64,000 nt of DNA. It comes from Octopus vulgaris. Taxonomy: Eukaryota. Made by a program: the position numbers and the translations under genes. This document shows positions 1 to 64,000 of the stretch, in pieces. A model generated the notes under the pieces. The model had not been told where the DNA came from. It saw nothing but the letters and a program-made list of their open reading frames with translations, and did not search any database. The DNA is taken from contig OX597816.1 of the NCBI GenBank assembly GCA_951406725.2, forward strand, positions 88,288,001 to 88,352,000. Direction: 5' to 3'. Numbering within the stretch: the first letter of the stretch is position 1; each line of letters starts with the position of its first letter.

Positions 1-77
1 TCTTTCTATATTGACAAGAAATCTTGAAATAAAACTGAATAATGGCATACATACATATATACATACATACGTATATG

Positions 78-421
78 CTTGTGGAAAACAGTAATTCGGT
101 GCAAACATAACATACCTGATATTGTTCTGTGGGACAGGGAACAGAAGTCATGCACAGTTGTAGAGGTCAACTACACAGCGGATATGAATGCATCGTCAAA
201 GGTCCAGGAAGAAGAGTACAGAGTACATTGATGGCGATTTGAAGGGGAACTTGCACTGCTTGTATCCTGACTATAAATTATCAGTTGTACCTATCGTCAT
301 AGAAGCATTAGGCTATGTACCTACAAATTTACATAAAAGCCTAGGCGTCACAGGTATTTCGAAGAAACAGCATAAGAAAGTGAAGCGGATTAGCTTAATA
401 ATCGCTATCATTGTCTTCTGA
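78..421 (+). mobile_element. R4/Dong-like non-LTR retrotransposon fragment (restriction-like endonuclease C-terminus), frameshifted
   Basis: Translates as KHNIPDIVLWDREQKSCTVVEV...DLKGNLHCLYPDYKLSVVPIVIEALGYVP, matching the PD-(D/E)xK REL domain ('RPD..D....E...PIVIGALG'). Confidence 0.75.
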
Positions 422-499
422 CTTATCATCTTCATCGTAGAATGTTTTTAAATACGGTTGTGCGTTTACAAGTGCATAGTAGTGTCTATGACTCATCAA

Positions 500-673
500 A
501 TGGGGGGTTACTGAAAAGTTGTTGACTTTCGGTAAAAGAAAATACTGAAGGTTCAGTTAACTATGATTCTATTCAACATATTCTCCACTCAGATTCACAC
601 ACATAGTGCAGTTGTCCTTCAACCAAGTCAGTTGCGATGCCCTTAAAGCCAAGAACTCTCAGTTCCCCCTCGT
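500..673. mobile_element. Mariner-derived MITE (degenerate)
   Basis: Imperfect terminal inverted repeats GGGGGGTTACTGAAAAGTTGTTGACTTT ... AAAGCCAAGAACTCTCAGTTCCCCCTCGT, resembling mariner 'TACGAGGGGG..CTGAAAAGTT' TIRs. Confidence 0.6.
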
Positions 674-1012
674 GCAAGCGTATGCATATAAACGTACGCG
701 TCCATGCTCGCAGACACGCACACGCACGCATACACATACACAGACACACACACGCATACACAGACAGACACACACATACACACATACATATCATGATCGT
801 CTCATCTCTTCATCGTCCTCTTCATCACCACTACCATCACACATATACCTCCACCACCTTCAACACTACCATAATCGCACCCCTCGACCAATAACAACGA
901 ACAAACAAATCTTCGGTTTATTGCTACTGAGATGAACCAAAGTATTTTATGGTGATTAAATTTGGGAGATGTTTACTATGTATGTTTGTGTGACTCAGTG
1001 CAATCGCGTGTC

Positions 1013-1056
<44 letters not shown>

Positions 1057-1111
1057 CATATACACCTACATATACACCTATACATTTATACCTATATCTA
1101 TCTATCCACTA

Positions 1112-1142
<31 letters not shown>

Positions 1143-1199
1143 CATACACATACATATATATTCTATACATTTATATCTATATCTATCTATCCACCAATA

Positions 1200-1235
<36 letters not shown>

Positions 1236-1896
1236 TGTATGTATGTATGTATGTATGTATGATTGTATGTATGAGTGTGAGTATATGTGTGTGTATGCAT
1301 ATATGCATTTATGCATTTACGTACAAATTTATATATTCACGTATATCTATACTCAACCAAGTAAACGAGTCCATGATTAAGTTTAAAGAAGTTGATCTCC
1401 CTCTCTCTCTCTCTCTCTCAAGTTTTTGTTTGCAAATTTCATTTTCGCTTTCCTTTTATTCTATCATTTATTAGATCGGTTTTTGTTGCCAGTGTCACTC
1501 GCCTTCTGTGTATTTCATTGTATTGTTGTTGTTTTTGTTTGTTTGTTTTTTTTTTGTTTTTTTTTTTGCTTTTTACTCAAATATTCGGCACTTTTTTGCT
1601 GGGGCAATTGCTTCCAGTTTCATCAAATCAACGTTTTGCTTTATTATTTTCTAATGTACAACATGGCAGCACGTATTAGTAGTGATGAACGATCTGAAAT
1701 GAAAAGAACAGAACTGGAAAAAAAAATATATATATATATATATGCCGTAAAGAAATACAGTATAGTACGGAATACGAAACCCAAAAACAAACGAAATGTT
1801 AATGCGACGTTGCTGATAGTGATGTTAAATATAAGGATATTGATGAAATAACGTAGCCGATAACCTTGATGAAAACGATGATGATGATGATGATGT

Positions 1897-1938
<42 letters not shown>

Positions 1939-2426
1939 CGATTCTGATGATGATGATGGAAACAGCATTAGTGTCAAAAGGCTATCTTTATACACAGCTT
2001 AACGTGGATGTCTTTTTAGAACACCGAATACAGTGTTATAAGTCTTGAGCGATCCACTCATATACGCTCTTGAAGATATCCATGTTAAGTTGGATATAGA
2101 GATGCTGCTGCTGCCACTCATGATGATGATGTGAAGGAGGAGGGGGAGGAGGGGGGAGGATGACAACGATGATAGTGTATTTTTCTCAAAATCTCCCAAA
2201 AGAATGTAAACTGGAATCGACAAATTTTACCTTAAAGACTGAAATCATTTAGATAATATACATATTGATATACATGCGCACACACACACAAATATTTATA
2301 TATAAATATATATATATTGATAAAAATGGTAAGACAACAAAAGAATGAAAGAGACATTGATATTATGCAAATAGAGGAATTTATCTGTAGATACGTGTAG
2401 ATACGTGACAATTATTCGGTAGCCAT

Positions 2427-2487
2427 GATAAAACTCCGAGTTTCGGATGCCGAGGTGGAAATCCACACCACCGTCTCCTCAGTTATC
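2427..2487 (-). ncRNA. Type I hammerhead ribozyme motif
   Basis: Minus strand reads GATAA-CTGAGGA-(stem II incl. GTGGA TT TCCAC)-GAAA-CTCGGA-GTT-TTATC. Stem I GATAA/TTATC; near-palindromic stem III AAACTC-G-GAGTTT. Confidence 0.75.
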
Positions 2488-2542
2488 CGGCCATCGGAAA
2501 AATACTATGTAAAATGACCGTTATACAAAGGGAAATTACTGT

Positions 2543-2603
2543 GATAACTGAAGAGATGGCGGCATGGATTTCCACCTCGGCATCCGAAACTCGGAGTTTT
2601 GTC
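2543..2603 (+). ncRNA. Type I hammerhead ribozyme motif
   Basis: GATAA-CTGAAGA-GATG...CATCC-GAAA-CTCGGA-GTT-TTGTC. This is the inverted partner of 2427-2487. Confidence 0.75.
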
Positions 2604-2637
2604 ATGGCTACCGAATAATTGTCACATATTACATTTA

Positions 2638-2712
<75 letters not shown>

Positions 2713-3110
2713 CTTCTCGAAACAGCCGTCAGACTTTGCAGAAGCTCAAGATTCCTTTTAAAATTATTTTATACCAACTTTTTCATCTATTTTGGATTAC
2801 CGCTATACATTCACCATCCGCATATCTTAAAGTCTTCATGGATTTTAATACAGACATACAACCTCGCAAGTAGATTTATGTATTTATTTATATTTATATA
2901 TTTATAAATTTTCTTATATTATCTCTTTTCTATATGAATGCGCCTATGTATGATGTGGAATTTTCCGACACTTTCAAATATATCGAGTGAATATGAACAC
3001 TGACCGTTGAAATTTGTTCTCGCTTTCTTGGTTTATATATTCCTGAGGCTCTATGAGAGCGTTAATAAGTTGTGCTGTATAAGGGAATAATTATATCATT
3101 TATTTCTTCA
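2713..3110 (+). mobile_element. Probable PLE pLTR fragment starting in the 3' half of a hammerhead
   Basis: Begins CTCGAAACAGCCGTCAGAC, similar to the HHR 3' half at 47098 (GAAACAGCTGTAAGAC). Bounded by (TA)n on both sides. Confidence 0.45.
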
Positions 3111-3119
3111 TTATATATA

Positions 3120-3153
<34 letters not shown>

Positions 3154-3174
3154 AATACATACATGCATACATAC

Positions 3175-3218
<44 letters not shown>

Positions 3219-3524
3219 CAGTTGTTAACATATTTATTGTATCATACCATGATAATGTGTGGACAAAGGCCGCTGGTATTTATAGAGTGTTAAACTTTTT
3301 CGGTATGTAAATTAGCGACTCCTTCATAGAGTAACTGCTGCATTTATTGAGTATATACAGTTTGGCTGCTTGTTTCTCTTGGGAGTGTCAGAATGATTTA
3401 GACGCTCTTGATGAGAATTCAATAAGGTTCCAAAATTCGATTAAGGTTGTTCATAATTTTTTCAGTCTGCTGAGAAATGGTTAAAATATTTGCCCTGTTT
3501 ATAATTATTCCATTTGTTACATAT

Positions 3525-3748
3525 ATATTCTTTTAATTGTTTCACCATTTGACTGCAGCCAAGCCGGTTTTAGTCAAAGAAATTTACTCAAGGACTTATT
3601 CTTTGTAAGGCTAGTAATAGTCTATCGGTCACTTTTCGCTAGGTTATTGGAAAGTAAACGCACCAATAGCGGTTTTGTTGTCGAGCGATGGAAAGGTGAC
3701 AAACACAGAAGCAAAGACACACATGCACACACACACATACGCACACAC

Positions 3749-3800
<52 letters not shown>

Positions 3801-3866
3801 TGTCTACCAAATCCACTGACAAGGCAATAATAGAAGACACCAAAGGTTTAACGCAGGGGGACTGAA
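3525..3866 (-). mobile_element. Degenerate tRNA-derived SINE (family A, internal microsatellite)
   Basis: Reverse-complement similarity to 8769-9213 (GACTTATTCTTTGTAAG, TCTACCAAATCCACT, TAGAAGACAC). Confidence 0.65.
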
Positions 3867-3899
3867 GAGGGGACAAGAACAAGGGTAAACTGGTAATTT

Positions 3900-4190
3900 C
3901 ACCAGAAAAACACGCTAGTTGGATTTTGTAGGACTCAGATGACCCCAGCTGGATTCCATTGGACTTGGCAGGACAAGAGAGAAGGAACTCGTGGTGGTGT
4001 TACATTGTACACCCGGAAATATGTCACGCCTGTAGTTTTGCTGTTGCACTCAAACTCAGCGTGTTACACTCTGGTAGCACACGTCAAACGAATCAAAATG
4101 GCAACATGTATTACATGCTTCCCACCAGATCCTCCAAGTCATGAGCGCTCATTCGAGGATTTGGATTCCGTTGTAAATCGTTGTGAATCA
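3900..4190 (+). mobile_element. LINE (CR1-like) apurinic endonuclease fragment
   Basis: ORF 3939-4220 contains WQDKREGTRGGVTLY...CFPPDP, resembling the APE motifs 'DR..RGGVxLY' and 'YRPP'. Confidence 0.6.
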
Positions 4191-4740
4191 GAGATGTTTT
4201 CCTTTGACACTTCCATTTAGAACTCAGGCTATGAGATTTGCATGCTAACACTTGCTCCCGTCATAATCAGCTTCCCTGAATTCACATCTCCACACATTTT
4301 TAGGTTCTATCCTTTTCAATCATCGTTCAGTGTATATGAGAAAATGGAAGATTATAATTATTAGCGACCGAAGCAGTAGTAGTGTCAATTAGCAATCTTT
4401 ATACCCAACTTCACGGGAATGTCTTGTTAGAAAACTGTATACAACGTTGTAAGCCCTGAGACATCCTCTCATATTCGCACTTAAACATAGCCATGTGAAG
4501 TTGAATTTAAAGATTTCAATTTGGCATTAAAACTACTACCGTCGCTAATAATTAATTTTTAATAAGCCTGCTCACTATTTGCGACATCAATGTCTGAAAA
4601 GATGATTTCCAGTATTCCAACGCCCACACCTGACGTTTCTCGTCTGCTACGATCTATGTGTGTGCTTTTATGCACCAAGTGCCTATAAGAGTGAATCTCT
4701 CAAGGCAAATAACGCAGCAGTCGGTGTTCTGTATATATTT

Positions 4741-4783
<43 letters not shown>

Positions 4784-5121
4784 ATAAATATATGCAGATA
4801 ATTATATGTGAGTATGTAATATATATATATATATATATATATATATTTCTATATGTATATGCATTTATATATATATATATATACATGTACATGTATATAC
4901 ATACAAAATAAAAATATAAATAAATAAATATTGTATATATATATTATATGCATAAATAAATTCATACACATGGTGGTGCTCCAGCATGGCCGCAGTCACA
5001 TGACTGAAGCAAATAAAAGAAAAAGATTGTATATATATGAGTATATATGTGTGTGTGTGTACAAATATACTTATGTGTATATATATAAATATATATACAT
5101 ACGTATATACATATATATATA

Positions 5122-5175
<54 letters not shown>

Positions 5176-5570
5176 TATGTGTGTTTACATGTATAAATAT
5201 ATATATATATGTATGTATATATAATATATATACATGTATATATATATTTATTTGTATACATATACATATTCGTATGAGTGTGAGTGTATGGGTGTGTATA
5301 TGTGTTAGTGTATCCACGCGCGGGTATGTATGTGTAGATGTTTACACACATATATGTCTATACTCACATCTACACTCATACACTCAGTCAGCGATATACG
5401 CATATTCGCATAAACACACACATAGAGAACCGCTCTTCAGAAAACAGAATACTCGTTAAAATGATGTACTGAGGGGCGTTAGTAAGAGCATATCAATTTG
5501 GTGAAGAGAGCACTAATTTGAGAAAATAATTCGTAACTTTACTTCTTTCTTGTTTACATTCTTTTATTTC

Positions 5571-5647
<77 letters not shown>

Positions 5648-6149
5648 TGGTATAGCAACATCAAATAATGGAACTATAAGAATATTAAAAAAAATACTTC
5701 GAGAACCACGTCTACTGTGGGAAGAAAACTATTACAAAATTGACAACGAAAAGAACAAGAACACTCGGAAAAGTTGTAATGAAAGAGCAACGGTAGAAGT
5801 AGGATTGATCAGAAACATAAGAAAAATATATTTCAAAAGAAAAATAACCATACAAGAAGTTCCAAATAGTGACGTCATGTCATTACACGTGTATAGGAAA
5901 GCTTGTCATCTTTTCTTCGTGTAACCCGAACACATAACACAATATTTCATACACCTATACATCCACACAACCACAAACATACATGCATAAATTGTGCTCG
6001 TTGTATATTATATGTTTATGTATGTGTGTCTATATACATACATATATAAATACATACATGCATGCATACATATAGATAATATGTACATATATATACATCC
6101 ATATGTATACATACATACATATGCATGTACATATACATACATACATACA

Positions 6150-6193
<44 letters not shown>

Positions 6194-6389
6194 CACTTTA
6201 TATATAGAGAGACAGACAAATGAATAAATTGATAGATAGATAGATCACATATACTTGTGTTAAGATACACATACAGATAGATAGACGGAGAGATATAAAC
6301 ATACATATATATTATATAAACACGTACATGCACATAGACACACACACATACGCAGAAACAAACACACATGTCTATATATATCTATATCT

Positions 6390-6425
<36 letters not shown>

Positions 6426-6431
6426 ATATCT

Positions 6432-6472
<41 letters not shown>

Positions 6473-7212
6473 CACGTATGAATATATGTACATATACATA
6501 TATACATGTAGATACATAGAGGCGCACTTATAAGCATAAATGTCTACCTTTTTACTCGTTGATGTGAGTGCGCGAGCGGGTCTGTGGTGAGGGTAGGATA
6601 TGTGTATGTTTGTGTTTATAAATGATGTTCTATATTTTGAAAAGAAGAAGACAGATGATGTAGCCCTTCTAATTAAGTATTTTCCACCCTTGGGAAATAA
6701 ACATTTTGAATAGCAATGATTTTGCTATCCATTTTGCGTCAACAATACGAAACTTTGAAGTTTAGTCTTTTTCTATGTCTGCATGTATGTGTTGTAATTT
6801 ATAACGATGTAGGTTCGCACACAGACACAGATGCAGAGGCACAGACACACCTATAAATAAACAACAGGATATATGCGCATACGCAAACACATACTTTCCA
6901 ACATATATACGTATTTAATCATTCACAATGATGTCTATATCTCCTACATTTCATATTCCCCTACACTCACACACACTCATATATATATACATACATGCAT
7001 GTCTGTATGTATTTTATGTTTGTATGTTTTTATGCATATATTCGGTTGCCTTCGCCTGAAGAGCTAGGTTCGTTTTGTGATTTCACGATAATTTTATATG
7101 CATGGAGCCGAATCAAACTGTTATTAAATAATATACAAATATATATAAAATTTATAAGTATAACATGCATAACATGCTCAAACACACACTTACACACACA
7201 CACACATACACG

Positions 7213-7244
<32 letters not shown>

Positions 7245-8045
7245 CATACACACACACACACACATATATATATATGCTTTTATATGAGTTTTATTGAAGA
7301 TGTAAGAGAAATGGAACTCATTAGTTACTTAAACTACACAAGTAACTCGAGTTCTCTGACTATCGTGTATGAGAATACTATTGTACTTTGCTATAGCCTC
7401 TTGTGTGACCTTTGTAACTGCAAACGATCGAAAACATAGATATAAATACACAGACACACATACACATACACATATATGTTATCGACCCTGAAAAGATATA
7501 AAGTTGACCTCGGTGGAATTATAACTGAGAACTCGACGACTAGGGAAATATTGCTAAATATTTCGCTCGGTCTGTTAACAATTCTGCCAGCTCGCCACAT
7601 TCGAAGCAAATCCTTTATTGCAAGCATTTACCGTGTACGCATGATATACCCTTAGTTCCTTCCTCTCTCCCACTCCCACTCATCCTGGATCCTTCAATTG
7701 TTCCAGACCCCGTTTCCATACCTGTCCGTTCATCACAAACACCACCAACACCAACACCCTCACTGGAACCAAACATTAAACCACCAACATCTGAGGCTCT
7801 TTCTGCTGTATCTCTCCTAGCATCATTTTGAACTCAAATGCACCTTTTCCGACTCTTTATATGTTGGACACTACAGTCTACCCGCCGTCTAGCTGACAGA
7901 TTTACTGTTCTAAAAAAACCGCAGAAGAATCCGTTTGAACGGATAGCGATGCTGAAGTGGCTATGAATATTACTTGATAGCACTACTACTGCGTTGACTA
8001 CTACTCTTAGATTTTAAAACTTGCATTTTTGCTTATATATATATA

Positions 8046-8245
8046 TATATATATATATAATAGGAGAGTTTACGAAAATAAACAAAAGACGAAGGCAGGT
8101 GAAGTACAAACAAACAAATGTATTAGTATAGCGCTCAGGAATAGAAAAAAGTCTTTAACGTTTCGAGCCTACGCTCTTCGACAGAAAGGTACACAGAAAA
8201 AAACAAGGAGAGAAACAAGGAGAGAAAAAATGCGTGTAAGATGCG
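8046..8245 (-). mobile_element. Short PLE pLTR-like element in (TA)n (same family as 60671-60815)
   Basis: Clear reverse-complement homology to 60671-60815 over ~140 bp; contains a hammerhead motif. Confidence 0.7.
8153..8188 (-). ncRNA. Minimal type I hammerhead motif, variant core CUGUCGA
   Basis: CTTT-CTGTCGA-A-GAGC GTAG GCTC-GAAAC-GTT-AAAG. Stem I CTTT/AAAG, stem II GAGC/GCTC, palindromic AACGTT stem III. Confidence 0.65.
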
Positions 8246-8271
8246 CATATGTACGTGTATATAAATGTATA

Positions 8272-8326
<55 letters not shown>

Positions 8327-8332
8327 ATATAG

Positions 8333-8369
<37 letters not shown>

Positions 8370-8733
8370 AGAGAATAGATTTATTGAAAAATACAAACCG
8401 CACATGTATATTGAAACATAACCAATTTTGGATTTTTAAATTATTTAATTCATGAACGCATAGCCATCTACGTATATATTTTACTTTATTATTTTAATTC
8501 ATGAATCCAAGAAGTTTATGCTCCTAAAAAGTAGTACACCCACCAAAAAGTGCAATTATTCCCCCTGTCTCTAATAATAGCAAATGACCTATTGCTTTCC
8601 CACATGATTATTTATATACTGATTCCTTTACATACAAACTCTCATGCAACCAAAATGGACTAAAATGTTTCCAAGATATTACTAAATTGCAATATTTTCG
8701 CTAATTTCCCAGTTTTAATTAACAAAACGCTAA

Positions 8734-8768
<35 letters not shown>

Positions 8769-8771
<3 letters not shown>

Positions 8772-9213
8772 AGAGTGGCTGTGTGGTAAGTAGGTCGCTT
8801 ACCGACCACGTGGTTCCGGCTTCAGTCCCACCGCGAGGCACCTTAGGCATGTGTCTTCTACTATAGCCTCGGGTTGACCAAAGCCTTGTGAGTGGAGTTG
8901 GTAGACAGAAGCTGAAAGAAGCCTATCGTATATGTATATATGTGTGTGTGTGTGTGTTTGTGTGTGTATGTGTGTGTGTATGTTTGTGTGTATGTTTGTG
9001 TGTCTGTGTTTGTCTTCCCAACATCACTTGGCAACCGGTACTGGTGTGTTTACGCCCCCGTTATCTAGCGGTCCGGCAAAAGACACCGATAGGATAAGTA
9101 CTACGCTTACAAAGAATAAATCCTGGGGTCGATTTACTAGAGTGAAAGCGGTGTCCCAGCATGGCCGCAGTCATATGATTGAAACAAGTAAAAGATTAAA
9201 AGAATAAAAAGAA
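8769..9213 (+). mobile_element. Full-length tRNA-derived SINE (family A)
   Basis: A-box-like TGGCTGTGTGG and B-box-like GCTTCAGTCCC, an internal (TA)/(TG)n tract, a GATAAGTACT...GGGGTCGAT core, and a tail CAGCATGGCCGCAGTC...AAAAGAAT. Multiple related copies occur in the window. Confidence 0.85.
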
Positions 9214-9230
9214 TATATATGTATTTACAA

Positions 9231-9367
9231 TTTTACTCTTGTTTCAGTTACGGGGGTGTAAAACACTAGCATCGTTTGCCAAGTGAGGGTGGGGGGGATA
9301 AACACAGACACACAAATACATACATACATACATACATACATACATCATACATACATACATACATACA

Positions 9368-9452
<85 letters not shown>

Positions 9453-9611
9453 GCTACGGGGTTCTTTCAGTTTCCGTCTGCCAAATCCACTCACAAAGCT
9501 TTGGCCGTCCCGAGGCTATAGTAGAAGACACTCGCCCAATTTGCCACGCAGTGGGACTGAACCCGGGACCATGTAACTGGGAAGCTAGCTTCTTACCACA
9601 CAGCCATTCCT
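9231..9611 (-). mobile_element. SINE family A copy, internally deleted, tail-to-tail with 8769-9213
   Basis: Reverse-complement match to the head (CTTACCACACAGCCA, GGGACTGAACCC, GAGGCTATAGTAGAAGACAC) and tail (TACTCTTGTTTCAGT). Confidence 0.8.
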
Positions 9612-9643
9612 TATATATAATTATTCATTTATTTATGTGCATT

Positions 9644-9694
<51 letters not shown>

Positions 9695-9712
9695 TGTATG
9701 CATGTATGTATA

Positions 9713-10967
9713 CAGGGTGCATAAGGTATTTGAGGACATACCTTTTTGGGGTCATTGCGGCACTTTTCGCTAACTTTGTATAATCATTGTTTCAGAAAAT
9801 AATAATTGCAGACCCTCAGCTTACTCAAGAAATGAAGAAGAATGTTGTTATTGTTGTTATAAAAGCTGAGTATGGCGATTTAGAAATATCCTGATTTTGA
9901 AAACTTGCCAGATCTTTCATCTACAAAGTTTGTAATAAGCTAGCGGCTGAAGATGGAAACGTACCAGTATCAAAGCATAAAAAGCATTGTAAACGCTCTG
10001 AAATCATCAAATCACTTGAATTTATCCAGAAAGTTCAATAGACCATTAATTAAAATCCCAGAAAGTCAATGAGGTCAATTGCAAAAAATCTACATGTGTC
10101 ACAAGGAACAGTCAGAGATGTTGTCCGCAAAGACATCAGATATAAGTCTTATATGATGAGGAAATGTCAGTTTGTCAGAAAAAACAAAAGAAAATCACTA
10201 CATCATGTCTAAAAGGCTCTTAAACAAACCAAAAAATCCAGCAATAGAAGATTTGATTTGGCTTTTCTCAAACGAGAAAAACTTTGATTAAGATTAAAAA
10301 GTTAACAGAAGAAATGACAGATGGTTATGTACAGACACTTCTGAAATTCCAAGTGTCATGCATACAAAGTTTTCTGTAACTGTAATGGTTTAGGAGTTGT
10401 CAGCAATGAAGGACGTGTGATACTTCCTTTCTTCTTTCCCAAGGCCTTAGAGTTAACTTTGCTGCCTACATTGATGAACTGGTGATAAATGTTAAGCCAG
10501 GGATAGACAGTGTATGCAATGGAAGGCCATATATGTTTCAATAAAACTTTGCATTATCAGACATGGCTCTAGTAACACAGGGATGGATGGCTGAAAATTT
10601 TCAGGATCACATAACCCCTAACATTTGGCCTTCTAATTCTCCAGATCTCAATCCATTATACTATTACGTGTGGCGCGTTGTTAAGAGAGAAGTCAACGAA
10701 CACGCCCCTACCACCAAACATTCTTTGAAAGCTTCGATAGTCAGAGTAACGTCCCAAACGAACCAGGACCACTTGATTTGAGCAGGTAGATGATTTAGAT
10801 CTCGTATAGAAGCAGTTGTTGAAGCTGAAAGTGGCTTTATTGAATAACATTATAGAAAAGAAGGTTTAATTTTACCCTTATACCATTTTTGATAGATAAA
10901 GTTATAATCTGTTATTATATATCTGAGTTTTTATAAACATAAATCTGTCGTCAACAATACCTTAAGC

Positions 10968-10973
<6 letters not shown>
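9713..10973 (+). mobile_element. Tc1/mariner-superfamily DD37D (maT) DNA transposon, full length, inactivated
   Basis: TIRs TA|CAGGGTGCATAAGGTATTTGAGGACA and TGTCGTCAACAATACCTTAAGCACCCT|ATA. Decayed transposase with FS(D)EKNF, FQ..(D) and WPSNSPDLNPL(D)YYVW; 37 residues separate the inferred 2nd and 3rd catalytic positions. Stops and frameshifts are present. Confidence 0.9.
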
Positions 10974-11012
<39 letters not shown>

Positions 11013-11017
<5 letters not shown>

Positions 11018-11341
11018 CGTATTTCGGGGTGGTCATTTTTTTTGGCCAAATAAACATACGCACTATACATATTCGTTTTTATTTCAATCTCTGAAGACGG
11101 AATAAGCAGAGTAAGAGCACATACAAAGATGGAAAGTGTGGCTAAAGTGGTCACAGATTTGTGATGAAAGATTTCCAGAGAATAGGCATGAGTTAGAATA
11201 AAAACAATAATAGACGAGTGATGAACGAATATATAGTGCGTGTGTTTATTTAGCAAAAAAAAATGACTCTCCTGAAATACAACAATATCTGTTTCAACAC
11301 ACGGTTTCACATCAGGAATCTTGTAACACAAATTCATAAAC

Positions 11342-11342
<1 letters not shown>
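11013..11342. mobile_element. Inverted-repeat element inserted in (TA)n (PLE-like or MITE)
   Basis: Imperfect inverted arms of ~65 bp (11013-11077 vs 11226-11288); TA repeats on both sides. Confidence 0.55.
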
Positions 11343-11419
<77 letters not shown>

Positions 11420-11869
11420 GTGTGTGTCTATGTGTGTGTGTGTGAGTGTGGGTGTGTGTGTATGTGTCTGTTTCTTTCTCATTAAAATACCAGTAATATA
11501 CAAGATTTGATATTAAAAACGATGCAAGCTGTAAATATGGGAATATATATTATTTTTAGCATCCAAATATGATAAAATTATTGATTATTTTTACAACATT
11601 TTCTAATTAGATTATAATCTTAGCACTGAATCTAAAGTAAATTATTATCACTTATACTGCACTAACACTTCTCTGAGAAGTATCTAATCTGAAGTGTCAT
11701 AACAATTAGCAGCTGTTCGTTTTGTTGTATAGAAATCTAAGTGAATCTTCTATTGACAATGAATAATGAGCATGAACCTTGGGGACAGAAGACAGACATC
11801 GTTTAGCGTCAGTGATTAGCCAACGCTGGTCTGAGTCGTTAACTCTACACGGAGGGTTCAACATGTCAT

Positions 11870-12385
11870 GCGTGATGATACGTAGACGTTATCTAAAAAT
11901 GCGACACATGCAGACGCCAATCACTTTTATTTGGCAAGAAATTCGAAATCATATCTTTTCATTTCTAGAGCTTCCAAGGTTAAACTTGGATAATTTTTAA
12001 CAGGACAGACATATCATAAGCAAAATCTGTCCAAGATGCGCACATCTACGAAACTGTTCAGCACACACTCGTTGGATTTACGAGGTTTAGTGGATTTTAG
12101 AAGAGCATCAAAATTGAAGTCGTAGCGTTCAGAAGATCAGCTGTTTTGCACTGAGAAACTAAATTAGATTTCCTCTGTCTTGAGCATAAGGGGAAAGAAC
12201 TTGTGTGTTAGTTCCAAATAAAAGAAGTGAAACGGATGCTTTTGTTCTTTTGCTAAGACGTCATTAACATTTTCAAGTTTCAGTCGAAAGGAAAATGATA
12301 GTATAAACAGAGATGCCTCTCTCGGAAAATTACTTTAAAGGAGGATGAGAGTGGTGGGAATAACATACATGAGCCGGCCTTATCT
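11870..12385 (+). mobile_element. L1/Tx1-like LINE 3' fragment (zinc-knuckle region)
   Basis: Translates as CPRCAHLR-TVQHTLV and FKFQ..RKM....CLSR, typical of the C-terminal CCHC region of L1/Tx1 ORF2; heavily decayed. Confidence 0.5.
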
Positions 12386-12532
12386 CAAAATACATCTGCA
12401 AGAGGAGTGGATCAACCAGGCGCGTGTACTTAGTGGCCGGATTGATTCTGCATCTATGGATTTTTTGGTACATTGTAGGGACACACCTTATCAGAGAACT
12501 CTATCACAAATTTGTATACATACTCTATATGC

Positions 12533-12828
12533 GAGGAGGCGCAATGGCCCAGTGGTTAGGGCAGCGGACACGTGGTCGTAGGATCGCGGTTTCGATTCCC
12601 AGACGTGGCGTTGTGAGTGTTTATTAAGCGAAAACACCTAAAGCTCCACGAGACTCCGGCAGTGGCTGGTAGCAATCCCTGCTGTACTCGTTCGTCAACA
12701 ACTTTCTCTCATACTTTCTTCTGTTGGCCTGCTCGCTTAGCCAGCGGGGTGGCGTCATTTGAAGGCTAAAACAATGCGGAGCGCATGTGTAGCAACATCT
12801 GACAGCCTGTTCGGTCACGGTGATCACT
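12533..12828 (+). mobile_element. tRNA-derived SINE (family B)
   Basis: Head GGCGCAATGGCCCAGTGGTTAGGGCAGCGG...GGTTTCGATTCCC (A and B boxes), followed by a non-tRNA body ending GGTCACGGTGATCAC. Confidence 0.8.
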
Positions 12829-14091
12829 CTATATGCATACTCTATTGGCTTATTCGCCTCGTTTTCTCTTATTGCTCTCTCTTAAACATGTACTTTTTCT
12901 AATATTTTTCGGTAACGTCCACTTTATCGTCGCCCTTGAGACCAATACTTGGAATAATTATAATAAAATAGCAATGATAATAATAACAATTTTTTTCTTC
13001 ACCTCCTCCTCGTTTTCCTCATCTTTCTCTTTGTTATAACTTTTAATATTATTAATATTATTTAAATTTTGCTACTTTAATAAACTAATTAAATATTGTA
13101 TTTTTATACGCCATGTACATGTCTTTTAAGATTATTGAAGTCACGAAAATTTCCCTGATGCCATCGACACAAAATAACTAATATTTAATTTATTAAATTT
13201 AATTACATCATGTATTATCTTGAAGGCAGGAAATATATTGTGGCAAAGCACGATTTCATTTTTGTAAAAGTTTTGTTAGTAGTTAAATGAGGTAAACAAA
13301 AAAGGAAAAAGAAATCATAAAATATATAAATGCCTTCGTAAAACTTTCTGTATTCTTCATTTCAATTATTTTCTCTGCTTTATTTTTCTTTCATTCTTGA
13401 ACAATACGAGCGGGCCTGTGCCTTAAAGTGGTGCTGAGTCTATTCAGATATATATATATTCAGTTTCAGGTGAAATTTATTCAAATACATTTTCCATGTA
13501 ATTCTACCTTTTGATAGCCGTCATAATTTTTTTCTTCGCCTTTTTCTTCATCTTTATTGTTCTGGTTGAAAGCTGTGAAATATTTGAAATATGTATATAT
13601 TTAATAGAAACTACCATATCACTCTATTATATAATCGGCAATAGAGTTCTCGATGGATGGATGAGGTAAATATTCGATAGATTATGGCATATAATGTTTA
13701 ATGTGCAACCCATGTATTATAATTATTCATATTTTGGGGGGTAAAGATCAACTAGAAATTGAAGTAAGCTAATTAATTCTGTCAGTGGAATATATGTATT
13801 GGTACTGAATGAAATTTGAAATATTTATGAAATAAATGGAAAATTTATCAACGCATTACTATCACACCAGTAAAACATACACACAAAGACACACAGACAC
13901 ACACACAGATACAAACATATTGTCCATTGGACAGAAGCAAAAGAAACTCTCTAATTTAATCTTAGAAGCATTCGCCAGGAAGACGATAGACATGTTTCAA
14001 GCCTCTTTTGAGACACTCTTGTTTCCGTGTTAGATTTGTGCTTAGCTTATATCTTGTATCAATTATTTGCAAATTTTAGCCATTCTTTTGC

Positions 14092-14156
<65 letters not shown>

Positions 14157-14870
14157 CGCACGAGCGCACACGCACTTACACACACACACACATGTAGATT
14201 AAACTAAAGTAGCATTCGACTTGTGTTTGATAACAGTTTGACCATATTACTTAAAGTTTCGTAGACGCAGATATACGTCTATATTCTCGACTCACAATAA
14301 AAGGGGTTTAAAAATATCGTTTGTGGGTTGACAGTATTTGTACTTTCAATGGTCAGTTCTGTTTAATTGAATGTTTTGGCAAACTAGAGTCTTTCTTTAA
14401 AAAAAACCCATTTCATCAAATGATTAGTTTGGGGGTATAGTCTACCTGGGACTATGTTATCAAGGGGTGCAAGAATAGTCGAGATGGTCACATTTAGAAT
14501 GCAGGATGGTTGTGGTGGGAATGCTTAAAAAAGGTACTAAATGATTGCAGTTAATTTTGAAAATGAATTGTGTTGCTTTTAAATCAGACAGGATGCTCAT
14601 GGCTGGAATACTTTCCACAGACCATTTTTACCTTGTTTATTTCAAGTTTGTGTGGATGGATGGAGTGAGGAAAGCTTTGGTAGTTAGAGGTAAGAGAGTT
14701 TATAAATGGTAGGAAAGCTTTGATTTACGTAAGCTCTATCTAGTGCTCACGTATAACTTCCTTATAATTCTTTGTCCGATACATGTAGGCAACCACAGCG
14801 GTATGTTATACCTGTATCACAGAACTTTACCTACAGCCAACGTTTTAAACGTCCACTATGATTAATCTAA

Positions 14871-15263
14871 TCTCTCTATATATAAAGCTGAAGTTGTCTA
14901 TGTATGGCATGTTTGGTAGCCTTCAACTAACACTATCTCCTCCGAGACTCTGCGGCGAAAGTTGACTAAAATTAATAGTATGATAGAAGAAGGCTTGCTC
15001 TTCCTTCCGTAGAAGAACACATTCAAATTGGACCATGTTAACACCAAAAATTATTTACATGAAAAAGTTGCTTTTTTTCTATGAAAATCCCTATTTTTTA
15101 CGATTTTTTGACTGCTGTGTCGCCATTTTTCGGTGTATTTCAAGTAGAGAAATGTTCACTTAAAGAGAATAACAAGCTACATTATGCAAAATTTTTTACT
15201 TTTCAAAAATTCCAATTGTAAAGGGCCGAAACAATCTCGAGCAACGCCGGACGATACTGTTAG
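14871..15263 (+). mobile_element. Non-autonomous Helitron
   Basis: 5' A|TCTCTCTATATATAAAG; 3' subterminal GC-rich hairpin remnant (CTCGAGCAACGCCGGAC) then (C>T)TAG|T. No TSD; inserted between A and T. Confidence 0.7.
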
Positions 15264-16519
15264 TTTATTATAAAGTTCATGTTGGACGATTTCGCTCTGC
15301 ACTTCAGATTTACCGCCTTTTCTTATCAGTGCAATGAATCACAATATAACTTTATTAATCCGAAATTAATTCAACATATATGAAATTGATTGATTTGTCA
15401 CCAACAGAAACCAAATTTATCGTAAAAAACACCTTAATGTTCTAAAGATATTACTATTTGATAGTAGAATGAATAAATAGATATATCATAAATATAGAAT
15501 AGCCCCTCACCTCAAAAACAGACAGAAGACAGAACTGTCATGAAAGACATCTTGGAAAAATAGGTCCATTTAATCATGGCTGATTTGGACACAAACGACT
15601 AAGAAACCATCTATAAGAATGAAAACAATAACAAGAGCAACATATCTAAGATCCTACTGGTGAAGGATGCGACCGTGCATACACGTGCAGGCCCGGGCAA
15701 GCTCTTTTGAAGAGGCCTAAAAGTTGCTCATATATGCAAATCTCCCCTCTCCAAACCACAGATATTCATCATTGGAAAGGCCGTTAAAATAAGTCAATAA
15801 TTTGTCATTAATGTCACTACTGGTATTGCTACCAAAACACAAAGAGCCAGAACAAATACCTCAACGTATTCCAATAATGGACTGCAGGAGCTTTGTCTAA
15901 AGGTTCTGCCACTGGACTGTCCTGCACGATAATTTTCTTTTACTTGTCCCTAAGGAATGAAAAACAAAGCTGACCTTGGAGGAGGTATTACTAAAATTTG
16001 AGTGCAGACAGTATGAAGTAATACTGGGAAGCATTCTATCATTTTCAAACCTTCATTTGTGAATCATATAGATACGAGCATATTTCATCATGCATTACCT
16101 GATCGAATTATTGTCATTGGTTTCAAACGCTTTCAGCAGATCACAACAGGATTCAGCCTATCTTTCCATTAACTTGGGTGTCAATATCCGAGATATACAC
16201 ATTACACATACCTCCGACACCGAAAGTTTTCCACCATGTTCTGTAAAGCATTGCGGTCACAGTTTAGTTGTGCAGCATTCTCACAGATTATGACTCGTCC
16301 CTCTGCAGGAATCGATTCGCCCACCCACTATGAGAAACGCGTTCGTCTGTATGTACCTTTCTATACTGCTTTTGTAATGTCTCCAAAAATCACCACGCGC
16401 ACGTTGCTAAAACATATTTACACTCGCGAGGGTAACAACCTTATATTTGCTTTTTGGGATTCAGTTTGTGTGAATTTTGTTGAACGCTCTACCTCTTCAC
16501 CAAGCAAAGCTGGCAACGC

Positions 16520-17110
16520 CTACTTCCACTAAATTATGGTTCAGGTCTTCCGACAACTTGTAGTTGATTCCTCTTTGATTTGCCACATATATCTGGTTAA
16601 CGTTGAAACAGTTTGTCTCTCTTTGATTCTTTAAGATATTATTTAGCCAGACCTTAACGGGACACCGCGTTGCTTCGACACATTTCTCTATGTGTTTCGC
16701 TCCGTTGTAATGGAACGATACCAACTTTACTTCGGAGACCAAGGCTTCTGTTTTGTATAGACCATTCGACTCGGGGTCTTGGGATGCTAACTAATATTTT
16801 TGGTACGTGTCCTTTAAGTCATATTTATGGAATGTTTTACTATACCTAGAATGCTTTGTAAAATGCTTATCCACCAATCTAAGGAAGGCCCTTCTCACGC
16901 AGTTTTTCACGCAGTAGTGGGGGTGACCAGAGCATTTTCCGACTGTGTCTTCTCTTGTGGGTGCTAGGATTGGGCATATATATGATGCGGTCTTTAAAGC
17001 CGCAAGCTGTCTCAGCCTCCTTGTAATATAGGCCCACTGCGTTAAAAGCATCTTTATATGAAGATTGGTTAAAAATTTGGCAGCAAAACCCATTACAAGA
17101 ACCAGATAGC
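16520..17110 (-). mobile_element. Penelope-like retroelement fragment (RT thumb/linker and GIY-YIG), decayed
   Basis: Frames give AFNAVGLYYKEA..CGFKDRIIY, MLWSPP (cf. WFNPP), RAFLRLVDKHFTKHSRYSKTF, LYKTEA and TLTRYMWQIK, all PLE ORF motifs. Confidence 0.7.
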
Positions 17111-17369
17111 AGGATGTACAACAAATTCTTATTTGATTATCTACATGTACATAATTGCATGTACAGTGATTCTGCATACAGTTGGACATACATTTCACTC
17201 TATTAGTTTTTACTTTTACTAGTTTCAGCCAGAAGATACGGCCATGCTGGACCACGTCTTTAATGCGACTGGCTTTTATTTCACACGCCCTTTCAGGAAT
17301 TTTCAACGAAAATCTTTCTTTTGAAGTGCGTGTTGGTCAGAGCTACTCTTCTTTATGTTATCTGCCGCG

Positions 17370-18330
17370 ATTTGGGTTCATCTGTTTCTCAGATAAAACA
17401 TTGTTGACATATTCTTTGAAAATATTCACATTTACACCTCTCAGATCTCTAAATGTTAAAAGTTGTGGGAATTTGAGACTTAAGCTGATATAATATTGGG
17501 TCATTACTCTACGTAGAAATGACAGGATTTTCATAGTAAGTAGTGTCTTCCAGTTCAGTAATTGGTATTGCGTTCCCATCCAAAAGAGAACTACACCTTC
17601 TAGGATCTTCCACATATATATCACTGCATATCTTTCACATCTCTCTTGAGAGTAGTGCTTCTGTTCGTTTAATCTCACAGAGTTGCTCATTTGTTTCATC
17701 GAATTAATTTTGTTTGTGCAGTGACGTCGGGTTTTCTTGATCAACCCTGTCGAAGGCCATGGCAAAACCGAGATATATCACATCATCATTTGAGTGGTTT
17801 AGCTGCTTCAGTACCCAATCAAAATGCCTTAGCAGTTGAGTGAGGCAACTCTTCCAGGGATTTTCTTCCAGGGATTCCTGTTTTGTTTGAGAGCAGGGCT
17901 GTTTAACCTAAGAACGTGATCAAACTCCTTTTGACAATGCGTTCCATGACTTTGGTGAGATGTGAGGCCAGAAAGGTCGGTCTGTAATGCTTAGCATTTG
18001 CAATGTGTCATCCTTTATGGACAGAGCATATTATACCTTTATCTAGAATTTTGTGAAGGAAACCCTGAAAGAGCATTTGCCGTGATTTTGCGAGAGCTTT
18101 CCATCTGGGCACATTGCAAAGTTCATCTCATTAATTGTTGATATTACATCGTCGTCCTTTATGTCGATGTAATCGATGGCTATTCCTTCCTTGTGTAGAT
18201 CTGCGATGTTGAAGAACACATGAGGACTTGCGTATTTGCATATCCTTGAGTGGGGAAGTAAAAGCAATTTGGAATTGTCCATTTAGTTTTTCACTTACGC
18301 TCACCGGATCTGCAGTCAGTGAAACGATTT
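17370..18330 (-). mobile_element. CR1-like LINE RT fragment, heavily decayed
   Basis: RLNEQKHYSQERCERYAVIYMWKILEG (cf. RLKALKLYSLQRRRERYII), DVIY.GFAMAFDRVD and SCLTQLL; same type as 27755-29995. Confidence 0.75.
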
Positions 18331-19238
18331 CTTCATACTGAAGGTCTTATTTTAAAACTCACTAAACCAGATTTATTTGCAAATTTGTAGAAATCTTCTT
18401 GAGGTGGGATTTCTAGCTTTTTTCAAACGAATGATGTATTACATAATTTGGAGGAACATATGGGCTAAACATTCCAAGGAAACAAACCTCATTTATTTGA
18501 AAGCCTTTAATCATGCAAAATGAATACTATTTGTAAGGAATTAAATTTAGTTTAATGTAATACATTATAGCATAATTCGGAACGACTAAAATTATACGGA
18601 TAATCTTCTCGAAGACCAGCTTAAGGTTTATAACTAACCCCATACACGCATATGTATGTGTAAGCGTAATATGCATGTATATATATCACAAAATATATTA
18701 ATGATTGCATATACGATATCATATGAATTAAACGAAGAATCAACCCCAGTTTTGGACTGGTACGTTAATTATAGACAACAAAATAATAAAAGTTTCTCTG
18801 ACGTCCAACCGATTTCACAGTCAACGACGTGTGCATTTATATGCGTATATGTATGTATATATGTATGCATGTATTACATAAACACGTATACAAGTGTGTG
18901 TATATGTATATAGGTGAATGTACATATGACTATATATATATATATTATAAATATATATATGCTGATATGTCAGACCACAAGTCTATTATTGAATTCATTT
19001 CTATCTATCTATCAATTTATCTACCTATCTATCTATTTACTTCCTTCTTTCTATATAGCTATTGATATACCTGCGTATTTATCTTGATGTTTTGACACAT
19101 GCGTACGAAAACACACTGATATATACTTATGTACATATACTATACAAATACATCCATACATCCTTATCTGCGCACACATATCTCTCTTATTGAATATATA
19201 TATATATATATTTATATTATATGTTATATTTATGTAAA

Positions 19239-19274
<36 letters not shown>

Positions 19275-19304
19275 GTATAAATTATTATGTATATATACAC
19301 ATAC

Positions 19305-19343
<39 letters not shown>

Positions 19344-19774
19344 AACACACATATCTTGCTATCTAACCCAACACCTATGATAAATGAATTAAGAATTAAC
19401 TTTTGATTACTTTATGGAACTATTCATCAAATATATCATTTTTCATTTCTTATTTTTAGCGGTCCCTCTCCCCCACTCTCTCATCTGTCTCTTTCTTACT
19501 ATCTCACCCACCTGGACGTCTCTTCCCATCTTTCAGTCTTTGTTATTTTCTACCATATTTTTTTAACACGCTTCAACCGCCATATTATATTTCAAGTAAT
19601 TTATTCATTAAACTTTCTGATCTCACCATCAGATAGAAGTGAAGTCCAGAATAATTCATAATAATCGCACACATACACGAAAACACGGACAATCACACAA
19701 ATGCATATATTTGCGCACACGCACACACATACACAGACTTACATGTATGTATGTATATTATATATATATATATA

Positions 19775-19825
<51 letters not shown>

Positions 19826-20161
19826 ATTTGCATAATAAAGTAATAAATAAGTATAATACAACATGAGAATAAACCGAAGAGATTTAAAAAATAATGACGT
19901 GGAAATTGGGAAAATATTCTCGAATTGTAAATATACATACATTGGTACGCACACAAATACGTCAATGCATATATGTGTGTGTGTATTATATATATATATA
20001 TATATATATATACGCTTATATATATACAGAAATATATATACATATGTATGAATATTCATTACATATATATCTGCATATGCGCGTGGGTGCATGCACGCGC
20101 GCGCGTGTTCATATATTGTTATGTATATTATTACTTCGTATGCTATACACCTAACAATTGT

Positions 20162-20204
<43 letters not shown>

Positions 20205-20239
20205 ATCTATATATTTTTGTTTCTCTGCTTATATATATA

Positions 20240-20367
<128 letters not shown>

Positions 20368-21503
20368 CTGTAGTTCATTCTAAAGAAAAGCATTACACAC
20401 GCCCAAACACACACACTCAGACACACGTCTCACACGAACACATATATTATAATATAATATAACACATATATTAGATATAGATATAACTATATGTATACAT
20501 ATATAGATATATATATATATAATATACGTGTGTGAGTGCGCACGCGCCCGCATATAAATAAGCCTTGCCTTTCACTGTAGACTATCCATCATCTTCAAAC
20601 AAATCTTTTTTTTTTCAAAATTTCGCGTCATATTTTATTTCCATTTTTTTAAAGCTATTATAAATCTTTCATTTCACATTTCTTGTTTTCCTTCTTCCTT
20701 ACTTTCACTCTTTCGCTCTATCTTCGTTTTGTTTTGTTATCTTTATATCCAATATTTATTTTCACTTATATATAATTTGAAGTGATTAAAAAACTTCCTC
20801 AGATTTCTTATGAATGCACCATGTCTTTTGATAATGTCATATATACATGTATGTATTATGTTGTAGATGGTAGTGTCATCGGCTTTCAATGTTTTGATAG
20901 TTATTTTTGTTGTATGTGAGGTAGTTTCTCTCCAGTTCTTTGCGTTCAGGTTGTTATTAACGCTGATAGTGATTTATTTGATGGCGATATTGTTGGTATA
21001 TTTCCCAGATGGTGTTGTTTTTTCTTTTGTATAATATTCTTATTCATTTTTTTTTTTAATATTAATATCTATTGATATGTTTTGCTTTCCTTGAAGTTTA
21101 ATTAAGTTTTGTTAAAACTGTAGAAAAATAAATAAATTTTAAGAAGAATCAACGGAAACTGGAAATGAAAATAATGAAAATTAGAAAACAACGAACATTT
21201 TTGAATTCCTTTTCATTTGGTGAAGTTTGAAAGTGAGAAATAGATTTCCTCTGACGTTTACAATTCATGTTCAGAGTGAGAAAAGTAAGCGAAAGTTCTC
21301 CAGTGTCGAAATATTAAACGGAGATTCTTTACAAATTCAAATCATATATACAGCAAAAACACCATATATATATATATATGTACAGTTAATTCAAAAAACA
21401 CAGAGTAAAAATAAACAAACGTGGGAACGTAACAAAAGCAATATATTAGTATGATTTTCGTATATATGTATGTGTGTGTATGTATGTATACGGGTATGTA
21501 TGC

Positions 21504-21575
<72 letters not shown>

Positions 21576-21644
21576 CTCCTTCTATCTGTATGTACATATA
21601 TAATGTATGTGTATATATATATAATGTATGTGTATATATATAAT

Positions 21645-21696
<52 letters not shown>

Positions 21697-21742
21697 ATGT
21701 ATATATGTATATGTGAGTGTATGTGTGTGTGTATGTGTGTGA

Positions 21743-22071
21743 AGGCGCATGGCTCAGTGGTTAGAGCGTCGAGCTTACGATCGTGAGGTTGTGAGTTCGA
21801 TTCCCGGACTGTGCTGCGTGTTGTGTTCTTGAACAAAACACTGTGTTTTACGTTGCTCCAGTTAACTCAGCTGTAGAAATGAGTTTCGACATCACTGGTG
21901 CTAAGCTGTATCGGCCCTTGCCTTTCCCTTGGATAACATTAGTGGTGTGGAGGGGGGAGGCTGGTGTGCATGGGCGACTGCTGGCCTTCCACAAACAACC
22001 CTGCCCCGACTTATGCCTGGGAGGCTAGCTTTCTAGGTGCAATCCCAGGGTCATACATGACCGAAGGGAAT
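21743..22071 (+). mobile_element. tRNA-derived SINE (family C, V-domain-like core)
   Basis: Head GGCGCATGGCTCAGTGGTTAGAGCGTCG...GAGTTCGATTCCC; core GTTGTGTTCTTGAACAAAACACT...CTCAGCTGTAGAAATGAGT. Confidence 0.8.
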
Positions 22072-22127
22072 ATGCTTCAATACACGAACTCACATAAAAA
22101 ATCTGGCAAAACAAATCCCAAAACGAA

Positions 22128-22180
<53 letters not shown>

Positions 22181-23399
22181 CACCTCAAGTATGTATGCTT
22201 CTATGTATGTAGCATGCATGAAGAGATACATGTTCTATTGTTAAGACAGATGATTATTGAAATCGCTGCAGGAAGAAAAGCTTTGGGCCACCCAGATTCT
22301 GAACTCAGAGAAATCCATAGCCACCCAATATGGTTTAGTTTCTCTTTCATAGCACTTTAAATAAATGCAGATATGTCACCATAGGCATCCCTTGTACAGA
22401 GTGTAGAAGTATCATACCATTGCCTCTCTTTGCTCGCTGTATATAATACAGTATAGCATATATTAATGGAAAATATAGACTGAGTCGACCAGGGTCCGAT
22501 TAATCAAAGATCTCGCTTCCCAAATTGCAGCGGTAAAAAGGTTCACTAGAATGTAAGGAAATAGACCTATATCTAGTCAGGTGAAATAACAGATTATTAC
22601 AAAACACAAACATCCATATTGTGGCTCTTTATTCAGACCAGCAATGTTGTGATATGGGGCACATATGTTTTGGAAGTGGGAATAAAGACACGATGTACAT
22701 CGGGAGATATCTAAATTTATAATACACACACACACACACACATATTTACAGACATAGAAAATATTTGTGAAGATATTATTGACTCTGTTATTATCCAGTG
22801 TAACAATTATAAATGATAATAATATAATCAATAATGTAAGCAATTGCAGACCCAAAAAGCAAACATATACACACACGCACATACATTCACACACATATAC
22901 ACACATACACACACACACATATATATATTTGATGTATATGTATACATATACACACACGCACATACATTCACACACAGATACACACATACACACACATACA
23001 CACACACATACATATATATTTGATGTATATGTATACATATACACACACGCACATACATTCACACACAGATACACACATACACACACACATACACACATAT
23101 ATAAAGTATAAGGGATTAAGAATCCAGAGGAAACATGCTTTAACGCGTCAATGAAGAGAATTAAACCAGGTCTACAACATTGGCCAGTGAAAGATGAAGA
23201 AATCCAGATAATCCGTCCCTAAGAAACACTCACATTTATGCTTATATATATATGCGTGTGTGAGTGCATGTGTGTGTGCGCGCGTGTGTGTATGTGTGTG
23301 TGTCCATGCATGCGTGTGTGTCTGTGCCTGCGTATGTTAGTGTATGTGTCTACAGTAATCAACATTGGGGATGCAAAAATGTAGCTCCCTAATGCAGTG

Positions 23400-24260
23400 T
23401 GCCTCACAGAGACAAATGCATTGTTATGAACGATTTCACAATCCATGTACGTGAGCTGTGGTATAAATTAGAATCTTGTCACTTTATGCGTCTTTCAAAG
23501 TCTCATCATTATCAACAGCATGTTGAAACTGAAGACAGAACGCTAAGGGACCAGAAAGCATCTACCCTTGAAGCACTGGTATTTGTAGACTAGTGCTAGC
23601 CAGGTAGCAGAGTAAGGATGATGAACATATTACATGTACTGTGCAGTCCAAAAAAGGCTTTGCTCAAAGACAGCCTTCACAGATAGAGTAGGGTCAGATC
23701 TTTTACGTCCGTTTAGCTGGTTACAGTCCAATAAGAAACAGAATTATACTGTTGGACATGTTTCACCCTATTACTTTTTAACTTCCCACTATTTCATCGA
23801 TATCTCTGAAAAGAGTATCGACCAGGAACTGGAATAGTGGGAAACACACGCAAAAGAACATGAAGTATATGTGTATGATGGTCTTTGTTTCGCACCACAG
23901 TGCTAAGAATAAACGTGTCTAGTAAGCTAAAAAGGAAACACCAAGACTGATTTGATTGTGGGCATAACAAATCACACTGCGAGAGCAACGTAGACGTGTT
24001 CGTTAGGATTATTTGAAACAAATCCTGTCACTTGGATATAGATCAGCAACATCGTGATCCTATTAAAAGCAAAGATCTTTAACATGGAAAATACACTCGT
24101 ACAGATAAACTTTCACTGGTTCTGACACGTCCGAAAATAAAGAAAGTTTGGTTACCAAGACAAATTGTCTACTCAGAGGCGGTTAGTGGTACGAGGGGCT
24201 TAGTATACACCGAATATAATAAAAGGCCATCTTCAAGCTCTGACAGATACAGCTGAACCA
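23400..24260 (+). mobile_element. RTE-clade LINE remnants
   Basis: DKCIVMNDFTIHV (cf. GDFNAHV, APE domain) and 3' ...FHW.*HVRK...LPRQIVYSE..SGTRG (cf. LRWxGHVxRM...LPKQILYSEL). Confidence 0.5.
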
Positions 24261-24417
24261 TAACAGGTCCATAATCTTCAATGAAACGAATACTCACTGC
24301 GTAGCATTGAAACCTCTAACAACTACCATAAATATTTTCTCAAAGACATCTATTGAGTCCGTTTTCATTGATACATTTTTTCTCTCTTTTTCTCTCCCAT
24401 TACAGCTCTCTCTCTCT

Positions 24418-24455
<38 letters not shown>

Positions 24456-24521
24456 TGCACAAAGATGCACAAAAACACACACGCACGCACACACACATAG
24501 ATACACACGCGGGTATATTAT

Positions 24522-25092
24522 AGGCCCGAAATTTTAGGGGAGGGGGCCAGTCGATTAGATCGACCCCAGTACACAACTAGTACTTAATTTATCGACCCCG
24601 AAAGTTTGAAAGATAAAGACGACCTCGGTGGAATCTGAACTTAGAACTTAAGGACAGACGAAATACCTATTTATTTACTGCCCACAAGGGGCTACACACA
24701 GAGGGGACAAACAAGGACAGACAAACGGATTAAGTCGAATATATCGACCCCAGTACGTAACTGGTACTTATTTAATCGACCCCGAAAGGATGAAAGGCAA
24801 AGTCGGCCTCGCGGAATTTGAACTCGGAACGTAGCAGCAGACGAAATACCGCTAAGCATTTCGCCTGGCGTGCTAACGTTTCTTATTTCTTTATTACCCA
24901 CAAGGGGCTATACATAGCGGGGACAAACAAGGACAGACAAGGGGATTAAGTCGATAGCATCAACCGCAGTGCGTAACTGGTACTTATCTAATCTAAAGGA
25001 TGAAAGGCAAAGTCGACCTTGTCGGAATTTGAACTCACAACGTAACGGCAGACGAAATACCGCTAAGCATTTTGCCAGCTCACCGCCTTACG
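24522..25092 (-). mobile_element. Three tandem/nested SINE copies (family D, 'ATCGACCCCGAAAGGATGAAAGGCAAAGTCGACC' core)
   Basis: A ~215-bp unit is repeated (24666-24880, 24881-25092) with a third partial copy at 24522-24665. The B-box appears as GGAATTTGAACTC on + (GAGTTCAAATTCC on -). Confidence 0.8.
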
Positions 25093-25164
25093 GGAATATT
25101 ATATTATGTTATATATATATATATATATATAAATGTAGTATTCATACGCAGATATATACAAATA

Positions 25165-25397
25165 TTGGTTTCAAGTTTTGGCACAAGGCCAGCAATTTTC
25201 GTTAAGCGGGTAAGTCGATTACATCGACCCTAGTGCTTGGATGATAGGCAAGTGGACCTCGGCGGAATTTGAACTCAGATGGTAAAGACGAGTGGAATGC
25301 GGGTAAGCATTTTGTCTGGCATGCGGGTAAGCATTTTGTCTGGCATGCGGGTAAGCATTTTGTCTGGCATGCTAACGATTCTATCAGTTCGCTACCT
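25165..25397 (-). mobile_element. SINE family D variant with internal 24-bp triplication
   Basis: GGCACAAGGCCAGCAATTTT...GTCGATTACATCGACCC...GGAATTTGAACTCAG; ATGCGGGTAAGCATTTTGTCTGGC occurs three times at 25297-25368. Confidence 0.75.
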
Positions 25398-25546
25398 TGT
25401 GTATATGAAAACGATATATTCTAACAAGATACCTTTCTTGAGATTGTCATCTCAAAGTCAGTGTTATACTCTAGTTAAATGGATTGAGCGATTTTTGAAA
25501 GAATATAGGCGTGTTTTATATATAACTATAATTAACAAATGCATTA

Positions 25547-25627
<81 letters not shown>

Positions 25628-26656
25628 AAAATGTCTACATCTGTTTTGAGCAAGCGCCTGTAGATCAAACGGGGAACGGTACTTTCTATGGGGTCTTGCA
25701 ATTTATTCCTAACAATTTATTCCTAACGGATTGTTTTGTTAAAGACACATAATGCAAAATGCTTCAGCGGACCTTCAGACGTCGGTGTTTTGCTTCTTCC
25801 TAACTGTGATCATACGTGGATGTATCCGTCATTTTCTTTATCGCTTTTAGTCGATAACCTATTAGAGTTACACAAAAGATTTCACTGTACATATAATATT
25901 TTGTTTATTTTCGGATACAATTATAGTACTAAATTTATTTTAATGATATGTTCAAAATATATTGGCATACAAGCACTAATCTATCAAGAAATCGTTACCT
26001 AATAGGCAAAATAAATACATAAATAAACGGAAGAATAAACAAACTTATAATGATCCATCATATGATAGTTTATTTCAGTTAGAAGTCATTATCGAGGTAA
26101 GATAAGAAGAATGCATTTGCTACATTTCAGAACAGAAATAAACAAATAATCTTTTTCTTTAATATAATTTATTATTTAAATTACTGAATAGAAAATATAA
26201 AAAAGAACGTAAATTCAGTTACTGGATGATATGAATATCGCTTTCTACTTTCCAGCTTTGCGTTGATAGATGTCATGTTCTCTGCCATTTTGTTATAAAT
26301 AACTTATGGAATTCTTATAGAATTAAATTAAATTGAATTAAATTAAATTAAGTTAAATGTATTGTCATTGTGTATTTTACAAGACATGATGTATGGCTTA
26401 CAATACATCAGATAGGAAAATTGTATAAGAAACCATACAGAATATAAATTAATAATTTTTGTTCTTACAAAAAAGTTTCGTCTTACTACTGTAAATAGAG
26501 TTTTGTGTTAAAAAGTAAATTCACTGCAACCATTGGCTGAAATTATTTAATTGAGCGATTGAGAGTGTGTATTTGTGCGTGTGTGTGTGTGTGTGCGTGG
26601 ATGAATTATGCTTATAAAATTTCTTTTCTTGTCTGTGACCATTCAACAATTGTGTC

Positions 26657-26703
<47 letters not shown>

Positions 26704-27351
26704 TACACACACATACATATGTGTGTGTGTGTATGTGTGCATGTACTCACTTATATATGCAAAGAAAACACGTAGTTATGCGCCTTCCTATCAGGTGTCC
26801 TAGGGGAGACACTTTGAAGGCTATATCCAGCCCAAAATATTCGGCCCGTTTCATGCTCAAACTGATCACATCCAGCCACTCACACCTACTCTACAATGTC
26901 ATTCTAAAAATAAACGACCACATCATTGGAGTCTCAAAGCTGTGAGATGATAAATGATTAATTCAAACCGATATGAATAAATAAGCATTACATTTGACAG
27001 AATAATCTGTATGTCAAAGAATTAAGTTAATGTGAGATTGAATCGCAAAACGAAAAGAGAAGATACCGAATACTCAATATATTTTTACACATTATAAAGA
27101 CCATAAAATGGTCGGTCATTCGTAAGCGTATATAGCTACATTTACACACACACACATATATTCTTCTATAACTTGTATATCATTGTGCGTATATATATGT
27201 ACATGTGTACACACACACAAGCACATGCAGTTATCTATACTATATATAGTTATGGTGATGCAAACAGGAAAATAGAACTCACACCATAAGTATATATGTA
27301 CGTTTTGCATTAATAACTGGTAGACGCCTAGAGTGAGTTAAGGGCCGAGAG

Positions 27352-27416
<65 letters not shown>

Positions 27417-27539
27417 TACATACATATACATATATATACATATATATATATATACGTATATATGTATGTATCTATGTTTGTATATATAGATACATATATA
27501 TATATATATGTATATGTATCTATGTATGTATATATAGAT

Positions 27540-27589
<50 letters not shown>

Positions 27590-27680
27590 TGTAAATGCGT
27601 ATTTATATACAGATATATATATATATATATATATGTATCTATGTATGTATATATAGATACACACACACACACACACACAC

Positions 27681-27726
<46 letters not shown>

Positions 27727-27754
27727 AATGTATATTTATATACATATGTATATA

Positions 27755-29995
27755 AACTTAGATAAACTTAGATATGTTTCGACCAAAGATTGGTCCAGGC
27801 CATGTCTAACTTAATAGCACCACCTGATAGGATTATTCGAATCCTGTTTAAGTCAAGTTTTGTTCAAGTAGTTAGTTTTTGTTGGGTGAGTTGTATCCAG
27901 TTTTGTTCAAGTAGTGAGTTATTGTTGGGTGAGTTGTATACAATTATGGGTGGCTTATCTGGTATTCTTTGAAAGAATCTATCCAGACTCTGTTTAAAGT
28001 TGATGGGATCCTTTTCCTTCTTTGATCTCCCTCGGGACAATGTTAAATAGGGCAGGGCCTGTTGAGGAAAAGAAATTATGTTGCAGTGTACATGTATGTT
28101 GTGATCTTGAATTGGTCAGGGGACGTATAGCCCGTGGTCCAAGTCTTGGATGAACCTTGAAGCTAATGTTTAGGTCGTTTGGACAAAGTTGGCGGTATAT
28201 TTTCCATATCGTACAAATGATGTACCGCTCACGGCGACGCTGGAGGGAGTAAAGTTTCAAGGCTTTAAGGCGATCCCAATAATCGAGAGCAGCCATGCCT
28301 TCAATCTGTTTAGTGAGTGCCCTCTGGGGTGACTCAATTCTGGAGATGTTTTGTCTTGTGTGAGGAGACCACAGTGGGCAGCAGTATTCAAGGTGTGGCC
28401 GTACAAAGGAGGAAAAAAGTGGTATGATGACACCTTGTTCTCTGGACCGGAAAGTTCTTAAGATCCAGGAACTCATCCTACGACCTTCTTGTTGATGTGT
28501 GCACTCCAACTGAGATCGTCATCAACAATTACACCCAGGTCTCTAATATTGTTAGAGGCTGTGAGCGGTTCCCCTGAAGGAAGAGAGTATGGTTGTTTTA
28601 TTGAGGAATTTCTTCCAAAATGCATCAGCTCAAATTTTCCCTCATTCAGTTGCATTTTGTTTCTGTCTGCCCATTGACTCACAGCATATAGATCAGACTG
28701 GAGTTGAGTTCGGTCTGATTCTTCATTGACGATTTGCTGGAGCTTAGTGTCATCAGCAAATATTTTCACTTTGCAGTAATGTACGACACTGGAAAGGTCG
28801 TTTACGTAATTTATGAAGAGTAGCGCACCCAAAACAGTTCCCTGGGGAACACCGCTGGTGACTTTGCTGGGTTTGAGTGGACTCCATCAACTACAACATG
28901 TTGTGTTCTATTCGCCAGGAAATACTTAATCCAGTGTAGAACATTTCCACGGATTCCAACGTTTGCCAATTTTGAGAGTAGGATATTATGGTCTACCCTG
29001 GCGAACGCTTTACTGAAGTCAAGATATATGACGTCAGAGTTCGAACCTGTTCCCAAGGCTTTGAGTACATCTTCAATGTGGTGTAAGAGCTGTGTTAGAC
29101 AGTCCCTGCCACAGCGAAAGCCATGCTGATTTGCATTTAGGAGTTTGTGGGTCTCCAGGAAGTCAGCTATCCTTGATCTTAACACTCTTTCAAACACTTT
29201 AATGATATGGGAGGTGAGTGAGATTGGGCGATAGTTGACTGCGAGGGATCTGTTTCCCTGTTTGAAAACCGGGATGACCGACTGGGATAGAAACTGTTTC
29301 GGTATATAACCTGCGTCTAACGAATTTTCCAGAGGTTGGTCAGAGGGACTGCAAGTTGGTATCTACATTCCTTCAGGAGACTAGCGGGAAATCTATCAGG
29401 GCCTACAGCAGAGTAATGTTTGACCTCATTTATTGCTGCCCTGATGTCGGTGATAGTGAAGGTTATGTCTGAGATTTTGTGTTGGGAGTCAACTTCGTTC
29501 GTTTCCCTTACGTCAATATCAGTGGGAACACTAAAGACAGAGCAGTATTGTTTCTGCAGTATTTCTGCCATTTCTTTAGCATCGTGTTGGGGAATACCGT
29601 TATCATCAATCAATGGCCCAATGGGTGAGACAGTGGTTCTATGCTTATTTGCATAAGAATAGAACACTTTTGGGTTCTGTTTGATGTTTTTGATTACCCA
29701 TTGTTCCTCCACAGCTCTTTGATTTTCAATGGAGGTTTTCATGTTGGTCTGCAGATGAAGTTTTTCCAGCTCTAGTCTTTTCATTGTTGTTGAATGTGGA
29801 TGTTGTGTGTGGGAATATTTTAATTGGTTGATTTTTTTGTTGAGTCTTTTGATGCGCCTGATGAGTGTTTTTTTCTTTTTAGGGAGCCGGTTTCTGTTTG
29901 TGTTAGTAGATTTCTTGGGAGCGTGTTTAGAGCATGTATAGGTGACAATGTTTTCAAAGTGCTGCCACGCGGTCTCAATATGAGAGGAATTGAGA
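27755..29995 (-). mobile_element. CR1-like LINE, 5'-truncated, ORF2 reverse transcriptase pseudogene
   Basis: Successive frameshifted ORFs: AVGPDRFP, NYRPISLTS, NQHGFR..RDCLTQLL, DVIYLDFSKAF.RVDH, GVPQGTVLG, FADDTKL, VRPHLEYC..WSP, RLKALKLYSLQRRRER. The 3' end has a short tandem tail (TCTAAGTTTA)2. Confidence 0.92.
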
Positions 29996-30176
29996 GTACA
30001 TACATACATATATACATATATATATGTATGTATGTATATATAGATACATATATATATATGTAAATGTGTATTTATATACATATATATATATATACATACA
30101 TACATACATACATACATACATACATACATACATACATACATACATGCATGCATGCATACATACATACATACATACA

Positions 30177-30210
<34 letters not shown>

Positions 30211-30228
30211 CATACATACATACATACA

Positions 30229-30261
<33 letters not shown>

Positions 30262-30660
30262 CCCAGATTAAAATTCGGTAATACAGAAAAATAGCATTCA
30301 GCGACCACTTCGACATTTGCGCCGATAAACAACCCAGTTTCAGAATATTTCCCCTCTATGAATCCAGGGACGATGCAGCCTGTAGTCAGCTCATTAGCAA
30401 AGTCTTATATTTTGATCACAAAATATAAACCCCTTTTGAATGCGTCCACCACAAATGACACTACTACAAGAGCCTTAGAATAATACCCAGGCAAACATTA
30501 AAAACCATATATTGAGAACCATCATTACCCACGACTTTGTTCAGAACAATTCCAATCATTACTATTACAACAACAACAGTTAACTTTTAGGTCACTTGAC
30601 AGTTTAAGAGGATTCCACCAAAATCCTAATACTGTCATACCACTCCCGTATTTATATTAT
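30262..30660 (+). mobile_element. PLE 3' fragment (GIY-YIG C-terminus plus 3' UTR), decayed
   Basis: QIKIR*YRKIAFSDHFDICADKQPSFRIFPLY...KYKPLLN aligns with the C-terminus of the 31199-31975 ORF (QQIRDPEVRQIPLSNHLATC..IFPFY...KFEPKLN). Confidence 0.7.
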
Positions 30661-30714
30661 TTTTGTCTTCTTCTTCTCCTCTTCTTCTTTACTTTGCTTT
30701 ATTTTCCTTATTCT

Positions 30715-30907
30715 TTCTTTTATTCTTTTACTTGACTGCGGCCATGCTGAATCATCGCCTTTAGTTGGACAAATCGACCCCAGGACTTATTCTTTGTAAG
30801 CCTATCGGTCTCTTTTGCCGAACCGCTAAGTTACGGGGACGTAAACGCATCGACATCGGTTGTCAAACGATAGTAGGGCGACAAATACACACACACCAAC
30901 ACACACA

Positions 30908-30958
<51 letters not shown>

Positions 30959-31095
30959 GAAGGTCTTCTTCCAGTTTCCATCTACCAAATCCACTCACAA
31001 GGGTTTGATAGGCAGAGACTAAGTAGAAGGCACTTACCCAAGGTTCCACCATGTGGTTGGGAAGCAAGTTTCTCCCCACACGGCTACTCTGGCGC
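30715..31095 (-). mobile_element. SINE family A copy
   Basis: GACTGCGGCCATGCTG, ATCGACCCCAGGACTTATTCTTTGTAAG, internal (TA)n, TCTACCAAATCCACTCACAA; reverse complement of 8769-9213. Confidence 0.8.
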
Positions 31096-31198
31096 TTATC
31101 ATATATCTATATATATATATATATATATAGATATATATATATATATGGGTGTGTGTGATTGTGTATAGAAGAATATATTAATAAAAAGAATTCCAACC

Positions 31199-31975
31199 TT
31201 GTCTGATTTTCACGTTTTATTTACAATCTTATTGTATTTACAATCTTATTTACAAAGAGAATTTTTGCTCAAACAAAAATACCCATCTCTACTTATAGAA
31301 AATGGCATACAGCGGGCTATAAAAATACCTATACAACAACTTAGGACAACCCAAGGAAGAGGAAAACAAGAACAAGTCATACCATTCATAGTGACACACA
31401 ACCCATGTCACCAGAATATCTTCAACATTGCCAAAGCAAACCTACCAATCATTGCCCAAAGTAATGAATTAAAAGACATAATCAAGGATCGAGCTATGGT
31501 GCTTAGTAAAAGACAGCCTAAAAACTTGAAAACATTACTAACAAAGGCAAAATTTGACCTCAGCAACAAAGACCAAACATTCACGGTATCTAAATGCAAT
31601 GATAGCCGATGTGGCACATGCCAATTCATACATACCGGTCAATATATAAACACAAAAACCGGGAAAATATTCACAAACGCGAATATGAACTGCAAAAGCA
31701 GAAATTTAATTTACTGCATCAAATGCCCAAATTGTGAAGAAATATATGTAGGTCAGACGGGAAACGCACTATTAGAACGCTCACGTGTACACCGGCAACA
31801 GATTAGAGACCCAGAGGTCCGTCAGATACCTTTGAGTAACCACCTAGCAACATGTGGTCGGAAAATATATATAATATTTCCATTCTACAAATTACACAGC
31901 CCAAGTGAAATCGAGAGGAAAATCAGAGAAAAGAATTTTATTGATAAATTCGAACCCAAGCTAAATAAGCAATAA
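31199..31975 (+). CDS. PLE ORF C-terminal part: RT thumb remnant, Cys-rich linker and GIY-YIG endonuclease (open, but 5'-truncated; real homology starts ~31250)
   Basis: KQKYP, IPFIVTHNP, RQPKNLK.LL, CNDSRCGTC, MNCKSRNLIYCIKCPNCEEIYVGQT, R...H, E...I.KF.PKLN. The CxxC between the GIY and YIG motifs is typical of the Neptune group. Confidence 0.85.
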   Translation: MSDFHVLFTILLYLQSYLQREFLLKQKYPSLLIENGIQRAIKIPIQQLRTTQGRGKQEQVIPFIVTHNPCHQNIFNIAKANLPIIAQSNELKDIIKDRAMVLSKRQPKNLKTLLTKAKFDLSNKDQTFTVSKCNDSRCGTCQFIHTGQYINTKTGKIFTNANMNCKSRNLIYCIKCPNCEEIYVGQTGNALLERSRVHRQQIRDPEVRQIPLSNHLATCGRKIYIIFPFYKLHSPSEIERKIREKNFIDKFEPKLNKQ

Positions 31976-32292
31976 TAATAATACTTAGAGGTATTACTTC
32001 CACTGCTACGACCATGACCACTAACAACAACAACAATACTAAAGGTGATCAAGACGAAGATAGCAGGAAAATTATCTTATTTAGGGTTAAAAGTTCTATT
32101 GCCACCACCATCACCACTAGCAACAATAATTAAGGTGCTGACAATGATGATGATGACAATTGAAATATAAAAATATAAAAATCTCTGACAAAGGATATTT
32201 ACAACATTTCTAAAAATAACCCAACAATTGCTGCTTCGGCCAGGGTCAAGATACAGGACTCTTGACCTGTCCAACAAGGCGTGATGCCTAAA

Positions 32293-32408
32293 CCAATCAG
32301 CTCAACCAACCAATCAGCTTAAGTAATTGAGTGATACTACACACTGATTGGTCAGAATACAGTTTGCAAAACCTAGCACTCTGGAGCCTACCCAGCTGTA
32401 TTTATAGC
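32293..32408 (+). promoter_or_regulatory. Putative Pol II promoter in the PLE pLTR
   Basis: CCAATCAG at 32293 and 32310, inverted CTGATTGG at ~32344, and TATA-like TATTTATA at ~32399, about 70 bp upstream of the hammerhead. Confidence 0.45.
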
Positions 32409-32469
32409 ACAGAATCACTCATCTTGCTACAGTCAAAAATTGTGAAGCATGACTGTCAACACTACTACA

Positions 32470-32514
32470 TGAACCCGAAGATTGCAGAATTCAATGCATG
32501 AAAGTACTAGTTCA
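32470..32514 (+). ncRNA. Type I hammerhead motif, variant core CCGAAGA
   Basis: TGAAC-CCGAAGA-T TGCA GAATTCAA TGCA T-GAAA-GTA-CTA-GTTCA. Stem I TGAAC/GTTCA, palindromic AGTACT stem III; located in the pLTR of a GIY-YIG PLE. Confidence 0.75.
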
Positions 32515-32643
32515 ATCAGAATGAATATTTAACATTCTACTATTTCATTTTATTTTATTCAATTATAATATATTATCTTATAATATATCATTATAAGATT
32601 GTAAATAAAACGTGAAAATCAGACAAGGTTGGAATTCTTTTAT

Positions 32644-32736
<93 letters not shown>

Positions 32737-33289
32737 TGTATGTATCCGCGTTACTGCGCTTTCGTCGCTGGATCTGCGTTAGAAATTGTCAAGTATAGAA
32801 ATTCTCAAGGTTATATTTTAAATGATTAATATGGAAAACGGGGTGTAACTAGAAGCTTTATCTAGCACAACAATCGTTTCAGCTTCCTTCAAAACTGCTC
32901 CCTAGTGATTCTGGGACGATGTAATGACATCAGATGCAACGCACAGTGCAGAGCGCCCCATCAGGTGACGTAATATGTTTCAAAAGTTATGAGATGTATA
33001 TTTCGCTTTTGGTTCAAGTTATTTGCTGATGGTGTGTTGCTAGTAGTTCACACACATTTTGTTGGAACTACAAATATGTATGTATGTATGTATGTATGTA
33101 TATATGTATGTATGTATGTATGTTTGTTTGTATGTATGTATGTATGTATGTATGTATGCATGTATGTATGTTTGTATGCATGTATACATGTTTCAAGATA
33201 TGATCCGATTTGAATGCAATAACATTATAAGAAACGAGCTATCTTTCGTGGAGTTAGACAGTAAGCAACATTAACAGCCACGAATGAGG

Positions 33290-34650
33290 CTGCCATCAAG
33301 CAGTGGTGAGTTATGCTCCGACAAGTTGGGGGATGGCCAGCTTTGCTTCTGTTATCCAGAAGTAGTGGACTGGAACTATATTTTGGATGCATGGAGGGAC
33401 TGTGTAAGAATAGGGCATAAGAAAAAAGCGTCCCAAGTTGCTCACATTTCGCCGCTATCTGGCAAATACCGACTAGATGTCTCTGATATGCTAGTTTTGA
33501 TAGGGAGCTTCTACAGTGGGTCATACGGATTATATCTTGATAGAGTATTTATTTAGCTAGCAAGGAGAAGTAGTGGATAATGCGTACAATTGAAAGTGTT
33601 CTTGCGGGATTTATTCAGAGATCACAAACTTATAACCTGCTCAGTCAACTTAGATAGAAACCATAGACATTGACGTGGTTACTGGAAGCTGAACATGTTC
33701 TTATTCTTGCGCAAATGCTACAAACCGGATGAAGGAGTTAGTTAAAAGGCAGATCACAGGAGCAATCATCAACAATCTGTGGTAAAGTACCGTGAAGAGA
33801 ACGATTGGATAGGAATAAATAGCTTTTAACAAGAAATTGGCCATAGAGAGATTGGAAAGGGAATTAGCTCGTTATCCAGAAGAAACGATTATCAAAGACA
33901 TTTTAACAGACGTGCAAGCGGCAGAAATGGCCCATAACCTTTTCTCCTACATAAAACACGAAGGGGAGGGGGCTATGTTGACAGAGCTAACACACATGAT
34001 GTAAAACACGAGGGAACTAAACGCTCTACAATGGGTCCCATGGGTGATGGCGCGAATCGCAACCGAACATCAATCTGGTTTTTGACAGATAGGGGTGGGA
34101 TCGTGCTACTCGACTCCGAGCAGATGTGTGTGGTTTTCCAGCAACAACTTGCTCAACTATTCAGAGAAATATGAATCGGAGATGGCAGTGGGCTATAATG
34201 CTTCCTCGGCGGCCGGAAAGGCGTGCTGCAAGAAGCTAATATCAGCAGTTGAAATAAGAAAGGTGTTGAGATGTTGCCGAAGCAAAATTCCCACACTTTG
34301 GGTGGTCTGCCATCGAGATCTTTATGAGTTCATACCAAATATATTTAATGATCTTTCGGCAGACGTCTACCATATAACGGGAGAATAGCTAGGGCTGTGA
34401 GACAGGGAGCAATAATGTTACTGATAAAAACGACGTCAAAAGGAAAGTTGTAGGCAATCTTCAGCCAATAACTATGCTTGTCTCTTGTGTGACTCACAAA
34501 GTGCAACAGTGCCGGATCCCAAACAGGTCCATCTATGACAAGCTTCACGTTGTGTGATACATCATAGAGCATGTTGACAGCAAAGCTGAATCCCCGATAA
34601 TAATTTCGTTCAACCGAAAACTTTTTGATATGTTCGATCGCCTTTACGTA
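33290..34650 (+). mobile_element. L1/Tx1-like LINE ORF2 fragment (APE end to RT start), decayed
   Basis: LYLDRVFI (APE), P.LGGLP..LYE, GAI.LL.K..NLQPITM, NRSIYDKLH...FD..D (cf. GRSIxDN...KAFDRVD). Confidence 0.65.
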
Positions 34651-34772
34651 GAAGTTGCTTGAAAGTAGCTGTATTCCGAGCTTTTTTTTCGAGTCTAGAT
34701 TGCTGCAATGCACAGTGACGCCTGTCTCTCAATTGACTCTAGAAGTCCTCCAGAATGTAAAGGATCACACCC

Positions 34773-34802
34773 TCATCATCATTATCACCATCATTTCTTC
34801 CA

Positions 34803-34851
<49 letters not shown>

Positions 34852-35101
34852 GTCTTTTCATAATATTGTATAGTATCTATACTTATATTTCATTTTTCCT
34901 TTTTAGTTTGCTTTATCACTATTCTATTCCTGTGTAAACCTCTATGTATTATATTTGTCTTGGCACCCTCTCCCTCAACCGCCGTCCTTTCGACAAGTAA
35001 AAGAAATCATCATCATCATCATCATCATCGTCGCCATCATCATCATCATCATCATCATCATCACCATCACCACCACTATCACCAGTAGTAGTAGTAGTAG
35101 C

Positions 35102-35180
<79 letters not shown>

Positions 35181-35964
35181 TCAATATTTATAATGATGAC
35201 GACTATGAACATGATAATTTCCTAATTAGGCATGAAGCCTAAGAGATATGGCAGCCGAGAAATGATAGAGATTTCTTTTCTCTTAAACTTGGTTTATTTC
35301 CTTTCTTATTTTTATAATTTATTTCACGTTGATGCATTTCTGGAAATTGAAGTGAAGCGTTTGGTGCTGCTTCACTTATTTCGCTATTATCTCACATCGT
35401 CACTTCCATCACAGATGTAGTAGCTATTACTGCACCACCACTACCAGCACCAATACCACCACCACCAACAACAACAAGAACAAAAACATTAGCACCACTA
35501 TCAGCAGCAGTACTATCATCACCATCACCGCCACCGCCACCACCCCACCCCTATCACCACTACTGCTAACACCAAGCCGCTAGAACACCACTAACAACAC
35601 TTCACCACCAGCGCCACTGACACCACCACTCCCAGAAACATCATTAACATTACTACCACAACCACCACGTCGACGACCACTGTCGTCACGCCACCTCAAC
35701 TACCACCACTAACAATACCACAACCCACTATCACCTCCACCTCCACAACCATCATTAGCAACACCACTACGACCACCACGTCAACCATTATCACCACCAC
35801 CACCATCACATCACCACTACCGCTACCACTAACAACACCATCAAAATCACCACCACCAACACCACCACCAGCTTCAACTTCTTTCTTGTTTATGTTTTCA
35901 TTCTTCTTTTCCCCTCTCTTTTTCCCTCTCCTCCTCCTCCTCCCCCTTCTCCTACTACTACTTA

Positions 35965-36028
<64 letters not shown>

Positions 36029-36282
36029 CCATCATCATTATTATTATTCTTTTCCTCCTTCCCCTTCTACTTCTTTTCCATCTTATTTTTCCTTCTTCAC
36101 TTTCTTCTTTTCCTTCTTGCTCTTCTACCTCTTCTTCTTTTCCTCCTCCTTCCCCTCCTCCTACTCCTCCTCCTACTCCTCCTCCTCCTACTACTACTAC
36201 AACTACAATAATATCACCTCACCACCACTACTATTCCTACTACAACTACTACGAACACCACCAACACCATTACTGCAACCAT

Positions 36283-36318
<36 letters not shown>

Positions 36319-36760
36319 TTACTACTACTACTACTACTATTACTTCTACTACTACTACTGCTGCTGCTGCTACTACAAATACCACCACCGTTACTACAAG
36401 CAACAAGACCAACGTCAATACCAGCAACAATTACAACAGCTATGACATCCCTGGTACCCCATCATCAGTTTATGAGGTAAATAAAGGAATGAAGAAAGCA
36501 ACAACTGCCCTACAACTACCATCACTGCCATCATTATCAGCACTGTCATCAACATCATCTTCTCCATCATCATCGTCGTCGTCAGCATCATCATCATCAA
36601 AACCACCATCACCACTTCCCCTGCCGTCATTACCACCGTCACCAGTATCACCCTCATCCTTATCCATTGTTACCACCACCACCACCATACCATCATCACC
36701 ATGATCATCATCACTGTCGTCGTCGTAGTCGTTGTCATCGACATCATCATCAATATTAGT
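34773..36760. repeat. Compound trinucleotide low-complexity block ((CAT)n,(TAG)n,(CAC)n,(ATT)n,(CCT)n,(ACT)n)
   Basis: Directly visible arrays; they account for the poly-S/T/I/V ORFs in the track. Confidence 0.9.
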
Positions 36761-37949
36761 AAAAAAAAAATGTTAATAAATTGCAAGACCAAGAGAATGC
36801 AAAACTTTACCATGATATACACAGAAAAAAGTGGGAGTCATGTTTCTTCTGCCTCTTCTCCCATCCCTCCTTATTTTCCTCCTCCTTTCTCTGCTTATCA
36901 CTACCATTGTTATAGTCAACACAGCATCCTTATTTTCATCGTTTACAGAGAGCGTCTCTGATTTACCAGCAACAGTAGCATTAGCAACGGGTATCAACAT
37001 CTTTGAAATTCTCAACAAAACAAGAGCCTGAGCAACTGCAAAGAGAAAAACAAACAAAAAGAAAAGCAAGCATAAACAGCAACAACGAAAAGAAATATGA
37101 AGAATAATGGTGGGATTTGAGAATTATATTTCTAAAAACAAAAATTAATCAATAATAAAATAGAATATAGAATATAGAATATTTTGTAAAGTTCATTAAC
37201 AGGTGAAGCCTCTATGTTAAAAATGTCAAGTGCTTTGTTTATAGACATGCTCTTTAAAAAATTTCAACATGTTTATGATAGTTCTTTTCATGACGAGATA
37301 GAAAATAGGGAGAACAGCTGCAACGGACAAAATCAATTGCTTATTGGATTTGTCGACCGGAAGATCCATCCACCCATCCATCTATTCACCCACCTATCCA
37401 CCTGCTCATCCAACCAGCTTGCCAGCAAGGCAACCATCTATCCCGCTATAGACCCCAAGGTTAATAACCTTAATGTCATTCTAGTGTTCCGTCTTTGCTT
37501 CTGTGCTATTCTGCTCCCAAAAGGTCATATCCACCAAGCAGAAAATGTATGTCTCATTGCTTGTTTGTTTGTGCGTTTGATTGTTTGTGTGTGCGTGTGT
37601 ATGTATGCGTGTGTGTTTGTTTTATACCTATTAATGCGTGTGTGTTTGTTTTATACCTATTTATGCATATTAAAGTCACTTTCAACTAGAAGTAGTCTCT
37701 CAACTAGAAAAAATACAGCCAACTCGCGCTGAAAACACCCTACCATTTTAAAAATAGAAGTAACTGATGATATAGTTCTCCATACACTATATCTGATATT
37801 CCTTTATCATAGGTCTGCTCAGTGGGACCGGCTTGGGTTTAGCATCATCGTCACTAACAATAGCAAAAGCAACAACGACATCGCTGACGACGACAATAAA
37901 AGCTCTCAGTACTGTAATTGATGTAATAGTTTTAAAAATTAACATAACC

Positions 37950-38320
37950 TTTCGCCAGGCTGTAATTGTCAGGCAATCACTGAGATTAGCAAAGACACTT
38001 CGCTAACGGTAAGTAAAGATCATAGAAGTTGAGGCACAATACATCAAACTGTCCAGAGATGCGAACTTTGGATGCACAAGAGATGTAGCCCTGCTGTTAT
38101 CACCTGTAAAGATCTCACTTGAGAAGGATGTCAAGTAAAGAAATACCATCTCTCCAAAGCTCATTACTACATGTCTAGAAATAGTCATCAAGGATATCGA
38201 TTGGACATGTAATATCAGCTTGCAAGTTGCATTCTAGTAATCTGTTTTAGACGCCCATGAAATTGTACTCACGCTCTCAACTCTTGCAGCCTTGATTCAG
38301 CAGAACATTCAAAGACTTAA
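37950..38320 (+). mobile_element. RTE-clade LINE RT fragment
   Basis: VKISLEKDVK*RNTISPKLITTCLEIVIKDIDW (cf. GVKQGDTISPKLF..CLE) followed by a decayed FADDIVL-like segment. Confidence 0.7.
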
Positions 38321-39496
38321 CAAATGGAGAGACAATGGGATGCGTCCCATCAATTTGACTGGTACTTTATTTTACCCAGCCCGGAAAGATGAAAAGCAAA
38401 TCTGTCTTGGACATGATTCGAACGCAAGACCTAAAGAATCGAGACAAATACTGTAATTGCTCCAATCTATTGTCATTTAATCGATTTGGAAGACTGAGAA
38501 GCGAAGTTGGAAATTGGAACCCAGAATGTAAGCCAGAACAAATACAATATATTTTCTTGATACTGTAATGGTTCAACCAATTCATCGCTTTAAAACCGTA
38601 TTTCACAGTGCTCATACAACAATCTATACTTGGTGGGTTGGACAGCAACATTTATATTGTAAAACTAACGGTTAGGCATTTCATTAACAAGAAATACTGA
38701 GTAAATATACTCTCAAAGATGTGTAGAGAGAAGAGGGGTACATCAGAATAAATCAATCAGTGATATTTTGGTGGGATAGAGTAGGGCTTTGTCCAAGGTG
38801 AAAAGAATTACGGATAATTGGTCTTTACAACCAAACTAAACTATGGTTAATTAAAGTTTGATGATATTAATGTGTTTGATGATCAGGTTACAATTCCGAA
38901 TGTTCGTATCTGAAATGGGAAAAAGTTGTACAAAGGAAATATTCCAGAGATATGCAGTCCTAGATAGGAATCTGTGAATAAATTACTAAGTGTAGTAGAA
39001 ATAATACTATACATTAGTATTAGTAATTAATGGAGATGATGGTGGTGGTAGTGATGACAGCGGTGTGGGGAGGGTTGGTTTTGGCGGTGAGACGGTGTTT
39101 AGCTTCATATCAATCCTGATTAAGCAAACTTACGTTCAAGAGCGTTGTATAATATACATTTTTTCTTGGATTATATAATCCTGAATTCATGTCTCCCTAT
39201 TTTAAAAAGGATTGGACATGTTGTAAAGAAGATATGCTGCTAGTTTTATAGTACGGACACCACTGCTCTTCGGCTCGCTAACGAAGTGAATAAGGCGAAG
39301 AAGGTCATGGGTTAGGGTTGTTATGATAAATAAAGCACTCTTTCAGCTGCAAGACCAATATGAAAGAAAGCACCAACGACACTTTGAAAATCCATTAATC
39401 AATTACAGAACGATGCGCATCTTAATCAAGCAACACAAAGAAAATGCAATCTATGGAGTTTTTAAAAATAACATACACTTCATAAACGCACAACAA

Positions 39497-39734
39497 ATGA
39501 GGCAGCTTTGACTGAGGCAGTTATGACTGAGGCAACTATGACTGAGGTAGCTGTGACTGAGGCAGCAATGGCTGAGGCGGCTATGGCTGAGGTAGCTATG
39601 ACTGAGGTAGCTGCGACTGAGGTAGCTGTGACTGAGGCAGCAATGGCTGAGGCGGCTATGACTGAGGTAGCTATGACTGAGGTAGCTATAACTGAGACAG
39701 CAATAGCTGAGGCAGCTATGACTGAGGCAGCTAT
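39497..39734. repeat. 15-bp minisatellite (consensus ATGACTGAGGCAGCT), ~15-16 units
   Basis: Tandem units are directly visible; units 3-7 resemble units 8-12 (75-bp higher-order duplication). Confidence 0.9.
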
Positions 39735-40580
39735 CGTTTCACCACTGCAAAAAAAAATTTGGAAGGAGTCCTTCCTGTAATATAGGCACATATTTATCTG
39801 AGTTTATGTTTCCCTCACACTCTACCAGCTCTGATCAACCATTGCTCCAAATTGCTCCCAGACCATCACAGAATAGCTGCTGTGTTCCATTGTTGGCTTC
39901 TATCGTTTTACATCAAATTCTTGATCACAGAATCTCCAGACCCGCACTCGAGCACTGTCAGGAAATACAGCACATTCGGACTCATCAGAGAATATGACTC
40001 TGTCCCAAAATGCTAGTGGCCTCTCCACTATCTCACTGGTCCAATCTTTTTTCCGCTTGATGTTGGCTTCCTTCTTGATGCTCTGCCATAGTAACCAAGT
40101 TTGTGGAGAGACCTAACTGCTGTTCTGGGACTGACACCAACATGTTCTGCTATGTCATAGGCCTTGCAACGAGGATTATCCTCCACGCTTCTCTTAACAA
40201 AGAGAAGAGTCTTGTCAGAGGTCCCTGATTGATCTGGGCTAGGTGATATGGACTCCTTCTTCTCCCTGGTGAATTGCACATTCACTCTATTAACTGGAGA
40301 AAAAGGGATTCCAATTTTTTCTGCGATTATACGTTCACCGTCAGAATGACCCACAATACGGTCTCTTTGAAATTCAGACATTTCCAAGGTTTTTCTTGCA
40401 CGTGGCAATGACTAAAAAATCACATATAGAACCTGAAACATAAAAATGTCAATTAATAAAATTATAAACCTTTACAAGTTGGAATAAACCTTAAAACGAT
40501 GTTTTATGGGGTGTCTGTTTACTTCTGTTATGTCTGTGTATATGCAAATATGCACACTCACATGGCCGAACCCAGTAAAA
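39735..40580 (-). mobile_element. Tc1-family DNA transposon, 5' two-thirds, decayed
   Basis: ORF 40028-40408 has paired HTHs (SEFQRDRIVG, IAEKIGIPFS, VSPRTAVRSLHKLGYYGRASRRKP), then FWDRVIFSDES, SVMVWGAI and EGNINSDKY. It breaks off at the minisatellite. Confidence 0.85.
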
Positions 40581-41157
40581 TTATAAGAAATCTTAAAATC
40601 GGTAAAAGATGATACACACACAGACACACCCAGACACACAGACATACACACACACACACAGACACACAGACACACACACACACAGATACGCATACACACA
40701 CAGATATGCATACACATGTATACATTCCCTGTCACTTACTGTCATTTTCCTCTGTACTGAAACAGTCTATTCTACTCCATTACAAAAAGACTGTGTGAAA
40801 CGTCAGAACACACTCCACTGATTATATACGGGTGTAAGAAATCTATAATGTTACTAACAATTAGATGTCTTTCAGACATAGCTTCGATCCCACCTCCGCA
40901 CCATATAAGTCACGGCTGATCTGTTATTTTTGCTTAATCCTCTCCGTCATCTCAGTTTGTAACCTGTAAAATACACATACGCCCACACACACAGACTGTC
41001 TCTCACACATACATATATACATACATATTCACATACAATGGGCAACTTTTATGGAACCGAACTCAAGACTACAAATTTAGAAGCCACAGAGCCAAGCCTC
41101 GCCTTATAACCTGTTATGTAGATATATATACGAGTGTGTAGATAAACATATACATAC

Positions 41158-41192
<35 letters not shown>

Positions 41193-41305
41193 TCATAAAA
41201 TGTTTTATATATTCTACTCTGATATAAGCCAAAATATGTATGTAGATTCACATAATAATATGCATGAATGCACACATACTGAGACATACATACAGACTTA
41301 CATGA

Positions 41306-41346
<41 letters not shown>

Positions 41347-41833
41347 TGTGTGTGTATGTATATATATATACAAATAAGCATTCACAACAACCTAACTGAT
41401 ATCGTCTTCATCCCAAAGTAGAAGCCATATCAGAGACCAGTTCATTCGATATAGGAGAGAAGAAATCTTAATAAATATAATACGAATATGCATAAGTGTT
41501 CTCTGATATATCTAACGTCTAAGGCACAACATTCAAATAAAAGACACTTTCAATGTTTAAGTGGTACAGATATATATATGTTAATGCATTGAATAGCTAC
41601 AAAGCATTTGTTTATATCTATTTGTGAGGGATTTTGTGGTTTTAACTCCTCAGACTTTTTAATGATCTCCTGATTATGAGTTCTATGTGTAGTCGACATG
41701 AAAGGTCGTGTTGCAAGTCTCATTCACTATCGGTAGTATACGAGCCGACACTTCTCTTTCTTCTTCCTTCTAAATCTCTCTCTCTCTCTCCCTATATATA
41801 AATATATATATCAACTCGTGTGTTCCTTTTCAC

Positions 41834-41872
<39 letters not shown>

Positions 41873-41992
41873 TGTGTGTGTGTATGTATGCATGTATGTA
41901 TGCACATATATATATACATACATTCATATATAAGTATGTATAATCCTAGGTGTATTTTTATAGTATATATATATATATATATATATGTATGA

Positions 41993-42034
<42 letters not shown>

Positions 42035-42065
42035 TATATGTACGTATGTATGTATATATATAGAG

Positions 42066-42123
<58 letters not shown>

Positions 42124-42224
42124 CGAGAGAGATAGCGAGAAAGTATGCATATTCTTAGGTGTACGTTTGTGTAGAATTTATATATATAATTATATGTATA
42201 TATATATATTTAGAGTGAGAGAGA

Positions 42225-42267
<43 letters not shown>

Positions 42268-42589
42268 GGAGGAGAAAGAAGGAGAGGGGAACGGGGAGAT
42301 TTAAATATATGTATGTGTGAATAGGGTGTGTGAGGGCGGATGTTTGTGAAAGAAATGGTATATTTCTGGTGACAAGGAATACTGCAATCTGAATAGGAGA
42401 ACTGAATATCTTTGAGATAGAGGAATGAATATTTATTGAATATTATGCCTACAAATTTGTAAATACGGCTCTTTCTAAGACGTCATCAGAGGTATGCTCT
42501 GATGACTTCTAAGATAGAAAAGTTATGCTTTGATAACTTCTTCGAAAGAAACACATTAGTAAATCGGTAAGTATGTATATATATATGTA

Positions 42590-42661
<72 letters not shown>

Positions 42662-42742
42662 ATGTGAGTATATTTATATTTACATACGTGTATGAGCGTG
42701 TGCTCGTGATTGTCCGCCCGCGCCACCGTGCGCGAATGTGTG

Positions 42743-42821
<79 letters not shown>

Positions 42822-44728
42822 TTACATATATACATATATATTCATAAAGAGAAAGTTTAAGTAGATGTTTGGAGCAGAACACGATATTTTGGTGACTGTG
42901 TTTTCTTAAGTTTTAGACATGTTATATATTACATATTAGATCTTAAAATGCTGGTATTTTTGCAGTTGTTGTTATTGATGTTTAACACCACTCAGAGCTT
43001 ATCTAACATAACTATGACCAAAAATGTTCCATCCTCTATCATTCTGTCACTTTTTTATGACACTTTCCCCTCTTTCTTTTAAGACGATTGCGTTTGATAT
43101 GTAAGATACTTAACTGCATTTCTTAGCAAGTCCAGCGACTTGTATTGGCTGAGTTGTTGGATTGTGCATACTACGATTGTGTATGTGGGTGCATCATATG
43201 TTTCAGAGCATTTAAAAGCATATTGCTTTATCCTTGTCTATAATTGGTTTATTGATTCCTGCTTTGATCTCTGTTCAAGTCAGCTCAGCTTTCAGCTCAA
43301 ACCGGCATATCTTTATGATCATGTAATACAGATCGATACACATAATTGATGAAAAAATTTGGCAGCATGTTTCCTATTCTCTGATCAAATCCTACGCATA
43401 AATATATAATGTCTGCATATGGAATATAAGAAAAATATTATACGAACCATAGGCAAAAGCGCAAGAAATTTTGAGATTAGAGATATTCGGATGTTTCATC
43501 AAATTAAGCAAGTATGTAAACTTACGGAAAATAGCCCAGCTCTATTCAGTTATGTCTCTAAAATGTTAGCTCCTCCCGCTAGTGTAACACTGTTCAAAAC
43601 ATTTCGGCCCGTGCTGCTACTTCACTTACAATTTTACTGATAAAAGAAAACCCAGGAGATAATTAACAAAGATTCCTTCGCATAGACACAACAAGCGTTG
43701 TAAGCTTACGCATCCTTTCGTAACGTTTACAGAACAGTCTTGCATCTCAAGCAAGCTTGCTGCAAACCGTCACCACTCTGACCCACACGACACAACCTTG
43801 TCATCCTCTCTTTAACCATAGAATGTGACACCAACAAGCCCTATGCTGTTCACAACCCACTCCTCTAATACTTCTCCATAGACCATTAGCTGTCTGGAGA
43901 TAAATTCCTGCGTACATATTTTCCCGCAGATGAGCTATGGACACACAAACATTCTCTTCGTCAGCCTCATAAATTTTACAGGTCCTAATATAGTAATCCC
44001 ACCTTAGTCTTATGAAGCTCACAAGAGAACTAAAAGTAAGGAGGGAAGAACAGACAACTGAATCAAATTGAGATAGCACACAGCATTTCCGTTTGACTCA
44101 CTGAATTCTGCGATTAATGGTGATGTATATTTTCTGTCCCTCAAATTCCTCTTTAGACTAAAATAGAACATACTAGCTCAAGGTACAACACAATATAATG
44201 GAATCTAAGAGAATGGTACTGCAAACCAAACCTCATTTTTCATTGTTAAAAACTCATAAAACTAAGAAAATAAGACAAAAAGAATTTCTACAAAAATAAC
44301 GACGGAACCGCGACGCAAATGAAATATTGTAACACGAGTAAAACGAATTGCTTCAGCATTTAAATAAAAAGATAAACTAAATATTAAACAAGCAGACCCG
44401 AATCGGAAAAGGCTATTGATGTACTACTCGGCATAATTAAAACGGTGAACTTTCTTGAAATTAGGTAAGTTCGCTTATCGTTAAGAGTGGTCATCTATGA
44501 TATTTGGGCTATAGTTATTCTTCGAAAAAATTGTCTCGATATATCCTTCGAGTTATTCTTGAAGCATAAACTTTGTCTATTAGAATCACTCTGTATCGAC
44601 CTGGATACTCATACGTACGTAACCATTCACATATAAACACATAAAAATGGCATTTATGAATACTTTTGTATTTACCTATTTGAAAGCTGTTGTCTGCGTA
44701 TGTACTTGCATAAATATGTGTGTGGATA

Positions 44729-44775
<47 letters not shown>

Positions 44776-44780
44776 GCACA

Positions 44781-44830
<50 letters not shown>

Positions 44831-44919
44831 CACATACATATATGCTTGTTTGTATGTATATGTATATATATATATTTATATATATATATATTCATACATA
44901 TGAATATATGTATATAATC

Positions 44920-44970
<51 letters not shown>

Positions 44971-45571
44971 AACATACATGCAGAGATTTTGTATATATTT
45001 ATGTATATATGTATGCATGTGCGTGCGCATGTGAGTATGTATGTATGTATGTATGTATGCATGTATGTATGCATGTATGTATACAAAATCTTAAATTGAT
45101 GTGTAAATTGTCTATACGCGTATACAATCAACCTGCTGCTGACAGGGTCAATGGCTTAGTAAAGAATTTTGACATGGAAACTTTCCGTTTATATATCTAT
45201 ACTTCTGATGGAATCCTACAGAGGTTTTAATAACTAAGCATACCTATATGAATAGACTGACTGTCAGATAGATGGACGTAGTTTGGCATAAAGATACCGA
45301 TATAAATGCCAAAAAATATATACATAGTTATAAGTAAATACAATACAAATGGAAAAAGGAACAGTGTGAGGGAGACACGACTTTGGAAAAAAAGTACGAC
45401 AGACAGCATTAAATATGACACTGATAGGTCTATATAAGAAGTAGACAAAGTGAAAGACACATGAATGTATTTAAATATGTGTATGTATTTATGTGTGCAT
45501 TTATCTATCTATCTATCTATCTACATACAGACGAATATACACACGTATGTATGCATTTATGTAAGAATATA

Positions 45572-45638
<67 letters not shown>

Positions 45639-46005
45639 ATTTATGTACATACAGGTGTATATGTATGTATGTATATATGTATATGTAAATAAGCGTGTAG
45701 CTATGCTTATGCATATATGCACCCATATTCACACACACTTGTACATACCTGTATAGATGCAGTCATAAACTGCACTAAGAGGCTCTACTTTTGATATAAT
45801 AAACATAGGTATAATAAACACACATACATGGACACGCACGCATAGACAGAGATACACACAGAGATACAAACATACTCATATAGACTTGTAGATTGACAAT
45901 AAAATAGATAAACTGACAGAAACGAAGACAGGATGGGAGTATTTTACTAGTTTATTTATATTATTTACATTTTACGGATATTTGTCCTCATCTTGTTTAT
46001 TGTTA

Positions 46006-46045
46006 ACACGTTTCGGCTGATATACCCTCCAAACTTTATCAGGTG
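46006..46045 (-). ncRNA. Degenerate hammerhead (homolog of 56227-56270), probably inactive
   Basis: CAC-CTGATAA-AGTTTG GAGGGTATAT CAGCC-GAAACGTGT: G8A change, stem II mismatches and a deletion at the cleavage site. Confidence 0.55.
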
Positions 46046-46106
46046 CCTTGGGGGAAATTTCGAACCTGGGTTCTCATCCATTAGGCATTTTGCGATATTT
46101 TTGTTG

Positions 46107-46179
<73 letters not shown>

Positions 46180-46180
<1 letters not shown>

Positions 46181-46857
46181 TAGTTTTATTTTTATAGCGT
46201 GCTTTCACTTCACTACCGAGTACAGCTCTGTGTGCCTTGGGTATGTGCTGTGATTTGTTGTGATGCTCTGATGGTTATTGTATGGAAAGTGTTCTGCGTA
46301 GGATGTGTGCAGTGCCTAGTAGTGCAATTTTCTGTATGTTATATGTGTTTGTAAGTCCTGGTGTTTTTGTTATGTATTTGTCTGAATATTTTTTTATCAT
46401 GCCTAATGCACCTACTATGATAGGAATTGTTTCTGTTTTCAGATTCCACATTCTAGTTACCTCTATTTCCAGGTCTTTGTATTTTGAGAGTTTCTCCATT
46501 TCTTTTAGAGACACGTTGTCATCAGCCGGTATTGATACATCAATTAGAAAGCATTTTTTTTCTTCATGATCTCTGACAACTATATATGGTCTGTTGGCCT
46601 TAATTTCTCTATCTGTGTGTATCGGCATATCCCAGAGTATGGTTGCTTTCTCGTTTTCTGTGACCTTTTCTGGTGTGTGCCTATACCATCTTTTTTCTGT
46701 TGTTATTCCATAATGTTGGCATAGCTTCCAATGTATGTAGGTTCCAACTCTGTCATGTCTGTGAATATATTCCTTCTTAGCCAAGACTGGGCAGCTAGAG
46801 ATTATATGATTTATTGTTTCTTGTCCATCTCCACATATTCTGCAGTTACTTGTAATA

Positions 46858-46860
<3 letters not shown>
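46180..46860 (-). mobile_element. R4/Dong LINE 3' end (CCHC zinc knuckle, REL endonuclease, 3' UTR) inserted in (TAA)n
   Basis: CRICGDGQETINHIISSCPVLAKKEYIHRHD...ILWDMPIHTDREIKANRP.IV...LIDVSIP...KEMEKLSKYKDL...IPIIVGALG; open frame to the stop at 46275; (TTA)n on both sides. Confidence 0.92.
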
Positions 46861-46914
<54 letters not shown>

Positions 46915-46995
46915 CATCATCATCATTATTATTATTATGCAGGTCACTGCCAGGAATCGAACTCGGAATCTTGGGGTTAGTAGCCATATGAACGT

Positions 46996-47048
46996 GGGCA
47001 CAAGACGTAGTGGTTAAGAGCGCGGGCTACTAACCCCAAGATTCTGAG
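46996..47048 (+). repeat. Inverted, truncated copy of the tRNA-like head
   Basis: GACGTAGTGGTTAAGAGCGCGGGCTACTAACCCCAAGATTCTGAG; its 3' part is the reverse complement of 46961-46985. Confidence 0.75.
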
Positions 47049-47065
47049 CTTAACTCTCTCATATC

Positions 47066-47113
47066 GTCTCTGATGAGGGGATATTCTTCATATTCCTGAA
47101 ACAGCTGTAAGAC
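47066..47113 (+). ncRNA. Canonical type I hammerhead motif
   Basis: GTCT-CTGATGA-GGGGATAT TCTTC ATATTCCT-GAAA-CAGCT-GTA-AGAC. Stem I GTCT/AGAC, palindromic ACAGCTGT stem III, GUA cleavage triplet. Confidence 0.85.
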
Positions 47114-47227
47114 TACCTTTCTCTTTATAAATGTCCTAGAAATTTCACACTGCCTTGGCTTTGTTGTCTCATTTTATTTAACACACACACGCCAACACAC
47201 ACACATACACACACACATACACACAGA

Positions 47228-47261
<34 letters not shown>

Positions 47262-47328
47262 TATGTATATGTATGTATATATATATATATATATACGAGC
47301 GAGAATGAAGCAACAAGAATGGATAGGT

Positions 47329-47419
47329 TTTTAGTACAATCGTTTCATACAAGGACAGGTTTTATTAAAAGTTGCAAAAATTACAGCATATAAACGTGTC
47401 CCGTACTCATCAGCTAAAA
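47329..47419 (-). ncRNA. Type I hammerhead motif with long stem II (left arm)
   Basis: Exact reverse complement of 47807-47897. Confidence 0.75.
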
Positions 47420-47806
47420 TACATGTGAGTTCTCTAGACATCCTAATGGTTGAGGCTATACTCATGAAGTAATGTAGATAATTAAGTAACATAAACAGAT
47501 TTCAAAAGTTCATTAAAGTTCTTTAAAGATGATGTACAGTCTTATCACAGAATTTTAAAAAAGTCTTAATAGCATCACAGAGAAGGTGACCCAATCTATA
47601 GTGCACATATGAATTCATATGTGCACTATAGATTGGGTCACCTTCTCTGTGATGCTATTAAGACTTTTTAAAATTCTGTGATAAGACTGTACATCATCTT
47701 TAAAGAACTTTAATGAACTTTTGAAATCTGTTTATGTTACTTAATTATCTACATTACTTCATGAGTATAGCCTCAACCATTAGGATGTCTAGAGAACTCA
47801 CATGTA

Positions 47807-47897
47807 TTTTAGCTGATGAGTACGGGACACGTTTATATGCTGTAATTTTTGCAACTTTTAATAAAACCTGTCCTTGTATGAAACGATTGTACTAAAA
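47807..47897 (+). ncRNA. Type I hammerhead motif with long stem II (right arm)
   Basis: TTTTAG-CTGATGA-GTACGGGACACGTTT...AAACCTGTCCTTGTAT-GAAA-CGATT-GTA-CTAAAA; 6-bp stem I and a ~60-nt stem-loop II. Confidence 0.78.
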
Positions 47898-48042
47898 ACC
47901 TATCCATTCTTGTTGCTTCATTCTCGCTTATAATCACCCCACATTACTGTATTGTTAAATCAGTATAGTTTTTTTTTGGTGCATCTAAGTTAGGTACCAT
48001 ATTCAAGTAAATTCATTTAAATTAACTTGAATCTTTATTGCT

Positions 48043-48107
<65 letters not shown>

Positions 48108-48859
48108 TGTATGCATGTATGCATGTATACATCCCTCTAGCTATCTCTCTCTCTGTGTGCCCGTGCATGCTATAAAATAGTAATTTTACGTGAGGAAGGC
48201 AGAGACAATTTCTTATGTCAAATACACTCACATAATGTAAACGAAAGATTAAGGACAGCACACGAGACATATTTCGATATGTTTGGGCCAAAATTTCCCT
48301 GGGCAAGCATTATGCGGTATTTGTTCATCCATTTACTGGTAAAGCTTTATAATAGTGATTTCTGCTCAGTGAAACTCTTTGGTTGTCAGTGTTAGGAGAT
48401 AGTGTCTGGCTATATTTTATATTTGTTGCATCCCCGTGTAGCCGCTTTTTTTCTCTCGCTCGTCTTGAGCTTTTCCATGGCGAGGTTACATTCAAACTTC
48501 AAGCATTATCTTATGAACAGACAATTCTGACGTAGTTAAGGATGGGAAATGCACAACCCTTGCTTTCTAGGCATCCATATTTAAGGTCAGACTGTATTTG
48601 GTGCTGAAGGGAGAGAACACCCATTTTCCGTTATCTTATATGAACAAGTGACATTTATATCTCTACAGCATAAGAGATGTAACAAAGAGCAAGAACAAAC
48701 AGTTGTCAGAGTGGCTGGATCCGATCCAAATTCACAGATACCTTGAACATGATATCGGCACGTTCTTCGGTGGGGGAAGAGATAATTATTCTATTTGTCC
48801 TGTGTAGTGGAGAGAGAAATCTACTCTAACACCAGGTAAACTTACATAATGTTTTTCAT

Positions 48860-49427
48860 ATGTAGACTCTCAGAGTCCAAGTATTATGACGGCTAATTGA
48901 GCCATTTAACTTAAATGTAGCTTCATCACAACAAACAATCGCTTTTAGACAGAGTGCAGCAAGTATCACTCTTCGGTTCGGTTCATCTTCAATGTGAGTA
49001 TGGACTTGAACGATAATCTTTCTAATGAGAGCACTTTTAAAAACGATCAATGTTTTGATTTTGAAATTCCTATCTCCTTTATAGTTTGCCGCACAGATTT
49101 TCTTCGACCCTAACTATACGTTTCTAGAACTCTTTCTTGCTTTGTTGGAATTGTCTGCAACCTTTCAGAACAGTTCCATCTACTTCAAACTTATCTCTAT
49201 TTCGAGTGATGGTAAATCGCATAGGTAGATCTGTTTGAAACACCCTCCTAGATTGCCTTTGCACTTCGACTACGTTTTCAAACTTCCAGTCGCAATTTAA
49301 GGTAAATTTCCTTTGGTCAAAGCTGGATCTTTTCATTATTTCTAATAGGTTAATTTTGAAAGGAAATGAAAATTAAGTCAGCTATCAAAAATTAAACTGT
49401 GTATACATTTTTTAGAACATCCTGCAT
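48860..49427 (-). mobile_element. Tc1/mariner-superfamily transposon 5' fragment (DUF4817-type HTH; possibly DD41D group)
   Basis: TIR-like CAGGATGTTCTAAAAAATGTATACACAGTTT; ORF WKFENVVEVQRQ.RR.F.TD.P.RFTITR.RDKFE.DGTV and IVCCDEATFKLNGSISRHN. Confidence 0.8.
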
Positions 49428-49941
49428 ACACATGTACAATTCTTGAAAGGTAGCGACAGATACAGAACATGCTAGGGAGAAAGAAAGTGTGTGAGAGAGA
49501 GAGAGAAAGAGAGAAAGGGAGAAATAAGAAGAGAAAGACACTGGTAGTCAGAGAACTAGTGAAATTAAATGAGATGTAGGTAGTATAAGCTCATAAGGAG
49601 AAAGTGGGATATAGATAGAAAGTGATAGACATTGAAATAATATTTTATATAGAATCGTAACTAAATGTAATATAAAAGCTTACATTTCCAAGAAGCAGGG
49701 TAATAATACATATTTTTCCATAACTATACATAACTAACGCATATGCTATAAAGAATTTATTTTCAAAATGATATACAGTAGACCAAATTCTGTGTAAGAC
49801 GTAAGAGCATAGCCTTGTGAACCAAAACAAAACGAAATCCAGGTAAACTTTTCATTCAATGTTCATGTTTCGAGTTGAATATATTGATTAAGTCTTGGAG
49901 ATAAAGGGTAGACATTATTGTTGCTGCTGCTGCTGATGATG

Positions 49942-50016
<75 letters not shown>

Positions 50017-50291
50017 TGTTGTTGTTGTTGTTATCATAATCATCATCATCATCATCATCATCATTATTATTGTTATTGTTATTATTATTATTATTATCAT
50101 TATTATTGTTATTATTATTATTATCATTATTATTATTAACAAATATATTTTTACAATAAAAATAAACGAAACACTGACTTTTCATATATTTTTGATAAAA
50201 TCTGAAAATAAAGCGCACAAATTCATGTCGCTATCTCCCACTCTCTCTCCTTCTCTTCACACACACACGTACACATATGTATTTAAGGATA

Positions 50292-50339
<48 letters not shown>

Positions 50340-51370
50340 CATAAATATGTACATATACTAGAAACACATATAAACACACATGCACACATACATAGAAACA
50401 TGTAAATGTGCGCGTATGCATTAGAATTAGAGATATATTTAAAGTATGAGTAAAGATCCTGTTTTTAGGTTTAGCATTATGTTTAGTTTTCCCAAAATTT
50501 CCATGTATTTCTTCATCCTTGGTTGTAGGAGACAGATTAATGTAGAAAGATTTATGAGGAACCTTTAACATTACATTTACATATAGAAACACTCACAAAC
50601 ACACAAACTATCTTATGATTGCATATTCATTTATGTATATAAAATGTGTGTCTGTGTGTGTGTGTGTGTCTGTGTGTGTGTATGTGTGTGTGTGAGTGCG
50701 TATGAAGATTTTCTTTTATAACAAATGTATTGCATTACTTACAAGTTAGTTATGTATATTTTTCTTCCAAATTGTTCAGTTGATGATGCACCACTCCAAT
50801 GTAACCCGGAAAATATTTTCTGTTGCTGTTTGCTGACTTCTTCGATGGTTTCTGTTTACTGAATCTAGTGTCCTCACAGGGTAGATTTCAGCTCTAAAAT
50901 CCTTAATCACTAAGAAGGAAGCAATACAATGGATTCAGAGAAAATATTCAAGATTATTGAAAAATGATTGGAAAGCAGGCGCTGCATGCCTTATTGCACA
51001 TTAATACAACATTGGACAAGTCAGTTGATTTAATGTTCCCCTTTCAATCAATTTCGAACAATTTCAAACTAATTTCAACATCATTGAGGTCAATTGTATG
51101 TTGAATTTACTGATGATTGTTCATTTAGCATTAGATACTAAAGATCAAGTGACCTGCCTTCTTGGATTTGGGATTGACGGTTCATCCATATCCATTAAAT
51201 TATCGATAAAAGCCACTACTTGCAAAGGCTTCCTTGGAGTAAGCGGCGAACTCTATCAGTCGAAACCTAATCCTGTGATTCGGCTTTTGTATGTTTCCGA
51301 AATTTAGCAATCTTGAGGTTAGGGAAGCTGCTACACACGCACGCGCGCGCACACACAGACGCACAACACA

Positions 51371-51460
<90 letters not shown>

Positions 51461-53589
51461 CACACATACATACACATATATAGAAATATGCAAAAAAGAA
51501 CAGGACAACCTTAAATTTTCTTTACAACTTCACCACCGAATAGGTGGCCAGCCATGTTAAAATCTAAAACGCTCATCAGAAAGAGTAAAAAAATCTACCT
51601 ACCTACTTAGCTTCCTGTCTACCTTCGTCCTTACCTAACTGGCTAGTCATCTAGCTACCTACATACCCACCTATCTACCTACTTGCCAACCTACCTACCT
51701 ACTTACCTACCTACATACATACATACATACATACATACATACATACATACATACATACATACATACATACATACATACATACATACCTACATACCTACTT
51801 ACCTATCTACCTACCTACCTGCCTGTGAACATATCTACCTACCTACATTCCTACTTATCTAACTGGCTAGCTAGCTACCTACCTACCCCCCGCCTTCCCT
51901 ACTTACCTATCTCCCTTCCTCCCCCTCCCGCTCTCCCTCCATCCCTCCTTCCCTACCCACCTACATACCTACCTACCTACATACCTACCTACCTACCTAC
52001 CTACCTAACTAACTAACTAACTATTTAACTAACTAACTACATATGTATATATACGTACATAATTTATGTAGAAACGAATACTTCAGATATATGCGATCGT
52101 TACAGAATAGCTTGATGCATACTAGCATGTGATGAAAACAATCAGGATAAAATATCCTTCGCATATATTATCAGCAATTCATAAATCATATGCAGCATTT
52201 TGCTTGAGAACTTTTTTCTTTTCCAATTCCTCATTTAATCATTATACCTGTATGATAGTATTGAATATGATATCTGTATGATCGTATTGAATATGTTGCT
52301 ATTGAATATAGTGTATTGAATATGTTGATTTATGTAATATCTCTATGCGAGAAAATTATCATTATGTCGAAGTATAACATATACGTCTACTAGAATTAGA
52401 TATAACTTAAAACTTGCCATTTGAAAACGCATCAAGTTAACGGTGTATATTATTGATATTCTCACAAATGTCAACAAAATCTAGACAATTGTGTTTGAAT
52501 ATCTTCCGATATTATTCATTCAGCGGGGTTAGAATTAGTTATAACATACGACTGACATATACAATGTCTCGTCAATGCCGACCAATACGCACACAAGCGC
52601 ACAACCACACACGCATACGCACATTCATACGCATACACGAACGCAACATCCACACGCACGCAGTTTTTGACACATAAACATCAGCATGTGTTAAAAATAT
52701 TTAATCATTGGAAAGCATATACTTTTCTATCTGACTATGAACTCCTAAAATGTTTGTACATATGCAGATACACTTTAAGATTTTTCCGAATTTTCTTCTG
52801 TAAACAAAGAATTGTTAACTAGCCAATCTTCCATCATCTGAATATATAATAACGATTTCTTTCATAGATGCAAGACCTTAAATTTGGAGGATGGCATTAT
52901 AGACCTCGGTAATTGAATGGTACCTTACTTTAGACGCCGAACGACCGAAAGGTAAAGGTGATCGCAGCGAGATTGGGGACAGGGAACAAAGAATTGTAAA
53001 CAAATACCGTTCTAACGGTTCTAGCTATACGCAGCTTTTTAATTAATAACACTAAGTTTAGCACAGGGATAACAGTTTTGAGAAGAGGGGGTTACTTAAT
53101 ATCATTGACTTTAATACGAGATGGGCCTTCATTTTATAAACATCGGAGAGATAAAAGATAATGTTAATCTCGTCCGAATGTGATCTTAGAATGTAAATAG
53201 CTGAAATAAATACCACGAAAATTATTACAGTTACAAAAGCCATGAATCGAAATTTTAGAAGACTGTTGATTCTAGTTTATCATTATGAATCGAAAACACG
53301 TCGATGGATTGACAGAATTTTTAGAGGGTCGAATAAAGTGTCCCGTGGTTTGTCTTCCAAATCTAGCTTTGCTTTTCAAACTTTCAACATCGAGAAAATG
53401 ATGGACCAGTTAAGTACTGGGTTCGATGGGTTTCACTATTCCTCTTCCCTCAAGATTTCTGGCCTTGTGCCTAAATTACTTCATCATTATGAACCTAAAC
53501 TAGTTATCATGATTGCTTAGTAAATACTTTGCATGTGCTACTTACTTCAACTTTTGAGGTTTTGAGGTTCTGTACAGCTCTGTAAAGGT

Positions 53590-53925
53590 CCTTCGTCTCA
53601 GAGATGACATGCACTTTGTAAATAATGTAATTCGGAGGAAAACCGAAAATCAGCAACACATATTCTTAGATATGATAATAGATAAATGCGCCCTTTTAAA
53701 GCTTAGCCAGTCACATGGGCCCGGTTTCCCGATTTCAATGGCGTATGTGTTCCCCAGCTGGACGGGACGCCAGTCCATCGCAGCGTTAATCATTTTTGCC
53801 AGCTGAGTGGACTGGAGCAACGGGAAATGAAGTGTTTTGCTCAAGAGCACAACGCGTCGCCCGGTCCAGGAATCAAAACCAAAATCTTATGATCATGATG
53901 CTGACACCCTTGATCATGATGCTGA
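53590..53925 (-). mobile_element. tRNA-derived SINE related to family C
   Basis: CAGCTGAGTGGACTGGAGCAACGGGAAATGAAGTGTTTTGCTCAAGAGCACAACGC is the reverse complement of the core in 21743-22071; B-box remnant GGAATCAAAACC. Confidence 0.75.
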
Positions 53926-54822
53926 ATGTGGAGAATATAGAAAGAATTTACAAATGTAGATTTACAAATGCACACTTTAAATGCCACTATATAATCCTGT
54001 GGTATTCTTAGAAGAGTTTCCGTTGGAGTTTTCCCAATTTAAGACAGAATGTTACGCAAAGTTATTGCTCTTCGAGGCCATCAATTGTTCAATTTCGTTA
54101 AATCACAAGTGCAGTACATACATGATCACTCTAACACGTGGAGATCAACAACTAAGAGCCATGCTTTTATATGGATATTATTAGCTAAACGTCAAGACCA
54201 TCCATAAGCTATACACTCGTTACGATCTTACTGAGCTCTCTTGTTAGTGCAGTGTTCTATATGTAATGATGTACATATATATGTATAAGATTAAGATATT
54301 AATTTATTACGAGGAAGAGTGGAGAATATTGTCACCTTTTCCCAGCACTAAATTACAACTTCTGAAAATGTGGTTGATCTACGACGATGTCCATAGGAAA
54401 GACGTGAAAAGAGACGGTGATGCATTCAGTTGTAAAGTGGGGGGATTGGGGGAAGTATATAATGCTGGGATTTGGAAAAGATGTACGTTAGAGGTATTGG
54501 TAATGATAATGATGATGATTCAAGAACAAGCCAGTGCATAAGGTTGTCTTCGATGTGGGGTAATCAAATTGCTGGTCAATGGCACAGTTATCGCACGAGT
54601 TGTAGATAACAGAGTTTAGAAATAAATAATATATTGATATTTTCACAAAGTTTGAAATCGTTGCGATACGGGTACCTTTGGCTTTTAAGTTTACGATTCT
54701 TTTCCTCATTGGTACGGGGTTTTAGAATTTCTGTTCATTCTTCCGAATTCCTCAATGTTTATTGGTTTGTGGTTTTGAGTCGTTTTTGACAGCTATTTTA
54801 GCAAACTGGTGCTTCCTGTAGC

Positions 54823-54940
54823 ACCCTTCATTATTTGCACTTTTGTTCGTTTATCAAACTCGTTAAGACAAAATCAAAATTGATGATTTTGATTTTACCT
54901 TGAGTCCGATAAACGAACGAAAGCGCTAATAATGAAGGGT
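54823..54940. repeat. 118-bp imperfect palindrome (hairpin MITE-like)
   Basis: ACCCTTCATTATT...GTTCGTTTATC...AAAATCAAAAT-TGATG-ATTTTGATTTT...GATAAACGAAC...AATAATGAAGGGT. Confidence 0.75.
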
Positions 54941-56226
54941 TCAAAATTTTTACTGCCTCCTTTTTCTCAGTAGACTATATCTGTACACTACTTCAAACAC
55001 TCTATACAAATACGAGACCCCGAGTTTACGAGTTACATTTTATAATAAATATTAATGGTTACACAGCCATTTTGAGTGTGTGGCAACGTCAGAACATGTG
55101 GCAACACTGGTTCTGACGCGTCTACACAACGACGGAATAAAATGACAGTATAAAACTTCATCCTACAATTCGAAATTATTGCTCTGCTTTACGAGTTTTA
55201 CCTCTATGAGCTCTCTTCGGAAGCAAATTACGTTGTATATCGAAGCATTACTCTGTATATATATTGACATATATGAATATGTATGTTTGTGTATAAGGAA
55301 AAGAAAATAATGTGTGGAAAGACAATAAGGAAAAAGTAAGAAAAGGAAGAGAGAACAATAACAGCAATCGTATGTTTTTAGTAGAACACGTTTTTCATTC
55401 CGCCATGATGTTTTAATCCACATTTTGTTAATGTGACAAATCAATTATATTTCTCTAAGCAAAATATACTTGTTAAGTTAATACGCGTTGCCTACGCTTG
55501 GACGTTTATGCAAATAAAGTTCGCTGAATCTTTCCCTATTTGCGTGTGTACAACGAATAGCTGAGAGCTACCGTCATCAGTATAATAAGAGACATGAGTA
55601 ACCAATCTCTAGTGAATCTAGTAAGAGCTACCTCCTTTTGTTAATTCAGAAGATTCTGCTCATTATAAGTGTAAACTATATACATCGGGCAATAACATTC
55701 GAGATTTCAATAAATTCCGGTTATAATAATACACATTTAATGAATAGAAAATATTTTAATAATTGTAACATAGCGCGGTTGTGCTGTTTCTTTTATGCTA
55801 GTTTGTACACATCTTTATATATAATACTATGGAATTTGAAAATATACGTTCGCATTAAGTTCTTTGTTAAATATATTCTCCAAGTACCTACGAGATATGT
55901 ATCCATGTTACAAATAGTGAATAACACCTGCAATAATAAATTCTTAATATATTACGGATTTCACTACAAAGGACGTGGTGTATAGTAACAAGTCGCGACT
56001 CAGATATTAATTCCATAATTGCACCTGCTAATTTTGGTTGAATATTAACTTTACAAGTGTATTTTTAGTCAGCGAAATATAATTGATTTGTTACATTGAC
56101 AAAATTCGGGGCCCCTTCTCTATGGTATATAGGTATATTGAATATGTAAACCTATATTTAAGAGATGTGGAATTATGTACATTATTTACAATTGACGGGT
56201 GTTTGTCCTCATCGTGTTTGTTGTTA

Positions 56227-56270
56227 ACACAACGTTTCGGCTGATATACCCTCCAGCCTTCATCAGGTGT
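56227..56270 (-). ncRNA. Minimal type I hammerhead motif
   Basis: ACAC-CTGATGA-A-GGCTG GAGGGTATAT CAGCC-GAAAC-GTT-GTGT. Perfect stems I and II; palindromic AACGTT stem III. Confidence 0.85.
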
Positions 56271-56335
56271 CTTGGGAAAATTTCGAACCTGAGTTCTCAT
56301 TCCTAAGGTATTTTTCGATGTTGTTGTTGTTGTTG

Positions 56336-56376
<41 letters not shown>

Positions 56377-56484
56377 ATTATTATTATTTTATTATTATTA
56401 TTATATTATTATTATATTATTATTATTATATTATTATTATTATTATTATTATTATTGTTATTATTATTATTATCATTATTATTA

Positions 56485-56516
<32 letters not shown>

Positions 56517-56564
56517 GTTGTTGTTGTTATTGTTATTATTATTATTATTATATTATTATCCTTA

Positions 56565-56611
<47 letters not shown>

Positions 56612-56627
56612 GTTGTTGTTGTTGTTG

Positions 56628-56678
<51 letters not shown>

Positions 56679-56689
56679 TCAATACCTGG

Positions 56690-58640
56690 TTTTCATATAA
56701 TATTTTTTCTTTAATTTTCGCATTTTTGTAAGTTTGGTAGTCTTTGCAAACTTAAAGTTTTTCAAACATTCTATGTCAGACCGAAATAGCTTAATTTGGT
56801 GTTGAATCCGTTCTTGCCAAGAAGGCTTTTTTTGTGAGAATGTTGCAGTTTTCTAATCTTTTCACCACATAGAATCGTTTAGATTTTTGCCGATGCATAG
56901 TACTGGTGGTTGAGATCTGCGATATCAACATCATTAGCTGAAATTATATCCTTAAGTGCAAGGCGGATTTTATCAATTATTTTCAAGTTTTGGTTAGAAT
57001 TTCGAATTTTAGAGAGAGTATCGCGTTCATCCATACTGGCTTCTTTAACTTTCAGCCATTCAATCAAGATTTGATTTTTTTTTAAGATCATGTAGTTCTG
57101 TTGGGTCAATATTTGTATGACTGTCTCCATGTATTTGATTTTCATCTGCCAAAGTACTTATGGTTGGTTCAGTGAGAATTTCATTTTATCTATTTCAATC
57201 ATTACTTCGTTTTCATCAGCCCTAGGCTGGTCTGTAATTATTTCCTCTGAAGTATCTTCTTTAGCTGCAGTTTCCTTCTTTTTATCCCTTACTGCTTGTT
57301 TAATTTAGTCAATCTCTACTTCAGTCAGTATTTTTTTTCATAATGTTTCTTTTGACGTTGGCAAGTTTGTTACTGTCTATGTAGGGTTTTACTTCAGGGT
57401 GTTTCTGTCTCCAGTTTAAGTAGGTTTGTACACTATTAGATTTATCTGTGGGGAAATATATGGCATGGTAGAAGGCCATAAGAACTTCTTTATTATCTTC
57501 CCTAGACCTTTTTCATTCTTTTACTTTTGGTTATTTGATGTCGAGCATGGATGGCCATCTGTTGGGATATTGAGGTTTGGAGTAGTTCCAGCTCCTGTGT
57601 GTCGGGAAGATTTGAAGCAGTAGCTGATTTTTCTACCCGAATCTGGTTCAACATTTGAGTACGTGGTCTTTTGTAATTCGGTCGATGGCCATTCCGGTTT
57701 GTATTTTGCATTGTTAACAGTGAAGCATGACGAGCTTCGACGTTGACATTGGGGGATGGATCTGTCTGTTTAGGGTTATTTTTTGAGACAACACTGTATC
57801 CGTGTTCTCTGCATATAAGCATTGCTCGTAACGTAATTTCTTAAGTCTAACAGATCTATATCGTGTGTGTGGCCCTTTGTAATCTGATCGACGACTAACC
57901 TGGTTTGTATTTTGCTTTGAAATCACTGAGGTATGACGAGCTTCGACGTTGACATTAAGGGGCAGATTTGTCTGTTTAGGGTCAATTTTTTGAGACAACA
58001 CCGTCACCAAGTTCTCTGCATGTAAACATTGCTCGTAACATTGCTTCTTAAGGCTAGCAGATCTGTATTCGTCTGCATTTTTTCATTGATAGATTTATCT
58101 TCGAACATAATTTCTTTTTTGTGTGGTGTTTTTAAACCGATGAATGCTTCAGTCTGTCTGTGTTAGTTCGAAAACTGAAAAAAAAGAAAAAAGTATTGTT
58201 CTTGCTTTTGCTTATGTCCTGTAAATTTCATGTAGTTGTGTAAACATTGAGATGTATGTGTTCTCCTATGTGAATCAAAATGTATATATGATTGTGTAGA
58301 CATTCGAGTGTATAAGTAATTACTCAATTTATGTACTTACTTCTTCGTTCCATTTCTATTTTAGAATTTGCAAACTTTCCAGTGTTGATATCTCGTGTGT
58401 GTTTCGCACATGTTTCATTGAGACACCGTGCGTAGGAGAAACTGTGCTTTGTATGGCAGTAATATTTCTTTTTTCTTTTTGTATTTTCGTTAAAAAGCCG
58501 CTTCCTTCAAGTCTTCCCCAGGTTCCTTTATCCAATTGGATTTGTTTTTGAATTTTACTACATCCATGTTGTTGTTCTTCTTCTTAGTTGTATTTATTGC
58601 CTTAGCACGCTGGAGATGTACTGCAGTGTCTATTGTTATA
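56690..58640 (-). mobile_element. R4/Dong-like LINE N-terminal (5') fragment
   Basis: WRQKHPEVKPYIDSNKLANVKRNIMKK..LTEVEI (Myb-like), DIADLNHQYYASA and PSWQERIQHQIKLFRSDI, as in the R4/Dong N-terminus; contains two ~207-bp tandem copies (~57660-58072). Confidence 0.72.
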
Positions 58641-58672
58641 ATAATAATAATAATTATTATTATTATTATTGT

Positions 58673-58734
58673 TGCCTGGAATCGAACTCGGCATCTTGGG
58701 GTTAGTAGCCCACGCTCTTAACCACTACGTGGGC
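58673..58734 (-). other. tRNA-derived Pol III head (not a functional tRNA)
   Basis: Minus strand CGTAGTGGTTAAGAGCGTGGGCTACTAACCCCAAGATGCCGAGTTCGATTCCAGGCA: A-box remnant, anticodon-like arm (CT-ACT-AA) and B-box GAGTTCGATTCC; acceptor stem imperfect. Confidence 0.8.
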
Positions 58735-58736
58735 AA

Positions 58737-58922
58737 TTATGGAGTGAATTTTAGGGCTTGTAAATCTAATATTCTCCTATTCTTCCTTAATACTGGTTCC
58801 CATATGCTGTTCGTATCTACACACGGTCTGCTTAAGAGGTTGTGTCCTAGCATATGTGCTGCTTATTTTAGTTTTCATATTTTCCAGTGGTGTTCTCCGT
58901 CTATTATTTTAACTTCATCCCA
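58737..58922 (-). pseudogene. PLE (Penelope/Poseidon-type) GIY-YIG C-terminus remnant
   Basis: WDEVKIIDGEHHWKI*KLK*AAHMLGHNLLSRPCVDTNSIWEPVL (cf. W...KILD.E..W..R..KEA.HI...LNR.......W.P). Confidence 0.75.
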
Positions 58923-59048
58923 CATGTTTGCATACATGATCAGTTATATTCTCGATTTCTTTACCCTCGTGTAATTCTTTTAATGCTAATTTTACATATC
59001 TATTAATCTGACTATCTATCTGCCATTCTATTTGTCCGTCTGTCTGAC

Positions 59049-59096
<48 letters not shown>

Positions 59097-59179
59097 TATA
59101 TATCGACAAAACAAACACAAGCAATATATATATATATATATATATATAAAACACTTGTGTTTGTTTTTGTCGACTACAC

Positions 59180-59950
59180 ACCATAGTAGGGTCAGTTGGG
59201 CACCGTCTGTGACAAAAACAGCACCATGACGTATTTCACTCCGCCAGAAATTTGAGACTTGCTGTACTGCTGAGCATTCGCGCCGGTAGCTCCAATACGA
59301 ACATTTCAGAGATTTTATGTGTCAATTTGAGGACAGTGCAACATGAGGACATATACCGAGAGTGATAAAAATCAAACATCCATTCAGCGTCATGATGTTT
59401 GGAGTGATCACTAGTTACATTGCGACTTTATGCCTTCAACCATCTTCCCACATGGCCGGAGACTCAACTCAGAGGCCTACATCAAGTGCCTAGAGGAAAA
59501 AGGGCTGCTCAGGATCAAGAGGGTGGCTGCTGGACGACCCTATGTCTGGCAACAAGACTCTGCCTCATGATACACAAACAGGAGAACACAGTCATGGCTG
59601 TCAGACAATTTCTGTGACCACATCACCCCTAAAATCTGGCCACCTAACACACCACAGTGCAACTCCCTTCATTATTATGTGTGGGGCGCAGGTGAGCAAG
59701 AGACCAAGAAAACTCCTTGTAACACCAAAGATGAACTGAAAGCAAGGATTATGACATCATTCACCAACTTAGACAAGGAGGCCGTCCAGAAGTGTGCAGG
59801 AGATTCCGAAGTCGTCTAGAGGCCATGGTTGAAGCCAATGGCGATTTTATTGAATAAATTTACTCCTTCGTATTTCAAGATAGTTTTATGTAATTTTGTC
59901 AGTGTTATTTTCATTTTTGTGTAATTTAGACAGTTTATTCACCACGCAGG
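59180..59950 (+). mobile_element. DD37D (maT) transposon, internally deleted and decayed
   Basis: VMMFGVITS, IFPHG.RLN.EAYIKCLE, GRPYVWQQDSA...TQSWLSDNFCDHITPKIWPPNTP..N.L.YYVWGA, EANGDFIE; related to 9713-10973. Confidence 0.85.
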
Positions 59951-60242
59951 CAGTTTTTACACACTAGAAGAAGTAGTCAAAACGAACAAAACAACATTTA
60001 AGAGTAATCATCAAAAGGAGTGAAAATAAAAACTTTTACCTTGTCACTTTATTCCGGCCAGGCCTAGGTTTCTAAATCTTTTTAGCAAATAAAATAATTT
60101 GCTAGGCGAAATTTTTCATCAGCGACCACGCCATAACACTAACATATAATTAAGAGACGATTAACACGTGTCTCTTCGTTATACATTATAATTTTTCAAA
60201 TTCACGGCGCAATCTCAGTATCAGTAAATGAATGGCTGCCGA

Positions 60243-60404
60243 ACGACGGACTTCTTTTCTATTTCCATCTACCAAATCCACATACAAGAGTTTGGCTGTC
60301 TCGAGGCTACAGTAGAAGATATTTTCCCAAAGTGCCACATATTGAGACTGAACCAGGAACCATGTGGTTGGGGAACAAGTTTCTTACCACACAGCCATGC
60401 CAGT
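60243..60404 (-). mobile_element. SINE family A 5' half
   Basis: TCTACCAAATCCAC...GAGGCTACAGTAGAAGA...GACTGAACCAGGAACCATGTGG...CTTACCACACAGCCATGCC. Confidence 0.8.
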
Positions 60405-60414
60405 ATATATATAT

Positions 60415-60615
60415 TAAGTTAATCCAAACAAGAAAACAAAAAGACAACAACGCGAGGATGTGGAACAAATAAAGTATTATTGGGCGCTCGGGAAAGAAGG
60501 GAAGAAGGAGGGTATGACGTTTCGAGCGGAGCTCTTCGTCGGAAACATAGGAGAAAGATAGATCCCGAGGTGGGAGGACAGAGGGAAAAAAATGCAAGTG
60601 GTCTTCACGAGGTCA
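60415..60615 (-). mobile_element. Short PLE pLTR-like element in (TA)n carrying a hammerhead
   Basis: Flanked by TA repeats; architecture parallels 8046-8245; HHR at 60512-60546. Confidence 0.65.
60512..60546 (-). ncRNA. Minimal type I hammerhead motif, variant core CCGACGA
   Basis: GTTT-CCGACGA-A-GAGC TCC GCTC-GAAAC-GTC-ATAC; one mismatch in stem I; GUC triplet. Confidence 0.62.
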
Positions 60616-60670
60616 TATATATATATATATTCACACTGGCATGGCTGTGTGGTAAGAAACTTATTCCCCA

Positions 60671-60815
60671 GTTTTTTTCTGTGTCCCTTTCTGTAGAAGA
60701 GCGTAGGCTCGAAACGTAAAAGACTTTTTCTATTCCTGAGCGTTATACTAATACATCTGTTTGTTTTGTACACCACCTGTCTTCGTCTTTTGTTTTTTTT
60801 CGTAAACTCTCCCTA
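60671..60815 (+). mobile_element. Short PLE pLTR-like element (family of 8046-8245)
   Basis: Homologous to the reverse complement of 8046-8200; ends in (TA)n. Confidence 0.7.
60687..60722 (+). ncRNA. Minimal type I hammerhead motif, variant core CUGUAGA
   Basis: CTTT-CTGTAGA-A-GAGC GTAG GCTC-GAAAC-GTA-AAAG. Confidence 0.68.
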
Positions 60816-61089
60816 TATATATATACATATATACACATACACACATACTTTCATTCATACTCACACACACACAGGGGCACATACATATTCGTTTTAGTTC
60901 GCTCTATGTGTGATTAAATTAGAAAGATTGAATTATACTTCATCTTTTTGATTACTTTAATTGATTTATCAGCTTTAAACAAATATACATACGCACTTTA
61001 TAAGGTGTTTACTCTTTAGAGTAAAGGAATTCATTTAAGCATACGTGCATACACAAGCAAGCGTACTCTCTTTCTCTCTCTCTCTCCCC

Positions 61090-61158
<69 letters not shown>

Positions 61159-62885
61159 GTATATATACACTCTGTGGTTGATGCTAGAAGCTCCAACTTT
61201 GTACTTGTGTGATATCAGATCATCTGCATTATACCAGGGTACCCATAATCACAGCCATTGTTCTTCAGCAAAGTGAACGAAGATAGAGGCAATGTCTGGA
61301 GCTGAATTCATATGGATTGCTTCCTATTGATTTTTTTCAAGTGTATAGAGTCAATCGAACAGATTGTTGTATTGTTTGTCAATGGTCTCACCTCAGTAAA
61401 TATAAATCTTATCTATAAACCGATTCGGAAAACATAGAACGGATTATCCATAATCCAGTCTGACGTGGTGTATTTGAAAGAATACTTTGTAAACACTAAA
61501 CAGGAAGAGAAGTTTACATTGATAGAATGAAATTATTAAAATGAATGGAAGTAAACAATAGATTTATGTATACCTTCATTTTTATTTTGCATATTTTCCG
61601 TTAGAATCATGAATCTATAGTGTATCAACTATTACCATAAAAGGAATTGATGCTACATTGAAGCCAAAACAATGTGTGAAAATAATATTCATTCATATAA
61701 GCTTTCAACTAGTTTTTACTCCAATACCAACAGAGAACATCTGCAGTACAGCATTGCACAACTTGATACTTTTATATTGATAACGGGTAAATCTGCATTC
61801 GGTCAATACCACCTAACGGCCGAATCAACAAAGCAGTTTTTATGTGGTCGCTTGACCCGAGAGAAATAGTAACAACGTCTCATTCAAATAATACCGTTTA
61901 AAAAGAAAGAAACCATAGGATAATGTATATAGTTGTTTTTGTTTTCAACAACGTTTATTTACTACTATATCGCCACTGCATTGGGATAAATAGATCCACC
62001 ACATCACTTTGAGATCCTGTTTGATTTTTATCACAAAGAGGACACCAGTTGACCAGACCGTGGAGAAAACTTAAGTAATTAAATATAGTGACTTTGCTCA
62101 ACCGATTTTCATCAATAATGCTATTTTGGTGATTTATTGAATTGACTATATTGATTATGCACGAAACAGCGCCAATTGTTCACTATATCTAAAACATAGT
62201 GCGAAGTGCATTTTTCTTTCGCAACAAACTAGACTGTAACCTCATTGTGGCAGATGCAAACAGATTTTCTTTTCCCTTGTGTCAAACGAAATATAAGACT
62301 GGTCAAATTGATTCATTTTTCTGTTCACATAGAGGAAAGTGAAGACATTTCTTTATGATTGTTACAATCTGGCGACAACTAAAGTGTATTACAAAAGGAA
62401 AAAAGTTTATTATGCATTACACTACAGATATAATAATAGATGACTTCATCCTAAATATATTAAGTCAGGTTATGACGTCTTAAATGCTTTTGATCATACA
62501 TCTGTTGCAAGTGAGTTGAGAGTAGTTTCAAAACAAAGATGCTAACAGTGACACGGACTACCTATCTAACCCAAGCATAAGAGCGCAACGCAGGCAGAAA
62601 GATATGAATCATTGAATGTACAATAATCTAGTTATTCTTTTACTGTTGGCTCTAAACTAACGAAAGATTCGTGGATCCATCTTTCTAGATTAATGAGCTT
62701 TATCAGTATAAGCCGGCAATTGAGCCAGACTGTATTATTTAACTTATTCGAGCATAGGTAGAGATTTTTGATAAACTAGTAGCACGATTAGAAAATAGTT
62801 TGTATCTACAAATTTACATTAGTCACATCGTTTATGATGTACAAGCACGCATATGCATTAACAGATCTTTACGTACAGTACTCTA

Positions 62886-62923
<38 letters not shown>

Positions 62924-63276
62924 TACATATGCACATACGCATAGATAGATGCACACACATATACATATATGATATGTACATGTGTGTGTGTGTACACATA
63001 TACAAATAAAATTATACATTTACACCTATACACACACATAAACAAGCCACTCATAGAATCCTGGATAAAAAATTAATATACGCGTATGCGAACGCGTATA
63101 TAGCCGCACGTACGCTGATTTATTAGTAAGCAATCTGGTACACATCGAGCCAGATATACATACGAGTTAAAATAAGCATATTTAGCAAAAATAACACATG
63201 CACACAGCAGTACATACATATGAGCACATAAGCACATCTCATGAATACACACACAAACACAGGCATACATATGAAC

Positions 63277-63315
<39 letters not shown>

Positions 63316-63318
63316 GTA

Positions 63319-63357
<39 letters not shown>

Positions 63358-64000
63358 AAAATGTTATTTTCGCTTAATATTCATATTTCATACGGGAGGT
63401 TATTTAAGAATAAATGAAATTAAAATATTGATTACTGATACAAAATTCTCAAAAGAAACAGAGATAAACTAATTAGTTTCTAATTATCTTATTTTCCATT
63501 AACAAGTTTATATTATTACCTTAATTCAGTTTTCTGCATTAATGACGAACGATATATTTATCATGAAATTATATATATATTTTTGTCATATATATTTATG
63601 AATTTATTTTTCTTAATATGATATTTCGAAATACATTTAATATGTTTTCATATGTTTGAAAAATTATATTTTAATAAAGAGAAATTGTTGGTAAACAAGT
63701 GTACGAGATGTAGGCGCGTTGTTTGGCAATGTCCATCAAAGATTTACATCATTTTAAACTACATCTTGATACACGAACTAAGTAATGTGTACACAAACAA
63801 ACACACACATACACACATGTATATATACACACACATATATATACACAAAAATGCACATATATGTATACATACATATATACACGTTTATAGGCATACTCAG
63901 AAACACGACATAAGATATTGTAAAAGAACAACAATTAACTAGGTATACATACATGCCTATAAATATACAAGAGTGCGCGCGCGTGTGTGTATGTGTGCGT

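Follow-up and report, generated by a model that had tools for sequence, protein, structure and literature searches.

The feature in the 64,000-nucleotide stretch of Octopus vulgaris DNA analysed here (the window) is a defunct and interrupted copy of a protein-coding Penelope-like element (PLE) that is abundant in the genome. Its tRNA/(AAT)n/hammerhead unit is the pLTR of an autonomous Penelope/Poseidon-type element with reverse transcriptase (RT) and GIY-YIG domains and not a separate SINE-retrozyme. Because most copies begin at the tRNA-like head and the gene is devoid of Pol III stop signals, we lean, by a narrow balance of probability, towards a mechanism in which Pol III transcribes the whole PLE from the pLTR head and RT starts internally on that RNA, giving both short and long copies. 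We hold more tentatively, at somewhat less than an even chance, the wider proposal that an autonomous coding retrotransposon switched to Pol III: a tRNA promoter would have been captured in the pLTR and terminators purged from the 2.5 kb ORF, so that one RNA yields, beside full-length copies, SINE-like ones in the tens of thousands and may be translated uncapped.

The window holds two copies of the unit (Table 1). The initial annotation had read copy 1 (58944-56152, minus strand) as a GIY-YIG C-terminus ending at a stop at 58737, followed directly by a tRNA-like A/B-box sequence and then by TGACCTG-(TAA)n, a well-formed hammerhead and a tail. The C-terminal remnant is real, but the family stop codon lies at 58760-58758, where copy 1 is mutated to CAA, and the stop near 58738 is secondary. 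Similarly, the B box is intact, whereas the A box is lost and a linker of 24 nt separates the head from the ORF. The remaining elements were confirmed, except that what had been called a 'tail' is where the ORF of the element itself begins. The TTTT run noticed before the hammerhead (56280-56277) is present in copy 1 as a private mutation, whereas the family has TTTC. Since the 3' end of a head lies on the far side of the LINE insert (1.96 kb), the 58.9 kb and 56.3 kb parts may represent either a single copy that was split or two that became fused. The same order does recur at 46985-45952, as had been claimed, but with a head that starts from +29 and a broken hammerhead, in which the core G8 is changed, stem II carries mismatches and the cleavage triplet is deleted. 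The candidate hammerhead of copy 1 has a full core, stem II of 5-6 bp, stem I of 5 bp and a palindromic helix III of 1-2 bp, and this short helix III is predicted to need a dimer. The identities of the putative head and hammerhead rest on motifs and alignment; Rfam gave no match on the hammerhead, its miRNA matches were simple repeats, and the folding z-scores of the hammerheads were not significant.

Table 1. Features of the two element copies, in window positions.
Copy	Feature	Position	Strand	Support
1	C-terminal remnant of PLE ORF, end of GIY-YIG domain, broken	58758..58944	-	Family protein aligns over Pfam GIY-YIG region of P0070
1	Linker from ORF stop to head, ending in left half of small GCCC/GGGC hairpin at head boundary	58730..58757	-	
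1	Putative tRNA-derived head with 11 nt missing at its start and a damaged A box; B box 58687-58678	58673..58729	-	Motifs and alignment
1	First (AAT)n run	58636..58672	-	
1	Inserted Dong/R4-like LINE 5' fragment, N-terminal ORF part without RT	56686..58635	-	tblastn to intact 1225-aa Dong-type ORF, 30-34% identity, E 3e-5
1	Head 3' end, TGACCTG, then expanded (AAT/AAC)n spacer	56320..56681	-	
1	Pre-hammerhead segment with first ATG of family ORF at 56300-56298	56272..56319	-	P0003 N-terminus homology
1	Putative minimal type I hammerhead, predicted cut after 56231	56226..56271	-	Core and stems by motif
1	ORF start up to distal 3' terminus (PLE 'tail'), ~79 nt beyond hammerhead	56152..56225	-	
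2	5'-truncated head, from +29, no A box	46940..46985	-	
2	Inverted partner with part of a head, joined at 47050 to a second PLE-type family	46996..47048	+	
2	3' fragment of young Dong/R4-type LINE inside (AAT)n run	46176..46860	-	97.8% identical to intact copy
2	Hammerhead segment (broken), ending at proximal terminus (+59)	45952..46096	-	

Genome-wide, the 42-nt hammerhead has 1040 exact matches and the 33-nt head segment 1394, with 0 for the reversed controls, which bears out the earlier view of a family architecture rather than a chance adjacency. The family order is ORF stop, linker, head, (AAT)n, ATG, hammerhead and ORF. One locus (L091) is a complete pLTR-ORF-pLTR copy, four others (L097, L108, L115 and L118) contain GIY-head-hammerhead-ORF partial tandems, and head-(AAT)n-hammerhead lies immediately 5' of the ORF in 7/30 ORF-start loci. 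Co-linearity was likewise found from the GIY-YIG end: among 29 GIY-anchored copies the head comes next in 22 and the hammerhead segment is present in 26. Candidate loci numbered 3350 for the hammerhead segment versus 389 for the ORF start, an adjacent inverted partner accompanies 41/90 hammerhead-anchored loci, and family divergence is ~5%. The present family was the only Poseidon family among 30 loci checked, and a second hammerhead family had no long ORF in ten extended loci.

No intact family ORF was found. The majority ORF is broken at residue 495, and the segments on either side were analysed separately. The break itself was rejected as a real feature, as single copies read through it in one frame; L229 carries a 569-aa open frame from the RT through the C-terminus. 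The family protein matches the RT profile RVT_1 (E 1.4e-10). The Pfam GIY-YIG model gave no direct match in it, but the L229 frame forms a 40% alignment with P0070 that covers the Pfam GIY-YIG match of the latter. The zinc-finger-like CxxC linker is absent from the translated region, in agreement with the Penelope/Poseidon clade (PMC8557442). Searches for PDB and viral-contig matches gave none. The first ATG of the family ORF precedes the hammerhead and is in frame through the ribozyme, and the N-terminus of the intact relative P0003 is homologous across the pre-hammerhead segment that holds this ATG. The nearest relatives, P0001-P0007, show 55-68% identity. An intron removing the hammerhead was considered and rejected, because the frame is open through the ribozyme, the relative's protein is homologous there and no sense splice joint was among the joints listed.

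In the family majority of the head, the A and B boxes are intact at canonical spacing and the cloverleaf is decayed; both window copies lack the A box. Both boxes are intact in head-ORF copies such as L114 and L102. The best match of the head among 30 genomic tRNA loci compared is weak (tRNA-Arg(TCG), 49/73 nt), searching by exact pattern for one candidate parent gave no match, and neither ARAGORN (standard and relaxed) nor Rfam called the head as a tRNA. An A/B pair follows the ORF in 0/19 control PLEs, and relaxed ARAGORN on 80 metagenome PLE loci returned scattered noise only. Loose A/B-regex matches upstream of hammerhead-like cores (L251 and L279; 2/36) were discounted as not tRNA-like.

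The 5' ends of copies were determined in 70 head-anchored loci chosen regardless of their flanks. Fifty-five begin at -20..+6 of the tRNA 5' end, nine within the head, and six run into the linker/GIY region. The end rate per nt is 0.067 at the boundary, 0.006 inside the head and 0.003 upstream, and 55/61 ends fall in 27 nt where 15% are expected. In an independent set of 90 hammerhead-anchored loci, 20/39 head-bearing copies start at -13..+6. Such a hotspot could also arise if the head were a passenger or processing site in a Pol II transcript, with ends clustered by RT stalling or fold-back at the small hairpin or by an RNase P cut at +1. In line with this, the commonest end is exactly +1 (8 of the 70), and the same mirror junction as in the copies that fold back at the head (12/70) occurs in hundreds of reads. 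The other boundaries, however, are plain flank (27), an inverted partner elsewhere (25) or GIY-linked (6), so that 52/64 non-GIY copies show no fold-back at the head; the 5' boundary is not hairpin fold-back alone. Moreover, RT terminates only a tenth as often within the more structured body of the head, and many copies retain positions from -2..-7 that an RNase P cut would have taken off. Decay has affected the acceptor and T stems but not the boxes, and the terminator scarcity described below would be left unexplained. We therefore regard a passenger head as unlikely.

The sense strand of the majority sequence (2613 nt, depth 32-250) contains 0 runs of at least four T and 31 of at least four A. 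This absence has P=0.024 by synonymous shuffle and 0.002-0.007 by composition. The most conservative null (P=0.024) is modest, and a majority sequence is here compared with single-copy controls. Motifs of T4 or TVTTT number 1 versus 5.6 expected (P=0.007), the single one left being a TCTTT ~260 nt into the unit; nine control ORFs have 84 versus 75.9 expected. The PLE controls came from outside the octopus genome, whose own controls were Dong ORFs. T4 is present in 19/19 control PLE ORFs of similar T content (3.4 per kb), and four Dong ORFs of the same genome each carry 3-6 T4 and 1-2 T5 runs, although terminator motifs in the Dong ORF are also slightly low (5 vs 7.7, P=0.11).

These data bear on a second alternative, in which the head is a Pol III promoter for short RNAs only, forming a PLE-mobilised pLTR SINE, while the autonomous element uses Pol II and the absence of T-runs is due to chance or composition. 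It accounts for the 5' hotspot equally well, fits the far greater number of short copies among the candidate loci and meets no capping or processivity problem (PMC10886601). However, it does not predict terminator depletion over the 2.5 kb ORF, and solo copies have neither diagnostic differences nor a younger age; we consider it doubtful, if more credible than a passenger head. Median divergence is 0.048 for short and 0.043 for ORF-linked copies, a T/A polymorphism occurs in 16/77 and 13/47, respectively, and solo and ORF-linked pLTRs share the same majority over 180 nt, which is a weak test in that both sets were selected for similarity. An independent SINE or small-RNA lineage, as first suggested, is thus not supported by these comparisons.

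The initial annotation had further proposed a SINE-retrozyme hybrid, whose Pol III RNA would self-cleave at the hammerhead and move as an independent small, possibly circular RNA. The promoter-then-hammerhead order does resemble that of Schistosoma Sm-alpha (PMC6765202), the minimal hammerhead of copy 1 appears intact, and animal retrozymes are reported to derive from pLTRs (bioRxiv 10.64898/2026.07.22.740005). Yet extension past the cut reaches at least 40 nt in 53/56 head-anchored copies and 0 end at the cut, as judged on this set since the anchor of the 90-locus set reaches 3 nt past it. In those 90 hammerhead-anchored loci, the 3' ends lie at +47..+59 in 34 and at +81..+96 in 49 and, therefore, the template was uncleaved there. 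Of the 160 loci examined, 146 bear a hammerhead; among these, hammerheads in head-to-tail order occur at 1 distinct locus (encountered twice), versus 70 opposite-strand pairs. No RNA joint at the ribozyme cut was among the joints listed (15 per set, with 52 and 89 more unlisted, from libraries unsuited to small circles). RtcB-type ligation requires a 5'-OH, which a 5'-triphosphate RNA with a single hammerhead would lack. The RNA ends relevant to such ligation have been described (PMC7761336), and the hammerhead is dispensable for insertion of the Anolis element in vitro (PMC11167929). A SINE-retrozyme is accordingly very improbable, and movement as a self-cleaved or circular RNA is not supported by these copies.

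In the mechanism that we favour, Pol III would start at the head of the upstream pLTR or a few nt upstream of it, and would continue across the ORF and downstream pLTR until a T-run in flanking DNA stopped it. RT would then initiate internally on RNA that is uncleaved, ~59 or ~90 nt beyond a hammerhead, in the way shown for the Anolis element (PMC11167929). A start at the first site would give many SINE-looking copies of 250-300 nt that stop at the RNA 5' end, and one at the second site long 5'-truncated copies such as the GIY-linked window copy; where both boxes are intact, solo copies might likewise be transcribed and mobilised in trans. The previous reading left out that the promoter possibly drives the whole protein-coding element. 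Both the distribution of 5' ends and the terminator scarcity speak for Pol III transcription of the pLTR, which that reading did propose. In three unstranded raw-read runs of a related species (X21-X23), no pile-up of starts or ends was seen, 86-87% of placed reads continue into unlike flanks, many head reads extend into the upstream linker, and depth falls only ~2.3-fold from the head to the GIY side. These reads represent passive read-through only, and we infer Pol III use from the copies. Against a Pol III PLE stands the argument that Pol III is poorly processive and that autonomous elements, such as the LTR partners of non-coding ones, must use Pol II (Kojima 2024, PMC10886601). Furthermore, Pol III RNA is uncapped and therefore its translation needs explanation; in RNA viruses, self-cleavage is reported to permit translation that does not depend on a cap (PMC13725137).

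Pol III promoters in mobile DNA have been thought confined to short non-coding elements. If our reading is true, an RT-endonuclease element of 2.9 kb adapted to read-through by Pol III would break that expectation and show how a SINE-like family can emerge straight from its autonomous element. It would also offer a testable setting for the role of PLE hammerheads, with the ribozyme embedded in coding sequence on an RNA that may be uncapped. Many 'unclassified SINEs' of octopus annotations may be PLE terminal repeats. Our literature search found no description of a PLE with a tRNA head in its pLTR that is probably transcribed by Pol III throughout; a repeat-library entry may exist, or the head may be identical with one of the octopus SINEs of Ohshima and Okada 1994.

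Among known systems, the Schistosoma Sm-alpha/Sj-alpha SINE-like repeats, as described in reviews (PMC6765202, PMC2770079), also place a type I hammerhead after a Pol III-type promoter, but they lack an ORF and occur in tandem, with cleavage releasing the repeats. The octopus copies, by contrast, occur singly or inverted, continue beyond the cut and form part of an element with an ORF. Metazoan non-LTR retrozymes (PMC7229834; bioRxiv 10.64898/2026.07.22.740005) share short pLTR-related units with a type I hammerhead and are defined by tandem units and circular RNA, neither of which was seen in the octopus family. The octopus element is closest to Penelope/Poseidon EN+ PLEs (Anolis Poseidon PAc, PMC11167929; D. 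virilis Penelope) in its single ORF with RT and C-terminal GIY-YIG, its pLTR partial tandems and inverted 5'-truncated partners, its hammerhead overlapping the ORF start, and its two 3' termini ~30 nt apart inside that start. It differs from them in the tRNA-derived A/B-box head and (AAT)n spacer before the ATG, in a frame open through the ribozyme with no intron seen, and in a T4-free sense strand; the promoters of Penelope and Chlamys-3 overlap a 5'-UTR intron (PMC8557442). Finally, the TRIMp3 elements Cassandra, Helenus and Ajax likewise have a small-RNA-derived Pol III promoter in a terminal repeat, captured probably by SINE insertion and making the template RNA (PMC10886601), but these are non-coding LTR elements of 0.3-1.3 kb, whereas the octopus element is a 2.9 kb protein-coding PLE.

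On the minus strand, copy 1 of the element reads from a broken GIY-YIG C-terminus through a tRNA-like head and (AAT)n into a 1.96 kb insert; TGACCTG-(AAT/AAC)n comes next, then a minimal hammerhead with a short stretch beyond it. This is the order that the initial annotation had described, and a second copy is present. Compared with the family majority sequence, copy 1 has a mutated stop codon and a head shortened by 11 nt at its 5' end, so that the A box has lost its start. In copy 2, the head begins at +29 (first head base, +1) and the ribozyme is broken. The member of this Penelope-like element (PLE) family at the locus is dead. Copy 1 may be a fusion of two copies, since the 3' end of its head is found past the insert.

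Features of the window (window coordinates)
Feature	Position	Strand
Copy 1 of the PLE family	58944-56152	minus
Copy 2 of the PLE family	46985-45952	minus
Second PLE-type hammerhead family, fused to inverted head	47050-47180	plus
Near-perfect palindrome	47298-47928	
Hammerhead-like motif, one palindrome arm	47413	minus
Hammerhead-like motif, other palindrome arm	47813	plus
Hammerhead-core-like motif	2482	minus
Hammerhead-core-like motif	2548	plus

The inserts belong to LINEs that we take to be of Dong/R4 type: a 5' part in copy 1 and, in copy 2, a young 3' fragment with 97.8% identity to an intact copy. The Dong-type LINE carries an RT-bearing ORF of 1225 aa and (AAT)n at its end; Dong/R4 elements prefer (TAA)n. 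In many copies (loci L003, L148, L189, L209, L139, L149, L146 and L194), the (AAT)n spacer serves as a landing pad, and two kinds of Dong/R4-type 3' ends and another recurring repeat were found inside such spacers. The Dong/R4-type family at loci L507-L510 (genome G000, contigs C1 and C7) is very young; its open frames run to 1129-1225 aa, and numerous copies score identically. The palindrome of about 630 nt, with 264-nt arms 100% complementary, a self-complementary centre and a long stem II in the motif of each arm, is probably a young inverted insertion of a third family. The two core-like motifs are similar to each other. The second hammerhead family has 2116 candidates and a GTAAG splice-donor-like site at the ribozyme, and its 29 other loci examined are T-rich upstream and lack a tRNA head.

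In the genome holding the window (2.8 Gb), a hammerhead 42-mer and a head 33-mer had 1040 and 1394 exact matches, respectively, and their reversed controls had none; scaling by the exact-match fraction (1/50 and 3/40) gives very roughly 20,000-50,000 copies. Among 29 GIY-anchored copies, the head came next in 22 and the hammerhead segment was found in 26, while 68 of 70 head-anchored copies run on into (AAT)n and 56 have the hammerhead segment within 600 nt; in most of those that do not reach it, the (AAT)n run gives way to flank or to a different insertion. Because the order recurs in both sets, the architecture is, as the initial annotation had held, more than chance adjacency. Outside CpG sites, the 91 long copies measured had diverged by 2.8-8.2%, with a median of 5.1%. 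The longest stop-free match among those listed was 569 aa, so the family looks inactive in this genome. In the ORF region of the majority sequence, a second allele reaches 25% or more at 28 non-CpG sites, which points to two or more sub-lineages; one of these alleles alters the variable position in the core of the hammerhead. At locus L038, the head and a short inverted piece form three head-to-tail repeats that stop before the hammerhead.

Walking upstream, we found a complete pLTR-ORF-pLTR copy (L091). What follows the hammerhead is the beginning of an RT and GIY-YIG ORF of about 835 aa, whose first ATG lies about 30 nt ahead of the ribozyme; the frame is open through the ribozyme, and homology to an intact relative of 847 aa covers the ATG-ribozyme stretch. 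Head-(AAT)n-hammerhead preceded the ORF at 7 of 30 ORF-start loci. Of 90 loci anchored on the hammerhead, 41 carry an inverted partner; the 3' end lies at +47 to +59 past the predicted cleavage site in 34 and at +81 to +96 in 49. The repeat family is a PLE. It had also been suggested that the pLTR may move as a self-cleaved or circular small RNA. However, 53 of 56 head-anchored copies reach at least 40 nt past the cut and none of the 56 ends at it, two same-strand hammerheads occur at 1 distinct locus of 146 (opposite-strand pairs, 70), and the octopus family does not show the tandem organisation by which a preprint (10.64898/2026.07.22.740005) defines retrozymes. A cleaved or circular retrozyme is thus highly improbable. 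The majority sequence, a polymorphism and the level of divergence are common to solo pLTRs and those linked to the ORF, so that no separate small-element lineage is visible.

The 5' ends were taken from 70 of the 100 exact head 33-mer matches listed, in genome order and all on contig C1. Fifty-five fell at -20 to +6, with the mode at +1, 9 inside the head and 6 upstream (0.067, 0.006 and 0.003 ends per nt for boundary, head and upstream), and those below -13 were mostly fold-back extensions. The junctions comprised 27 with plain flank, 25 with an inverted partner elsewhere, 12 with a fold-back at the head and 6 linked to GIY. The 90 hammerhead-anchored loci agree with this pattern: 39 contain the head, 20 of them ending at -13 to +6; another 36 terminate within the (AAT)n run or are interrupted there, and the remaining 15 stop short of it. 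Given this clustering in both sets, the simplest reading is that most templates started at or just ahead of the head. That the head is a passenger and stalling or RNase P cutting sets the 5' ends seems unlikely to us. The stems of the majority head have decayed, whereas both its A box and its B box are intact, which suggests that selection acted on a promoter, not on a tRNA fold.

Transcription of the entire unit by Pol III would be expected to purge T-runs from the sense strand; in mammalian cells, the shortest terminators that work are TTTT and TVTTT (PMC8466645). The family majority (2613 nt, from 403 aligned segments, depth 32-250) has no run of T≥4 versus 31 of A≥4, and the count stays at zero with minority T alleles substituted (P = 0.024 under synonymous shuffling, 0.007 under base shuffling and 0.002 under composition-weighted resampling). 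T4 and TVTTT together occur once versus 5.6 expected (P = 0.007). The TTTT in copy 1, which had raised concern about read-through, is real but private to that copy. For controls, 80 metagenome loci yielded 67 PLE ORFs, 50 after de-duplication, of which 19 were matched (T content 0.19-0.26, at least 1200 nt); none of the 19 lacked T4 (3.4 per kb) or had an A/B pair after the ORF, and the 2 of 50 without T4 were each below 900 nt. Four Dong ORFs of the same genome contain 3-6 T4 and 1-2 T5 runs, and one tested for T4 and TVTTT was mildly low (5 versus 7.7 expected, P = 0.11). The second, head-less hammerhead family has T4 in the terminal 132 nt of 23 of 29 copies. The depletion signal is consistent but moderate, a majority sequence being compared with single copies. 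Use of Pol III for short RNAs only is possible, albeit doubtful.

In three raw, unstranded RNA-seq runs from a related species, each sampled at about 6%, depth was in the thousands over the pLTR and about 3-35 over the 5' ORF. Of the mapped reads, 86-87% continue into unlike flanks, many head reads extend into the upstream linker, and reads exit the element at the two 3' termini and the -7 fold-back, as genomic copies do. No pile-up of read starts or ends was reported in these runs, and none of the RNA joints listed lies at the ribozyme cut. These reads are passive read-through, by which past Pol III use is neither demonstrated nor excluded. At L071:1650-1696, a 45-nt segment bounded by GT..AG on the strand antisense to the element is skipped by reads from each of the three runs, a pattern that suggests a host transcript in which a copy has been exonised.

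In the model that we favour with modest confidence, Pol III would initiate at the upstream head and read through the element to a T-run in the flank, and RT would initiate internally past either hammerhead on the same RNA, the two start sites yielding short SINE-like copies and long truncated copies. The model does not account for translation from uncapped RNA; the protein could derive from Pol II read-through. A protein-coding retroelement adapted to Pol III has two independent lines of support, both indirect. Among the openly accessible papers searched, we found none that describes a pLTR with a tRNA head or an autonomous PLE driven by Pol III. The element is a real variant within a known class. 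In the Anolis Poseidon element (PMC11167929), too, the ribozyme lies over the beginning of the ORF; RT there starts at two sites inside the element, and insertion persists in ribozyme mutants. The octopus family matches it in the position of the ribozyme and in having two clusters of 3' ends.
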